DNA of 60,619 nucleotides, counting the filler. It is 3 parts of 3 records of this genome, joined end to end, with 100 filler letters (N's around TTAATTAATTAA, not from the genome) between each part and the next. Parts side by side here need not be neighbours in the genome. Positions count along the whole stretch, not along the records: positions 1 to 28,512 come from SRR31156797_2146; 2 more parts are not named here. One strand, written 5' to 3'. The notes under the pieces are model-generated. The model saw only the letters and a list, made by a program, of their open reading frames with translations. It did no database searches and was not told where the DNA came from. The stretch's first letter is position 1. Each line of letters begins with the position of its first letter. A program made the position numbers and the translations under genes. Positions 1-60,619 of this stretch are shown one piece after another.

Positions 1-76
1 TAAAAAGTTTTGAAGGGATGGGGTCTGGGGAAGAGGAACTTTTCCCAAAAGTTCCCCTTCCCCAACCGCCGGAGGC
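1..76. repeat. Palindromic extragenic element (18-bp stem, 3-nt loop) downstream of hcp
   Basis: TGGGGAAGAGGAACTTTT (26-43) / CCC / AAAAGTTCCCCTTCCCCA (47-64) with one mismatch, followed by CCGCCGGAGGCA; may be truncated by the window start. Confidence 0.6.
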
Positions 77-78
77 AA

Positions 79-1680
79 TTAACCGAGAATTGCCTTAAGA
101 TCTTCTTCAGGGGTGCTGATAGGCATAATGTTGAAATTTTCAACGAGGAAGTTCAGCACGTTAGGTGTGATGAAAGCGGGAAGACTGGGTCCGAGGCGAA
201 TATCCTTGATGCCGAGGTGCAGCAATGTCAGCAGGATAGATACTGCTTTCTGCTCGTACCAGGACAGAATCATGGACAAAGGCAGGTCGTTGACTTCGCA
301 CTCGAATGCGCCGGCAAGAGCTACTGCAATCTGGATTGCAGAATAGGCATCGTTACACTGACCGATATCGAGCAGACGAGGGATACCACCGATATCGCCG
401 AGCTGCTTGTCGAAGAAACGGAACTTACCGCAAGCAAGGGTAAGAATAACGGTATCTTTAGGAGCCTGTTCTACGAACTCAGTGTAGTAGTTACGACCGG
501 GCTTGGCACCGTCACAACCGCCGACGAGGAAGAAATGCTTGATAGCACCAGCCTTCACGCCTTCGATTACCTTGTCAGCTACGCCGAGCACAGCGTTGCG
601 TGCGAAACCGCAAAGGACGGCACCGTTGTCGGTATCAGCTGTGAAACCGGGCAGCTCTTTTGCTTTTGCAATTACTGCTGCGAAATCACCGTTGGCAACA
701 TGGGTAACTCCGGGCCAGCCCACGAGACCGGTGGTGTAGATGTTGCCCTTGTAACTTTCAACAGGCTTCTGGATGCAGTTGGTGGTCATAAGGATAGCAC
801 CGGGAAATGCTGCGAATTCCTTAGCCTGATTCTGCCAGGCAGTACCGTAATGCCCGTAAAAATGGTCGAACTTCTTCAGTTCAGGATAACCGTGACAGGG
901 CAGCATTTCACCATGGGTGTAAATATTGATGCCTGTGCCTTCGGTCTGCTCAAGAAGCTGGCGAAGATCTTTAAGGTCATGACCGGAAACAAGAATCGCT
1001 TTACCGGCTTTTGCGCCAAGAGGGACTTCAGTCGGAACAGGATGGCCGTAAGAGCCGGTGTTACCTGCATCAAGAAGTTCCATGGCTTTCAGGTTCATTG
1101 CGCCGCACTGCATTGCGAGCCCGACCAGCTCTTCCATGCCGAGAGTCTGAGAAACTGCTGCTAGAGCTTCATGAATCTGAGCATAAAGATCATCATCTTC
1201 CTGCCCAAGAATGGCTGCGTGATCGACGTACGCGGAAACACCTTTAAGACCGTATACAAGAATCTGCTTCAGGGAGCGGAGATCTTCGTTTTCGTCAAAA
1301 GAAGTAACGGGGAAAGCTTCGCCCTGCTTGCTGAGTTCTGCTGCAGACCCTGCAATGGAGGTAAAAGAACCGCAATCAGCACTTACCTTTCCGGCAAGCT
1401 CGTCACGGGCTGCGGCAACCTTTTTAATAAGCGGTACGAATCTTTCATCGTCAAAATTGACATTAGTAAGGGTAGAGAAAACAGCTTCAGCAGTCAGGCG
1501 GTTGGTTTCAGCTGAAACGGCAACGCCTTCTTTACGTGCTGCGGTAGCTGCTGTTCCAAGCTCGACACAGAGCTGAACAAGAAGATCCTGAATGGCGGAA
1601 ACTTCATCAGTCTTACCACATACACCCTTCACGGTGCAGCCCTGTCCTTTCGCTGTCTGTTCACACTGGTTGCAAAACAT
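79..1680 (-). CDS. hcp: Hybrid cluster protein (hydroxylamine/NO reductase, prismane)
   Basis: N-terminal MFCNQCEQTAKGQGCTVKGVCGK (Cx2Cx8Cx5C), YTHGEMLPCHGYP, GGCDG, DIGQCNDAY, LSWYEQKAV; AAGGAG 6 nt before ATG 1680; the ORF extends in frame to ATG 1773. Confidence 0.97.
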   Translation of the reverse strand: MFCNQCEQTAKGQGCTVKGVCGKTDEVSAIQDLLVQLCVELGTAATAARKEGVAVSAETNRLTAEAVFSTLTNVNFDDERFVPLIKKVAAARDELAGKVSADCGSFTSIAGSAAELSKQGEAFPVTSFDENEDLRSLKQILVYGLKGVSAYVDHAAILGQEDDDLYAQIHEALAAVSQTLGMEELVGLAMQCGAMNLKAMELLDAGNTGSYGHPVPTEVPLGAKAGKAILVSGHDLKDLRQLLEQTEGTGINIYTHGEMLPCHGYPELKKFDHFYGHYGTAWQNQAKEFAAFPGAILMTTNCIQKPVESYKGNIYTTGLVGWPGVTHVANGDFAAVIAKAKELPGFTADTDNGAVLCGFARNAVLGVADKVIEGVKAGAIKHFFLVGGCDGAKPGRNYYTEFVEQAPKDTVILTLACGKFRFFDKQLGDIGGIPRLLDIGQCNDAYSAIQIAVALAGAFECEVNDLPLSMILSWYEQKAVSILLTLLHLGIKDIRLGPSLPAFITPNVLNFLVENFNIMPISTPEEDLKAILG

Positions 1681-1751
1681 TCTAAACTCCTTTTCAGGTA
1701 ATTGGTTTTCTACTTCTTCACTACCGAATATCGAAGTAACCTTTTGAAGTA

Positions 1752-1767
1752 TTTGATTCAGATCAAA
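1752..1767. promoter_or_regulatory. FNR/HcpR-type box TTTGAT-TCAG-ATCAAA
   Basis: Perfect TTGAT-N4-ATCAA palindrome upstream of hcp ATG 1680; a Crp/Fnr regulator lies in the same cluster. Confidence 0.8.
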
Positions 1768-1814
1768 AGCCATGATTTCTCTCCCTTCTCGTTAAATATC
1801 ATTTAAATGTTTAA

Positions 1815-1852
1815 CCTGAGGCGGTGACCATCTGCGGTCACCCGCCTTCAGG
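1815..1852 (-). other. GC-rich hairpin in the hcp leader
   Basis: CCTGAGGCGGTGACC / GGTCACCCGCCTTCAGG imperfect inverted repeat. Confidence 0.5.
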
Positions 1853-1903
1853 ATTGATTTCTCATTCGTTGAGTCCAAACTAGGAAAACAACGGTTAAAA
1901 GTA

Positions 1904-1919
1904 TTTGATTCAGGTCAAG
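1904..1919. promoter_or_regulatory. Second FNR/HcpR-type box TTGA-N6-TCAA
   Basis: TTTGATTCAGGTCAAG; a -10-like TAGTTT on the minus strand at 1882-1877 gives class II activator spacing. Confidence 0.7.
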
Positions 1920-1941
1920 GGAGACCTTTTTTTATAACTTT

Positions 1942-2133
1942 TTAATCTTCCCAATGAATACAGTTGGTCGGGCAAAGCTCCATAGCAGCTTCCACTTCAG
2001 ACTCATCGGCCCCTTCGGGATTCTGCACCTGAGCTAGATCACAGGCACCCATTACAAATACACCAGGGCAGACTTCTACACATGCTTCACAACCGACACA
2101 TTCATCAACATCCACAACTACAGTACGAGTCAT
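1942..2133 (-). CDS. Single-cluster [4Fe-4S] ferredoxin (63 aa)
   Basis: CVGCEACVEVCP...CPTNCI motif; AGGAG before ATG 2133. Confidence 0.92.
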   Translation of the reverse strand: MTRTVVVDVDECVGCEACVEVCPGVFVMGACDLAQVQNPEGADESEVEAAMELCPTNCIHWED

Positions 2134-2231
2134 ATTTTTTCTCCTATTCCAAATAAGAAAAATCAGACGGTTCGGGTAAGAAATTAACACACTCACAGAA
2201 CTTGCGAAACTACTTTTGCAACTAACAAACA

Positions 2232-2266
2232 AAAACACTATTAAGAATAGTTCTTAATAGTGTTTT
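2232..2266. terminator. Perfect 16-bp AT-rich inverted repeat (terminator or operator)
   Basis: AAAACACTATTAAGAA-TAG-TTCTTAATAGTGTTTT between the membrane Fe-S gene and the ferredoxin. Confidence 0.55.
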
Positions 2267-2299
2267 GTAAATTATAAACCTTGAATTAAATGAAATTAA

Positions 2300-3607
2300 T
2301 TAGATACGGGCAACGCCCATAAACAAAGAGTGCAATGAAATAACCATGACTAGAAAGATCAAACGAGCCGTTTTCAGACTAACGAAGGGCAAACGGTAAC
2401 CGAGACTGGAACTGGAACAGCTTGAAATACAATCTCCGCAGAGCGTGCAGGAAATCCCGGGTCGTCCGGCCTCAATATCTTCAGGCTTAAGAGCATTGTA
2501 GCGGCAACTCCTGCTGCATTTCATGCATTTACAGCAATCAGCTGAAATCTTCATTCGCCATGGAGATAGGCGACCCAACAAATTAGAAACTATACCCATG
2601 GGGCAAAAGGCCGTGCAATGAACCATCATACCCATGCCCCGGGAAAACCAGAGCATGACCACGATGCCAAGCAGACCGAACAAGGCAGCACTCCAGACAG
2701 CAAATACAGCTGAAACACCTGCCGCACGCAATCCCCACGCCGCACCGACCACCAATACCAGCAAAATCAACCGCAGCCATATCAGCCAGGAATTGAAATT
2801 ACGTGAAGGCTTAAGACTTCCAATGCGGCTGCACTGATCATCCCATGCACCGATATAACAGAGATGGCTGCACCATGCCGGACCAACCAGCAGCACCGAG
2901 AAAGTAAAAAGGATAGGCATGAAAAAACCGGAACCGCGATAGACAGGTCCTGCAGCAATTAACGCTGGAACGGGTAAATGCAATTTTCCGGTCATCAGGA
3001 GTTGCTCTATTCCGGCAAGCCCAAGAGCAAACTGTCCGAAAAAGACTAGGGAGAAAAACGCCCAGATGCGCGGACGCATAGCCTTAGCTTCTTCCGGGCT
3101 AAACATTTTCCCACCGAGCCATGAAGCGTAGAAGGCCAAAAGAAAAATCTCCGCCCTGCCCCAACCGGGGAAAAAGCGGTCAGCAAGAAGGATGGGGAAG
3201 GAGACTTTGCTGCGGGTGATTTCCAGCAGCAACGCTGTCAGCAGAAAAATAATCGCCCTGACCCAGCCCTGCTCTTTGCCCCGGCAGAAACGCTCCCGTC
3301 CGGCAGGAGAAAAGCAGTAGGCGGCAGAGAAAATGGTCAAAGCGAACAACGCGCCCATGATCAGAGCCAGCCGAATCCAATCTCCACCAACGCCAATACG
3401 CAGGTTGATCAAACTGGCCCCTTTATCAAGCCAGAGCAAAGAACCGCAGCCAAGCAATATTCCGGCAGCATTCCCTGCCCAACGCTCCCGGATGAAAGCA
3501 ATCCCGGCGGTTCCGATCATAAAGACAGCCAGTCCGCCATCACCGCCACGCAAAGCATGGGCAGCCAAAAACAGATAAGAAAGTGATATTATGAAAAGCC
3601 CGGCCAT
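2300..3607 (-). CDS. Polytopic membrane 4Fe-4S binding protein (NapH/MauN-like)
   Basis: Many TM segments; WCSHLCYIG and HCTAFCPMG motifs; C-terminal CCKCMKCSRSC and CTLCGDCISSC. Confidence 0.85.
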   Translation of the reverse strand: MAGLFIISLSYLFLAAHALRGGDGGLAVFMIGTAGIAFIRERWAGNAAGILLGCGSLLWLDKGASLINLRIGVGGDWIRLALIMGALFALTIFSAAYCFSPAGRERFCRGKEQGWVRAIIFLLTALLLEITRSKVSFPILLADRFFPGWGRAEIFLLAFYASWLGGKMFSPEEAKAMRPRIWAFFSLVFFGQFALGLAGIEQLLMTGKLHLPVPALIAAGPVYRGSGFFMPILFTFSVLLVGPAWCSHLCYIGAWDDQCSRIGSLKPSRNFNSWLIWLRLILLVLVVGAAWGLRAAGVSAVFAVWSAALFGLLGIVVMLWFSRGMGMMVHCTAFCPMGIVSNLLGRLSPWRMKISADCCKCMKCSRSCRYNALKPEDIEAGRPGISCTLCGDCISSCSSSSLGYRLPFVSLKTARLIFLVMVISLHSLFMGVARI

Positions 3608-3631
3608 TTTACCGCCTGATGTTTAAACCGA

Positions 3632-4255
3632 TTAAGGTTCCAACAAAATTTTATCATGACCAACCCGGTCCATAACCCAGCCGAACCGTTTACCGTCCAC
3701 GTAATTATCCATCCAGAGTTTCATACATCTGGAGATCAGATCCAAAGCTTCATCATCGGAATAAACTCCGGTGAGTTCCATACCAAGACGAGGGTGCCGA
3801 CCCAACCTGCCGCCGACCAAAAAACGCCAGCCGCTTCGGGAGCAAGAGATAACTTCCGTAGGACAAACATTGGTGCAATAGCCGCAGACAAGACACTTCT
3901 CCCGGGCTATGACAATCTTGCCGTCAACCATCTCCATAGCCTCGTCTGGACAGTGCTGCACACACTCCTCACATCCGATGCAGCCATCATGATCAATTAC
4001 CGGAACACAGGCTCGAATCAGACCGATATCGGCAATATGGGGGCGTGAACAACCATTGGGGCAGGCTGCAGCGCTTACACTGACCAACTTATGCCTGTTA
4101 ATTTTTTCGCCGAACTTTTGATGCAGGAAATCAGGCCACCCGCTGTCCTCAATTACCTTTTCAAGGCGCGCAGCAAAATCTTCATCAATATATAGTGCGA
4201 AACGGCAACCACCGGCTGTTCCCCGGCAGGTATTTATTACAGATGCTTTATCCAT
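3632..4255 (-). CDS. Small nitrite/sulfite-reductase 4Fe-4S domain protein with 2x[4Fe-4S] ferredoxin insert (AsrC-like)
   Basis: CRGTAGGC...ACPNGCSRPHIADIG, CIGCEECVQHCP, CLVCGYCTNVCP, VGGRLGRHP; AAAGGA before ATG 4255 (alternative start 4273). Confidence 0.8.
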   Translation of the reverse strand: MDKASVINTCRGTAGGCRFALYIDEDFAARLEKVIEDSGWPDFLHQKFGEKINRHKLVSVSAAACPNGCSRPHIADIGLIRACVPVIDHDGCIGCEECVQHCPDEAMEMVDGKIVIAREKCLVCGYCTNVCPTEVISCSRSGWRFLVGGRLGRHPRLGMELTGVYSDDEALDLISRCMKLWMDNYVDGKRFGWVMDRVGHDKILLEP

Positions 4256-4317
4256 ACTGTTTCCTTTCTTCATTTTATCAGTTAGTTAATCGTACAAGAT
4301 ATACTTGGCACAAACCC

Positions 4318-4329
4318 TGACTTAAGTCA
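4318..4329. promoter_or_regulatory. Palindrome TGACTTAAGTCA (TGA-N6-TCA), putative HcpR site in divergent promoter
   Basis: Perfect 12-bp palindrome between the divergent Fe-S gene and the Crp/Fnr gene. Confidence 0.65.
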
Positions 4330-4365
4330 TTTACCGGGCATCATTAATTAAAAAAGAATATTGTA

Positions 4366-5046
4366 ATGAAAAAGACACACGATCTAAATAAAATATCACT
4401 CTTCGCAGGCCTTAGCGCAGAACAGCAGACAAAACTGGAACATATTATTGTTCCCCGTGAATTGAAAAAAGGTGAACAAATTTTCACCGCGGGAAGTGAT
4501 GCTACAGGATTTTATTCTGTAGAGTCCGGGAAAGTCAAAATCTACCGGGAGTCCTTGGCAGGAAAAGAACAAATTATCCATATTTTCGGAGCCGGGGAAA
4601 TTTTTGGAGAAGTGCCTGTCTTTCAGGGGGCGTGCTATCCGGCAAGTGCGGTGACCCTTGCGAAATCCACCCTGCTCTACTTCCCTCGTGACCGCTTTGA
4701 AAAAGTAATCCGCGAAGACCCGGACCTAGCTATGAGCATGCTGGCCCTTCTATCAGGAAGATTGCGTCAGTTAGTCAATCAGGTGGCAGCCCTGAGCCTG
4801 AGTGAAGTACCGGCACGACTGGCAAGTTATCTGCTCCTGCTTAAGTCCACCCAGAATTCCAATATACTGGAACTGGACCTGCCCAAAGGCTTAATCGCCT
4901 CATATCTGGGAACCATCCAGGAAACACTTTCCCGCGTATTCAAAAAGATGAGTGAACAGGAACTTATTAAAGTTGAACGTAAGACAATTGAGATTATTGA
5001 TGAAGCTGCACTGGAATTGATCGCCAGCGGAGAAGAGCAGCTTTAA
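4366..5046 (+). CDS. hcpR: Crp/Fnr-family regulator (HcpR-like)
   Basis: cNMP-binding fold (GKVKIYRES...GEIFGE), HTH IASYLGTIQETLSRVF; adjacent to hcp. Confidence 0.85.
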   Translation: MKKTHDLNKISLFAGLSAEQQTKLEHIIVPRELKKGEQIFTAGSDATGFYSVESGKVKIYRESLAGKEQIIHIFGAGEIFGEVPVFQGACYPASAVTLAKSTLLYFPRDRFEKVIREDPDLAMSMLALLSGRLRQLVNQVAALSLSEVPARLASYLLLLKSTQNSNILELDLPKGLIASYLGTIQETLSRVFKKMSEQELIKVERKTIEIIDEAALELIASGEEQL

Positions 5047-6047
5047 GACTTACATTTATAAAGCTCATCCAAATCCGCACGGGCCTGCTTGACCAGTGTA
5101 GCAATCTGCGGCTTGGAATACTGGCGGTTGGCGCCCACGGCGTCACCTTTATGCAACAGTTCTTCAGTAATCAAGGATGAGAAAAGATAAACGGTCAGGT
5201 CCCGCAGGTTAGGGTCTGCCTTGATTCGCTTAGTCAAGGCATGCCCGTCCATTCCCGGCATCTCAATATCTGAAACAACCAACTGTACGAACTCGGAAAC
5301 ATGCAGTCCGGTTTTGGCTACTTTTGCAGAAATTTCATCAAGAGCGTTCCAAATTTCAAGCCCATTGGGATAAGCATCGACCTCAAACCCGCCCCGATGC
5401 AGTGAGTTTTTCACCAGATTACGCATGGAACGAGAATCATCAGCGCATATAGCCTGATAAACGCACTCCAAAGACTCTTCTACTTCCTCAAGGGCAGCCT
5501 TATCGCGCGCCGGATTAAGATCTTCCATGGCCTGCTCAAGGTCAAGCACCTGCAGGATACGATCAGGATTAGTCAGCTTGACCGTTCCAATGATGGTCCC
5601 TTCTGCATATTTGGCCATATTACCTTGCAGGGATTCAAGCTCACTCCAGCTTATACGATGAATGCGGTTAACCCCGGAGACAAGAAAAGCACTGACAAGT
5701 TCATTAAATTCAGTAACTAACACCATACGCTGATCTTTGGCGACAGGTTCCATACGCAGCCAGCCACTGAGATCAATGAGCGGAATGACAGTCCCCATAA
5801 ATTCAAACATACCCAGCACTAACGGACTCTGGGTATCAACAGAGGACGAAACCCTTGAAACGGAACCATCATGCTTATGGCCGGAAAATTTTTTAAGATC
5901 TGCTTCTCGAACAATTTTCTTTACTTTGGCTACGTTCAGGCCGAAGGACCAGCGTTTGTATGTATCGCCGCTCCCCTCATCAAGATAAAGTTCCAGAAGC
6001 TCAACTTCGTTGGTTCCGGATTCAAGCAGAATTTTACTCCCCGTCAT
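5043..6047 (-). CDS. cheV: Chemotaxis protein CheV (CheW-REC)
   Basis: ILLESGTNEVELLE, FGLNVAKV, REC with DDS and SDIEMPGMDG. Confidence 0.93.
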   Translation of the reverse strand: MTGSKILLESGTNEVELLELYLDEGSGDTYKRWSFGLNVAKVKKIVREADLKKFSGHKHDGSVSRVSSSVDTQSPLVLGMFEFMGTVIPLIDLSGWLRMEPVAKDQRMVLVTEFNELVSAFLVSGVNRIHRISWSELESLQGNMAKYAEGTIIGTVKLTNPDRILQVLDLEQAMEDLNPARDKAALEEVEESLECVYQAICADDSRSMRNLVKNSLHRGGFEVDAYPNGLEIWNALDEISAKVAKTGLHVSEFVQLVVSDIEMPGMDGHALTKRIKADPNLRDLTVYLFSSLITEELLHKGDAVGANRQYSKPQIATLVKQARADLDELYKCKS

Positions 6048-6171
6048 TACTGGCTATCCCCTCAATTCGCTTTAAAAACTTAATCGATTTTTTAAACCTG
6101 ATTCATGAGTTACCGCACCTACGACTTTCAGTCCAGCACTCTCAGTAGAAAAGCACCGAATTGCCATGTAC

Positions 6172-7581
6172 TTAACTTTTAAATTTCTGTTTCAAAGTAC
6201 CCAGCATGCTATTGAAAACAAAATTCCAATCCCCCGGTTTTTTCTGACGGAAGAGAGTCATACTCGGATACCAAAGAGAATCCTTGCGTTTACGCATCCA
6301 GCGCCAGTCAGGATTATAGGGAATCGCAACCCAGACAGGGATATTCAACGCCCCTGCCAGATGAGCAACAGAAGTATCCACAGTAATAATAAGATCCAGC
6401 TGTCCCATTACCTTGGCTGTATCCGCAAAATCCTCACAACCATTACCTAGATCACGGACCAGCATTCCGCAGCCAAATTCATCACGCTGCTTTGTCTCCG
6501 GTCCTTTTTGCAGAGAATAAAGAGTAACACCGGGAATTCCGGCAAAAGGCATAAAGTTCTCAATACTCACCGAGCGATTGTGGTCATTTTTGTGGGTAGG
6601 CTTACCGGCCCAGACAATACCGATCTTAAATTTCGTACCATCCGGGACATGAATGGGAAATCCAGCCTGTGCCGGAGCGGTGATGTAAGGACACTCCCGT
6701 GGAATGGACTTCAAGTCATGTTTTAAAATTCTCGGCAAGCTGATCAATGGGCTCTGCACATCAAATTCCGGCAACTTATCGCCGCCACTGACAATTTCCT
6801 CAATTCCTTCCATCCCTTCCAGCAATGAAACAAGTTCCGGTTGACACTCGAAGACCACTTTCCCCCCGGTTTCAGCCACAAGAGGAAGATAGCGGCAAAA
6901 ATTCAAGGTATCGCCGAACCCCTGCTCCGCATAAATGAAAATCCTTTTCCCATTCAGGGGAGAACCGTCCCAAAGCGGCTGGCGAAAGTGGCGAGGCACC
7001 AGCTCTTCACGCTTCCAGCGATATTCATAAAGCTCAAAACCGTTTATTAAATCTCCTTTAGCCAATAGAGCCAAAGACTTATCCCAGTTAATCCTGTCAT
7101 CGTCAGGTTTGAATTTCAGGCAGTGGTTAAAAAGGCGGATGGATTCGTCCAATTTGCCGAGATCCTGCAAAACCAATCCGAGATTGTAATAAGCATCAAT
7201 AAATTTGCGATCCAGCTCAATTGCCCTGCGGTGACAGCCTACGGATTCCTTAAGCTGTCCCAGCCTGCGCAAGACATTGCCCAGATTACTCCATGCACCG
7301 GGACTGTCCGGTTTAACAGCAAGGGACCTGCGGTAGCATGCTTCAGCAGCCTTGAACTTATCCTGCGCGCGCAGAGCCACCCCAAGATTACCCAAGAGGA
7401 CCGGATCATCAGGCAACTGATTCAGAGCCATGGAATAGAAGGCAATAGCTTCGTCGTAATTACCAGCGGAATGAGCCTTTACCGCATTAATGAAAATTTC
7501 CTTTACCCGTGACGGAACGGTATCAATCCAATCCGGCTCTTTGCCTTCCTTCTTTTTGGAAGCAGGACCTTTTGTGCTCAT
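6172..7581 (-). CDS. TPR-repeat protein with C-terminal glycosyltransferase (GT9-like) domain
   Basis: About five TPRs (AWSNLGNVLRRLG, AYYNLGLVLQDLG), EQGFGDTL, DLIITVDTSVAHLAGAL, DWRW. Confidence 0.88.
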   Translation of the reverse strand: MSTKGPASKKKEGKEPDWIDTVPSRVKEIFINAVKAHSAGNYDEAIAFYSMALNQLPDDPVLLGNLGVALRAQDKFKAAEACYRRSLAVKPDSPGAWSNLGNVLRRLGQLKESVGCHRRAIELDRKFIDAYYNLGLVLQDLGKLDESIRLFNHCLKFKPDDDRINWDKSLALLAKGDLINGFELYEYRWKREELVPRHFRQPLWDGSPLNGKRIFIYAEQGFGDTLNFCRYLPLVAETGGKVVFECQPELVSLLEGMEGIEEIVSGGDKLPEFDVQSPLISLPRILKHDLKSIPRECPYITAPAQAGFPIHVPDGTKFKIGIVWAGKPTHKNDHNRSVSIENFMPFAGIPGVTLYSLQKGPETKQRDEFGCGMLVRDLGNGCEDFADTAKVMGQLDLIITVDTSVAHLAGALNIPVWVAIPYNPDWRWMRKRKDSLWYPSMTLFRQKKPGDWNFVFNSMLGTLKQKFKS

Positions 7582-8870
7582 CGTTCCCTCATGGCATAAC
7601 TCATGGACCCCATAAACGGCTCAAGAATATATTCCATCACAGAACGGGTTCCGATATGAATGCCGGCAATCACACGGATGCCGGGAAAAAGCCTATAATA
7701 ATTTCCGTCATGCTCAAAATAATCCTTATCAGTCACAATACGCACCCTATAAAAGGTCACCCCCCTGTCGGTAGAATCTGCGTCAGGACTGATATTGACA
7801 ACTTTACCGTCGATATTACCAAAGCGGGAGGCATCACTGGAAGCCAGCTTGACCACAGCTTTCTGACCATCTTTAACGTAACCGATATCGCTGATCGGCA
7901 AACGCGCTTCAATGACCAGCTTATCACCGGCCGGAACAACATCCATAATAGTCATCCCGGACCGCACAACCTCGCCCACACTGACCACGTACAGGGTCTT
8001 CACAACCCCATCCACCGGGGAACGAATGATGGTACGGCTCAAGTTATCCTCAAATTTTCTGAGCCTCTGGGAAAGTTCATCAAATTCACGACGTGCTTCC
8101 TGCAAATCCTCGCGCACCGAAGCCAGATAGGAATTCCTGATCTCCCCAATATCAGCCTTGGCCTGCGCCAAAGCAGAACGGGCCTTGGCGAGCTTGGCAG
8201 AATCTTCCTCAATGGAACTTTTAAGTTTCGATTCTTCCTTGAGAAAGCCAAGATGCTTGTAGCGTGAGGTCAACCCGTCTTCCAGCAGTCCGGCACTGAT
8301 TTTAATCTGTTCACGCAAAAGCTTCAGGCTGGTACGGGAGTTGCGCTGTCGGGAACTAATCTGGCGGATATCCTGCTCACGCTGTTTAATCTTTTCCCGC
8401 TCGGAAAGCAGATCACTTTCAACACGGGCCTTGCGAGTTTGAAACAACTTCAGGGACCGCTTGATCAAGGCCGGAAATTTTTCATAAATGTCCTTTGGAT
8501 AATCAGGAGCTTCAAGCCCTTTATCCTCAGCAGACAGACGAGCAATATTAACCCGCAGAGAAGTTACGCGAACCTCAAGCTCATCAACTGTAGAGTCACT
8601 GGCGGTAGCCTCCAGAACAACAAGTTCCTGTCCCTTGGCTACCCTTTCCCCTTCGCGAACATTAATCTTCATGATGATGCCGCCCTCAAGGTGCTGCACG
8701 GGCTTGACTCTTGAACTGGGAATGACCTCTCCTTCGGCCTGACTGACAATATCCAGCTGAAAATAACAGGCCCACCCCACAAAAGCGAGACACATGGCTA
8801 TGCACAGAAAAAGAAAGAAATGGCTGGCCCCCTTTACTTCACCGGAATATTCCGGGCTCAAACTGTTCAT
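7578..8870 (-). CDS. HlyD-family type I secretion periplasmic adaptor
   Basis: N-terminal TM, VQHLEGGII, coiled coil, IRSPVDGVV, ISPDA, RSVMEYILEP. Confidence 0.95.
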   Translation of the reverse strand: MNSLSPEYSGEVKGASHFFLFLCIAMCLAFVGWACYFQLDIVSQAEGEVIPSSRVKPVQHLEGGIIMKINVREGERVAKGQELVVLEATASDSTVDELEVRVTSLRVNIARLSAEDKGLEAPDYPKDIYEKFPALIKRSLKLFQTRKARVESDLLSEREKIKQREQDIRQISSRQRNSRTSLKLLREQIKISAGLLEDGLTSRYKHLGFLKEESKLKSSIEEDSAKLAKARSALAQAKADIGEIRNSYLASVREDLQEARREFDELSQRLRKFEDNLSRTIIRSPVDGVVKTLYVVSVGEVVRSGMTIMDVVPAGDKLVIEARLPISDIGYVKDGQKAVVKLASSDASRFGNIDGKVVNISPDADSTDRGVTFYRVRIVTDKDYFEHDGNYYRLFPGIRVIAGIHIGTRSVMEYILEPFMGSMSYAMRER

Positions 8871-10567
8871 TGCACACTCCCGCTCTTGGGTGATTCAGTT
8901 CCTTCCGGCGCGACATCTATTTTAGGAAAAAGTACATTCGGTTTCGGCTTGTTTCCGAGGTCGATAATAACATCCGCACGCTGCATGAGCCGCATATCCT
9001 GCGAAACAATAACCATGGTTTTCTTCGCCTTAACCATACTTTGGATAATCATGTCCATGGCCCGCAACCCTTCAATATCAAAACCCTCGGCAGGCTCATC
9101 AAGCACAGCAACAGCTCCCTGAACAGTAAGGGCTCGGGCAAGGGCAAGCCTGCGCCGGATCCCCACTGCAAGTTCAGCTCCGCCATTAACCACCTGCGCT
9201 TCAAGACCCTGAATACTGGTATCGAGATACTTTTTAAGCCCTGCTATCTCCACAACCCGGTTCAGCCGTTCGCCATCCATGTTCGGATTGTTCAGACAAA
9301 TATTTTCCCTGATGGTAGCATTCAGGAAAGTAGGCTCCTGCGGCAAATACATGACCTGCTTTCGCCACCATGGTGCGGAAAGCTGACGGACATCCACTCC
9401 GCCCACAAGGATCTGCCCCCGGCCAGGATCGATAAGCCCCAGCAGTAACCGCACAAGAGAAGTTTTACCGGCCCCGTTATGCCCGGTAACAATAACGATA
9501 TTCCCCGGCTCAATATTCACATCCAACCCCTCGAAAAGAGGTCCGGTAGAACCGGGGTAGGCAAAACCGAGGTCTTTAATTTCAATTGCCCCCCGGTACC
9601 CCTTGAGTTCTGTACCAGTCTCGGATTCAAGAGGCTGGCGGACAAATTCGTGCAAAGATTGCATCATCTGTCCGGCCTGCGCGATCATTACCCGTGATTT
9701 CATAAAAGATGCAGATACAGCCAGAGCCTTGCCGGAAAGTATGGATGCCCCGATCAGTCCACCGGTACTCATTGATCCGGCAACAACCTCACGCGCCCCC
9801 ACTGCATAAACCATAACCCGCAACAACATGGCGATACTCTGCAAGACAGCCTGCCCGCGGGTTCCGCTTTGAACCATATCCCGCTTGATCTGCTGCAATT
9901 TGTCCATCTGAGCTTGAAAAACTCCGGTCAGATGTCCACGCCCGCCGAATGCACGGACGGTATCAGCCCCGCTGATGGCATTAGCTAGATTGCCACGATG
10001 AACCACGGATTCATTACGCATGGTATCGGTCATCCGCTTACCCCGGCGCATGTTCAACCACCCCGCAAGCATGGAACACCCGATAGCCAGCATGGTAATC
10101 AAAGCCAACACCGGACTGAGGAAAAAAGTAGCTCCCACAAAAAGGAGAAAGAAAGGCATATCCAAAACAGAGCTGATCACTGAGGCATCATAGCCGGACT
10201 GCACAACCTGAATCCCGCTCATGAGCTCGTGAATACGGGCTGGGGGAATCCTGCCCAGTGTGTTCATTTTAGCCCGGGCAAGGCAGCCCAGTACAGTCTC
10301 GGAAAGCACGCGATCCGGCCCCACATTAACAGCCGAAGCCAGACGGACTCGGATCAAAGTGAAGGCATGGTTCAAAACCCCGGCAATGAGCATTCCGACG
10401 GTCAGTGTAATCAGGGTCCCGTCAAACCCATAACCCACGTAACGGTTCAGAACCTGAATAACGAAGATAGGTGAGGCAAGGGAAAGGATATTAATAAAAA
10501 AAGACGCGAGGCAGATCTCAAAGGCCAAAAACGGATGTAACGACAATCTCCTCAACAACTCTCTCAT
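8867..10567 (-). CDS. Type I secretion ABC transporter (TMD+NBD), degenerate signature
   Basis: NILSLASPIFVIQVLNR TMD start, Walker A GHNGAGKT, Walker B VLDEP; signature LAVGIRRR; H-loop VSQD. Confidence 0.92.
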   Translation of the reverse strand: MRELLRRLSLHPFLAFEICLASFFINILSLASPIFVIQVLNRYVGYGFDGTLITLTVGMLIAGVLNHAFTLIRVRLASAVNVGPDRVLSETVLGCLARAKMNTLGRIPPARIHELMSGIQVVQSGYDASVISSVLDMPFFLLFVGATFFLSPVLALITMLAIGCSMLAGWLNMRRGKRMTDTMRNESVVHRGNLANAISGADTVRAFGGRGHLTGVFQAQMDKLQQIKRDMVQSGTRGQAVLQSIAMLLRVMVYAVGAREVVAGSMSTGGLIGASILSGKALAVSASFMKSRVMIAQAGQMMQSLHEFVRQPLESETGTELKGYRGAIEIKDLGFAYPGSTGPLFEGLDVNIEPGNIVIVTGHNGAGKTSLVRLLLGLIDPGRGQILVGGVDVRQLSAPWWRKQVMYLPQEPTFLNATIRENICLNNPNMDGERLNRVVEIAGLKKYLDTSIQGLEAQVVNGGAELAVGIRRRLALARALTVQGAVAVLDEPAEGFDIEGLRAMDMIIQSMVKAKKTMVIVSQDMRLMQRADVIIDLGNKPKPNVLFPKIDVAPEGTESPKSGSVQ

Positions 10568-10611
10568 GTGACCGATCCCCTGTCCAAAGTAAGAAAATCA
10601 AAAACTGCCCT

Positions 10612-10651
10612 GAAAAAGAAAATTCCATGAGCATGCACACATGGAATTTTC
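10612..10651 (-). terminator. Intrinsic terminator between tolC-like and ABC genes
   Basis: GAAAATTCCATG / CATGGAATTTTC stem followed by a T-tract on the minus strand. Confidence 0.6.
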
Positions 10652-10678
10652 AGTAAACTTCTAAATAACGCTTAAAGC

Positions 10679-12022
10679 TTATTTGAAAACATCGATGTTC
10701 ATCATGCCCATCTCATAGAGAAGCTTGTAGGCAAAAATAATGTTATCAATGTCAGCAGTAACGCTGGCACTGGTGGCTGTAGAGTAATCCCTTTCACCGA
10801 CAAGAATATCAAGCAACTCCACCTGTTCCCCGGTGGCTCTCTTTTTCTTGATTAACTCAAGGAATTCCGCAGTAATATTAGCCTGTGTCCTGTAAAGTTC
10901 TGCATTCTTACGCAAGGTCATAAGCTCAAGCCAAGCGTTGCGGACATTTTCCTCAACAGTACGGCGCACATCAAGGGTCTGCTTGCGGATTTCGCGCAGA
11001 TTGGCTTTGGCTGCCTGAGTTGCCTCGTATTCATAAAGGCCGGAAAAGCCGGAATAACCGACCTGAAAGGTTGCCTTGTTCTCGGTTCTTACGCCACTGG
11101 CACCCTGATCCTGTTCCCTTCGCTTGCCCTCAAGCACAAATTCGAACTTGGGGTAAAGGGTGGCTTCCTGCACATCAACATCGTGGGAAAGCCTTTCTTT
11201 TGAAAATTTAAGCTGCAATAACAGCGGGTTCTGAGCCTGCGCCTGAGAGATTGCATCATCAAGGGATGCAGGCATATAGCTGGCAGGCATGGACACCGGA
11301 ACCATTTTCTCAATCTCTTCCATAGTAATGGGAAATCCGTAAACAGCCTTAAAACGGTTACGTTGAGTCTGCAAAGAACGCTCTACAGTAACTCTGTAAG
11401 AAGTTGCCCCGGCAAGTTGAGCCTTGATCTGGAGTTCCTTGTAGGAAAGCCCGGCTCCGCGCTTAACCAAAGTCTCTTCCATACCGGAAAGACGCTTCAT
11501 ACTCTCTTCGGACTGGATGGCATACTTGAGAGTTTCCCGTGCCCGGATAAGTTCGAGATAGGCCTGAACTCCCTGAATCATCAGTTCCTGACGAGTCTGT
11601 TCAAGAACAGCCTTATATTCGCTCAGCAAGGCTTTGCTGCTGTCGATATCACTATTTACACCGCCGAAATCCCAAAGAAGCTGGGTAGCCTGAAGACTTT
11701 GTTCGTTACGACCTTTGTTGGTTCCGCCGCCGGGCTTGTCAATTTCTTCACGCCCTCCTTCAACTGTAACATCGAATGTGGGAGTCCATCCGGACCAACT
11801 CTGGGAGACAAGGTGTTCAGCAGATTCAACACGTGCTTCAGCTGCCTTGATGCGGTCATGCGTGGAGAGAAGATCATTGAGGATTGCTCTGAGATAAGGC
11901 CTGCCGTCAGCCTGATCCGGATTCATGGGAGCCATTTCCTGCTGTGCCGAAGCAATGCTGAACGCCCCTGCCATCATGCAGAGCGCCAAACTCAAAATTA
12001 AAACTTTAATTGCTTTCACCAC
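10679..12022 (-). CDS. TolC-family outer membrane protein
   Basis: Signal peptide, ATQLLWDFGG, two OEP repeats; GGAGG before GTG 12022/12019. Confidence 0.9.
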   Translation of the reverse strand: MVKAIKVLILSLALCMMAGAFSIASAQQEMAPMNPDQADGRPYLRAILNDLLSTHDRIKAAEARVESAEHLVSQSWSGWTPTFDVTVEGGREEIDKPGGGTNKGRNEQSLQATQLLWDFGGVNSDIDSSKALLSEYKAVLEQTRQELMIQGVQAYLELIRARETLKYAIQSEESMKRLSGMEETLVKRGAGLSYKELQIKAQLAGATSYRVTVERSLQTQRNRFKAVYGFPITMEEIEKMVPVSMPASYMPASLDDAISQAQAQNPLLLQLKFSKERLSHDVDVQEATLYPKFEFVLEGKRREQDQGASGVRTENKATFQVGYSGFSGLYEYEATQAAKANLREIRKQTLDVRRTVEENVRNAWLELMTLRKNAELYRTQANITAEFLELIKKKRATGEQVELLDILVGERDYSTATSASVTADIDNIIFAYKLLYEMGMMNIDVFK

Positions 12023-12200
12023 ACAATCCTCCCCAAAAGAACTAAACATATTAAACAGATAAGACTAAATACTTTCTTAATCTAAACTTTATTGTACCAG
12101 ATATATATAAATTTAATTGAAAAATCCAGACGATTCATACATATATAAATAGTATTTACAATTATCTATTAACATAAATTCTAGCCCATATCCAAAAAAA

Positions 12201-14557
12201 ATGCTGAACGTACTAAAAAAAATAGCCGGGTCTGATTCATTCTTTCTGCTCCTCACCGGGTTGGCGGTCTCCATTCTGGTCGCTTCCCTCTATATTTTTC
12301 AACCACCCATCCTGCAATTCGTGGATTATAAAATCTATGACCAATTCATGCGTTCCAGCCCTGTAGGCACTAAAACAAACATCCCGGTAATAGTTGATAT
12401 TGATGATGAAAGCCTTGCCGAACTGGGACAATGGCCGTGGCCCCGCTACCGCATGGCTTTGCTGCTGGCTAAAATACATCAGGCCGGGGCCCTTTCCACC
12501 GGACTTGATATTCTCATCGGGGAACCGGACGCACTTCTCCGGCCACCATTAAAAAAAGCCTGCGCGAAGAATTGGGCGTAACAGTTAACTTCAAAGGGTT
12601 GCCTCAAGGACTGATGGACAACGATCTGGTCTTGGCTGATGTCCTTAAAAGCGGCCGTTTTGTGCTCGGTTTCTATTTTGATTTTCTAGAAGGACAGACT
12701 CCATCTGTGAATGACCTGCCCTGCTTTGCCAAGCCATTGCCCGTTGCCCAGATCAGAGCCAAGGGCGCACCGCCGCTCAAGGATTTGACCCTGAGTGCAC
12801 TGGATGCAATCTGTCCTCTCCCCGTATTGGCAAAAGCCTCCCCTTTGTGCGGTTTTTATAACTCCATTACTGATTATGACGGAGTAGTCCGCCGGGTCCC
12901 GCTGATTATCAACATGGACGGCAAGCAATATCCAAGCCTTGCCCTTGCTACGCTCATGAAGGCACTGGGCCGCAAGAACATCATTGCCAAAACCAGCCCC
13001 ATCGGCATCGAATCAATCCGCGTCGGCAAGACCACCATCCCCGTGGATGCCAAAGGGCAGATGCTGGTCCGCTACCGGGGCGGCATGGAAGAATTCCCCT
13101 ACTACAGTGCCAAGGATATCCTCAGCGGTAAGGTCGGGGAAAAAGAACTGAAAGGCAAAATAGTATTCATGGGTACCTCTGCCGCGGGACTTCGCGATTT
13201 AAGAGTTACCCCCTTTGCATCGGACTATCCCGGAGTGGAAGTCCACGCCACCATAGTAGACAACATCCTAACCCGAGATTTCCTTCTCAAACCAGACTGG
13301 GTACCCGGCCTTGAGTTGCTGCTAGTAATGACTGCGGGCATAATTTCCATGATCCTGCTGACGTGGTCACGTTCCATGTGGATGATCCTGCCCATCGCGG
13401 GAATGGGTACAGGAATTGTTTATGGATCACTTTATATTTTCCAAAGTTACAACGCCTATCTTACGCCTATGTATGCTCTGATTGCACTGGGCACAAACTT
13501 CACCCTGCTGACTCTGATCAAATTCTGGCGCGAGGAAGGTCAGAAAAAATTCCTGCAGGCCACTTTCTCCTCTTATCTGGCCCCGGAGCTGATCGACGAA
13601 ATGTTCTCCAACCGAGAAATGCCCGAGCTGGGCGGTGAAGCAAGGCAGGTTACCGCCTACTTTACCGACATCCAGAGTTTCTCCACCTTCTCGGAAAAAC
13701 TGACCGCGCCGCAGTTGGTTGATCTACTCAACGAATATCTCTCGGTCATGACCGATATTCTTATCGAAGAGAAAGGAACCCTCGATAAGTACGAAGGTGA
13801 TGCGATTATCGCCTTTTTCGGCGCACCCATGGATGTGCCGGACCACGCCCTGCGCGCCTGCCGGGTGGCGGTAAAAATGCAACGGGCCGGAATCGAATTA
13901 CGCGAGAAATGGGCCAAAGAAAGACAGCTGCCCGATGAACCGGACCGCAACACCAAAAATTTCCCTGAAGAACAATGGGCCAAGGGCGAAAAATGGCCCA
14001 GAGTTGTCCACAACATGCGTACCAGAATCGGGGTCAACTCCGGTGAAATAGTGGTCGGAAACATGGGATCATCCATGCGCATGAACTACACCATGATGGG
14101 TGACGCGGTTAACCTCGCCGCCCGTCTGGAGGAAGGCGCCAAGCAGTTCGGTATCTTTACTGCAGTCTCTCATTTTACGCTTGATCTAGAAGTGGAAGTT
14201 GATGGCGAACCCCATAAACTTCTTGATCTCGTGGAAGCACGGCTTATCGATAATATTCAGGTGGTCGGTAAAAATGAACCAGTGCGCATCTACGAACTGG
14301 TAGCCATGAAGGGCGGCCTCACCGAGAGTGAAGAAATCCTCTTCGACCTCTTCAACAAAGCCCGCGAAGAATACGTCGCCCAGAATTGGGACAAAGCCAT
14401 TGAACTATACAAAGAAGCCAACAAATACGAACTCTACGACGATACTAAGTTCACGCCATCGGATGTGTTCATCAAGCGCGCCGAGGAACACAAGCTCAAT
14501 CCGCCTGTCCCCGAAGGAGAAATTTGGGATGGGGTTTATCGGATGACTAAGAAGTAG
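12201..14557 (+). pseudogene. CHASE2-domain class III adenylate cyclase, split by a 1-nt frameshift near 12530
   Basis: ORF1 has IVDIDDESLAELGQWPWPR; ORF2 has FTDIQSFS, LDKYEGDAI, YTMMGDAVNLAARLE; adding one C at GAC|GC restores EPDRTSP and a single ORF. Confidence 0.85.
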
Positions 14558-17330
14558 GGTAAATTAGCCAACTTGGTCTAATCTTCCCTATTTCTAAAAG
14601 ATAATTATTCACCACAGAATTATCAGATTTATTCCCTAAGAGGCACAACTCATTATAAAAATAGCGACACTGTTCCCAATCTCTTTTCTTATCTGCTAAC
14701 AACATTAAGTTCCAGGCAGAGTTAGCTTGAATTGTGAGAATCTCAGACTTTTTACATGTAGGTGAAATTAACGATGTTAAATAGGTATATAATGGTTTAG
14801 CTTTGCAAAAATCTTCTAATAAGCAATAACCATAAACCAGATTACCGACTGCTCCAACTTTCATTAGTTCTATTTCAGCATTATCTGAGAGACTAGCACT
14901 TAAATTGATTAAATCAGTATAAAACATTTCAGCCTTCGACAATTCACCTACTTTAGCCCTTCCTATCAACATCGTAGCTAAGGCCTGAACCAGCATCAAG
15001 GATATTTCTGGCTCACTAAAATCATCTACTTGTACCATCCTCAAATCATCATAAATCATCTCAGATTTACTTAAGTTCCCTGCTTCTTCATATTTACTAA
15101 TTAAAAAAGCTGACAATTTAACGAATTGCATTATAATTTCCGAGTCACAAGAGTCAAAATCAAGCAACTTCATCAAACAGCCATAAAAAGCCTCTAACTT
15201 AGACAAATCAACTGAATCGCCATAAACATCACAAAGCATCTCCAAAGCAAGATACAAAGTATACGTTATAGGTAAACTGTCTGGGAAAGTGACCGTTTGA
15301 GAAACTAAGTCCTCGTAAAAATGCTCAGCACGATTTAAATTTCCAATTTTCACATATCCATCAATTAGAGAAAAGGCCGACGCAACTTGTGATATAACGA
15401 TCTCATACCTATTTGAATGAATGTTGAGCGTCGACATTAGATCCTCATACAAAGCCTCCGCTTTAGAAAAATTATTTATACGAGAGTACCCCCGGATAAG
15501 TCTAAAAGTTGCGTCAGCCAACTCTGCAACGAGCTCGTTGGAAGTAGATGCCTTTTCTACAAACTTTTCTAAGTTTCCGTAAAAACGTTCCCCCTTAGGA
15601 ATATCACCTTCCTCGACACTCTGATCAATAAAGCGAACGATAACAGTAGCCCAGAAATGCAAAGAAAACGAATCCGCAAAGCGAGGAGGCTGAATCAATT
15701 CAGAGAACATAGAATGATCTGAATAGTCCAAGCTTAATTTCGCAAGAAAAAAAGAGGTTTCAATAGGATTGTTACTCCATGCTATATTTATAACATCTTT
15801 CCTGAATTTATTTTCCGCAAACGTAACCTCATCATCCATAAGAAAATTCAAAACAAAAAACTCGCCCACAAGGTCTGGTTCCCATGGAGGAACAAAATGC
15901 ACCACCGCAGACTTTTTCTCCACTTTACAATTCAATGCCTTGAAACGTTCTTTATGTCGTATCAAATCAGACAATGAAGTTATACAATCTGGCAAAACAT
16001 AATCATCTTTTGTAGAAAGCCCACCGACAATAGTTGCCAAAGCTAATAAAGCCTTATCACTCTCAGTTACTCCATTAGAGGACCAGAACATGTTCTCTTC
16101 CCGTTCAATAACATCCAATAGAAGTAATTCACGGCTATATTCCCTACCCTCTCCTCCCTTTGCAAGTGCGGCAGCAAAATATGCTGCAAACAAAGGACGC
16201 ATTAATGGATCAATTGTTTTCAGCTTCTCTAAATGTTCGCTCCAAGAATCTGGGATATCTCTATTTTCTACTTCATAAAAAAAATTAAAAATACCTTTTA
16301 CTAACTCAGGTTCTGATTGTCTTAAAAGATATGCTGCCTTGGAATAACTTACTCGGCTTAAATCTGCATTTTTGAATAATGTTTTGAGCTTATAGTCAGC
16401 ATTCTCTCTATCTAAAATTAATACGCGCACATTGTAATTAAAAAATTCCGCCTGATCACTCAGGTGTTCAAGAATTTCTTTCAGTCGTCCTTCATCCTTT
16501 GTGGCATAGTCAATAACAATCAGCGTAGGTTGACAAGGTATCCAATTCTCAAAATCAAATTTAATATTACGCAATACCCCCGCACGATATACACCACCAT
16601 GGCGACAACAAAATTCGAGCGCAAGTCTACTCTTTCCAACGCCGCCAGGACCTAAAATTGCCTGCCAACAAAATCTTTTGTCACTATACAAAAATTCATC
16701 AAGAAAACTTAACTCCTTATCCCTACCCACGAACGGTATATACTGAGAGCGATAAATAAACCTTGAACGTTCATCATCGCTTTCATAAACGCTTTTAAAT
16801 TTTGGTTGAGGCTTAAGCAAACCTATAATGCACTCTAAATCCCCCTTCATTTCATCAAGCATGTCCATCTGATATAGAGCTGCCTGCAAATCTATGGACA
16901 ATACCTTCCGGTGTTCCATATCCCCGGCAGAACGATCTACTTTCCGCTCCAAACGAACTATTAAAGCTTCTTCCACCTGAGTCTGCTGACTAGTTTGCGT
17001 TCTTAAATTTTCAAGCTTCTCAATAAAATTCCTAGCCCAATCAAAACGTGTAACCCTACTCAGAAGTTTTTGCTTCATCACATCTGACATCACTTTTCCA
17101 GCATACTGACCACAGGAAACAATCAAAGGTGTGATTAACTTCAAACCAAGCATAACCTGCCAGCGTGGCAAGCCATGTTCATCAACTAACCAATCGGCAA
17201 CATGCTTAGACATATCGACATCAGACAACCATTTGATTAAGTTGTTAGATTCGGCAAGATCCTTTAAAGATTCTTCAACATTAAATGAAGATGATGCGGA
17301 GCTATTACACATAGTCATTTTATAACACAC
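14547..17330 (-). CDS. STAND-like P-loop NTPase with C-terminal 44-aa helical (TPR-like) repeats
   Basis: FVGRDKEL, Walker A GPGGVGKS, Walker B LIVIDYA, VRVLILDR; eight repeats of GxLxKAExFYxDL type; AT-rich; start codon uncertain (17330/17318/17312). Confidence 0.8.
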   Translation of the reverse strand: MCYKMTMCNSSASSSFNVEESLKDLAESNNLIKWLSDVDMSKHVADWLVDEHGLPRWQVMLGLKLITPLIVSCGQYAGKVMSDVMKQKLLSRVTRFDWARNFIEKLENLRTQTSQQTQVEEALIVRLERKVDRSAGDMEHRKVLSIDLQAALYQMDMLDEMKGDLECIIGLLKPQPKFKSVYESDDERSRFIYRSQYIPFVGRDKELSFLDEFLYSDKRFCWQAILGPGGVGKSRLALEFCCRHGGVYRAGVLRNIKFDFENWIPCQPTLIVIDYATKDEGRLKEILEHLSDQAEFFNYNVRVLILDRENADYKLKTLFKNADLSRVSYSKAAYLLRQSEPELVKGIFNFFYEVENRDIPDSWSEHLEKLKTIDPLMRPLFAAYFAAALAKGGEGREYSRELLLLDVIEREENMFWSSNGVTESDKALLALATIVGGLSTKDDYVLPDCITSLSDLIRHKERFKALNCKVEKKSAVVHFVPPWEPDLVGEFFVLNFLMDDEVTFAENKFRKDVINIAWSNNPIETSFFLAKLSLDYSDHSMFSELIQPPRFADSFSLHFWATVIVRFIDQSVEEGDIPKGERFYGNLEKFVEKASTSNELVAELADATFRLIRGYSRINNFSKAEALYEDLMSTLNIHSNRYEIVISQVASAFSLIDGYVKIGNLNRAEHFYEDLVSQTVTFPDSLPITYTLYLALEMLCDVYGDSVDLSKLEAFYGCLMKLLDFDSCDSEIIMQFVKLSAFLISKYEEAGNLSKSEMIYDDLRMVQVDDFSEPEISLMLVQALATMLIGRAKVGELSKAEMFYTDLINLSASLSDNAEIELMKVGAVGNLVYGYCLLEDFCKAKPLYTYLTSLISPTCKKSEILTIQANSAWNLMLLADKKRDWEQCRYFYNELCLLGNKSDNSVVNNYLLEIGKIRPSWLIYPTS

Positions 17331-17344
17331 TCACCACAACACAC

Positions 17345-17383
17345 CAAACAAAAATCCCCCTGCCGCACCGCGACAGGGGGATT
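17345..17383 (-). terminator. Intrinsic terminator after the cysteine synthase fusion gene
   Basis: AATCCCCCTG / CAGGGGGATT stem with a T-tract on the minus strand. Confidence 0.8.
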
Positions 17384-17407
17384 CTTAATTCTATATCCAA
17401 ATAATTC

Positions 17408-19702
17408 CTACCTAACCCGGAAAACCCGCGCTCCCTCGGAACTGTCTTCTACGTTAAAACCAAGTTCAAGCAGCTTATCGCGCAGACCGTCGGCTGTGGC
17501 GAAGTCTTTATTTGCGCGGGCCAGCTCGCGTTGTTCGAGCAACTCTTTGGCCTCTTCAGGCAAAGAAACGAACGGTACGGGCATGGCCTCATGGTCGAGG
17601 ATGCCTAGGATGTCGTCGACTTCCAACAATTGATCAAGGCAGAACTTTGCTTCCTTGGCGGAAAGCTTACCGCTTCCCAACTGGGAATTGATGGTCTTGG
17701 TAAAACTAAACAGGATGGGCCAGAAGCGGTGCAGCATGAGGTTGTCGTTCAGGGCCTGAGATAGACCGGACTTGAGGGTGAATACCTCTTGGTCGATATC
17801 CTCGGAAAGCTGACCGGAATCCCCGGCGTGTATGCTCAGACCTGCGGCAAGGTCCTGCAATTTCTGCTGGTTCTTGACCCACATGGAGATGGACTGTTCG
17901 CTGCACACCAACGGTTTTTTATAGGATGATGAAAGCATCCACATACGCACAGCTATGGGCTGACCCGACTGCTCAAGAAGTTCATCCACACAGGGCAATA
18001 CCGGACCGCCGGGAAGTACCGGCTGAGCGACCATCCATGCCTGCGGGGAAACTCCGGCCCCGGCCCAGATAGCGCGCAGGTTTTCCAGATGCGGAAAGCG
18101 GTGGATTTCCCCGGCCAGCATAAGACTCACTCCGGGCAATCCTTCAAGAGCTGTGACCGCCTGCTGCATAAACCAGCTGGGGCGCACATTGCCCCACTCA
18201 GTCTCGATGATGTCACCGAGTTTGAGGTCCTGCAATGTTGCGCGCTTGAGCAGGGTGAAATCGCGCGGATTTTCCTTAACATAATCATCCATGTCTACGG
18301 TCTTGCCTAGGCTGACCTTATCGATATCCATGTTGGACATCTGGCCGTAGCCCTTGTCGCGGGAGATATCAAAATACACGGACCGCAACTTCTCATAAGC
18401 CAGACCGTGGGCCAGCAAGGCACGGCAAAGCTCCACAGTACGGTCCACGGATTCCGAAGCACGTTCAAAACGCATGGATTTGCGTACACCAAGCAGGTAA
18501 GCAGCCTTGCGCACGGCAGTTGCGATTTCAGTAGAAAAAGTTTCCCGATCAACACCACGCTCACGGGAAGCGGCAAGGGTCTGGTCCTCAAGGTCGGCAA
18601 GCCCCACCAGCGCGGAAACCTTGGCTCCCTCGCGCTCCAGATGACGGGCAAGAACATCCAGCAGTACTATACGCCTGAACACTTCGGGATCATAGGGATT
18701 GTCAAAAGACGGCCCCATGGTGAAAAGACCGGTTTCAGCTTCCGAAATGGAGAGAACCCGGTCCTCGCCGCTGCTCTGATCAAAAATTTTCGGTCCTTTC
18801 AGAATCTGCGGACGAAACAGTGGTGTGGACAAATAGCGCTCCCCGCCATCGGGGAAAATGGTCACCACCAGCCCGTCTTCAAGATCGGAAGCGATGGCGG
18901 CAGCCCCGGCCATGGCAGCCCCGGAACTCATCCCCACGAACACGCCCTCTTCCTTGGCAAGACGACGACAGGATTCAAAGGCATCGTTGTCCTGTACCCG
19001 GATGATACGATCCAGCTTCTGCTTATCGTAGATTCCGGGAGGATAGGATTCCTGCATGTTTTTCAGACCCTGAATCTTATGCCCCGGTTCGGGTTCCACG
19101 GCGATCATCTGGATATCCTTATTCAGCTCCTTGAGCCGCTTGGTGATGCCCATGACTGTTCCGGTGGTACCGAGGCAGGCCACCACGTGAGTCACCTTAC
19201 CTTCGGTCTGGTCCCAGATTTCCTGTCCGGTTCCTTCATAATGAGCCTCAATGGAGGCTTCATTATTGTACTGATCCATAAGCAGGTATTTTTCCGGCTC
19301 CTCGCGGTAAAAACGATAAGCCTGTTCAATGGCTCCATCCGTTGCAAGATGTCCGGGAGTAAGCATTATCTCTGCCCCGTAGGCACGCATGATCATCTTG
19401 CGTTCCTCGGAAGCGGTCTCCGGCATGATCAGCATCAGCTTGTAACCACGTACCGCACAAGCCATAGCCAGCCCGATTCCGGTATTCCCGGAAGTGGCTT
19501 CAATGATTATTTTATCCGGGGTCAGTTCCCCGCTTTTCTCAGCCTTACGGATCATGGCCCCGGCAGCACGGTCCTTGATGGACCCTCCGGGGTTCATGGC
19601 TTCCAGCTTAGCCAGAATCTTGACATTTTTATTGGGATTGAGTCCCCTCATTTCAACAAGGGGGGTTCCACCGACCAGCTCAAGAATATTACGAGCAAAC
19701 AT
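17408..19702 (-). CDS. Cysteine synthase (CysK/CysM-type) fused to a degenerate cysteinyl-tRNA synthetase-like domain
   Basis: KLEAMNPGGSIKDR, EATSGNTGIG, GTTGT, PDGGERYLS; the C-terminal half has KENPRDFTLLK, TEWGNVRPSW, FPHLENL, RANKDFATADGLRDKL. Confidence 0.88.
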   Translation of the reverse strand: MFARNILELVGGTPLVEMRGLNPNKNVKILAKLEAMNPGGSIKDRAAGAMIRKAEKSGELTPDKIIIEATSGNTGIGLAMACAVRGYKLMLIMPETASEERKMIMRAYGAEIMLTPGHLATDGAIEQAYRFYREEPEKYLLMDQYNNEASIEAHYEGTGQEIWDQTEGKVTHVVACLGTTGTVMGITKRLKELNKDIQMIAVEPEPGHKIQGLKNMQESYPPGIYDKQKLDRIIRVQDNDAFESCRRLAKEEGVFVGMSSGAAMAGAAAIASDLEDGLVVTIFPDGGERYLSTPLFRPQILKGPKIFDQSSGEDRVLSISEAETGLFTMGPSFDNPYDPEVFRRIVLLDVLARHLEREGAKVSALVGLADLEDQTLAASRERGVDRETFSTEIATAVRKAAYLLGVRKSMRFERASESVDRTVELCRALLAHGLAYEKLRSVYFDISRDKGYGQMSNMDIDKVSLGKTVDMDDYVKENPRDFTLLKRATLQDLKLGDIIETEWGNVRPSWFMQQAVTALEGLPGVSLMLAGEIHRFPHLENLRAIWAGAGVSPQAWMVAQPVLPGGPVLPCVDELLEQSGQPIAVRMWMLSSSYKKPLVCSEQSISMWVKNQQKLQDLAAGLSIHAGDSGQLSEDIDQEVFTLKSGLSQALNDNLMLHRFWPILFSFTKTINSQLGSGKLSAKEAKFCLDQLLEVDDILGILDHEAMPVPFVSLPEEAKELLEQRELARANKDFATADGLRDKLLELGFNVEDSSEGARVFRVR

Positions 19703-19768
19703 TTTATCTAATCCTTTCAACTAATTATCTTTAAGAAAACGAATTTCAGGCCGCGCCCTTTTTATTTC

Positions 19769-19784
19769 TGGCAATCATTTTGCA
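19769..19784 (+). promoter_or_regulatory. Sigma54 -24/-12 promoter TGGCAATCATTTTGCA
   Basis: GG at 19770-71 and GC at 19782-83 with exact consensus spacing, upstream of the maf-like gene. Confidence 0.7.
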
Positions 19785-19879
19785 AACAAGGGGCAGAGGA
19801 TCATCAGTGTTTGAAATCCGGGGCAAGGAATGAACCCGGTAAAGTACAGCTAATAAACAGTCTGCCAAGGACGGAACAA

Positions 19880-21655
19880 ATGTCAGCCTATCCTTTTCTT
19901 AAAGACAACATCGAAGCTCTTGCAACATACAACCCGCCCTTTTATTCCTGGCTGAGCAGTCAGGATATTGACGAAGAGAAACTGAAAGAATCTCTCTTCA
20001 AGAATAAGTGGGACATTCTCGACTGGAAAATGGAAAACGGCAGCGGCATGTTTGAATCCGTTACGCCCAACATGATCTACAAAAGCTGGAAGGCTGAAGA
20101 AAAGCCCGAAACAAGTGCCACCTTCATTGTAGGCTGCAACGTGGGCTACGGTCTCAATCAGGTACTGATGAGCACTCCTGACACCCACAAGGTAATTGTC
20201 AGCGAACCGAATCCGGAAATGCTGCTCGCCTGTCTGGGACAGACCGATTACCGTCCATTCATGAAAGCAGGCAAACTCCATTTTTGCCCAGTCGATGAAA
20301 ACAGCCTGATGAGTATCATTAAAGAACTCGACCTTCAATTCGTATACGGCAAAATTTATTTGCGGCTGGATATGCCCAGCCAGCAACTGGGTCCGGAATA
20401 CGCACGCTGGTCTTCTACCATCCACAATAAGCTGGAATCCTTCACCGTGGAAATGACCACACTGCGCCTTAAGCAGGACGTCATGGTCGGCAATGAACTG
20501 GACAACTTTTCACGCATCCTTGAGGACGGCAGCATTAGCCCGCTCAAGGGAGCAGGACACGGCATAGGTGCGGTCATTCTCGGTGCTGGTCCCTCTCTGG
20601 CCCAGTTCGGTCCTGAACTGGCAAAGAATCCCGGACAGGCAATATTCACCACCTCATTACAGGGTCTCCCCGCTGTGCAGAAAACCGGAATCAAACCTCA
20701 CTTCTGTATCGGTATTGACTACAACGCCTCCATGGGCAGGGTCTATGACCAGCTGGACCATGAATGGGCCAAAGATATCCCGCTTATCTACTCCACCAAG
20801 CTGGATCACGAAGTACTTGCCGCCTACCCCGGACCGACGATTCCCATGTGGACCGTGGGTGGACTTGGCACCTTTGCCCTGAACAACCACGAAGAAGTTT
20901 TCGATGCCGGTAGTAACGTCAGTATCACCCTGGCAAGATTTCTCGACTGGTGCGGCTTCAGCCACATCTTGATGGTCGGACAGGATTTCGCATGGAAAGG
21001 CGAAGCATCCCACGCACCCGGTCACCAGAATGCCCAGGCTGTTAAATACAACACCTACAACCCGGCCATGCTGGTGGAACTGGAAAACGCCGACGGCGAA
21101 AAACTGACCTCCACTATCCAGTACATAACTTCCAAGCGTGAGATGGAAGACGACATCAAAAAACTGCGCGCCCCGTTCTATAACCTTTACGGCGGCTGTG
21201 CAGTAATTGAAGGCACCCGTAATGTGGATATGAATGAGGTAAACATGGAAGGTCTGCTCTCGGCAGTTCCGGGTAGCATGGACCATTTCAAAACAGCCAT
21301 GAACATGACCGCCACCCCGCGCGAAATGCCGGTATTCGAACCGCGCAGCCCAAAGTGGACCTCATCCCTGAACCACGTCACCAAGCGACTGGAAAAACTT
21401 TTCCGCAAGCATGGCAAAAATCAGGAAGAAATCCACAAAGCGCTCCACGAAGTATATTTCTTTATCAGGCAGGACCTTCTTTACTTGCCCTACCTGTATA
21501 ACGAAATCCTCGATATGGCAGGACTGGCAAGGGCAAAATCACACTACGTGCCCAAGGATCTGCCTCACTACAAGAGAATCATCAAAAAAATCCTGACCAA
21601 AGTCCGCCATATGGACCGGTCCATGAACGTGGCTGGCAACCGCAAAGCAGCCTGA
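19880..21655 (+). CDS. Motility-associated factor (Maf, MptE-like domain) flagellin glycosyltransferase family protein
   Basis: VILGAGPSL, GIKPHFCIGID, GSNVS, ILMVGQDFA motifs; N-terminal methyltransferase-like Rossmann segment. Confidence 0.8.
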   Translation: MSAYPFLKDNIEALATYNPPFYSWLSSQDIDEEKLKESLFKNKWDILDWKMENGSGMFESVTPNMIYKSWKAEEKPETSATFIVGCNVGYGLNQVLMSTPDTHKVIVSEPNPEMLLACLGQTDYRPFMKAGKLHFCPVDENSLMSIIKELDLQFVYGKIYLRLDMPSQQLGPEYARWSSTIHNKLESFTVEMTTLRLKQDVMVGNELDNFSRILEDGSISPLKGAGHGIGAVILGAGPSLAQFGPELAKNPGQAIFTTSLQGLPAVQKTGIKPHFCIGIDYNASMGRVYDQLDHEWAKDIPLIYSTKLDHEVLAAYPGPTIPMWTVGGLGTFALNNHEEVFDAGSNVSITLARFLDWCGFSHILMVGQDFAWKGEASHAPGHQNAQAVKYNTYNPAMLVELENADGEKLTSTIQYITSKREMEDDIKKLRAPFYNLYGGCAVIEGTRNVDMNEVNMEGLLSAVPGSMDHFKTAMNMTATPREMPVFEPRSPKWTSSLNHVTKRLEKLFRKHGKNQEEIHKALHEVYFFIRQDLLYLPYLYNEILDMAGLARAKSHYVPKDLPHYKRIIKKILTKVRHMDRSMNVAGNRKAA

Positions 21656-21700
21656 AAGGATCAGTCAAACCAGAACGTCCAGTAAGTTAATTCATCATAA

Positions 21701-21740
21701 GAAAGTCCCTTGCAGCACCTGCCCGCTGCAAGGGACTTTC
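21701..21740. terminator. Intrinsic terminator
   Basis: GAAAGTCCCTTGCAGC / GCTGCAAGGGACTTTC perfect stem. Confidence 0.8.
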
Positions 21741-21816
21741 GCATTGATCATTACAATCTGTTTTCATACGAAAACATTCCCTTGAATCCTCTCCCGTCAA
21801 CGTGTAAACCGTGCCC

Positions 21817-22044
21817 ATGAGTGATAATAAGCAAGACATGCCCTATCTCATGGAAGACGGCACACTGGTTATTCCGTTCTCTTGTCCGGACCACGAATAT
21901 AAGTATTGGAAAAAGGAAGGTAAAAAAATTTCCGAGATACTTGCGGACCTAAATACGGACAAGGAAACATGGTATAAATTCACCACGGACAAACACCCGG
22001 ACGATGTTCCTGCCAAGGAAGAATCCGATGACGGCGAGGAGTAG
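21817..22044 (+). CDS. Small hypothetical protein (75 aa)
   Basis: Fills the gap, has a globular-looking core (PYLMEDGTLVIPF...YKYW) and ends 4 nt before the PAP2 gene. Confidence 0.7.
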   Translation: MSDNKQDMPYLMEDGTLVIPFSCPDHEYKYWKKEGKKISEILADLNTDKETWYKFTTDKHPDDVPAKEESDDGEE

Positions 22045-22048
22045 GTAA

Positions 22049-22675
22049 TTGAATTCGTTCATTCATAAAAACCAGACCCTCTGCCATTACTTTCTGGGTT
22101 CCATGCCTCTGCTACTGATCTTCGCTACCCTTTATTTTAACTTCGGCAGTGAAGCGGAAGTGCTGACCTTTTTCAAGGCCCATGCGCAGGCCCACCCGGA
22201 CATCAAGTCACTTGCCAAGATCGTGACCCACTGGGGAAATGCCTGCTTTTACCCTATTTATCTCTGGTTTCTGATCACAGGTATTAAACAGCGAAAAACC
22301 GATAAGTCACGGTTGCGTTTTGCCCTTGTTTTTATTGGTGTGCAGCTAGCAGTTAGCCTGATCGCTGTGCGCTTTCTAAAAATCGCCATCGGCAAGCCCC
22401 GTCCGGGCGAAGGTACGTTCTTCGAACCTATGTCAATGAAGGGCGTCTATCATTCCATGCCTTCGGGCCATACATGTGAAATTTACGGGGCAAGCCTGCC
22501 CTTGATTCTACGCTACCGGAACCTGCTGCTGACCTTGGGCCTGGGCACTTTTGCCGCAACAGTCGCCTTCAGCCGCATTTACTTGAACTGGCACCATCCC
22601 AGTGATGTTTTCTGTGGCTGGATGCTGGGATCAGTAGCCGGATTCGCCATTCACCTTTTTTCCAAAGAGGACTAG
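22049..22675 (+). CDS. PAP2-family membrane phosphatase
   Basis: KIAIGKPRP, PSGH, SRIYLNWHHPSDV. Confidence 0.92.
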   Translation: MNSFIHKNQTLCHYFLGSMPLLLIFATLYFNFGSEAEVLTFFKAHAQAHPDIKSLAKIVTHWGNACFYPIYLWFLITGIKQRKTDKSRLRFALVFIGVQLAVSLIAVRFLKIAIGKPRPGEGTFFEPMSMKGVYHSMPSGHTCEIYGASLPLILRYRNLLLTLGLGTFAATVAFSRIYLNWHHPSDVFCGWMLGSVAGFAIHLFSKED

Positions 22676-22678
22676 CCC

Positions 22679-24316
22679 ATGCGCTATGAAAAAAGACCGT
22701 TCATCTGGGACATCATGGAATCCAATCCATGGCTCAGTGTCCTGTTCATTCTCTTCCTGCAGTCCATTTTCACCATGGACTATCGTTCCCTGTGGTTTTC
22801 CGATGAGGTCCGCTACGCCGACGTCTACACCCAGATGAAGGATGCCGGACACTGGCTAGTCATGTATTTAAACGGAGTTGCCTACCCGGACAAACCGCCA
22901 GTCTATTTCTGGTTTCTGTCCCTGATCGACACCCTGACCCCGGCAAACGGTATCAGTGTCTTCTTTCTTGGTTCAGCTCTTTCAGCAGCATTTTTCCTGC
23001 TTTCCACCGTAGCCCTTGCCCGCACCCTTGGTTGCGGACGTAAGACTGCTCTTGCCACCGGATTAGTGTTACTAAGCAATATTTTCTTCATCGGCATAGC
23101 CCATTATTCACGTATGGACCTGCTCTTCGGAAGTTTCATTCTCTGGGCCAACATCTGTTTGTTTAAAGGCTTTCAGAATAGGGATTGCGGAAAATACTTC
23201 CTATGGGCTTTCGGGTTCATGGGTATCGCCACCCTGACCAAAGGCCCCCTTGGACTTATCTTCCCCCTGCTCACTGCCGCCTGTTTCCTGATCTGGAAAG
23301 GCAGAGTGAAAATGCTGCGCGACAAAAGCCTGCTCAAGGGGTTGGGCATTTTGCTGATAATTCTGCTTGCGTGGGTTGCCGGTGCGCTCATCGTGGACGG
23401 ATCATCTTTCATCCACAATATCTTCTACAAGCAGATCTACCAGCGTGCGGTAAGCTCCTTCCACCACGAAGAGCCTTTCCAATATTACCTGATCGCCTTC
23501 CCGCTGGCTTGGCTGCCGTGGACTCTGGCAATTTTCGCAGCACCGCTCAAACATATATTCTCCATCGACCACTGGGTTAAAGTAACTTCCCAGCGCAAGG
23601 ATTCACAAAATGAAGGACGTGACTGGGCTTGGATCATGTTTATCAGCGGCTTTGTGCTGCTGACCTGCTTGAGCATCAAAGTACTGATCTACATCCTGCC
23701 CCTCTTTGCCCCCCTTGCCATGCTGACCGCAAGAGGTCTGCTCGGCGAAAATGGACAGGAACCGGCTCTCAATTCCAAAAGACTCTGGATTGCCATTGCC
23801 GGATTCTACCTGCTGCTCGCGGTAGCCGCACCTTTTGCCGAAGTGCTGATTCCCTTTGACATCACCCTGCACGGCCTCTCTTTCACTGTCCTGATTATGG
23901 GACTTGCCGGACTGGCCCTGCTCAAAGTAAAAGAGTCCGGTGCATACAAAGGCTTACTGGTCATGACCGCTGCCATGGTCCTCTGGCTCCAGCCGCTGGC
24001 CCTGATGACCCTGCCCTCACTTGATCCGCTCATGAGTCCTCGCCAGACCGGAAAAATGATGAAGGAATACGTTGCAGAAGGCAGCTATCCCATAGCCCAC
24101 AAAATCTATTCCGGTATCTTCTCGTACTACGCCGGGACCAACATCCACGAAACCAGCGACCTTGAAGAAATCGAAAAGGTTCTCGCAGAAAAAGATAACG
24201 TGATTCTGGTCATGCAGAAAAAATACTATGACCGCTGGGAAAACCGTCCCGAAGGAATCACAGTAGTTAATGAGCAGTTCATCTCCGACAGGCCCTATGT
24301 GCTGATCAAAAAATAA
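22679..24316 (+). CDS. ArnT/PMT-like (GT-C) lipid-linked glycosyltransferase
   Basis: DEVRYA, YPDKPPVYFW, TKGP, about 12 TM segments. Confidence 0.9.
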   Translation: MRYEKRPFIWDIMESNPWLSVLFILFLQSIFTMDYRSLWFSDEVRYADVYTQMKDAGHWLVMYLNGVAYPDKPPVYFWFLSLIDTLTPANGISVFFLGSALSAAFFLLSTVALARTLGCGRKTALATGLVLLSNIFFIGIAHYSRMDLLFGSFILWANICLFKGFQNRDCGKYFLWAFGFMGIATLTKGPLGLIFPLLTAACFLIWKGRVKMLRDKSLLKGLGILLIILLAWVAGALIVDGSSFIHNIFYKQIYQRAVSSFHHEEPFQYYLIAFPLAWLPWTLAIFAAPLKHIFSIDHWVKVTSQRKDSQNEGRDWAWIMFISGFVLLTCLSIKVLIYILPLFAPLAMLTARGLLGENGQEPALNSKRLWIAIAGFYLLLAVAAPFAEVLIPFDITLHGLSFTVLIMGLAGLALLKVKESGAYKGLLVMTAAMVLWLQPLALMTLPSLDPLMSPRQTGKMMKEYVAEGSYPIAHKIYSGIFSYYAGTNIHETSDLEEIEKVLAEKDNVILVMQKKYYDRWENRPEGITVVNEQFISDRPYVLIKK

Positions 24317-24340
24317 CTTAAGTCTGTAATAGAAAACAGT

Positions 24341-24378
24341 AAAACCCCGTTCCCGAATTAAAGGGAGCGGGGTTTTTT
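24341..24378 (+). terminator. Intrinsic terminator
   Basis: AAAACCCCGTTCCC / GGGAGCGGGGTTTTTT. Confidence 0.85.
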
Positions 24379-24474
24379 ATTTTCCAAAATCCTCAGACCA
24401 TGCTATCGTCAAGACATAAGCTACAGATACAACTGACTATACATCCGATACTTTTCATCTTTCCGGAGAGGATT

Positions 24475-25695
24475 ATGAGCCGCTCTAAAAACATACTTTT
24501 CATCGATAATGATAAAACTCAGCTGAAAAAGCTTGATAAACAACTAAGCGCCTTAAAAAAACGCTGGCAGGTTAATTACGCTTCAAACAAAGATGAAACC
24601 ATGGCCCTGCTCAGGACTAGACCCTTTGATATCATTGCCATGGAGCTTCAAGTCGAAGGTTTCGAAGGAGATGAACTCCTTGATGAAATCAAGTACCGCC
24701 AGCCCGGAAGCATCAGGTTTATTATTTCCGAGTCAGTAAATTCCGAAAATTGCCTTAAATTTGTCAAATACGCCCATCAATTCATAACCAAGCCGTATCC
24801 ACAGTCGGAATTGATAGGAAAAATCAAAAAAAGCCTGCGTCTAAAAAATGTATTTCTTAACGAGCGGGCAGCAAAGGGAATTGCTTCCATTGAAGATCTC
24901 CCCTCCATGCCGGAACTCTTTATGAAGCTCGAAAAAGAATTGAATAAAGACGATGTACTAATCAGTAATATCGGCAAAATGATTGGCGAAGACATGGGCA
25001 TGACCGCGGGATTGCTTAAACTGGTAAATTCTCCATTTTTTGGCCTCTATTCCAAAGTGACCAAACCGGAACAGGCTGTTACTCTTCTAGGTTTGGACAA
25101 CCTCAAGGGACTGGTGCTCGGAATACATCTGTTCAACTCAGTTAAAGGAACCAATATTGATTTTTCCATAGAAGAATTGGGCAAGCACTGCCAGTACACA
25201 GCCCTCATGGCCCGATCCATCATCAAAGCTGAAGGTGGCAGCAATGAACAGGCCGAGCACACTTTTCTGGCCGGATTCCTGCACGACATAGGCAAACTGG
25301 TCCTCGCCACATCCTACCCAGATGAGTACGGAACCATCCTAAGCATAGTACGTGAGACCAATATACCGGTACAGGAAGCGGAAAAGGATATTCTTGGATT
25401 TACCCATGCAGAAGTAGGTGCCTACCTGCTGGCTATCTGGGGATTTGATGAAGACGTAATTGAAGCCATATACTGCCACCACAAACCACAAAGGCTGGGC
25501 AGCGTGGACTTAAGCCCTGCCGTTGCCATCCATGTAGCGAATTCATTTGACCATGAATTACGGGTCAAAAATAGCGAATATGCCCCGCACCTGCTATCAG
25601 CTGAATGGTTGGAACAAAATGAATTCAGCTCCAAACTTCCGGAATGGCTACAAATCTGCGCAGAGACAATGGAAGAAGAAACAGAAGAAATATAA
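24475..25695 (+). CDS. REC(atypical)-HDOD domain protein
   Basis: LPSMP, LLKLVNSPFFG, AGFLHDIGKL, THAEVGAYLLAIW; GGAGAGG before ATG 24475. Confidence 0.9.
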   Translation: MSRSKNILFIDNDKTQLKKLDKQLSALKKRWQVNYASNKDETMALLRTRPFDIIAMELQVEGFEGDELLDEIKYRQPGSIRFIISESVNSENCLKFVKYAHQFITKPYPQSELIGKIKKSLRLKNVFLNERAAKGIASIEDLPSMPELFMKLEKELNKDDVLISNIGKMIGEDMGMTAGLLKLVNSPFFGLYSKVTKPEQAVTLLGLDNLKGLVLGIHLFNSVKGTNIDFSIEELGKHCQYTALMARSIIKAEGGSNEQAEHTFLAGFLHDIGKLVLATSYPDEYGTILSIVRETNIPVQEAEKDILGFTHAEVGAYLLAIWGFDEDVIEAIYCHHKPQRLGSVDLSPAVAIHVANSFDHELRVKNSEYAPHLLSAEWLEQNEFSSKLPEWLQICAETMEEETEEI

Positions 25696-25696
25696 T

Positions 25697-25740
25697 AAAA
25701 AAACAGCCCATCAAATCCACATAGACTCGATGGGCTGATT
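25697..25740. terminator. Terminator between convergent HDOD and nadE genes
   Basis: CAGCCCATC / GATGGGCTG stem with an A-tract on the left side. Confidence 0.65.
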
Positions 25741-25779
25741 TCTTGTAATCTCAAAACATTCTTTTCAAAGCAGGAAAAG

Positions 25780-27429
25780 CTATCCGGTAAACCTACATGC
25801 AATGGGCATGCGCCATCCGGTACCGAAGGCCCTTGAGGTAATCTTAAGCCCAGGTGCGGCCTGCTTACGCTTGAACTCTGAAATCCTGATTAAGCGCAAT
25901 ACATGCTGTACAGTATCAGCATCAAATCCGGTTTCAGCAATAATTTCACTCTCCGCCTTATGGCCTTCCACCCGCAATTCGATAATCCGGTCCAGCACAT
26001 CATAAGGAGGTAATGAATCCTCATCCTTCTGGCCCGGACGAAGTTCTGCGGACGGCGGCTTCTCAATAATCGCCACCGGGATAACTTCCCCCCTGCCCTG
26101 TTCATTGAGCCAGCGGCAAACCCGGAAAACAAGGGTCTTATAGAGATCAGAGATAACCGCCAGACCTCCGGCCATATCGCCATAGATGGTGCAATAACCG
26201 ACAGCCAGTTCACTCTTGTTGCCGGTGGTGACTAGCAACGCGCCCATCTTGTTTGAAATTGCCATGACAAGGTTTCCGCGAATACGTGACTGGATATTCT
26301 CTTCAGTCACGTTGGCGGGCAAACCATCAAAGGTCGGCGCAAGGGACTCCTCAAATTGATTCATGAGTTTATCAATGGGGATGGTAGTGCAGTTAATGCC
26401 AATATTTTTGACCAGATCAAGGGAGTCATCAACACTGCCCTTGCTGGAATAAGGAGACGGCATGAGCACCCCGGTTACGTTCTCTGAACCGAGGGCCTCA
26501 GCAGCCACCGCAGCGGTCAGGGCAGAGTCAATACCACCAGAAAGACCAAGCACAACCTTACTGAATCCGGTCTTGCCTAAGTAATCGCGCAGCCCGAGAA
26601 CCATGGCCTGCCATGCCTCGGCTTCCTCACAAAAATCATCTTCCTCAATGACTCCTACAGAACAATCAGACTCAACAATGACCACGTCTTCTTTGAAACC
26701 GTGTCCGCGGGCAATCAGATTACCATCTGTATTGAAAGCGCAACTGCGTCCGTCAAAAACAAGATCATCATTACCGCCCACCTGATTGGCATAAAAGACC
26801 GGCACCTTATACTTGGAAGCAATATCGCCGAGGAGTTTTTCGCGAGTACGCTGCTTGCCAATGCTGAAAGGAGAAGCGGAAAGGTTGACCAGCACATCAG
26901 GATTCATATCCATAATCTGCGGAATGGGATTACTGCCGTAACGCCTTCCATTATGGTTTTCACGGTCATTCCAGACATCTTCACAGATGGTCACCCCGAT
27001 TTTCAGCCCGTCAAACTCAAAGAAATTTATATTTTCAGCAGGTTCGAAATAACGCTGCTCATCAAAGACATCATAGGTAGGCAGCAACCATTTATAAAAT
27101 ACTTTTGGAACAGCTCCATGCTCAATCAGCCACGCGGCATTGCGCAAAGGATTGCCGACTCCCTCATGGTTGAGGTCAACTCCCCCGGCCAAAAGGGCCA
27201 CGCCTTCAGGCATGCGCCGTGAAATTTCGGATACTGCTTCACGGCAACGGCAGACAAAATCCGCATTAAGCAACAGGTCCCGTGGAGGATATCCGGTCAG
27301 GGCAAGTTCGGAGGTAAGGCAGAGCCTTGCACCGCGTTCAGCGGCTCTTTTTACTCCGTCGAGGATGAGTTCCACGTTTCCTTCTAGATCGCCAACCGTC
27401 AGGTTGAACTGTAGCAGGGCTATTTTCAT
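25780..27429 (-). CDS. nadE: Glutamine-dependent NAD+ synthetase
   Basis: Nitrilase triad (SELALTGYPP, YKWLLPTYDVFDE, ICEDVW), LGLSGGIDS, ENIQSRIRG, KPPSAEL, SEFKRKQAAPG. Confidence 0.97.
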   Translation of the reverse strand: MKIALLQFNLTVGDLEGNVELILDGVKRAAERGARLCLTSELALTGYPPRDLLLNADFVCRCREAVSEISRRMPEGVALLAGGVDLNHEGVGNPLRNAAWLIEHGAVPKVFYKWLLPTYDVFDEQRYFEPAENINFFEFDGLKIGVTICEDVWNDRENHNGRRYGSNPIPQIMDMNPDVLVNLSASPFSIGKQRTREKLLGDIASKYKVPVFYANQVGGNDDLVFDGRSCAFNTDGNLIARGHGFKEDVVIVESDCSVGVIEEDDFCEEAEAWQAMVLGLRDYLGKTGFSKVVLGLSGGIDSALTAAVAAEALGSENVTGVLMPSPYSSKGSVDDSLDLVKNIGINCTTIPIDKLMNQFEESLAPTFDGLPANVTEENIQSRIRGNLVMAISNKMGALLVTTGNKSELAVGYCTIYGDMAGGLAVISDLYKTLVFRVCRWLNEQGRGEVIPVAIIEKPPSAELRPGQKDEDSLPPYDVLDRIIELRVEGHKAESEIIAETGFDADTVQHVLRLIRISEFKRKQAAPGLKITSRAFGTGWRMPIACRFTG

Positions 27430-27594
27430 TTATTCATGTCCGTCCTTAATCTATTTGGGATGGGGAGTATCTAACGCCTGAAAGAGTACTTGTCCATTGT
27501 CAGGAAACAAATAATTATCCCCTGTTCAGACTCTTTGCCTTGCACTGAATATGCTGGAATGCTAAACAGTTGTCTATCTATATAGCAGGATCAT

Positions 27595-28512
27595 GTGAAT
27601 TTGCCCAACCAATCAACCAACGGATTGAAATTGTTAAAAATAGATAAGGTACAAACCAGGATCGGAGTTCTGATCGTAGTCATCTCCTTAATTTCATTCG
27701 TTGTTTCAGGTGCATACGACTACAGTTCCATGCGCAGTAATATGCTGGACGAACTCAACCAAAAGGCTGACGGCCTTGTTGAGAGACTCTCCGAATCCCT
27801 GATTACGCCGCTCTGGAACGTTGACCAGGCAGCCATCAACCGTATCCTGCTTTCCGAAATGAACGACAAACGCATTAAGGCTATTCTGGTTACTGAAGAC
27901 AACGGTAACAATGTATTTGCCGGCAAAATACGCAATGAAACGTGGAATATAATCAATTTTAAAAGCTGGCCCATTGGCAAGTTCGTTAAGCGCAAAGCTG
28001 AAATATCAATCATGAACCAGCCCATCGGGGCCGTGGAAATATTCCTTTCCCCGAAATTTATAGATGATGAGCTATATCAGTCGCTCCTCAATTCACTACT
28101 GCGCACTATGCTGCTGGTTATCCTGATTAACCTCGCACTGTTTGTGACCATGCGCAGAATTCTCATTTCCCCCATCACCAAATTAAGCCAGACCGCCAGA
28201 CAGATTTCGCTTGATAAAAACTACAGTTCCCGGGTTAAAATTGAATGCAAAGGTGAAATGAAAAGCCTCATCAACAACTTTAACAACATGCTGCAACAGA
28301 TTGAAGAGCAGGACCTGAAACTCAAACAATACAGCGGGCAGCTGCAGGAAAAAATCCATCAAAGCAACAAGAACCTTGAAAAAAGCTACCGGGAACTCAA
28401 AATCATCAACCACGAACTGGAAATAGCCAAGGACGAAGCTGAAGCCGCTTCTAAATCAAAAAGTGAATTCATGGCCAATGTAAGCCATGAAATCCGCACC
28501 CCCATGAACGCC
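27595..28512 (+). CDS. Sensor histidine kinase, 5' fragment (TM-periplasmic-TM-HAMP-HisKA)
   Basis: Ends in KSEFMANVSHEIRTPMNA at the contig break. Confidence 0.9.
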
Positions 28513-28612
28513 NNNNNNNNNNNNNNNNNNNNNNNNNNNNNNNNNNNNNNNNNNNNTTAATTAATTAANNNNNNNNNNNNNNNNNNNNNNNNNNNNNNNN
28601 NNNNNNNNNNNN
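28513..28612. other. Artificial contig spacer
   Basis: 44 N + TTAATTAATTAA (stop codons in all six frames) + 44 N; abrupt GC change across it. Confidence 0.98.
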
Positions 28613-28613
28613 C

Positions 28614-28805
28614 GGGCTGGCGATTCCGATACTGCCCGACGGCCTGGAAACGCCGCTGTCCGAATGGCTCGGCTGGGACATGGCGCCGCGCGCAGCCTAC
28701 TTTTTGTACGGAGTCATCGCGGCGGTGATCGTCGTCGCGTTTCCGCGCACCGTCGCGGAGTCTTCCCACGAAAACAGGACCGAGGCAGATGGGCAGCCTG
28801 ATTGA
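28614..28805 (+). CDS. tctB: 3' fragment of a probable TctB protein
   Basis: GLAIPILP...hydrophobic helix...stop overlapping the tctA start; position directly before tctA. Confidence 0.6.
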   Translation, partial: GLAIPILPDGLETPLSEWLGWDMAPRAAYFLYGVIAAVIVVAFPRTVAESSHENRTEADGQPD

Positions 28806-30294
28806 TCACCTCGCACTCGGCTTCTCGGTCGCTTTCTCGCTGCAGAACGTCCTCCTGTGTCTGACCGGCGCCTTCGTCGGGACGCTGATCGGCGTGCTTC
28901 CGGGAATCGGCCCGCTGGCAACGATCGCCATTCTGCTTCCGATCACCTACAACGCCGATCCGACCGGCTCCCTGATCATGCTTTGCGGCATTTATTACGG
29001 CGCTCAGTACGGTGGATCCACCACGGCCATCCTGGTGAACATGCCGGGCGAGGCCTCCTCGGTCATCACCACGCTCGACGGTCACGAGATGGCCCGGAAA
29101 GGGCAGGCGGGCAAAGCGCTTGGCATTGCCGCAATCGGATCGTTCATCGCCGGCACGTTTGGCGTGTTGGTCGTCGCCGCCCTTGCCGTGCCACTGGCCA
29201 GCATTGCACTGAGCTTCGACGCCGGGAACTACTTCGCGCTGATGGTTCTCGGCCTGGCGCTCGCCATTGTCTTGGCCGGCGGATCCCTGCTGAAAGCCTT
29301 CGCGATGATGGTCCTCGGCATCCTTCTCGCCATGGTCGGCGCCGAGGAACGCACCGGCATCGCCCGCATGACCTTCGGCCTTCCCGAGCTTTACGACGGG
29401 CTCAGCGTCGCCATCGTCGCCATGGGCCTGTTCGGCATCGCCGAAGTTCTGCGCAACCTCGACCACACCGAAACGCGCCCGCCAATCCGGGCGACGGTTG
29501 GAAAGTTGCTGCCCGACTTGGATGACATGCGCCGGTCCGCCCCGGCCATCGGCCGCGGCTCGCTGCTCGGCTCGATTCTCGGCATCGTTCCGGGCAACGG
29601 CGTCATTCTGGCTTCTTTCGCCTCTTACGCCCTTGAAAAGAAGGTATCAAAAAACCCGGAACGTTTCGGCAAGGGTGCCATCGAAGGCGTTGCCGGACCG
29701 GAATCCGCCAACAACAGTGCCGCACAGACGGCATTCATCCCATTGCTGACGCTCGGGTTGCCGTCGACCGCCACGATGGCGCTGGTTGCCGGCGCCATGA
29801 TCCTGCACGGAATCCTGCCGGGGCCGCAGGTGCTCGAACTTCACCCGGACATGTTCTGGGGCGTCGTCACCTCGATGTGGATCGGCAACGCCATGCTTGT
29901 CATCATCAACCTGCCGCTGATCGGCGTCTGGGTACGCCTGCTTCGCGTTCCCTACCGCCTGCTGTTCCCGGCGATCGTACTTTTGTGCTGCATCGGTATC
30001 TATTCGGTGAACAACCGGCCGAGCGACCTCATCCAGGTCGGCGTCTTCGGCGTCATCGGCTTCCTGTTAACGAAGCTGAAGCTGGAACCGTCGCCACTGC
30101 TTCTCGGCTTCGTCCTGTCGCCCCTATTGGAGGACAATCTGCGGCGCGGCCTGGTGCTGAGCCACGGCAACGTGATTGAATTCCTCAATGCGCCACTCAC
30201 CCTCAGCCTCCTCGCCATCGCCGCATTGGGCGTGTTGTCGGCAGTGATGCCGAAAATGCGAAATCGCCGCGAGGCATACCTGGCCGACGACTAG
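28789..30294 (+). CDS. tctA: Tripartite tricarboxylate transporter permease
   Basis: [28 protein letters not shown]. Confidence 0.96.
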   Translation: MGSLIDHLALGFSVAFSLQNVLLCLTGAFVGTLIGVLPGIGPLATIAILLPITYNADPTGSLIMLCGIYYGAQYGGSTTAILVNMPGEASSVITTLDGHEMARKGQAGKALGIAAIGSFIAGTFGVLVVAALAVPLASIALSFDAGNYFALMVLGLALAIVLAGGSLLKAFAMMVLGILLAMVGAEERTGIARMTFGLPELYDGLSVAIVAMGLFGIAEVLRNLDHTETRPPIRATVGKLLPDLDDMRRSAPAIGRGSLLGSILGIVPGNGVILASFASYALEKKVSKNPERFGKGAIEGVAGPESANNSAAQTAFIPLLTLGLPSTATMALVAGAMILHGILPGPQVLELHPDMFWGVVTSMWIGNAMLVIINLPLIGVWVRLLRVPYRLLFPAIVLLCCIGIYSVNNRPSDLIQVGVFGVIGFLLTKLKLEPSPLLLGFVLSPLLEDNLRRGLVLSHGNVIEFLNAPLTLSLLAIAALGVLSAVMPKMRNRREAYLADD

Positions 30295-30568
30295 ATTGAA
30301 CCAGGCGAAGTCGCCGCCGAGCGCGCCACCGTATTGTTTCATTCACCGAAATAACGATGGATACCTCATCGGGGGGATGAGCGGCATGGTACAATTTATT
30401 CAATAATAACGAAAACGTATCCTGTTGTTTTTGTATACTCGGCATCGATCATACTTTGCCGGAATGGTGGTTTTTGTTCGATTTTTCTGACGTTTACTTC
30501 GATTTTCTGCCGATCGAACGAACGTTGCCCTGAAAAACGCAAACCGAAAAACCAGGAGGCTTACAAAT

Positions 30569-31585
30569 ATGAGGAACTCAATGCACAAACGCGGCGCCGC
30601 GCCGCGTGCGCTGTCGTTGGCCCGGAACGCCATTCTCGGCTTGGCGGCCATTCTGGCGGCTTCGTTGGCGCTGGCTCCCGTCGCCCAGGCCGCCGAATAC
30701 CCGATCAAGCCGATTAAAGTGATTGTGCCGTTCGGTGCCGGTGGCGGCACCGACGTTCTGACCCGCATCTGGAGCGACGCCATCGGCAAGAGGCTGAACC
30801 AGCGCATCCTTGTCGAGAACATTTCCGGCGCATCGGGCGCCATCGGCACAAAAGCCGGTATCGAGTCCGACCCGGACGGCTACAACTTTCTCATGGGCGT
30901 CGGCTCGACGATGGCCATCAACCCCGCCACCAAGGCAAACCTCGGATACACCCACAAAGACGTGCAACCCATCGCCATCATCGGGTTCTCGCCCTGGCTG
31001 ATGGTCGTTTCCTCGAAACTGCCGATCAAAAGCGTCAAGGAGTTGATCGATTACGGCAAGGCGCACCCGGGCAAGTTGACCTACCCGGCCTGGTCGGGCA
31101 CCGGCGAGTTGGGGCGCAAGCTGTTCGTACTGCGCACCGGCGTCGACATCATGTCCGTCCCCTATAAGGGCGGCGTCGCCGCGATCACCGACCTCGTGGC
31201 CGGCCGTGCGTCGATGGTGATGATGGACGTGTCGCAAGCGTGGCCGCACATCGAATCCGGCGCCTTAAGGCCGCTGGCGATGACGAGCACACAGCGCACG
31301 CCGGTCCTTCCCGACGTTCCGTCGATCGTGGAAGCCGGAGTCGATAATTTCGACGTAACGTCCTTCGTCGTGTTGTTCGCGCCGCTCGGCGTTCCGAACG
31401 ACATCATCGAGAAAATGAACAAGGAAACGCGTGCCGCCCTCAATGATCCCGAGATCGTGAAAAAGTTCGAGACTCTCGGCGCCCAGGTGAAGGACTGGGA
31501 TGTCGCGGAAACGACGAAATTCGTATCCGGACAGGCGGAACGCTGGGCCAAGGTGGTGGCGGAAATCAAAGCCAAGGGAATGTAA
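30569..31585 (+). CDS. tctC: TTT substrate-binding protein (Bug/TctC)
   Basis: Signal peptide, YPIKPIKVIVPFGAGGGTD, VPYKGG. Confidence 0.95.
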   Translation: MRNSMHKRGAAPRALSLARNAILGLAAILAASLALAPVAQAAEYPIKPIKVIVPFGAGGGTDVLTRIWSDAIGKRLNQRILVENISGASGAIGTKAGIESDPDGYNFLMGVGSTMAINPATKANLGYTHKDVQPIAIIGFSPWLMVVSSKLPIKSVKELIDYGKAHPGKLTYPAWSGTGELGRKLFVLRTGVDIMSVPYKGGVAAITDLVAGRASMVMMDVSQAWPHIESGALRPLAMTSTQRTPVLPDVPSIVEAGVDNFDVTSFVVLFAPLGVPNDIIEKMNKETRAALNDPEIVKKFETLGAQVKDWDVAETTKFVSGQAERWAKVVAEIKAKGM

Positions 31586-31652
31586 ACGCCATCCGATGCC
31601 TCTGTAGCTTGAGATCCAAGGCCGGTAATCCCTGACTGGCCCCGACAAATGG

Positions 31653-31685
31653 CCCGCCCCATCCCGAAATCGCGGATGGGGCGGG
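31653..31685 (+). terminator. Hairpin/terminator after tctC
   Basis: CCCGCCCCATCC / GGATGGGGCGGG. Confidence 0.6.
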
Positions 31686-31746
31686 TAACTTTCAAACGCC
31701 TTCCGGGCAGCGTATCCTGACGCGAAAGACGCAAGGAATTCCCAGA

Positions 31747-32901
31747 ATGGCCCATCGGTTCGACCCGCCACGGCCGGCGCGCAACGCCGAGCACAGCATC
31801 GTCTATCGCAACGACACCGAGTTTTGCGGTTGGCCCTTCTATTGCGGACTTTGGAAGGTCCCGGACGGCGATCTCGTCGTCGGATTCAAGCGGATCGCCA
31901 ATGCCTATAGCGAGCCCGGCGATGTCGTCCACACGAAACTGACCGTCGGGCAGGGCGAGCTGCACCTGATCCGCTCGCGGGACAACGGGCGGTCATGGGA
32001 TCCCAAATCCCTGCAGCCGGTCTTTAGGCTCGGCACGACGATCGACGAAATCGACGCGCTCGGACCTCAGGATTATTCGGACGAAGGGCCGCTCGATTTC
32101 CAGGACGGCAATGTCCTGATCATGTCCGGCGCGGTTCCGGCGCTGCTGAAACCGAACAGCCGCGCGTGGCTGCGCGCCTCGACCGACGGCGGACACACAT
32201 GGCGGCGCCCTATCCTGCTGCCGCTTGGCGGCCTCGGCTCGCTGACCGGGCACGGGTCCTCGATGGTCCGTGCCGACGGCATGAACCTCCTGGGTTTTAC
32301 GACGACAACGCCCGACGGCTGGACCAACCGCCCGCTTGTCTACGCCAGCACCGACGGTATGGATTGGCGTTTCCTGTCGTTCATCACGCCGCTCGGCGAC
32401 GACGGGTCGGCCACCAGCGACCGCGCCGGCCCCGTTATCTTCGGCGCCATCCGGTATTTCTATCCACGGCTCATTGCCCTGGCCGACGGGCGAATCCTGG
32501 CATCCGTCCGATTCCAACGCGACGCCCGCGACGTGATCTGGACCGACATGTTCGAAAGCGAGGACGGTGGCCGGACCTGGCATTTCCTTTCGCGCATCAA
32601 CGACTGGGGAGCCCCCGGCGACATCGTCGAAATGCGCGACGGACGGATCGTCTGCGTCTACGGATACCGGGTACGGCCTCAGGGCGTGCGCGCCCGGGTC
32701 AGCGAGGACGGCGGCCGCACGTGGGCGTCGGAAATTGTGCTCCGGGACGACGGCGGCAGTTGGGACCTCGGCTACCCCCGGGTCGTCGAGCACGAAGACG
32801 GGCGGCTGCTCACCGTCTACTACATGAACTGCAAGGACGATCCGATCCAGATGAACGGCGGCGTGCGCCATATCGCACAGACGGTATTCACCCCCGACTA
32901 A
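31747..32901 (+). CDS. Asp-box (BNR) beta-propeller, sialidase-fold protein, copy 1
   Basis: SRDNGRSW, STDGGHTW, SEDGGRTW x2, WDLGYP; no signal peptide. Confidence 0.88.
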   Translation: MAHRFDPPRPARNAEHSIVYRNDTEFCGWPFYCGLWKVPDGDLVVGFKRIANAYSEPGDVVHTKLTVGQGELHLIRSRDNGRSWDPKSLQPVFRLGTTIDEIDALGPQDYSDEGPLDFQDGNVLIMSGAVPALLKPNSRAWLRASTDGGHTWRRPILLPLGGLGSLTGHGSSMVRADGMNLLGFTTTTPDGWTNRPLVYASTDGMDWRFLSFITPLGDDGSATSDRAGPVIFGAIRYFYPRLIALADGRILASVRFQRDARDVIWTDMFESEDGGRTWHFLSRINDWGAPGDIVEMRDGRIVCVYGYRVRPQGVRARVSEDGGRTWASEIVLRDDGGSWDLGYPRVVEHEDGRLLTVYYMNCKDDPIQMNGGVRHIAQTVFTPD

Positions 32902-32944
32902 GCCGAGGATCCATTAACGGAATTGGGGATCGTTTCGCGGCACT

Positions 32945-33754
32945 TTATAGGGATGTCCGAAGCGGATCGGCGCTTTCCGGGATATATCCCAGCGTCTGCG
33001 AAATCCTGCTGGCCGCTTTCAGAACTTCGTCAACCTGCTCCTTGGTTGGCTGCTCGTGGATGAATTGGATCGAATCGATGATGGCTATCGTACCGACCAG
33101 GGCGTTGCTGCCGTCGAAGACCGGCGACGCCAGGGCATTGACTCCGAGCAACGCCTGGTTGGGAGCAACCGCCCACCCTTGCCGGCGAATTCGTTCCAGT
33201 TCGTCGCGCAGTTTGCTGACGCTGACGATGGTGTCCGGCGTTTCCATCGACAGCCTGGACCGCAATACGCGGGCGCGCAATTCTTCGGGGCCGAAAGCCA
33301 GTGCCACCCTGCCCTGGGCCGTGGAATGGAATCTCAGCAGCGATCCCTGCTTGACGCCGGTTTCGTAGATCGACTTCCCCGAGAGCGAAGAGATGGCGCG
33401 CAATCCCCCGCTTTCGAGGCGGCAGATAACCGCCGTATGGCCGAGGGCATTCCGCAGGTCGTGCAGGACGTCGCGCGCCGCGGACAACAGATCGAAATTT
33501 TCGCCGACATTGCGGCCGAGCGCGATCAGGCGGGTGCCGATACGATAGCGTTCCTTTTCTTCCGCCTGAACGATGTAACCCAGCCGCACCAACGTGCGCA
33601 GATAGCGGAATATCCGGCTTTTAGAGGTGTTTAGGGCACGCGCCAAAGCCGTTACGCCGATAGGTTCGCGCTTCGAAGCCAGGTGTTCCAGTATGTCGAC
33701 CACCATGACGACGGCCTGGATGTCATCCGATCCGGTCTTTTTCGTCTCTGGCAT
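32945..33754 (-). CDS. IclR-family transcriptional regulator
   Basis: N-terminal HTH GVTALARALNTSKSRIFRYL; HSTAQGRVALAF. Confidence 0.93.
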   Translation of the reverse strand: MPETKKTGSDDIQAVVMVVDILEHLASKREPIGVTALARALNTSKSRIFRYLRTLVRLGYIVQAEEKERYRIGTRLIALGRNVGENFDLLSAARDVLHDLRNALGHTAVICRLESGGLRAISSLSGKSIYETGVKQGSLLRFHSTAQGRVALAFGPEELRARVLRSRLSMETPDTIVSVSKLRDELERIRRQGWAVAPNQALLGVNALASPVFDGSNALVGTIAIIDSIQFIHEQPTKEQVDEVLKAASRISQTLGYIPESADPLRTSL

Positions 33755-33895
33755 CCAATGCTCCGTATCCGCGGGACGAATTCAGCCTGTTCCCCGCACG
33801 CCGGCGTCAACAAACAGCATTAATTTCCGTCGCGCAAACGTTTTCCGGTTCATTGCCCGGCCGGCAAGCGTTGCGCGCCCGTTGGGGTGCCACCG

Positions 33896-35170
33896 TCAGT
33901 CCGCGAACGCACCGGGCAGGGTTAGCGTGATTTCAGGAACCAGTGCCACCAAGGCAAGGATGATCAAGCTGACCCCGATGAGCGGATACGCATGGCGGCT
34001 GACCTCAACCAGGGATCGGCCGGAAATCGCGCAGACGATAAACATGCACACCCCCACCGGCGGCGTCGCCATGCCGATCACCACGTTCAACACCACCATG
34101 GAGCCGAATTGGATCATGTTCATTTCGAGCAGTTGCTGAATCTGCAGAAGGATCGGCATCGTCAGAATCAGGATCGTGACCGGCTCCAGAAACATTCCCA
34201 GCAAAAGGAGAATGCAGTTCAAGAGCAAAAGAATGACGTACTTGTTCTCGCTGATCGCAAGGATACCGGCGGCGATCTTGGCCGGAACCTGCTCGAGGGC
34301 GAATACGAAGGAAACGATGTTGGCCATCGATACGATGAACATCAGCGCCGCCGTGATAACGGCCGTCGCCACCAGAGCCTCCCACGCCTTCCGCAGTGTG
34401 AGGTCGCGGTACGCAAAACCGACGATGAGCCCGTACACGGCCGCCACGGCGGCCGATTCCGTGGGCGTGAAGGCGCCGCTCTTGATTCCGACAACGATGA
34501 TCAGTGGCAGTCCCATCGCCGGAAGCGTGCGAATCCCGACGCTCATCCGTTCGCGCCACGACGTCTTGGCGGTGATGGGGAGGCCAAGCCGTTTGGCCTT
34601 CCTGGAAGCATAGATCAGAAGGCCCCCGCACAGGAGGATGCCGGGCACGACACCGGCCAGGAAAAGCTGGCCGATAGAGGCACTCGCCAACACGCCGAAA
34701 ATGATCACCGTGATGCTGGGCGGAATGATCGGGCCGATGATGGCGCTGACGCCGACCAGGGCCGCGGCGTAGGCGGCCGGAATGCCCTGGCGGCTCATCG
34801 CCGGAATGAGGATGGAGCCGAGCGCCGAGGCCTCGGCGGCCGCACTTCCCGAAACCCCCGCGAACAGGCCGCTCGCCAGCACGGTCACCCCGGACATCCC
34901 GCCGCGCCGATGACCGACCATGGCCCGCGCGAAATTGATGACGCGATCCGTGATCCCGCCGACGTTCATCAGGTTGCCGGCCAAAATGAACAGCGGAATC
35001 GTCAGCAGCACGAAATTGTCGATTCCACCCAACATCCGCTGCGGAAAGGCCAGGATCAGCGGGGCGTTGCCGGTAAGGAAAAGATAGAACATCCCGCCCA
35101 CGCCCAACGCCAACGCGATGGGAACGCCCGAGGCCAGAAACATGAGAAAGATGCTTAGGAAAACTCCCAT
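33896..35170 (-). CDS. dctM: TRAP transporter large permease
   Basis: IPLFILAG, GSAAAEA, IIPPS, TPTE, TPPVG. Confidence 0.95.
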   Translation of the reverse strand: MGVFLSIFLMFLASGVPIALALGVGGMFYLFLTGNAPLILAFPQRMLGGIDNFVLLTIPLFILAGNLMNVGGITDRVINFARAMVGHRRGGMSGVTVLASGLFAGVSGSAAAEASALGSILIPAMSRQGIPAAYAAALVGVSAIIGPIIPPSITVIIFGVLASASIGQLFLAGVVPGILLCGGLLIYASRKAKRLGLPITAKTSWRERMSVGIRTLPAMGLPLIIVVGIKSGAFTPTESAAVAAVYGLIVGFAYRDLTLRKAWEALVATAVITAALMFIVSMANIVSFVFALEQVPAKIAAGILAISENKYVILLLLNCILLLLGMFLEPVTILILTMPILLQIQQLLEMNMIQFGSMVVLNVVIGMATPPVGVCMFIVCAISGRSLVEVSRHAYPLIGVSLIILALVALVPEITLTLPGAFAD

Positions 35171-35184
35171 TTCGGATGCTCAGT

Positions 35185-35766
35185 TCAATCTTGAGGGGTT
35201 GGCGCGGGCGTCTCGGATTTCCGGAAAAACTGCGCCCATACTTCCACTACCGCGGCAACCACGATATGGGTCAACAGCAGCCCCGACCCGATGGAAACGG
35301 AGACGTACAACCAGAATATGGAAATGTTCGGATCGACGCCGCCGTCTACGATCGAGTTCCAGATGAAATTGAAGGCGGGAATGATCTGTGCTTTGAGACG
35401 AAAGGCGAAATCGTACCCGTTGATCGTCATGTAGACGAGAAAGATGCTGATGGGGACAGCCATGATGCATTGCAGGACGGCATGAACGCGCTTGGGCAGT
35501 ACAAGGGTCACGGCGTCGACGGCGATGAGTTGCCCACGGTGGTACGATATCCCGATCATAAAGAACGTGATCCAGATGAGGAGGTACCGGCACAACTCTT
35601 CGGCCCAGATGAGCGAGGCATTAAATCCGTAACGCAAGAGGACCTGGAACGCCATGATGACGACGAGGATCCCCATCAAGGCGCCGCCCAGCGTCTCGAA
35701 GAAGGCAAAATACCACCGCACGACGGCGGGTGCCGGCACGCTTGTTTGAGGCTCGGCGTCCAACAT
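35185..35766 (-). CDS. dctQ: TRAP transporter small permease
   Basis: QVLLRY...WAEELCRYLLIW; 4 TM segments. Confidence 0.92.
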   Translation of the reverse strand: MLDAEPQTSVPAPAVVRWYFAFFETLGGALMGILVVIMAFQVLLRYGFNASLIWAEELCRYLLIWITFFMIGISYHRGQLIAVDAVTLVLPKRVHAVLQCIMAVPISIFLVYMTINGYDFAFRLKAQIIPAFNFIWNSIVDGGVDPNISIFWLYVSVSIGSGLLLTHIVVAAVVEVWAQFFRKSETPAPTPQD

Positions 35767-35879
35767 TCATGCTGTCCCGTACGAGGAAATAAGGCGCCCG
35801 CCCGGATCACCACGTCAACAAAATCACAACCGATGATGGCCGTCAATTCCGGTGACGATCCGGGCGGGCAGGTTTCGTG

Positions 35880-36881
35880 CTAGCCGAGTGACTTCGCCAC
35901 TTCGATGAATTCGGCGATCAACGGATCCTTCTTGCCCCACTCGGCAAGAATCGGCTCCATGCGCTTTTTCATTTTCGGAAGGTCTTCAAGCTCGCCGAGG
36001 ATCTTGACACCCTTTTCCTGGATCCATGCACGGCCTTCGAGATCGAGTTTCTTCGAGTAAGCCATGGCCGGAGACACCGTTTCCTCGGCCGCCTCGATGA
36101 TGGCTTGCCGTATTTCGGCCGGATATCCTTCCAGGGCCTTCTTGTTGGCCATCATCACGGCCGGCCAGAAGTAATGACCGGTAAGCGTGAAGTATTTACC
36201 GGATTCCCACAGGTTCTCGCTGATAACCGAGGAAACGTTGATCTCCACCGCGTCGATGACCTTGGTCTGAAGCCCGCCATAGACCTCCGCGTAGGCCATG
36301 CCGATGGGGGTCGTACCGACCGCTTCCCAGGTCGCCTTGTGCAGGGGAACCGGAACGATGCGCACCTTCAGGCCCTCGAAATCGGCCGTCTTGTAGACCG
36401 GCTTTTCTGTGGACAGGAAATGGCGTTGCCCGACATCGAAGATGTTCAGGCCGACAATCCCGGTGCCCCCCAGATCTGCGAAGATCTTTTTGGTGATATC
36501 CGCCTTGGCGATCTTCTCGAACGCCTCGTAGGTGTTGAGCAGGAACGGAAGCTGATAGCAATCCATTGCCGGACGGCCGGTGACCAGCGGGAAAAGAATT
36601 CCGCCCGAAATGGCGATATCCTGAGTTCCGGCGATGGTTTGTTCGAGAAGTTCCTTATCGCCGCCAAGCTGGCGGTTCGGGAAAATCTGAACCTCTATAG
36701 CGCCCGGAATTTTCGCCTCGAGGATTTTCTTGAAGGTATTGGCGGCGAAACCGGTCGGATGGATTTCCGGTGTGGTATGGGGCAAACGCAACTTCATCGG
36801 AGCTGCACGCAGAATATTCGGCGCCGCAAGAACACACGCACCCGCAGCGGCAGATGTAATCAATGAACGCCTTGTAAGCAT
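35880..36881 (-). CDS. dctP: TRAP substrate-binding protein with Tat signal
   Basis: MLTRRSLI Tat motif, FPNRQLG, GLKVRI, EVYGGLQTKVIDA. Confidence 0.93.
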   Translation of the reverse strand: MLTRRSLITSAAAGACVLAAPNILRAAPMKLRLPHTTPEIHPTGFAANTFKKILEAKIPGAIEVQIFPNRQLGGDKELLEQTIAGTQDIAISGGILFPLVTGRPAMDCYQLPFLLNTYEAFEKIAKADITKKIFADLGGTGIVGLNIFDVGQRHFLSTEKPVYKTADFEGLKVRIVPVPLHKATWEAVGTTPIGMAYAEVYGGLQTKVIDAVEINVSSVISENLWESGKYFTLTGHYFWPAVMMANKKALEGYPAEIRQAIIEAAEETVSPAMAYSKKLDLEGRAWIQEKGVKILGELEDLPKMKKRMEPILAEWGKKDPLIAEFIEVAKSLG

Positions 36882-37076
36882 CGTATTCTCCCTATTTTCA
36901 GTGTTCCGTTTTGAAGAACTGTTTTTGTTTTTTGCCGGCCCATCACTGAGCCAGGAACCGATCAAATTTGTTTACGTTGAAAAAACACAATTCGTTTCGC
37001 CCCACCCCCGTTGGCATCCCAAGTTCCCGGCCTTGTGGCCTTGGTTGTCCGTCCATGCCGTTGCATGGGTTAGCTT

Positions 37077-38024
37077 TCAGTCGAGTCCGATCAACGCTGC
37101 CGCGTTATCCGATATCATTCTGCGAATGTCCGAATCCCGGTACTGCAGATCGAGCAACATGTTGACGATGTGCTGAAATCCGACGATCGGATGCCCGTTC
37201 CCGCGTTGACCGAGATCCGATCCGAAGAACGTGCGTTCGACGCCCGCAGCCGCGATGACATCGCGCAGTTCATCGGGACGGTTGTTGTCCTCCTGGGTGA
37301 CCGGCACGAACATGCCAATCGAATGCTCGATGACGGCACCCATTGCGACAAGCGCGCGAACGTCGTCGAGCGTGCACCCGATGATGTAGGTCGGATGGTT
37401 GACCAGCAGCCGCTTTATGCCGCGTTTCTTCGCTTCCTCGAAAAGAGGCCAGATCTCGCGGATGTTGAGATGGCCCGACGACAGAACGGCGTCGTGGCGA
37501 GCGATGGCGTCGAGGATGACCTTGACTTCGTCCTTCAGCTTGCCCGAGTCGTCGAGGACCGTAAGCGGCACCGGCGCCGGCATGGGTTTTTCCGGCTTCG
37601 GGAATTTTCCCTTCGGATCCCCCTTGCCCTTTTCATGTTCGAGATGGTTGGCCGCCGACAGGGTGGGCATCCACACCATCCGCGCCCCGAGGTTGAGGCC
37701 ATGTTCGACGACGAATGGATTGAAGGCTCCGCTGGCGTTGTTGAGGGGCACGCCCGAGAGCATCTCCACGTTCCTGGAACCGTAGAGGGAATTGAGCTGG
37801 TTCACGAGCGCCGCGGCCGAATAGTAGTGGTCCTTGACGAGCACCGCTCGCATTCCAACCTCGACAGCTTCTCGCATCGCCTGTTCGGCATCGAGGGCGC
37901 GCGGCATGATCGAGGGGCCGCAGTGGCAGTGCAGATCGATCGACCCTACCAGCATCTGATTGATTACCGGCCACCGCTCCTGCGGGATGTGCGGGGAAGA
38001 ACCTGCGGTTGGTATCGTGCTCAT
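37077..38024 (-). CDS. Metal-dependent TIM-barrel hydrolase (DUF6282 / phosphotriesterase-like)
   Basis: DLHCHCGP, LVKDHY, VWMPT, SSGH, NHP, GSDLGQ. Confidence 0.8.
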   Translation of the reverse strand: MSTIPTAGSSPHIPQERWPVINQMLVGSIDLHCHCGPSIMPRALDAEQAMREAVEVGMRAVLVKDHYYSAAALVNQLNSLYGSRNVEMLSGVPLNNASGAFNPFVVEHGLNLGARMVWMPTLSAANHLEHEKGKGDPKGKFPKPEKPMPAPVPLTVLDDSGKLKDEVKVILDAIARHDAVLSSGHLNIREIWPLFEEAKKRGIKRLLVNHPTYIIGCTLDDVRALVAMGAVIEHSIGMFVPVTQEDNNRPDELRDVIAAAGVERTFFGSDLGQRGNGHPIVGFQHIVNMLLDLQYRDSDIRRMISDNAAALIGLD

Positions 38025-38177
38025 CGACGAATTCTCCGTTTGCGGAGGCACTGGAGGCGCCTCATCTGTCTTATTTATATTTCTTTCAACGGTACAACGT
38101 TTTTCTTAGCGGCACAATATGCGCGCAACATCCTCGGCCGACGTACTGCCAACGTACGGGCGACGTTTACAAGCGCT

Positions 38178-39866
38178 CTATTTTCTGGGCGCCCATGGTT
38201 CCGGGGCCGGATGTTCCGGATCGGTGACGACGTCGATCACGACGGGACGGGTTTCCTTGAATGCCTCGTCCAGCGCCGGCGCGATGTCCTGTGCCCGCTC
38301 GACGCGGATCCCACGGCATCCGAACCCTTCGGCAAGATCGGCGAAGTTGACGCGGGTGAACGCCATCAACTCGTCCTTGTTGCCGTTGATGTTCTCGTAG
38401 AAGACGTCGATCTCGGTCTTCGATTGCTGCAGAACCGAATTGTCGTTGACGATGGTAACCGTGTTGATGCCGTAGCGCGCCGCCGTTTCCAACTCGGTCA
38501 TGTGATAGTAGAGCCCGCCGTCCCCGGTGAAGCACACGACCGGGCGATCCGGCGCCGCGCACTTTGCGCCGAGGGACGCCGGCAGCGACCAACCAAGCGA
38601 ACCGGCGGCGCTCATGTATTTCTGGCCCGGCGACAGGATCGGCAGGTAGTTCGCCGTCCAGATGCCGGAAAAGCCGGTATCGGCGACGACGATGGCATCC
38701 GCCGGCAGCCCCCGCGTCACTTCGGCGCACAGCCGTTCGACGCGGATCGGAACCGCATCCGAGGCCCCCAGGGGGTCGGTCTCCCGCTTCCATGCCTCGA
38801 CGACGCTGCTGGCCTGGTCGGCCCACTTGGCGTGCTTGGCGGGCGCGTCGCCAATTACGTCCAGCAACCCGCGCAAGGTTGCTTTCGGATCTCCCATCAA
38901 GCCGAGCGCGCCGGGATAGTTCCGTCCCAATTCCGACGGATCGATATCGATCTGGATGACGGCAATACCCGGCCGCGGGACCTGCCAGTCATGGGTGACC
39001 AGATCGCCCGTGTGACTGCCCACATAGAGGACCAAGTCGGCCTCGGAAACGACCTGATTGGCACAGCGCCGCGAATAACGGCCGACGACGCCCACGGAAA
39101 GCGGATGATCCTCCAGAATCAGCCCTTTGCCGCCGGTTGACGTCGCCACCGGAACCGACATCTTTTCCGCCAGTTCGACGATCTCAGGGCCGGCGCTGCT
39201 TGCCGTCGCCCCGGCGCCGGCGACGATCACCGGGCGCTCCGCCTTGGCAAGCCTTTCCGCGGCCTTGGAAAGGCGCTCGCCCTCGGCGCACGGCCGGTGC
39301 GGAGCGAGGTGCGTTGAATCCTCCTCGATGATCACCGCCATTTCCGCCTCGCCAACCTCGGTCACTTGCGCCGACAGGCCCTGCAGATCGAGGTGGACGG
39401 GTCGCGGCGTGCCGGAAACGACCTCGCGGAAGGCCTGTCTGAGCACGTGCGGAAACTGCGCCACAGTTTCCACATTAACGTTGAACTTGGTAACCGCCTC
39501 GTAGAGGGGGTGATGGATGAGTTCCTGGTAGCCGCTCTTGTACTGAAGCTCGGCCTGCTTGCGTCCGGTAATCGCAACCACCGGCGAGCGCGCCAGATAG
39601 GCGTCCTGAAGGCCGGCCGCCAGGTTGGCCGCCCCCACGGACTGCGCCAAACAGATTCCCGGCCGGCCGCTGACGCGGGCATAACCATCCGCCATGTACG
39701 CTGCCGACTTCTCCGAATGGGCAAGTATCCGCCGGACTCCAAGGGTCTCAAGCTCAATGAGCGTGTATCTCGCGACGGCATCGACGAAAAAGACATGGCT
39801 GACGTCATGTCCCTTCAGCGTCCGCGCCAGTAATTCGGCACCCGTCATCGTTGCCGTCTTGCTCAT
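38178..39866 (-). CDS. Thiamine diphosphate-dependent enzyme (acetolactate synthase large subunit-like)
   Basis: HSEKSAAYMADGYAR, GDGG...VNDN ThDP motif. Confidence 0.92.
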   Translation of the reverse strand: MSKTATMTGAELLARTLKGHDVSHVFFVDAVARYTLIELETLGVRRILAHSEKSAAYMADGYARVSGRPGICLAQSVGAANLAAGLQDAYLARSPVVAITGRKQAELQYKSGYQELIHHPLYEAVTKFNVNVETVAQFPHVLRQAFREVVSGTPRPVHLDLQGLSAQVTEVGEAEMAVIIEEDSTHLAPHRPCAEGERLSKAAERLAKAERPVIVAGAGATASSAGPEIVELAEKMSVPVATSTGGKGLILEDHPLSVGVVGRYSRRCANQVVSEADLVLYVGSHTGDLVTHDWQVPRPGIAVIQIDIDPSELGRNYPGALGLMGDPKATLRGLLDVIGDAPAKHAKWADQASSVVEAWKRETDPLGASDAVPIRVERLCAEVTRGLPADAIVVADTGFSGIWTANYLPILSPGQKYMSAAGSLGWSLPASLGAKCAAPDRPVVCFTGDGGLYYHMTELETAARYGINTVTIVNDNSVLQQSKTEIDVFYENINGNKDELMAFTRVNFADLAEGFGCRGIRVERAQDIAPALDEAFKETRPVVIDVVTDPEHPAPEPWAPRK

Positions 39867-40119
39867 TATTTTTCTCCCTTGGTCATCATCGTCCGCGAGG
39901 AAGAGCTTCCTCGCATCCATCCCCGTTTAAAACATCGGTTGCGGCCGACGTTTCGTGATTGCTGGCAAGTAGACCGTCAGTTTGCGGCGACGATGCGTTG
40001 CCTTCCAGGGTGCGCGATGGATGATTTCACCTATTGAAATACTGCCAACGTCGCCGCGCGCCTGCGGCGACTTCCGTATAGATTTATCCAACCCCGTGCA
40101 CATTGTGGAGTTTCCTTCG

Positions 40120-40902
40120 ATGCCGGCATCAAAACCGCCGTACACAGAGTTTCGCCGCAGACTGAAGGCGCGCGAATTCCTTCTCGGCACATTCATCAAG
40201 ACGCCGACGACGCACGCCACCGAAATCCTGGGCATTCTGGGATTCGATTTTGTCATAATCGACCGGGAACACGCACCATTCGACGCCGGAACCATCGACA
40301 CGATGGTCCTGGCGGCGCGAGCCTCGAACGTCGCCGGCATCGTGCGCGTCGGCAACCCAAGCGACGCCGATATCCTGTCGGTGCTGGACTGCGGAGCCAC
40401 CGGGATTCTCGTTCCCCACGTTGATTCAGCCGAGAAGGCGCGGGCGATTGCGGCGGCGTGTCGTTATCGCGGCGGCACGCGCGGCTTTGCCAACACGACG
40501 CGGGCCGGGGGATTCGGCGAAGCCTCGTTCGCAGACCATATGACAGCACAGGATTCGCAGGTAACGTGCGTGGCCATGATCGAGGACGTGGCCGCCCTGG
40601 ACGAGATCGACGCCATCGCCTCGGTCGACGGCATCGATGCGTTCTTCATCGGTCGCGGCGACCTTACGGCGGCCATCGAGGCGCCGTCGATGACTTCGCC
40701 GGAAACCCACAAGCTTGTCGCGCCGATCATGGCAGCGGCGCGCAAGGCGGACATGCCGGTGATCATGCTGTCGCCCGACCGGGCCGATGCCGTCGCCATG
40801 GCCGAACTCGGGGCCAGCGCCTTTATCGTTTCGAGCGACCACGGCTTTCTTAAACAGGCGGCGCGCCAGGCGATCAAGGAATTCGCGCCGCCGATCGGCT
40901 GA
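40120..40902 (+). CDS. HpcH/HpaI class II pyruvate aldolase family protein
   Basis: DFVIIDREHAP, LDCGATGILVPHV, AMIE, FIGRGDL. Confidence 0.93.
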   Translation: MPASKPPYTEFRRRLKAREFLLGTFIKTPTTHATEILGILGFDFVIIDREHAPFDAGTIDTMVLAARASNVAGIVRVGNPSDADILSVLDCGATGILVPHVDSAEKARAIAAACRYRGGTRGFANTTRAGGFGEASFADHMTAQDSQVTCVAMIEDVAALDEIDAIASVDGIDAFFIGRGDLTAAIEAPSMTSPETHKLVAPIMAAARKADMPVIMLSPDRADAVAMAELGASAFIVSSDHGFLKQAARQAIKEFAPPIG

Positions 40903-41080
40903 CCGGGACCGGCATTGTATTTTTTACGGTCCACATCGTAGTTCACCTGTTTCAACCACCGAAAACGCCGTCGATTGTCCATGCAGGAGCCATCATCATC
41001 GTCGCCCGTTGCGCTTTGCGTGCGTTAGGATTTCAGATGAAGCCGTGCTTGAACGGACCGCACTTCGAAAGGAAAGCGTC

Positions 41081-41539
41081 ATGAAAATCTCGGAAGAACG
41101 CCTTGCAATAACCCGTGAGCTTTACGCGCTATTGGTCGACTATTGGCACGACGTCGATACCAATTGGGGCCGCAAGGCGCCGGACTACTATACAGAGGAA
41201 GCGGTCTTCGAAGGCCCTGCGGCCTCCTATGAAGGGCGCGAAAAAATCAGGGCGTTCTACAAATGGCGCGAGGATCGCGGCGCGCGAACGGTCGTGCACA
41301 GCATACACAATTTCCAGGCAATTCCCGACGGTCCCGACAAAGCCGTGTGTCATTGGTTCCTGATGCTCTACGGCGCCGACGGGACGCCGGTTCTTCCGAC
41401 CCATCCGCCCATTCAAATCGCCTATATGACCGATCATTGCATCCGTGACGATGATGGCTGGCTGGTGACATACCGCAAGTTCGAAACTTTGTTCGAAGGC
41501 GGAACACCGACGACCAATCCGAATCTCGACGACGCCTAA
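41081..41539 (+). CDS. SnoaL/NTF2-like fold protein
   Basis: YWHDVD...YYTEEAVF...YEGREKIRAF...H...DDGWLVTYR; AAGGA before ATG 41081. Confidence 0.85.
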   Translation: MKISEERLAITRELYALLVDYWHDVDTNWGRKAPDYYTEEAVFEGPAASYEGREKIRAFYKWREDRGARTVVHSIHNFQAIPDGPDKAVCHWFLMLYGADGTPVLPTHPPIQIAYMTDHCIRDDDGWLVTYRKFETLFEGGTPTTNPNLDDA

Positions 41540-41700
41540 CTTTCCTTGGGGACCCTGAATTTCTTTGGGGATCATGTGCGACGGAAGCCGGCATCGGCGC
41601 TTCCGGCCGATTCTTGGCCTGAATAGAGTCCGGACCGAAAACGGTCTGGGCGACCAACAGCAGGTTTCCTGCACCCTGCTTCCCAGCGCAGCACGCGCGC

Positions 41701-42687
41701 CTAGAACCCCATTTCGAGGGCGGCGTGCGCCTCCATCTGCTCCAGGCCGCCGGCATTCACAAACGCAAAAGCCTCTTCGATCTTGGTGATCGTCGCCTGG
41801 AGAGGCGCGACGATTTGTTCGGCGATGTCGCTCTTGGCAATCGCCGTCGTGAAAAAGCTGATGCTGACCAGTGCATGCACGGTCTCGTTCTCGCGTATGG
41901 GCATGGCAAGCGTCGTCGTACAGTGGGGTTTGGTTTTCGGATCGCGTGTCGCGTAGCCGACCTGGCGGATGCGGTCGAGCAAAGCGCGGAAACACCGCTC
42001 GTTCGCCTCGTTGAAGTCACGGCTGGGATCCGACTTCAGCCAGTTGATCTGCTCGTTGCGCTCCTCCTCCGAACAAAACCCCAGATACGCCCGCCCCATT
42101 GCCGACGTCACCAAGTCCGGCCGCAACCCGAGCACCGTATTGGTGTGCGCCCACGGGCTGATCGCCCCGGTCCAGAACTTGAGTGCGACGGCGTGGCCGT
42201 CGATGCCACCGATTCCGATCGGCCATTTGATGCGCCGCGTCAGATCAATGGCCAGCGGTCGCGAAATTTCAATAACCTGGGAAATCCCCTCGTATCCGGA
42301 AGTGAGCTCCTGCACCCGGTGGGTCACCCTGTAGCCGCCGCACATATTGTCGCGCGCGACATAGCCTTCGGCCATCAACGTCTCGAGCATGCGAACGATG
42401 GTCGGCTTCGGGAAGCCGGTTTCTTCGTAGATGTTGGTGATCGACGCGATGCGAAGCTTGTTGACGGTCCTGAGTACATCGAACGCCCTGCATACGGATT
42501 CGACAGGGGGGTAGGACCGCTGTTTCGGGTCGGTGAGCCCCCGCCGCGAGTTGGTTCGGCACCGGCCTTTGGTATCCAGCCCGCCGATCCCGGGAATGGC
42601 CGCCGGTTCGCCCGCCGACCCATTGGCTCCGACCACTCCCTGCATACCCGACCTTACGATGTGCAAGGCCTCGGTTGTCGCGCCCAT
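41701..42687 (-). CDS. IclR-family regulator (MhpR-like)
   Basis: VESVCRAFDVL...TGFPKPTIVRMLETL, SAMGRAYL; long N-terminal extension, start uncertain. Confidence 0.88.
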   Translation of the reverse strand: MGATTEALHIVRSGMQGVVGANGSAGEPAAIPGIGGLDTKGRCRTNSRRGLTDPKQRSYPPVESVCRAFDVLRTVNKLRIASITNIYEETGFPKPTIVRMLETLMAEGYVARDNMCGGYRVTHRVQELTSGYEGISQVIEISRPLAIDLTRRIKWPIGIGGIDGHAVALKFWTGAISPWAHTNTVLGLRPDLVTSAMGRAYLGFCSEEERNEQINWLKSDPSRDFNEANERCFRALLDRIRQVGYATRDPKTKPHCTTTLAMPIRENETVHALVSISFFTTAIAKSDIAEQIVAPLQATITKIEEAFAFVNAGGLEQMEAHAALEMGF

Positions 42688-43073
42688 AGCAAATGCCTCC
42701 ACTCCGAAGCTGAGGCACGGCCCACCTTTTTGTTTTTCTTGTCACGCCGCTAAGGCGCATGCCTCCATAAATGCGGATCACCGCCATTTTTAATTATACG
42801 GTCAACCTGCACCCGGCGCCAATCTTCCGCCTGCCGGATCCGCCGGACCGGCGTTCCCGCTGTTCTCGTTCTCTCCCAACTGCCAATTCTAGACACCGTA
42901 CAGGCTCACGTATCACGTCCGAAGCCCTATTTCGCCTGTTGAAATTCGACATGAAACCGTTGGCGGGGCGAAAACACGGCAGCCATCATTGGAAAATGGC
43001 GTTGCGATGGCTCGTGATATCTCCATTCGGCGCTCGTGTGGCACGCATCAAGTGTTCAAAATTAAAGTGAATA

Positions 43074-43120
43074 ATAACAACCTGTTATGGTTGTATTGAT
43101 AACTTTTTCTAATAAAAAGT
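43074..43120. promoter_or_regulatory. Two AT-rich palindromes upstream of the cupin-tctBA operon
   Basis: ATAACA-ACC-TGTTAT (43074-43088) and ACTTTTT-CTAAT-AAAAAGT (43102-43120). Confidence 0.45.
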
Positions 43121-43160
43121 CGGATTCTGTTTAACAAAACTCTCCAGAGGACATGGAAAA

Positions 43161-44084
43161 ATGAGCGACAAACCCGCGAGACAGGCAACCAAGGCTGAGT
43201 TCCACAAGATGGATCCGCAAGTTGTCGACCCCGACGGCAAGGCAAAGACTTGGATCACGCGGGGCGGCAACTTCGCCGTCGCGGTATCGGAGGTCGAGCC
43301 CGGCGCCGTTCTGAAGCGTTCGGACAACCCGGAGGAATACATGGTCATCCTGCCCCCGGACGGGGTCGCGGCGACCATCGAGGCCGGGAGCGAGAAGATC
43401 GATGCTGCTTCCGATTCCCTGACCATCGTCCCCCCGGGGCCGAGCACGATCACGGCAACTTCAAAGGGGACTATCGCCCGCGTTCTTTCCAAGGCGTCCA
43501 AAGACATCATGGACCTGGCATGGAACGGCGATGTCTATGCCGACGGCGCGCCGGAACTTGCGCCGCCCGACCTTTGGCCGGATCCGTGCGATGGTTTCAA
43601 GCTGCGACACTATCCCCTGGCGCAGTATGCCGATCCCGACGGCGAGCGGATCCAGCCGCGCGTCTTCCGTTCGACCAACATGCTGGTGAATCTGTTCGTC
43701 CACTACAAGACACGGCGCGACACGACCCAACTCAGCCCCCATTGGCATGACGATTTCGAGCAGGCCTCACTGACCCTTAATGGCAGCTGGGTTCATCATA
43801 TGCGCTACGATTGGGGCGCGGACCTCAGCACCTGGCGGGAAGACGATCACGGCGAGATGGGAACACCGTCGGTGATCATCATTCCGCCACCCATCGTCCA
43901 TACAAGCCGCGACGTCGGCGAAGGCGAATCGTCGCTTTATGATATCTTTTGCCCGCCGCGGCTCGATTTCGCGAGCAAGAAGGGCTTTGTCATCAACGAA
44001 GACGAATATCCCCTTCCCGACGTGCCGACCGATGACAAGACGAAAACGGGTGGTACGCTGTTGTCCTGGCAAAAACCGGGGTGA
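43161..44084 (+). CDS. Hypothetical bicupin-like metalloprotein
   Basis: SPHWHDDFEQ...IIIPPPIVH cupin metal motif; beta-rich N-terminal half with LTIVPPG. Confidence 0.75.
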   Translation: MSDKPARQATKAEFHKMDPQVVDPDGKAKTWITRGGNFAVAVSEVEPGAVLKRSDNPEEYMVILPPDGVAATIEAGSEKIDAASDSLTIVPPGPSTITATSKGTIARVLSKASKDIMDLAWNGDVYADGAPELAPPDLWPDPCDGFKLRHYPLAQYADPDGERIQPRVFRSTNMLVNLFVHYKTRRDTTQLSPHWHDDFEQASLTLNGSWVHHMRYDWGADLSTWREDDHGEMGTPSVIIIPPPIVHTSRDVGEGESSLYDIFCPPRLDFASKKGFVINEDEYPLPDVPTDDKTKTGGTLLSWQKPG

Positions 44085-44287
44085 GGTGAGTTTTTGGTCC
44101 GGCGGGAGAACGTCGCCGCCTTCCCGTCCATTATCAGGGGAGCGCACCTTGATCGGCGGCGAGCCGCGAGACTACCGTTATTAAGGTGGTCGGGCTCGCC
44201 ATTGCCTACTCCCGGGCGGGTGTGGTTGTCGGAGATGCCGGCGGCCGCCGACTTTTTAGCTGACGCAGCTGGAGCCGAAGAAGCCTC

Positions 44288-44743
44288 ATGAATGTAAATA
44301 CGCGGGACCTTGCCGCCGGCGCGATCTTTGTTGTGATCGGCCTTTTCTTTGCATTGGACGCCTGGCTCAACCTGAGGATGGGCGAGGCGTTTGCGATGGG
44401 GCCGGGATATTTCCCGGCCTTGCTGGGATCGATTCTCGTCGTGTTCGGCATCGCCATCGCCGCCACCGCGATCGGCAAGCCGAAGGAAGTCTTCGGAAAG
44501 GTGTCCTGGCGCGGTGTCATCCTGGTAGCGGCGTCGATCATCTTCTTCGCCGTCACCGTCCGCGGATTGGGCATGGCGCTGTCGCTCGGCGGTGCGTGCG
44601 TGATGGCCAGTCTCTCGACGAACAGGAACACCGTCGTCCAGTCCCTGATCGTCAGCCTTTGCATCACCACGTTCAGCATTCTGGTTTTTGTCGTCGGGCT
44701 ACGGTTGCCGTATCCGGTAATCGGCCCGTGGCTCGGCGGATGA
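44288..44743 (+). CDS. tctB: TTT small membrane subunit
   Basis: MGPGYFP, 4 TM segments, GLRLPYP. Confidence 0.93.
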   Translation: MNVNTRDLAAGAIFVVIGLFFALDAWLNLRMGEAFAMGPGYFPALLGSILVVFGIAIAATAIGKPKEVFGKVSWRGVILVAASIIFFAVTVRGLGMALSLGGACVMASLSTNRNTVVQSLIVSLCITTFSILVFVVGLRLPYPVIGPWLGG

Positions 44744-44753
44744 GGGCGCTTCA

Positions 44754-46265
44754 ATGGAACTGATCGATCACCTTGCACTCGGCTTCGGAACGGCGCTGTC
44801 GCCCGACAACGTCTTCTACTGCTTTGCCGGCGCGCTCATAGGCACCTTCATCGGCGTGTTGCCGGGCATCGGCCCGACGGCGACCGTCGCCATGCTGTTG
44901 CCGATCACCTACTACCTGTCGCCCGAGGCTTCGCTGATTATGCTGGCCGGCATCTATTATGGGTCTCAGTACGGGGGTTCGACGACGGCGATCCTGGTCA
45001 ATCTGCCGGGAGAAGTGTCCTCTTCGGTAACGGCCATCGACGGTTATCAAATGGCACGCCAGGGACTGGCCGGAAAGGCGCTGGCCATCGCCGCCATCGG
45101 GTCGTTCGTGGCCGGCACCTTCGCGACGTTCCTGATCGCCGTGGTCGCCGTTCCGCTCACCTCCATCGCGCTGAAGTTTGGATCGACGGAATACTTCGCG
45201 CTGATCCTGCTCGGCCTGGTTACCGCGACGGCGCTCGCCCACGGTTCCGTCCTCAAGGCGATGGCGATGATCATCACCGGCATGCTGTTCGGAATCATCG
45301 GCACCGACGTCGACAGCGGCGTATTTCGCTTCAATCTCGGCGTCATCGAGCTGTCCGACGGCCTTTCCATCGTCGCCGTGGCGCTGGGCATCTTCGGAAT
45401 AGCCGAGGTCTTGCGCAATCTGGAGCAGATGCCGGAAGGGATGGCTGGGCACGCCAAGATCACCAGTCTCATGCCGAGCAAGGACGATCTGCGTCAATCG
45501 GCCGCTCCGATCGCCCGCGGCTCCATCCTCGGGTCGTTCCTCGGGACGCTGCCGGGCGGCGGCTCGATTCTATCCGCCTTCTCATCCTACACGCTGGAGA
45601 AACGCATCTCGAAACATCCCGAACGCTTCGGCAAGGGAGCCATCGAAGGTGTCGCGGGTCCCGAATCGGCCAACAACGCCGGGGCACAGACGTCGTTCGT
45701 GCCCATGCTGACCCTCGGCATCCCGTCACATCCGCTGATGGCGCTGATGATGGGCGCCATGATGATTCAGGGCATCCAGCCGGGCCCCAACGTCGTTCAC
45801 GATCAACCCACCCTGTTCTGGGGCGTCATCGCCTCCATGTGGATCGGCAACGCCATGCTGATCGTCCTCAACCTGCCGCTGGTCGGTATCTGGGTCAGCA
45901 TGCTGAAAATCCCGTACAAATACCTGCTGCCGGCGATCGTCGCATTTTCCATGATCGGCGTCTTTACCGTCAGCAACAGCGGGTTCGACGTCTACATCCT
46001 GGCGATCTTCGGTCTCCTCGGATATCTGTTCTCCAAGGTCGGGTGCGAACCGGCGCCTTTCCTCATGGGGTTCGTCTTGGGATCGATGCTGGAGGAGCAC
46101 CTGCGTCGCGCCATGGTTTTCTCACACGGTGATCCCATCGTGTTTCTGACGCATCCGATCAGCGCTGGGCTTCTGGTGGCGACCGTCTTCGTTCTGATCG
46201 TCGTGACCTTTCCGTCGATCAAGAAGGCACGCGAGGAAATCTTCGTGGAAGAGGAAGGCACCTGA
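44754..46265 (+). CDS. tctA: TTT permease
   Basis: [30 protein letters not shown]. Confidence 0.96.
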
Positions 46266-46521
46266 AACCGGCACCTGGGCCGCCCAAGGATTCGCCCGTC
46301 GCAACAGATCGCATCCTTCCCGCTTCTCTTTCCGCCCCTTTTTGGGTCACCGGCTGCCGTGCAGGCGCATTTGCACAACGCGTGCGCGGCGGTGCCTTCG
46401 TTCAAATCCGCCCCCCAACGCCTTTTATACTCAACCTCCCACGACACCGATCGCGGCGTGCCTTTCCCCCGGTCCGACCGGACCGCGCGCAATGGATCGA
46501 TTTGACGAGTCCCGACCTTGG

Positions 46522-46559
46522 ACAAAAGAAAACCGACCCGAAGCACGCTTCGGGTCGGT
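46522..46559 (-). terminator. Intrinsic terminator for the second tctC
   Basis: ACCGACCCGAAGC / GCTTCGGGTCGGT followed by TTTTCTTTT on the minus strand. Confidence 0.75.
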
Positions 46560-46613
46560 CGAGAGAGAGGTGAGCGTTCCGCGACGGGGAGGAGCCCGTC
46601 AGGGATCGGCGGT

Positions 46614-47606
46614 CTATTTGATGCCGGTCCTTTTGATGAATTCCGCCAAATTCGCCTTTTCCTTCCTGAGTACCGCAACGAATTCGTCCGGCGAAGACGG
46701 TGCCGGCGTCGCACCCGATTTCGCCATCAGGGCGATGAAGCCGGGATCCTTCAGAGCTTCGTGGATCGCCGCGTTCATCTTCATGGTGATGTCCTTCGGC
46801 AGATTGGGCGGACCGAAGACCGACCACCAGATCTGCGCTGTTTCCATGCCCGGATATCCTTCTTCCGCCATGGTCGGGGCCTTCGGCGCGTCGGGCGGAT
46901 AGTTGCTGTCGGTATAGGCGAGAAGCTTCAACTTGCCGCCCTGGATCTGGCCGAGCGTGCTGGCCACCGTGACGAACATGAGCTGCAGGCGACCGGCGAC
47001 GAGATCGGTCTGGGCGTCGGCGGAGCTCTTGTAGTTGACGTTCTTGATGTTCAGGCCCGACACTTGGTTGAACATCTCGCCGTGCTGATGCTGCGTCGTG
47101 CCGATGCCGGCCATGCCGTAGAAGGTATCGTTCGGATGGGACTTGGCGTAGTCGAAGAATTCCTTGACGTTATTTGCCGGGACATCGGCCGGGATTACCA
47201 TGGCGGTCGGCGCACGCGCCAACGTGGTGATCGGCGTCAGGTCCTCCAACGGATCGAGATCGACCTTCATAATCGGCTTGAAGCCGACGACGCTGTTCGG
47301 AATCTCGAGGAACGTATAGCCGTCGGGTTCGGCCTTGACGACGGAATTGGAGCCGGTAAAGCCGCCCGCGCCGGGTCGGTTATCGACGACGAACGGTTGT
47401 CCGAGTTGTCTTGTCAGGATGTCCGACAAGGCCCGTGTGAATCTGTCGTTGCTAGCCCCCGGCCCGTAGGGAACGACCATCGTTACGGGACGATTGGGCC
47501 AATCCTCGGCCCCGGCGTTCCCAACGAAGGCCAACCCGACAAAACCTGCTGCCAGGGCCAGCGCGAGCACGGCACCGCGTGCCGGACGCATGCGGTTAAT
47601 AGACAT
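46614..47606 (-). CDS. tctC: TTT substrate-binding protein (Bug/TctC)
   Basis: WPNRPVTMVVPYGPG, VDNRPGAGG, PDGYT; AAGGAGG before ATG 47606. Confidence 0.94.
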   Translation of the reverse strand: MSINRMRPARGAVLALALAAGFVGLAFVGNAGAEDWPNRPVTMVVPYGPGASNDRFTRALSDILTRQLGQPFVVDNRPGAGGFTGSNSVVKAEPDGYTFLEIPNSVVGFKPIMKVDLDPLEDLTPITTLARAPTAMVIPADVPANNVKEFFDYAKSHPNDTFYGMAGIGTTQHQHGEMFNQVSGLNIKNVNYKSSADAQTDLVAGRLQLMFVTVASTLGQIQGGKLKLLAYTDSNYPPDAPKAPTMAEEGYPGMETAQIWWSVFGPPNLPKDITMKMNAAIHEALKDPGFIALMAKSGATPAPSSPDEFVAVLRKEKANLAEFIKRTGIK

Positions 47607-47820
47607 GATGCCCTCCTTGTTCGTGACTTCGGCCCGCTGGTATTGCACCCAGCCAGCGTCATATTGAAGGTAGTGTCGGGGCTACGGAGGTGCATCACGC
47701 CATCGAATTTGTTTCGATGCGCGAAATTGCATTGCCAATCACGTGGCAAAGCGCGCAGTTTCGAGCGAATACTGGCACGGAAACCAGGAAATTCGACACC
47801 TGCCATGGGAGGAGGGATCG

Positions 47821-48978
47821 ATGTCGCCCCGCTTCGAGCCGAGCCTGCGTGCCCCCGACGCCGAACACAGCGTCGTCTACCGGAACGACCGTGAGTTCTC
47901 GGGTTGGCCCTTCATCGGCGGCCTTTGGAAGACCGCCAATGGCCACTACGTCCTCGGGTTCGACAAGAAGGACTGCGACTACGCCGCCCCCAAGGACGTG
48001 AACCACGACGAAGTGGCGAAAGTCGGGCCGAAATCCGTCGTCATCCGCTCGGAAGATAACTGCCGCACCTGGGATCCGAACAGCCTGCAGGTCCTATTCG
48101 ATCGATCGATCGACGAGGAAGAAAACTTTTCCGGGGCGCCCGAGGACTATTCGGGTGAACCGCGCCTCGATTTCACCGATCGGAACGTCCTCGTCGCGTC
48201 GAGTGCGACGCCCGACTATTGCCGACCCCACAGTCGGGCCTGGATTCGCGTTTCGGCCGACGGCGGCCTTTCCTGGCGCCCGCCCATCCTGGCACCCCAC
48301 GTCGGGCTGGCCGGACTGTCGGGGCACGGATCATCGGTGGTGCGGCCGGACGGCGTCAGCCTTGTTTTCCTGACCTCGATCAGCGCCGACGGCTGGAAAC
48401 GGCGTCCGGTGGTCTATGCCAGCGTCGACAACGGTGCATACTGGACGTTCCTTTCCTTCATCACGCCGAATGCCGACGATGGCGCCGCCGAGAGCAACCG
48501 CGACATGCCGCTTCGGTTCGGCGCCCACCGCTACATGTATCCGCGCCCCGTCATGCTGCCCGACGGCCGCATCCTGTGCGCCATCCGTTGCCAGCGCGAC
48601 CCGACCTCTCTGTTGTGGACCGAGATGTTCGAAAGCGGCGACGGCGGACGCACTTGGCAATTCCTGTCGCGCGTCAACGACTGGGGTGCCCCCGGCGACC
48701 TCGTCTGCATGGGCGACGGCCGCATCGCCTGCGTTTACGGCTATCGCCTTGCCCCGTTCGGCGTGCGCGCCCGCATCAGCGAGGACGACGGCGCAACCTG
48801 GGGCCGCGAGTGGATCCTTCGCGACGATGGCGGCAGCTGGGACCTTGGCTACCCCCGGGTCGTCGAACACGAGCCCGGAAAGCTGCTGGCCGTCTATTAC
48901 ATGAATTGCAAGGACGACCCCATTCAGATGAACGGCGGCGTCCGCCATATCGCTCAAACGGTGTTTACGCCGGACTAG
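47821..48978 (+). CDS. Asp-box (BNR) beta-propeller, sialidase-fold protein, copy 2
   Basis: SEDNCRTW, SADGGLSW, SVDNGAYW, SGDGGRTW, SEDDGATW; GGAGGAGG before ATG 47821; paralog of 31747-32901. Confidence 0.88.
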   Translation: MSPRFEPSLRAPDAEHSVVYRNDREFSGWPFIGGLWKTANGHYVLGFDKKDCDYAAPKDVNHDEVAKVGPKSVVIRSEDNCRTWDPNSLQVLFDRSIDEEENFSGAPEDYSGEPRLDFTDRNVLVASSATPDYCRPHSRAWIRVSADGGLSWRPPILAPHVGLAGLSGHGSSVVRPDGVSLVFLTSISADGWKRRPVVYASVDNGAYWTFLSFITPNADDGAAESNRDMPLRFGAHRYMYPRPVMLPDGRILCAIRCQRDPTSLLWTEMFESGDGGRTWQFLSRVNDWGAPGDLVCMGDGRIACVYGYRLAPFGVRARISEDDGATWGREWILRDDGGSWDLGYPRVVEHEPGKLLAVYYMNCKDDPIQMNGGVRHIAQTVFTPD

Positions 48979-49083
48979 CCCCTAACGCCTTCGACGGTAT
49001 TGCGTCGATAGCACCCAGGGTACAGTTTTCCGGGTAACGCCTTACCCGGCGTTTTGCGGTAAAACGCAGAATGCTTCGCTTGA

Positions 49084-50349
49084 ATGGTGTATGCCATGGC
49101 CGATCTGTCAAACTTTGGCGGGCCAGAAAAACAACGGCCGACGCGGCTGCTGATCATCGCTGTCTCGGCGCTGTTCGTGCAGCAAACGTTCGTCGCCATG
49201 AGCCGCCTGGTGCTGCCGGTCCTGGCGCCGTTGGTCGCGGAGGATCTGGGAATCAACCCGGCGCTGATCGGCGCCTATTCCGGCGTCATGTCGGCGATGG
49301 CGATGATCCTGGCGGTCGGCGCCGGCAGCCTCATCGACCGCTACGGCGCGTGGCGGGTATGCCAGGCCGTCCTGATCATCACGAGCGCCGCGTTCCTGGT
49401 CGCGGTTCCGGGAAATCTCGCTCTATTCGTCCTCATGGCGCTTCTCATCGGACCCGGCCCCGGCGTCTCGACCCCGGCCAGTTCGCACGTACTCGCGCGT
49501 CACTGCCCGCCGAAGCATGCGCCATTCTATTTTTCGATCAAGCAGACGGGCGTGCCGGCCGGCGGCCTCCTGGCCGGTATCATGGCGCCGTTCCTCGCGA
49601 TCCAGTTCGGGTGGCGCGGCGCCTTCGTGGCGATCGCGCTCATGTACGTGGCGCTTTCGCTGTTTTTGCAGCCGTTCCGCGCCAGGTTCGACGACAGCCG
49701 CGACAGAACCAGCCATTCCTTCCTGGCCGACGCCCGGTCAACCATGAAACTGGTTGTCGCCGACGCCAGCCTGCGCGAGATGGTGTTGACCGCTTTCACC
49801 TTCGTCGGACTTCAGGCGTGTTTCGACTCATTCTTCGTCATCTTCCTGGTGAAGGGCCACGGCTTTTCGCTGACCGCCGCCGGCACCGTTTTTGCGATCG
49901 CCCAGGGCACCGCCATCGGCGCCCGCATCCTGTGGGGTTGGGTCGCCGGCCGCTTCTTCTCGGCCCGCCGGGTGCTCGCCGTTTTGGGCCTGGTGATGGC
50001 CGTCGCCTCGACCATCATGGGCCTATCGACGCCCGGATGGTCAGTCCCGGCGCTGGGCACGATCGCGGTGCTCTACGCCGCGACCGCTTTCAGTTGGAAT
50101 GGCGTCCTCCTTGCCGAAGTTGCGCGTCTGTCTCCCGTCGACCGGGTCGGATCCACCACCGGCGGTGTCATCGTCTTTATCATGGGAGCGGCGGCCCTTT
50201 ACCCGATCGTCTTCGCCGCCGTTCTCGCCGTCACGGAAAATTACGGTACCGGATATATCGTCGCCGCAATTCCGGCACTGCTGGTCGGCATCAAGCTTTT
50301 TCGACGGATCGAGACGATGAAACACGGGAAACCGGTTGACGGGCGTTGA
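49084..50349 (+). CDS. MFS transporter
   Basis: About 12 TM segments, GSLIDRYG motif A, FSIKQTGVPAGG. Confidence 0.92.
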   Translation: MVYAMADLSNFGGPEKQRPTRLLIIAVSALFVQQTFVAMSRLVLPVLAPLVAEDLGINPALIGAYSGVMSAMAMILAVGAGSLIDRYGAWRVCQAVLIITSAAFLVAVPGNLALFVLMALLIGPGPGVSTPASSHVLARHCPPKHAPFYFSIKQTGVPAGGLLAGIMAPFLAIQFGWRGAFVAIALMYVALSLFLQPFRARFDDSRDRTSHSFLADARSTMKLVVADASLREMVLTAFTFVGLQACFDSFFVIFLVKGHGFSLTAAGTVFAIAQGTAIGARILWGWVAGRFFSARRVLAVLGLVMAVASTIMGLSTPGWSVPALGTIAVLYAATAFSWNGVLLAEVARLSPVDRVGSTTGGVIVFIMGAAALYPIVFAAVLAVTENYGTGYIVAAIPALLVGIKLFRRIETMKHGKPVDGR

Positions 50350-50665
50350 CGGGCGTTTTCTGCCCCCAGCCTTGCCGGCATCGGACATCGTCGAGGCAAT
50401 CCTCTCCGGCAGGCAACCGGTCAAACTCACGCCCGAAATGCTGAAACGTTTCCGTTCTGTGCCGAAACCCGGGGAGAACCAGCGTCGTTTGCTCGGATTT
50501 GCCGTCTGAAACTCATCGAATTTCCCCAAGGTTCACTATTGTTTGATGGCGGGCGAGATCTTGTGCCAACCCGTCTCCGCGCAAATTTCTCAGACGCCGC
50601 CCTTTAAACACGGGGTAACGCGGCCAATTAAAAGACAGTATGGTTATTCCTCGAATGAGGTGGCG

Positions 50666-51645
50666 ATGAATTCGGAACATCGATCGGCCGGCAACGACCC
50701 AATCAACAAAGACGAACCGTTGAAAGCGGATATCCGCTGGCTGGGGCGACTGCTCGGGGAAACCGTTCAGGCCCAGCAGGGACCGGAGGTGTTCGATCTG
50801 GTCGAGACCATCCGCCGCACCTCCGTTCAGTTCTACAGGGACGACGATCTGGCCGCCCGAAAGGCGCTGGAAAAGATTCTCGGGTCCCTCGACCCGGCGC
50901 AGATCGTCCTGGTGATCCGCGCCTTCAGCTATTTTTCCCACCTGGCCAATATCGCCGAGGACCATCACCATTTCCGGCGCAGCCGTCACCACGAAGTCAG
51001 CGGCACGGCGCCGCGCCCCGGCACCATCGCAAACGCCTTGGATCGGCTTTTCGCCAACGGCTACTCCCCGACCGACATCGTCGCCTTCCTCAACCAAGCC
51101 GAGATCAGTCCCGTTCTTACCGCCCATCCGACGGAAATCCGCCGCCGCAGCATGATGAACCGGGAAATCGCCATCGCCGATCTGATCGCGCGCCGCGAAC
51201 TACCGGGCCTGACCCCGGCGGAACGCCAAGAGATCGACGACCGCATCAGCCGGGCCGTGCTCGTTCTCTGGCAGACCAGCCTGCTGCGCCAGACGCGGCT
51301 GAACGTGTTGGATGAAGTCAAGAACGGCATCAACTATTTCAAGTACACGTTCTTTCGCGAATTGCCGCGCCTCTACGCGCTCATCGAGGACCGATTGGGT
51401 GCCGTCAGCCAAAACCCTTCGGCTCTGCCGCTGGCGTCATTTCTTACGATCGGCAGCTGGATCGGCGGCGACCGGGACGGCAATCCCTTCGTCACGGCGG
51501 ACGTGCTGTCCGAAACCCTGCGCCGGCAAAGCCGGTTGGTGCTGGATCATTATCTGGCGCAAATCCACAAACTCGGCGACGAACTTCCCCTGTCGACGAT
51601 GATCGTCGACGCCACGGACGAACTGCTCGAACTGGCTTCCCGGTC
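50666..51645 (+). CDS. ppc: Phosphoenolpyruvate carboxylase, 5' fragment
   Basis: RAFSYFSHLANIAED, VLTAHPTE, GSWIGGDRDGNPFVT; truncated by the contig break. Confidence 0.96.
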
Positions 51646-51745
51646 NNNNNNNNNNNNNNNNNNNNNNNNNNNNNNNNNNNNNNNNNNNNTTAATTAATTA
51701 ANNNNNNNNNNNNNNNNNNNNNNNNNNNNNNNNNNNNNNNNNNNN
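51646..51745. other. Artificial contig spacer
   Basis: 44 N + TTAATTAATTAA + 44 N. Confidence 0.98.
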
Positions 51746-51928
51746 CCTTGGAAAAAATCCCTCATTTCTGGACAGGCACTAATTATAAACAGATTTTGAC
51801 TTTACTACTGCGTGCGCTTACCGCACATCCAAACGCTCCAGGAATACATTGCCGGATTGACAATCTGATTATTCACACTATATCAACACAATATAGGAAA
51901 ATAAGCCGGTAGTGCTCCTTGTTCGTAT

Positions 51929-51944
51929 TGGCCTGTATTTTGCT
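51929..51944 (+). promoter_or_regulatory. Putative sigma54 promoter TGGCCTGTATTTTGCT
   Basis: GG 51930-31 and GC 51942-43 with consensus spacing, about 30 nt before ATG 51975. Confidence 0.55.
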
Positions 51945-51974
51945 CAACCATGAGAAAACGGGTTTTATGGAGGA

Positions 51975-53591
51975 ATGAAATTGAAAGCTGACAAGATTTT
52001 TCATAACGCTGATATATCGACCCTGTGGGATGAACGCCCCGAAGTTTCAGCCTTGGCGGTTGTCAAAGACCGGCTATTGGCTGTCGGTAATATAAAAGAG
52101 TTTGAGCATCTGTCCGGCCCGGAAACCGAACTTGTTGATTTGGGCGGCCGTTTTGTCCTGCCGGGATTTATAGAATCGCATAATCACGCTTCGGCATATG
52201 CCATGAACACAATGCGGGTGGATTGTTCCTCGCCCGGAAATGCTTCGATAAAAGATGTTCTGGCCGCGATATCGGAAAAAGCAAAGGAGACGCCTCCCGG
52301 GGAATGGATCCAGGGTTTTGGATTTGACGACACCCTGATCGACGATAAAAGGCATCTGACGCGAAAGGACCTGGATGAAGCGGCCCCGGACCATCCGGTG
52401 CAGGTCATGCACATATCGGTTCATTTTTCTTATGTTAATACAAAAGCGTTACAAATAGCCGGTCTGGACGGGAATACGGCGCAACCCGAAGGAGGGGAAA
52501 TCCACTTTGACGAATCCGGGTCGCCTTCGGGATTGATGATAGAGGCCGGGGCCATGGACCTGGTGCGGCGTCATGTGCCTTTATATACGTGCGAACAGAT
52601 GAAAGAGGCGTTAAGGAATTCGTTTGAATATTTCCACCGCGCCGGTATCACATCCATACATGACGCCGGAATAGGATACTTCCAACACGGCCCGCAAGTG
52701 GTCAGGGCTTACCAGGAATTGGCGCGGGAAGATAATTTAAAGCTGCGCGTTTACATGACGATCGTGGAAGATTTGTACCGCGGCCTGGTAGATTTGGGTC
52801 TTCGTTCCGGGTTCGGGTCTGATTTTCTGAAACTGGGTTCGATAAAAACATGGCAGGACGGTTCAATTCAGGGATTGACCGGCGCCTTGAAAGAGCCTTA
52901 TTATTCAAAACCCGATTACCTTGGCGACCTGCTCATTCCCCAGGAAGATCTGGACGGAATGGTGGAAAAATACCATGTTATAGGCCAGCAGATGGCAATC
53001 CATGCCAATGGGGACCGGGCTATTGAATCGGTGATTCTGGCTTTTGAAAAAGCTTTTGAAAAATGCCCGTTAAAAGATCGGCGGCACATGATTATTCATT
53101 GTCAGATGGTCTCGGACGGGCAACTGGGGCGGATGAAGAGGATCGGTCTTATTCCTCATTTTTTTGTTAATCACGTTTATTATTGGGGAGACCGCCATAA
53201 GTCCATATTTATCGGCCCTGAAAGGGCGGCCAGGCTCGATCCGCTTAAATCGGCCTGTAATCTGGGGCTAGATTTTTGCCTGCATTCGGATCTTCCGGTG
53301 ACGCCGGCCAGTCCTGTTTTCAGCATGCACACGGCGGTTAACCGTTTAACAGGCAGCGGCGAGGTGCTGGGGCCGGATCAGCGTATCGGCATCATCGACG
53401 CCCTAAAGGCGTACAGCACTACCGCGGCTTATGTTGGATTCGAGGAAAATGACAAGGGAATGCTGCGGCCCGGGCTTCTGGCGGATTTTGTCGTTTTGTC
53501 GGATAACCTGGTAAAAGTTGATTCGGGTAACATAAAAAATGTTGAGGTTTTGGAAACCTACCTGGGCGGAGACATGGTATACAGACGTTAG
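51975..53591 (+). CDS. Amidohydrolase_3 (YtcJ-like) metal-dependent hydrolase
   Basis: PGFIESHNH, KTWQDGS, IHANGDRA, IIHCQ, HSDLPV, GLLADFVVL. Confidence 0.93.
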   Translation: MKLKADKIFHNADISTLWDERPEVSALAVVKDRLLAVGNIKEFEHLSGPETELVDLGGRFVLPGFIESHNHASAYAMNTMRVDCSSPGNASIKDVLAAISEKAKETPPGEWIQGFGFDDTLIDDKRHLTRKDLDEAAPDHPVQVMHISVHFSYVNTKALQIAGLDGNTAQPEGGEIHFDESGSPSGLMIEAGAMDLVRRHVPLYTCEQMKEALRNSFEYFHRAGITSIHDAGIGYFQHGPQVVRAYQELAREDNLKLRVYMTIVEDLYRGLVDLGLRSGFGSDFLKLGSIKTWQDGSIQGLTGALKEPYYSKPDYLGDLLIPQEDLDGMVEKYHVIGQQMAIHANGDRAIESVILAFEKAFEKCPLKDRRHMIIHCQMVSDGQLGRMKRIGLIPHFFVNHVYYWGDRHKSIFIGPERAARLDPLKSACNLGLDFCLHSDLPVTPASPVFSMHTAVNRLTGSGEVLGPDQRIGIIDALKAYSTTAAYVGFEENDKGMLRPGLLADFVVLSDNLVKVDSGNIKNVEVLETYLGGDMVYRR

Positions 53592-53652
53592 GCGAGACCC
53601 TGTTCGTGCAGTGATATATCGTTCCAATACAATTATTTTGGGATGACTTGTA

Positions 53653-53680
53653 TTGACAACCGTCACAACTCGATTATATT
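53653..53680 (+). promoter_or_regulatory. Sigma70-like promoter TTGACA-N16-TATATT
   Basis: Perfect -35 and near-consensus -10 upstream of the symporter. Confidence 0.5.
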
Positions 53681-53785
53681 GATGGCGTCAGCAGTCCGTC
53701 CGGATGGTTTTTAAATAAATTATCAGGAGTTGCAGCAATTCCGCGGCCGCAGAGGCCGCATTTGTTTGCTTGATGAAAAGCGGTT

Positions 53786-55264
53786 ATGAATCCTACTTCA
53801 ATATATGCCTACGTGCTTGGTTCGTATATCACGATGATGATACTTATCGGCGTTTACCAGATGTGGAAGATTGAAACCGCGGACGACTATCTGATAGCCG
53901 GCCGGCGCGTGGGATTTTGGCAAATATTGGGAACATCCGTGGCCACCTGGTCGGGGTCCGCGGTTTTTATCGGTTTTGTGGGCATGGGTTTCAGCACCGG
54001 CCTGAGCGGTTTTTTCTACTGGGTTCTCCCCGGCTGCGTGTTGACAATAGTATTTGCTCAACTTGTCGGCCGAATGCTCAGGCGGCTCAGGCTTTACACC
54101 ATACCGGACCTGTTCGCTCTTCGTTTCGGGCCCAGGGCCGCCTTTATTCCCGCCATATTCCAGATTTTCATTTACAGCATCCCGACCCTGGCCATTCAGC
54201 TGATTGGTTTGGGAATTGTCTTCAACGTCTTTTTCGGCCTGGATATCAAGTGGGGCATATTCATGTCTTTCGGCCTGATATCCCTTTACACGATCATGGG
54301 AGGCATGCCTTCCACGATTCTTACAGACTGCCTCCAGGCGGCCATAATCGTGATCGGCCATGTAATGATGTTCGTGTTCGCCATAAATTTGGCCGGCGGC
54401 ATGGAAAATATCATCGAAAATACTTCTCCCGAATTGTGGCGCCCGTTCGGCGGGGGCGGCATGTCCGATTTTTTGAGCTTTGCCTTGACGGTCGGTCCAT
54501 TTTATATGGTCTGGCAGACAACCTGGCAAAAGATTTATTCGTCCCGGGACGACAGGGCCGCGGTGTCGGGCACAAGCTGGGGATTTGTGATTGCCTTGAT
54601 TATCGGGTTGATGTCGTTTTTCATCGGGCTGTTCGCCCGGGGCTTTCTGACGCTGGATACGAATCCCGATCTTGTATTTACAACCATAGTTTCCCAACAT
54701 GTAAATCCCTATGCCGGTTCAGTGGTTGTGTTGGCGCTTACGGCGGCCATTATGTCCGGCGCGGATTCATTCACCATGATGGGATCGGCCAGCATAGCAA
54801 GGGATATTTACCAGCAGTATTACAAACCCAAGGCCAGCCGGAGAGAGATGCTCACCATATCAAGGTGCAGCGTTGTTTTCATGTCCGTGGCCGCTGTCAT
54901 TGTGGCCCTGGTCGGAAGAGGCATCATTCCGGTATATATTCTGGTCGTAAAAATTTGCGGCGCCGGGTTGGTTATACCTGTTTTGGCTCTATTGTTTTGG
55001 TCCCGGGCCACCCGGACCGGCGTGCTGGCCGGTATGACGGCCGGCGGTGTTGTGACCATCGGTTGGCATCTGGCCGGAAATCCCTACGTGATTCAGGCGA
55101 TTCCCGGTTACGGGGCCGCATTGCTGGTTACAATTTTAGTCAGCCTGTTTACAAAACACGCTCCGGACGAACAGGTCAAGGCCGCGTTTTTTGAAGAACT
55201 GGACGCGGAACAATATCATCAGCGTTTTAAAATTGAAGACAGGCGGCGCAAGTCAGTAACTTGA
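53786..55264 (+). CDS. Sodium:solute symporter (SSS family)
   Basis: DYLIAGR, YTIPDLFALRF, YTIMGG...TDCLQ, AAIMSGADS. Confidence 0.94.
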   Translation: MNPTSIYAYVLGSYITMMILIGVYQMWKIETADDYLIAGRRVGFWQILGTSVATWSGSAVFIGFVGMGFSTGLSGFFYWVLPGCVLTIVFAQLVGRMLRRLRLYTIPDLFALRFGPRAAFIPAIFQIFIYSIPTLAIQLIGLGIVFNVFFGLDIKWGIFMSFGLISLYTIMGGMPSTILTDCLQAAIIVIGHVMMFVFAINLAGGMENIIENTSPELWRPFGGGGMSDFLSFALTVGPFYMVWQTTWQKIYSSRDDRAAVSGTSWGFVIALIIGLMSFFIGLFARGFLTLDTNPDLVFTTIVSQHVNPYAGSVVVLALTAAIMSGADSFTMMGSASIARDIYQQYYKPKASRREMLTISRCSVVFMSVAAVIVALVGRGIIPVYILVVKICGAGLVIPVLALLFWSRATRTGVLAGMTAGGVVTIGWHLAGNPYVIQAIPGYGAALLVTILVSLFTKHAPDEQVKAAFFEELDAEQYHQRFKIEDRRRKSVT

Positions 55265-55353
55265 ATCGTATATATAAAAGGTGTTATCGGCGCCTAAGCA
55301 ACGGAGGCAAACCGGTCTTGCCCCCGGGGCGCTAAAATGATAATTTCCCGCCT

Positions 55354-56208
55354 ATGAAAAACAAATGGAATAAAATCGGATTAAACTGGCCGAACAGGCC
55401 GCTTAACATAGCTCACAGGGGGGCGCGGTCGCTGGCGCCGGAAAACACCATTGCGGCCGCGCACAAAGCTGTTTTGAACGGGGCCGACATGTGGGAGCTG
55501 GACGTTCAGCTTACGGCCGACTTTGTACCCATTGTCGTACATGACGACACCCTGGAAAGAACCAGCAACGTTTCCAACGTTTCCGAATTCAGTAAAAAAA
55601 AACCATGGCCGGCTCACATGTTTACATTGTCGGAAATCCGGCGCCTGGATTTTGGGACCTGGTTTATTGACGACGATCCGTTCGGCCAGATAGCGGCCGG
55701 CAATGTAGGGGAAGCGGATTTTCCCGAATACACCGGCGCCCGGGCGCCGACGCTCAGGGAAGCCTTGCGGTTCGCCGCAAGCCAGGGGTTGATGGTCAAT
55801 GTTGAAATCAAGGATCTGAGTGGACTGCCGGGCGATTTGAAGGCAGTGGAAAACATTCTTGATGTAGTGGATGAGTCAAGCTATTGGGACCAGGTTATCG
55901 TATCCAGTTTCAACCCCGAATATGTAAAAGCGGTAAAGCATTTCAACCCGGAGGCGTCCGCCGCGGTTCTGGTTGAAGAAAGACCGGAAAACGCTCTTAA
56001 GCTATTGGAAGAAACAGGCGCTTCAGCGTACCATCCGGCGGCCTGGGTTATTGAGCTTGCGGAAATAACTGGTTTAAGGGAAGCCGGATATCTGGTTAAT
56101 GTCTGGACTGTCAATGAAGAAGACCTCATGCGCAGGCTCCTGGACGCCGGGGCAACCGGAATTATTACGGATTTCCCTCAAATGCTCCATCCGCTGCTTA
56201 ACCCCTAA
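55354..56208 (+). CDS. Glycerophosphodiester phosphodiesterase
   Basis: IAHRGA...PENT, ELDV, HDDTLERT, NVEIK, WTVN, GIITDFP. Confidence 0.95.
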   Translation: MKNKWNKIGLNWPNRPLNIAHRGARSLAPENTIAAAHKAVLNGADMWELDVQLTADFVPIVVHDDTLERTSNVSNVSEFSKKKPWPAHMFTLSEIRRLDFGTWFIDDDPFGQIAAGNVGEADFPEYTGARAPTLREALRFAASQGLMVNVEIKDLSGLPGDLKAVENILDVVDESSYWDQVIVSSFNPEYVKAVKHFNPEASAAVLVEERPENALKLLEETGASAYHPAAWVIELAEITGLREAGYLVNVWTVNEEDLMRRLLDAGATGIITDFPQMLHPLLNP

Positions 56209-56368
56209 ATAAATAATTCGTCCCCTGTCTCTTTCAGGAAGGCGTAGAGACTGTGGGGATTACTATTTTAATCCGGAGACATTCTTGGTAGCATATAGTT
56301 AGAAGCTTTTGCCCGGGGGCGACGAGCTTCCGGGAGAGATATTGATAACAAAAAACAGGAGGTACGCC

Positions 56369-57589
56369 ATGACCGCGCATAATCCGGAACAGGCCCTGTA
56401 CGAAGCTAAACGTGAATTCGGCGAGCACGGCGGCGTTTGTCCGTCCATAGCCCGTTCTTCCACTTTCACCGTCATGGAGCCGGGGACTATGCCCGAAATT
56501 TTTTCCGGACTCCGGGGACCCGAGAAAGGCGGGTGTTTTTTATACAGCAGGCATTTCAACCCGACTTTGGACGTGTTGGCCCGCTACCTGGCCGCCATGG
56601 AAGGCACGGAATTCGCCGTGTGCACGGCCAGCGGCATGTCAGCCATTTCCAGCGCGCTTTTACAGATTTGCCGGACCGGGGATCACATTGTTTCCAGTCA
56701 CACCATATACGGCGGCAGCTACGCTCTTCTTCACGACCTTTTCCCATCCATGGGCATAGAAACCACTTTTGTCAATCCGGCCAATACAGCGGCTTTTGAA
56801 GCAGCTATCAAGCCTAATACAAAAGTGTTTTATACCGAGGCCATTGCCAACCCGACTTTGAAAGTCGCCGACATTCCCTCTCTGGCCAAAATTGCCAGGC
56901 CCAAGGGAATAAAACTTATCGTGGACAACACATTCACGCCCATGATTTTCTCTCCGGCCGCTCTGGGAGCGGATGTTGTGGTCAATTCCCTGACCAAATT
57001 CATCAACGGGGCCGCCGATCTGATTGCCGGGGCCATTTGTGCGAGCAGCAGCTTTATCCAGGAGTTGATGGATCTGCACACGGGCCGGGTCATGCTCCTG
57101 GGGCCGACCATGGATCCGCGGGCTGCCTTTGATATTATCCAGAGGCTGCCGCATCTTTCCCTGCGCATGAAGGAGCACAGCGTCCGGGCCATGGCTGCGT
57201 CCAGGCATTTAAAAACCCTGGGCGCGCCGGTAACTTATCCCGGACTGCCCGAATATCCTCAGCACGAGCTGTTTAAACGCTTGTCAAACGACGGTTACGG
57301 CTTTGGCGGTATGTTCACACTGGATTGCGGCACAACATCAAGGGCGGAAAAACTGCTGTCAGCCCTGCAGAACGACGCCCATTTCGGTCTGATTGCCGTA
57401 AGTCTAGGGTATTACGACACGTTGATGTCATGTTCCGGGTCGTCCACTTCCTCGGAAATTCCGCCGGAAGACCAGGCTACAACGGGTTTGACTCCCGGGC
57501 TGGTCAGAATAAGCATCGGTTATACCGGCAGCATGGAAAAACAACTTGAAGCGCTGGAGCAGGGGGTGAGGAAGGCCGGACTGATCTGA
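56369..57589 (+). CDS. Cys/Met metabolism PLP enzyme, methionine gamma-lyase-like
   Basis: YSRHFNPT, SGMSAI, YGG, VDNTF, SLTKFING (PLP lysine), AVSLG; AGGAGG before ATG 56369. Confidence 0.9.
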   Translation: MTAHNPEQALYEAKREFGEHGGVCPSIARSSTFTVMEPGTMPEIFSGLRGPEKGGCFLYSRHFNPTLDVLARYLAAMEGTEFAVCTASGMSAISSALLQICRTGDHIVSSHTIYGGSYALLHDLFPSMGIETTFVNPANTAAFEAAIKPNTKVFYTEAIANPTLKVADIPSLAKIARPKGIKLIVDNTFTPMIFSPAALGADVVVNSLTKFINGAADLIAGAICASSSFIQELMDLHTGRVMLLGPTMDPRAAFDIIQRLPHLSLRMKEHSVRAMAASRHLKTLGAPVTYPGLPEYPQHELFKRLSNDGYGFGGMFTLDCGTTSRAEKLLSALQNDAHFGLIAVSLGYYDTLMSCSGSSTSSEIPPEDQATTGLTPGLVRISIGYTGSMEKQLEALEQGVRKAGLI

Positions 57590-57609
57590 CAATGGTTTGA
57601 AAAGCCCGA

Positions 57610-59181
57610 TTAACGGTATCTTTTAGGATTAAGTCCGTATTTTGAAACCTTGTAACGGATGATTCTTTCCGTGGTTTGAAGCCGGCGGGCCGCCGCGGCC
57701 ATGTTACCGCGGGCGCTTTTTAGAGCGTCCGCGATTATGTCTTTTTCCACTCCGGCCAGTATGTCGGTCAGGGATGTCGAAACGGTTGCGGCGGTCTGTT
57801 CTTCCGTTCTAAGCGTGGGCGGAAGGTGGTAGGAATGAATGACCGTTTCATTGGTAAGAAGAACGGCTCGTTCCATGCAGTTTTCCAGTTCACGGACATT
57901 GCCCGGCCAGTGATACGACATAAGAGCGTCAATAGCCGATGTGGAAAGACGCCGCACGTCTTTCTTGTGCCGCTGCCCGTATTTTTCCACAAAATGGTCG
58001 GCCAGAAGCAGAATGTCTGTGGGACGTTCCCGCAGGGGCGGCAGGAAAATAGGGAAAACATTCAGCCGATAGTACAGGTCTTCCCTGAATTCCCCTTCTT
58101 CCATGGCCGCCTCGAGATCCCTGTTGGTTGCGGTTAACACGCGCACGTCTATTTTTCTGGGTTTGACGTCGCCCAACCTTTCGACTTCCATTTCCTGTAA
58201 TACTCTTAACAGCTTGGCCTGGGCTTCTATATTAATGGATCCGATTTCATCAAGAAAGATCGTTCCGCCGTGAGCAAGTTCGAATTTGCCCGGCTTGTCC
58301 TTGGCCGCGCCCGTAAAAGCGCCTTTTGTGTGGCCGAAAAGTTCGCTTTCAATAAGAGATGACGGCAGGGCCGCGCAATTCACCTTTATGAAAGGTCCCT
58401 TGGCCCTTTGGCTGTTGTAATGTATGGCCGCGGCCACAAGTTCCTTGCCCGTGCCGGATTCGCCTCGGATTATGACCGTGGCCGTGGATTCGGATACCTG
58501 GTTGATCAGGTAAAAAACTTCCCTCATTTTATTGGAGTTGCCGACTATACGGTGCGTGGAAAACTTCTCGGCCAGGGCCATGGAAAGCATTTCGTTTTCG
58601 CGGCGAAGTTTTTCCTGATCCCTGTTCACGGCTTCCAGTTTGACCGCGGTCCTGGCTACGAGGGAAGCCACAATAATCAACAGGCGAAGGTCCTGTTCCA
58701 GGGATTCCATATCTTCAAAAACGCGATCGGCGGACAAAGCTCCGATGACCTTGTTGTCCAGTTTTATGGGGACGCATAAAAAGGAAATGTCTTCTTCGGG
58801 TCCCCTTTTTCGGGCTTTGGTGCGGTCCAGGAACTGGGGCTCTTCGCTGATATGGGGAACGACAATGGGTTCGCCTGTTTCCACAACCCGGCCGGTTATG
58901 CCTTCGCCTCTTTTATACCTGCCTCTGCGGACGGCTTCGTTGGATAGTCCGTGGGCGGCTTCAACGCGCACATTATCTCCGTCCGGGGTTATCAGGGTGA
59001 CGGTGGGCCGCATAAGCCCAAGGCGCCTGGCCACAATATTCATCACATCGGTCAGGGACTGTCGCAGGTCCATGGCGCCGGCCACGGCTCCCGCGATTTC
59101 ATACAGGGCTTCCAGTTCTTCCTGGGTGGTGACCTGTGACTCGTCAGGGTTGTCTGAGATATCCACCGAGACTTCCTCCAT
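57610..59181 (-). CDS. Sigma54-dependent activator, GAF-AAA+-HTH (NifA-like architecture)
   Basis: [48 protein letters not shown], Fis-type HTH. Confidence 0.95.
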
Positions 59182-59233
59182 TTCACGGGGTCCGGGGTTG
59201 CGAAAAACGCTTTTCTGACCTTATAGCACAAAA

Positions 59234-59247
59234 CGACAAAAATGTCG
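59234..59247. promoter_or_regulatory. Palindrome CGACA-AAAA-TGTCG upstream of the sigma54 activator
   Basis: Perfect 5+5 inverted repeat in the short promoter region. Confidence 0.45.
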
Positions 59248-59258
59248 GCATAAATAAT

Positions 59259-59288
59259 AAAAAAAAGGCCGGCGAAAAGGCCGGCCTT
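59259..59288 (-). terminator. Intrinsic terminator for the TPR gene
   Basis: AAGGCCGGC / GCCGGCCTT with a T-tract on the minus strand. Confidence 0.8.
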
Positions 59289-59311
59289 ATAGCAATTGTT
59301 TAAAGTTACTA

Positions 59312-60055
59312 TTAATAATCTTTTAACAGTTTCTTGGCTTCGGCGATGTCGTCCTTGCAGCTCGGGTCTTTTCCGCTGCAGGTTCCGGCTGCTGCTGTTT
59401 CCATGGCTTTTTTGGCTTCGGCGTCTTTGTCTTCATCTTTTAACACTTCGGCCAGGTAAATCCAGGCTCTCCAGTTTTTAGGGGCCATCTTGACCGTTTT
59501 TTGCAGCAGTTCGATTGACTTGTCGTTATCGCCCCCGGCGATGCCCGGTAGTTTAAAATACATTCTGCCCAATACCATGTTGGCGCCGGCGTTATTGTAT
59601 TTGGGGTTGATTTTATTGACTTTGGCCATGGCCTCCTTGATCGGGTCCACAAGCGCCAGGCTTTTAAGGACGCCCTTGGCTTGTCCGTATAGGCCGTAGT
59701 TTACGCCGAGCCAGTAATGGGGTTCGACGCTGTTGGGCGCCAGTTTGGCGGCTTTTTTGGCTGCTTCAATGGCTTCTTCGTGTATGGCCATTTTATCGTT
59801 TTTGCTTTTGGATTTGTTACCTACCCAGTAAAGGGCGCGGGAAAGTTTCCACCAGCCTTCCGCTTTGGCCTGATCCGCAGCCGTTGCTTTCCGGTAGGTT
59901 TCAACCGCCATTTTCGCTTTTGCCAGATCGGCGCGCTGGGCGTACCAGTCGTCGCCTTCCTTTATCAGGGCCGCATAATCGGCTGCCAGACAAAGGCCCA
60001 GGTTCACCATCAGAAATGAAACAACAACCAAAACACCAACAAATGCCTTTTTCAT
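59312..60055 (-). CDS. Exported TPR protein (TatT-like)
   Basis: Signal peptide; EPHYWLGVNYG, VLGRMYFKLPGIAGGD. Confidence 0.75.
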   Translation of the reverse strand: MKKAFVGVLVVVSFLMVNLGLCLAADYAALIKEGDDWYAQRADLAKAKMAVETYRKATAADQAKAEGWWKLSRALYWVGNKSKSKNDKMAIHEEAIEAAKKAAKLAPNSVEPHYWLGVNYGLYGQAKGVLKSLALVDPIKEAMAKVNKINPKYNNAGANMVLGRMYFKLPGIAGGDNDKSIELLQKTVKMAPKNWRAWIYLAEVLKDEDKDAEAKKAMETAAAGTCSGKDPSCKDDIAEAKKLLKDY

Positions 60056-60539
60056 TTACTTCTCCCTCCACGACTAGCAGTTAGAATGAACCGGCGAAAC
60101 AGGGTAAAAAGCCTTGGCGGCAGTCCCGCCCCGCCTAAGGAATCAGGTTTGAAGAAACCGCTTTTTTCCTTCCGTCGCTTTAGCGCAGCCCTTCCGCCAA
60201 GGCGCCCCATGCTCGAAAAACGGCATAAAAAGCAACTTTTCCTTGGAGCGGATGCCCTAATTCGACGGTTAGATAAAGTTAAGAATAACGGCCGCGACTT
60301 TTTATGTTGTTTAAATCGCGAGCCTGCCTCCCACTTGCCCGGAAAAAAAATTCAAAAAAAGATGCGGCAAACCTGAAATTATGGGAGCCCGATTTAAAGC
60401 CGATCAAGGCCCGTTTAGCCCGGTTTTCGGGATAAACCCTTGATTAACGGCCTTAAAATGGGGCCGGCCGGCCAATCCCCATGAATGTATTTAATCCGGG
60501 TTAAAGCTGATTACTTCAATCAAACCTGATGTTATCATA

Positions 60540-60569
60540 TTGACACGCGTTTGGGAACATGTTAAAAAT
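60540..60569 (+). promoter_or_regulatory. Sigma70 promoter for the tRNA
   Basis: TTGACA-N17-TAAAAA with extended -10 TG. Confidence 0.65.
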
Positions 60570-60579
60570 CGTCTGGTCT

Positions 60580-60619
60580 GGAGGGATGGCCGAGTGGCTT
60601 AAGGCGGCGGTCTTGAAAA
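60580..60619 (+). tRNA. tRNA-Ser (anticodon TGA), 5' portion, truncated by the window end
   Basis: GGAGGGATGGCCGAGTGGCTTAAGGCGGCGGTCTTGAAAA: D-loop GG and anticodon loop CTTGAAA typical of tRNA-Ser. Confidence 0.92.

Follow-up and report, generated by a model that had tools for sequence, protein, structure and literature searches.

What use does a bacterium have for a cysteine synthase that carries behind it a CysRS devoid of catalytic motifs? The question is raised by a single gene of the window, that is, the whole stretch of DNA analysed here (60,619 nucleotides), and the host of this fusion is a sulfate-reducing bacterium. The original prediction had read the gene as an intact PLP cysteine synthase followed by a pseudo-synthetase that may bind tRNA-Cys. 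On the evidence gathered below, the C-terminal 462 residues would be a full-length dead CysRS kept for a new, non-catalytic job.

The gene and its synthase domain

The fusion gene runs on the minus strand, a detail missing from the earlier description, within an open reading frame spanning 17408..19720. Its probable start is the ATG at 19702, shared by 10 of 10 close orthologues, which are all equal in length to the 764-aa fusion and free of stops and indels (Table 1). Pfam detects PALP at residues 7-285 (E 1e-74), tRNA-synt_1e at 342-545 (E 8.5e-25) and CysS_C at 714-755 (E 4e-8). Neither a conserved operon partner nor a regulatory RNA upstream of the fusion gene was found that would point to a pathway.

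Table 1. Features of the fusion gene, with positions counted along the window and residues along the protein.
Feature	Position	Strand	Basis
Whole fusion CDS, 764 aa plus stop codon (17408-17410)	17408..19702	-	ORF list, translation
Putative Shine-Dalgarno-like AAGGA, 9 nt upstream of ATG 19702	19712..19716	-	Sequence read
CysM/CysK-type PLP-dependent cysteine synthase domain (O-acetylserine sulfhydrylase fold), residues 1-298	18809..19702	-	Pfam, NCBIfam, PDB phmmer, AF2 model
Lys43 in SIKDR, expected PLP Schiff-base lysine	19574..19576	-	Invariant 80/80; role as in CysK/CysM
Short, low-confidence linker between domains, residues 299-302	18797..18808	-	Predicted-structure confidence
Complete but catalytically degenerate CysRS-like region (pseudo-CysRS), residues 303-764	17411..18796	-	phmmer, AF2, Foldseek, TIGR00435
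Remnant of CGxTVYD..HIGH, residues 329-341, MGPSFDNPYDPEV; C28->M, HIGH->DPEV	18680..18718	-	Alignment
CP (connective polypeptide) domain, residues 433-520, most constrained part of the protein	18143..18406	-	dN/dS, invariant residues
Remnant of GRPGWHIEC, residues 506-514, VRPSWFMQQ; W205 kept, Zn ligand C209->Q	18161..18187	-	Alignment
Remnant of FPHHENE, residues 536-542, FPHLENL; H234 kept, H235->L, Zn ligand E238->L	18077..18097	-	1li5 numbering
KMSKS-loop deletion site, residues ~566-571	17990..18007	-	Gap opposite KMSKSLGNF in 8qhp, 3tqo and 1li5 alignments
C-terminal alpha/beta anticodon-binding domain, residues 711-764	17411..17572	-	Pfam CysS_C E 4e-8; model
R..AR..KDF..AD..RD...G..VED, residues 725-753 = E. 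coli R423, R427, W432, D436, R439, D451	17444..17530	-	Clade census

The reading of the N-terminal part as an intact cysteine synthase of about 300 aa held up: residues 1-298 score 373.1 bits with the NCBIfam model TIGR01136 cysKM, over its cut-off of 344.15, and none of the catalytic residues varies among the 80 aligned fusions (K43, T70-S71-G72-N73-T74, Q144, G178/T179/G181/T182 and S259). With the cysM equivalog profile the score is 369.8 bits, under the cut-off of 394.2. The PDB matches found by phmmer are CysM (2jc3, 2v03 and 2bhs, E ~1e-78), identity to the Salmonella (2JC3) and E. coli (2BHS, 2V03) enzymes is 43-44%, and the AF2 model of the domain, a fold-type II PLP fold, agrees with the same structures at TMt 0.94-0.96 and rmsd 1.5-1.8. 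We take K43 to be the Schiff-base lysine, TSGNTG the asparagine loop, G-T-x-G-T the phosphate loop and Ser (S259) the residue at the pyridine N. The fold, the PLP lysine and both loops are thus shared with CysM/CysK, from which the fusion differs by its 460-aa C-terminal pseudo-CysRS. To judge by these residues, the N-terminal 298 residues would form a working cysteine synthase, catalysing PLP-dependent beta-replacement with O-acetylserine, or another activated serine like it, as substrate.

The related genomes hold another such enzyme, not mentioned in the earlier description: in 5 of the 5 closest ones a stand-alone cysK (441-449 bits) adjoins cysE, so that the fused synthase is itself a paralogue.

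A CysRS without its catalytic motifs

The C-terminal 450 aa align end to end with CysRS in the PDB (1li5 residues 22-456, E 1.7e-23; 8qhp, E 4.8e-26), and the AF2 model of this domain alone is of good quality (pLDDT 89, pTM 0.87). Its top Foldseek match is 1u0b_B, the E. coli CysRS-tRNACys complex (E 2e-25, TM 0.72); the top matches are all CysRS (E 2e-25 to 1e-19), the others reaching TMt 0.80-0.84. The domain order is that of E. coli CysS (1LI5, 1U0B), namely N-terminal strands, a Rossmann fold split by the CP domain, an SC fold, a helical bundle and the C-terminal alpha/beta anticodon-binding domain, but the fusion region lacks HIGH, the KMSKS loop and KIIK, keeps one of the four Zn ligands and sits behind a cysteine synthase. 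The cysteine:GlcN-Ins ligase MshC, also of the CysRS superfamily, was considered as an alternative identity and rejected, the nucleotide-binding signature and the Zn site being absent and the MshC structures ranking under all CysRS matches (3C8Z, ranks 13-18, TMt 0.75-0.78); MshC is, besides, an active ATP-dependent ligase (PMC9437257).

The motifs quoted in the original prediction are all present as written, including the missing KMSKS. In E. coli numbering the changes are C28->M, H37IGH40->DPEV, T68->A, K73IIK76->QTLA, C209->Q, H235->L and E238->L, with W205 and H234 kept. The same pattern extends to the 121 members of the Desulfovibrionales clade: C28, H37, H40, C209 and E238 are each kept in none of them and W205 and H234 in all; the KMSKS motif occurs in 0/121, its first K falling in a gap in 116; and H234 is the only one left of the four ligands of the Zn site (C28, C209, H234, E238) in every member. 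Compared with 32 canonical Desulfobacterota CysRS, the dead clade keeps 39 of the 156 columns that are at least 90% conserved in the canonical enzymes, has swapped 16 for another conserved residue and shows 101 as variable or deleted. A degenerate CysRS was what had been predicted, and the loss of the ATP motifs and of three Zn ligands across 121 of 121 members bears this out. Cysteine recognition by CysRS occurs through thiolate-Zn binding (PMC5424206). From the motifs lost, the region can probably no longer activate cysteine or charge tRNA.

Could it nevertheless still aminoacylate, with an unconventional active site? In G060, G100 and G133, three genomes encoding the dead fusion, no other CysRS-family match and no SepRS turned up, as would be expected if the fusion did the work. 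They are multi-contig drafts of no given completeness, and the missing CysRS is likely, if unproven, to reflect incomplete assembly. A canonical cysS over the cut-off is found in 143 of 151 genomes of the order Desulfovibrionales, these three being exceptions, and in 5 of the 5 genomes closest to the source (556-581 bits with TIGR00435), so that the separate intact cysS for which the original prediction had proposed a check is there, at least in relatives; the proxy for this test was the genome L001/G001, which encodes an orthologue with 99% identity to the window protein over its C-terminal 450 aa. The fusion itself gives 143.8 bits with TIGR00435, far under the cut-off of 340, and is matched in genome searches in two pieces of 86 and 60 bits. 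With HIGH, KMSKS and three of four Zn ligands absent from 121/121 members, and 144 bits (124-163 in relatives of the order) set against 340, continued aminoacylation is scarcely credible.

Selection, spread and origin

Loss of the catalytic motifs and the long stem branch of the clade (see below) are also what a remnant decaying into a pseudogene would show. Neutral decay had been named in the original prediction as the outcome that would speak against it, and none is seen. The CysRS-like part has dN/dS of 0.016-0.067, including pairs with dS of 0.18-0.9 (NG86, 12 pairs with computable dS), and canonical cysS has 0.027-0.046 in the same genome pairs (NG86); purifying selection on the CysRS-like part is as strong as on canonical cysS. 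A strong match to the fusion (E <= 5e-43) is present in 112 of the 151 Desulfovibrionales genomes sampled, with identity down to 37%, and among the matches listed there are no internal stops or frameshifts, the full-length ones lying in frames of ~730-900 aa. Moreover, 27 residues of the CysRS-like part are invariant over 80 sequences whose full-length identity to the window protein falls to 36%. A decaying remnant has, in consequence of these data, a probability close to nil.

Cysteine synthase-CysRS fusions are indeed annotated in Desulfobacterota, as the original prediction had it. A wider fusion family, with intact and half-degenerate members, was not part of the earlier description, and literature searches yielded no description of the dead fusion or of other cysteine synthase-CysRS fusions. 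In a tree of 95 CysRS domains, built by a quick IQ-TREE search that printed long-branch and composition warnings, all 63 fused domains fall into one clade (SH-aLRT 100), apart from the 32 canonical Desulfobacterota CysRS; the fusion arose once. DPANN archaeal fusions with intact motifs are basal in this clade, and the 22 dead sequences make up a clade of their own (SH-aLRT 100), nested among bacterial fusions, with a stem branch as long as 1.77 changes per site.

The DPANN and other Desulfobacterota fusions share with the Desulfovibrionales clade the architecture, a length of ~760-800 aa and the residues of the anticodon domain, but nearly all keep C28 and C209, whereas the Desulfovibrionales clade keeps neither, nor HIGH or KMSKS. 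Among 122 fusions from outside that clade, C28 is kept in 121 and C209 in 120, and 18 have a fully canonical HxG[HN] together with KMSKS and the Zn site; in most other Desulfobacterota fusions the Zn site is kept and the ATP motifs are degenerate. TIGR00435 scores over the phylum sample range from 463 bits down to ~140. By its motifs, the dead domain appears as the end of a series, new to this analysis, that runs from intact through Zn-site-only to dead. The pseudo-CysRS would have descended from a truly bifunctional cysteine synthase-CysRS fusion, catalysis being lost in a lineage that presumably already held a separate housekeeping CysRS.

Retained surfaces and candidate functions

The columns that have been kept are not randomly placed: they fall in the CP domain, in the pocket (G330, R343, D370, W510, H538, N541) and in the anticodon domain (R725, R729, D738, R741, D753). 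Conservation is poor in the helical (DALR-type) domain, which Pfam does not detect. Residues 711-764 are modelled as two helices and a beta-hairpin (pLDDT ~80-92), and the anticodon-domain motif RANKDFATADGLRDKL..G..VED occupies residues 729-753. Among the 121 clade members R423 is kept in 121, R427 in 120 (K in the other one), an aromatic residue at W432 in 121, D436 in 121, R439 in 120 (again with one K) and D451 in 121; the W432 equivalent is F in the window protein, and F and Y were counted as aromatic across the clade. Extended to all 243 fusions examined, the charged anticodon-contact residues are conserved in every one, when R/K is accepted at two of the positions and, at W432, any aromatic residue. 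Positions 427, 432, 436 and 439 of E. coli CysRS are named as anticodon-domain interaction sites picked from 1U0B, Arg427 bonding G34 (PMC13449415). The anticodon-binding motif that had been described as kept is thus kept together with the contacts named there, throughout the census.

Conservation peaks in the CP domain and not in the C-terminal helix motif, a point absent from the earlier description. Its dN/dS is 0-0.015, whereas the PLP domain has 0.015-0.037; of the 27 residues that do not vary in the CysRS-like part over the 80 sequences, 18 fall in 433-510; and the invariant segments AYEKLRSVYFD, TVD..Y.K.NP.DFTLLKR and WGNVRPSW are specific to the clade. The CP domain of CysRS sits beside the acceptor stem. 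A conserved loop (464-475) within it is nevertheless modelled with pLDDT <50. [quoted passage not shown]

The retained anticodon-reading residues and the hyper-conserved CP domain lead us to infer a module that would dock tRNA-Cys. We consider it an evenly balanced proposition, drawn from sequence, that the region is a non-aminoacylating module which still binds tRNA-Cys and ties the cysteine synthase to tRNA-Cys status. In such a scheme the pseudo-CysRS would dock tRNA-Cys via the residues that read its GCA anticodon, and docking would link the fused synthase to the state or the location of this tRNA. The likeliest form, by analogy, would be a sensor of the GCN2 HisRS-like or HisZ kind, tuning cysteine synthesis to Cys-tRNA demand. 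Taken alone, the idea that the protein senses tRNA-Cys charging directly and gates the biosynthetic enzyme is tentative and somewhat doubtful at present. In this regard, the region unites the sequence traits of a regulatory pseudo-synthetase: no catalytic motifs, purifying selection and fusion to an enzyme of the cognate amino acid. The arrangement of the two domains is uncertain in the full-length AF2 model (pTM 0.64, with a mean pLDDT of 61 over the block 291-300 that leads into the linker), and tight allosteric coupling gains no support from it.

The same conserved surfaces can be read in other ways. The CP surface might be a protein interface, with the anticodon-domain residues kept for folding, in a structural or oligomerisation scaffold or a protein-recruitment surface. 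Many clade-specific invariant CP residues are absent from canonical CysRS (EKLRS, TVD, LLKR), which suggests a new interface, but folding poorly explains why 243 of 243 fusions have the same anticodon-contact residues, and a 460-aa scaffold held at dN/dS ~0.04 across an order would be costly; a scaffold is improbable.

The pocket, on its side, invites comparison with HisZ, a HisRS-like regulatory subunit of ATP phosphoribosyltransferase and an inactive aaRS paralogue (PMC9437257). On this precedent the remnant pocket would bind cysteine, O-acetylserine or a nucleotide and act allosterically on the synthase, with no role for tRNA. The pocket residues G330-P331, R343, D370, W510 (W205), P537-H538 (H234) and N541 are invariant in 80/80, and the wider family mostly keeps the Zn/cysteine site while the ATP motifs degrade, an order of loss that fits an ancestral cysteine-sensing role. 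Three of the four Zn ligands are gone, however, in 121/121 clade members, and the fixed anticodon-contact residues, far from the pocket, are left unexplained, so that such a small-molecule sensor is rather unlikely.

A third possibility is chemistry on tRNA itself, in the style of SepCysS or SelA, the pseudo-CysRS offering the 3' end of (aminoacyl-)tRNA-Cys, charged or with a precursor, to the PLP beta-replacement enzyme. A tRNA-docking module is here covalently joined to a PLP enzyme that uses sulfide, conservation covers both the anticodon residues and the CP domain on the acceptor side, and sulfate reducers live amid abundant sulfide. Against it, the dead domain would be unable to load anything itself and SepRS is absent from 10 of 10 genomes searched, which leaves no known route for loading activated serine onto tRNA-Cys; the domains seem flexibly linked, with their sites not juxtaposed in the predicted structure; and no fold-type II PLP enzyme is known to us to act on aminoacyl-tRNA. 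We regard this possibility as very unlikely.

Returning to a module that docks tRNA-Cys, to our knowledge regulatory inactive paralogues of synthetases are few (HisZ, the GCN2 HisRS-like domain and SLIMP) and none is for cysteine. The HisRS-like domain of GCN2 is inactive; it binds tRNA that is uncharged and acts as a switch on the enzyme domain fused to it. GCN2, however, is a eukaryotic kinase that binds many tRNAs, whereas the pseudo-CysRS is joined to a biosynthetic PLP enzyme and would recognise tRNA-Cys specifically. HisZ is a separate subunit without anticodon-binding function that senses free histidine, while the pseudo-CysRS is fused, has kept the anticodon residues and has lost the Zn site; both are inactive aaRS paralogues serving the biosynthesis of their own amino acid (PMC9437257 for HisZ). 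Closer in taxonomy is CysRS* of Desulfobacterales, a non-canonical CysRS paralogue of related bacteria, which is an active ATP-dependent ligase and lacks the anticodon-binding domain, the opposite of the pseudo-CysRS, which keeps that domain (PMC5389517).

For annotation, 104 of the 122 wider-family fusions examined lack canonical ATP motifs and many such entries are named cysteine--tRNA ligase; members of the Desulfovibrionales clade are named cysteine synthase only. The living intermediates, from active DPANN fusions through Zn-site-only Desulfobacterota to the dead domain, make the transition from synthetase to pseudo-enzyme, and the selection that followed, directly testable. Chemistry on tRNA, if true, would add to SepCysS and SelA a third kind of tRNA-dependent amino-acid conversion, evolved independently in sulfide-rich anaerobes. 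Should the domain instead be a sensor of tRNA-Cys, sulfate reducers would have in it a bacterial equivalent, at the level of an enzyme, of GCN2 or T-box sensing, for an amino acid that is toxic and derived from sulfide.

The fusion gene, its product and its neighbours

Translation from the ATG at 19702 gives a product of 764 aa, in which a PLP cysteine synthase (residues 1-298) is followed by a CysRS-like region (residues 303-764). This protein passes the NCBIfam cysKM subfamily cut-off (373 vs 344 bits) and is far from reaching the cysS equivalog cut-off (144 vs 340 bits).

Features of the fusion gene, its product and the flanking frames
Feature	Position	Strand	Remarks
Fusion ORF	17408..19720	minus	open frame
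Start ATG	19702	minus	AAGGA 9 nt upstream; common start of 10/10 close orthologues
PALP	residues 7-285		Pfam E 1e-74
tRNA-synt_1e (CysRS catalytic-domain family)	residues 342-545		Pfam E 8.5e-25; covers only profile positions 28-228 of 301
CysS_C	residues 714-755		Pfam E 4e-8
927-aa ORF	14547-17330	minus	immediately downstream of fusion gene
Divergent neighbour, 614 aa	19811-21655	plus	orthologous to 587-aa MptE-like / Maf-type protein

In an AlphaFold2 model of the full-length protein (mean pLDDT 89.7, pTM 0.64, with a low-confidence linker), the N-terminal part overlays CysM at a target-normalised TM of 0.94-0.96. An alignment of 80 fusions, which are 36-91% identical to the window protein, shows no variation at K43, in the TSGNTG loop, at Q144, in the G-T-x-G-T phosphate loop or at S259; from what is known of CysK and CysM we take K43 to be the PLP lysine, the roles of the other residues being presumed likewise. 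A tRNA-dependent chemistry carried out by the PLP domain has in our opinion only a slim chance. A CysRS-like half serving purely as a scaffold or protein-interaction surface also seems unlikely. A complex prediction between the two domains gave a score of 0.38, against 0.37 for the control.

No conserved functional partner was found across 12 fusion loci, where the neighbours vary by lineage and include a Maf/MptE-like gene, fumarate reductase, fumarase, phosphoglycerate mutase and an EamA transporter. The 614-aa protein stands beside the fusion gene in Maridesulfovibrio and at two further loci (L072 and L073) and not in other lineages, and no functional link between the two genes is apparent. 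The 927-aa ORF has a GC content of 0.35-0.42 vs 0.52-0.57 in the fusion gene, and its weak matches to AAA_16/ATPase_2 P-loop and PPR-like repeat families all fall under the Pfam cut-offs; with a 917-aa counterpart in the closest genome (L001) and none at the same position in L006 and L009, it appears to be a strain-specific insertion coding for a STAND-type NTPase. An Rfam scan of positions 17000-20200 returned only a chance-level L10 leader (E 0.77, 23 bits vs a gathering score of 44) and no riboswitch-like element upstream of the fusion gene, and the window holds no tRNA genes.

Lost and retained parts of the CysRS-like half

The C-terminal 450 aa align end to end with solved CysRS structures (8qhp, E 4.8e-26; 3tqo, 1.4e-25) and match 1li5/1u0b at E 1.7e-23 over chain residues 22-456. 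When residues 303-764 were modelled alone (pLDDT 89.0, pTM 0.87), the best PDB match was 1u0b_B, the E. coli CysRS-tRNACys complex (E 2.1e-25, TM 0.72), followed by other CysRS (TMt 0.80-0.84), MshC (0.75-0.78) and then MetRS. The original prediction had described this half as a catalytically dead CysRS-like domain, and the motif strings that it quoted were all found as written. In the alignment with CysRS structures (E. coli numbering), C28 is replaced by M, H37-I-G-H40 by D-P-E-V, T68 by A, K73-I-I-K76 by Q-T-L-A, C209 by Q, and H235 and E238 both by L, with a gap opposite the KMSKS loop and with W205 and H234 kept. In the dead clade, that is, the Desulfovibrionales fusions whose CysRS domain lacks the catalytic motifs, none of 121 members has Cys at 28 or 209, His at 37 or 40, Glu at 238 or a KMSKS motif, and all 121 keep W205 and H234.

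Two related activities were also considered. A MshC-like ligase was ruled out by the absence of its motifs. The persulfide-synthase activity of CysRS depends on the lysines of KIIK and KMSKS, and was discarded since both are missing.

To see what is kept, 32 canonical CysRS from Desulfobacterota genomes served as the reference; of the 156 columns in which these are ≥90% conserved, 39 are retained in the dead clade, 16 are swapped for another conserved residue and 101 are variable or deleted. The kept columns are clustered rather than scattered, falling in the CP domain, in a few pocket residues (G330, R343, D370, D373, F536-P537-H538, N541 and W510) and in the anticodon-binding domain (R725, A728, R729, D738, R741 and D753). 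In the latter domain, the census of the 121 members found R423, D436, D451 and an aromatic residue at W432 in all, and R427 and R439 in 120 each, with one K in either case. A 2026 paper picked positions 427, 432, 436 and 439 from 1U0B as the sites at which E. coli CysRS interacts with the anticodon, Arg427 bonding O6 of G34 (PMC13449415). Since the anticodon-reading surface survives in every member, the module may well still dock tRNA-Cys. The net charge of the CysRS-like segments, close to that of canonical CysRS (-3.7 vs -7.4 overall), discriminates between none of the readings.

On the other hand, the CP1 motif M164-A167 of the D. tiedjei CysRS has been linked to how the first acceptor base pair is recognised (PMC5389517), and the positions aligned to it, mapped by eye, are variable in the dead clade, which counts against the docking of tRNA-Cys. 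Adjoining these positions, the conserved loop 464-475 is the sole stretch with pLDDT <50, a combination suggesting that it is perhaps ordered only on binding something. A sensor of some small ligand that works independently of tRNA is an explanation that we would grant a modest chance.

Separate synthetases, spread and selection

Genome-level tests were run on relatives of the source genome; the closest match to the window gene shares 99% identity with it over the C-terminal 450 aa and comes from Maridesulfovibrio (L001/G001). The separate intact cysS that the original prediction proposed to look for is present in 5/5 Maridesulfovibrio genomes (556-581 bits, with CGITAYDLCHIGH and KMSKS) and, above cut-off, in 143/151 genomes sampled from the order of the closest genome. 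All five likewise carry a free-standing cysK (441-449 bits), directly adjoined by a cysE-like gene (155-156 bits, under the cut-off of 210).

Of the 112 fusion carriers, 6 are without a cysS above cut-off. Three of them hold remnants or partial forms: a fragment of cysS where a contig ends (G087), a 444-aa CysRS without anticodon domain (G081) and a broken copy (G137). In the remaining three (G060, G100 and G133), multi-contig drafts of unstated completeness that carry the dead fusion, neither a SepRS nor any further CysRS-family match was found. These genomes are the main fact against the pseudo-CysRS reading; KMSKS is absent from the fusions of G060 and G100, and is not readable in the mis-called ORF of G133. 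The missing cysS are probably assembly gaps, and residual synthetase activity of the fused domain is highly improbable. As for a SepRS-dependent pathway, no SepRS was found in 10/10 genomes, where the search gave only cross-matches of 19-25 bits in frames of ~350-380 aa, probably PheRS alpha.

Some genomes hold extra CysRS-like ORFs of 426-454 aa (G080:C14:16349-17581, G089:C103:3934-5199, G124:C203:8997-10112, G128:C71:1479-2684 and G081:C189:11200-12444). Their scores of 286-309 bits cover cysS model positions 1 to ~400 only, leaving no anticodon-binding domain, and they may be relatives of the Desulfobacterales CysRS* (PMC5389517).

A strong match to the C-terminal 450 aa (E <= 5e-43) occurs in at least 112 of the 151 sampled genomes, a lower bound since G054 and G131, among the 38 with only canonical-CysRS-level matches, hold fusion-type-looking fragments at contig edges; one genome has no match. 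Among the matches listed there are no internal stops, the full-length ones lie in frames of ~730-900 aa, and identity falls from 99% to 37%. Nei-Gojobori estimates for Maridesulfovibrio genome pairs, in many of which dS is near 1, put dN/dS at 0.016-0.067 in the CysRS-like part, compared with 0.008-0.038 in the PLP part and 0.027-0.046 in the genuine cysS; less diverged pairs concur (0.028 at dS 0.18; 0.039 at dS 0.37). The lowest values of the whole protein, 0-0.015, are those of the CP domain (433-520). The CysRS half is not decaying: neutral decay, which the original prediction had named among the outcomes that would speak against it, was not seen in the C-terminal domain, and as an explanation of the lost motifs it has virtually no chance.

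Origin of the fusion and proposed role

Scored with the whole protein, 1.84 billion representatives yielded only about seven full-length fusion clusters. Among them, P0128, from a Nanoarchaeota MAG and named cysteine--tRNA ligase, is intact (C28, HIGN, GRPGWHLEC, FPHHQNE and KMSKS), P0126 resembles it and P0125 is half-degenerate. Seeding with P0128 revealed that fusions of 758-804 aa form a large family, with members in DPANN archaea (Woesearchaeota, Nanoarchaeota/Nanobdellota) as well as in Desulfobacterales and 'Deltaproteobacteria' MAGs. The 122 fusions from outside Desulfovibrionales keep C28 in 121, C209 in 120, H234 in 122, E238 in 75 and the anticodon residues in all, and an intact Zn site, HxG[H/N] and canonical KMSKS occur together in only 18. 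Of this set (P0125, P0126, P0128 and P0280-P0398), 104 lack the canonical HIGH-type motif and/or KMSKS, the Zn cysteines being present in 120-121 of the 122; many bear the source name cysteine--tRNA ligase, and aminoacylation by those with non-canonical motifs is doubtful.

In the phylum sample, 36/101 genomes have a CysRS-family match in a frame of 735-850 aa, the length from which fusion status was inferred; their TIGR00435 scores grade without a break from 463 bits down to ~140, and nearly all these genomes also hold a canonical cysS of 520-600 bits. Two fusion-length matches each occur in G179 and G219, so that some Desulfobacterota apparently have two fusion paralogues, and one fusion-like frame is broken by TGA (G171:C1:2737672-2739059). 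The 1344-aa frame of L071 is probably an over-extended ORF, as its N-terminal 572 aa have no Pfam domain. Two-stretch matches resembling reversed fusions were ruled out as such, being PALP-PALP or PALP-PALP-serine acetyltransferase proteins (SATase_N plus hexapeptide repeats) unrelated to CysRS. Long cysteine-synthase architectures of these kinds are found in P0134, P0135, P0136, P0141, P0153, P0158, P0163, P0178, P0213 and P0267.

A maximum-likelihood tree (quick search mode) of 95 CysRS domains, in which 32 canonical sequences served as outgroup to 22 dead and 41 other fused ones, placed all fused domains in one clade (SH-aLRT 100) with the DPANN forms basal. The dead forms group together as a clade (100) whose stem measures 1.77 changes per site and whose sister is a bacterial group with QVAT replacing HIGH (support 94, not starred). 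The exact sister group is uncertain because of the quick search and because the program flagged one long terminal branch and heterogeneous composition.

In databases, members of the dead clade go by 'cysteine synthase' and those of the wider family by 'cysteine--tRNA ligase'. Full-text searching of the literature outside subscription journals turned up no account of any cysteine synthase-CysRS fusion, whether live or dead. In their accessible parts, works on aaRS paralogues list no CysRS paralogues besides MshC and CysRS* (PMC9437257, PMC5388404), and neither the papers on cysteine encoding (PMC8762117, PMC5424206) nor PMC2922099 mention the fusion.

On the simplest history, a bifunctional cysteine synthase-CysRS would have arisen once. 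In bacteria with a housekeeping CysRS, the fused copy may have lost its ATP chemistry first and, in Desulfovibrionales, its Zn site later; the CP domain and pocket would then have changed rapidly before selection froze the outcome. That selection maintains the module as a pseudo-CysRS which no longer aminoacylates, and that it descends from an active fusion, we hold with high confidence. HisZ and the GCN2 HisRS-like domain offer functional analogies for the proposed sensor. The whole chain, in which a dead CysRS module docks tRNA-Cys and is linked to the synthase, probably as a sensor, we see as evenly balanced. We class the fusion among pseudo-synthetases that have been recruited to metabolise their own amino acid's pathway, and its module would tie the fused synthase to tRNA-Cys, most likely by sensing tRNA-Cys status.
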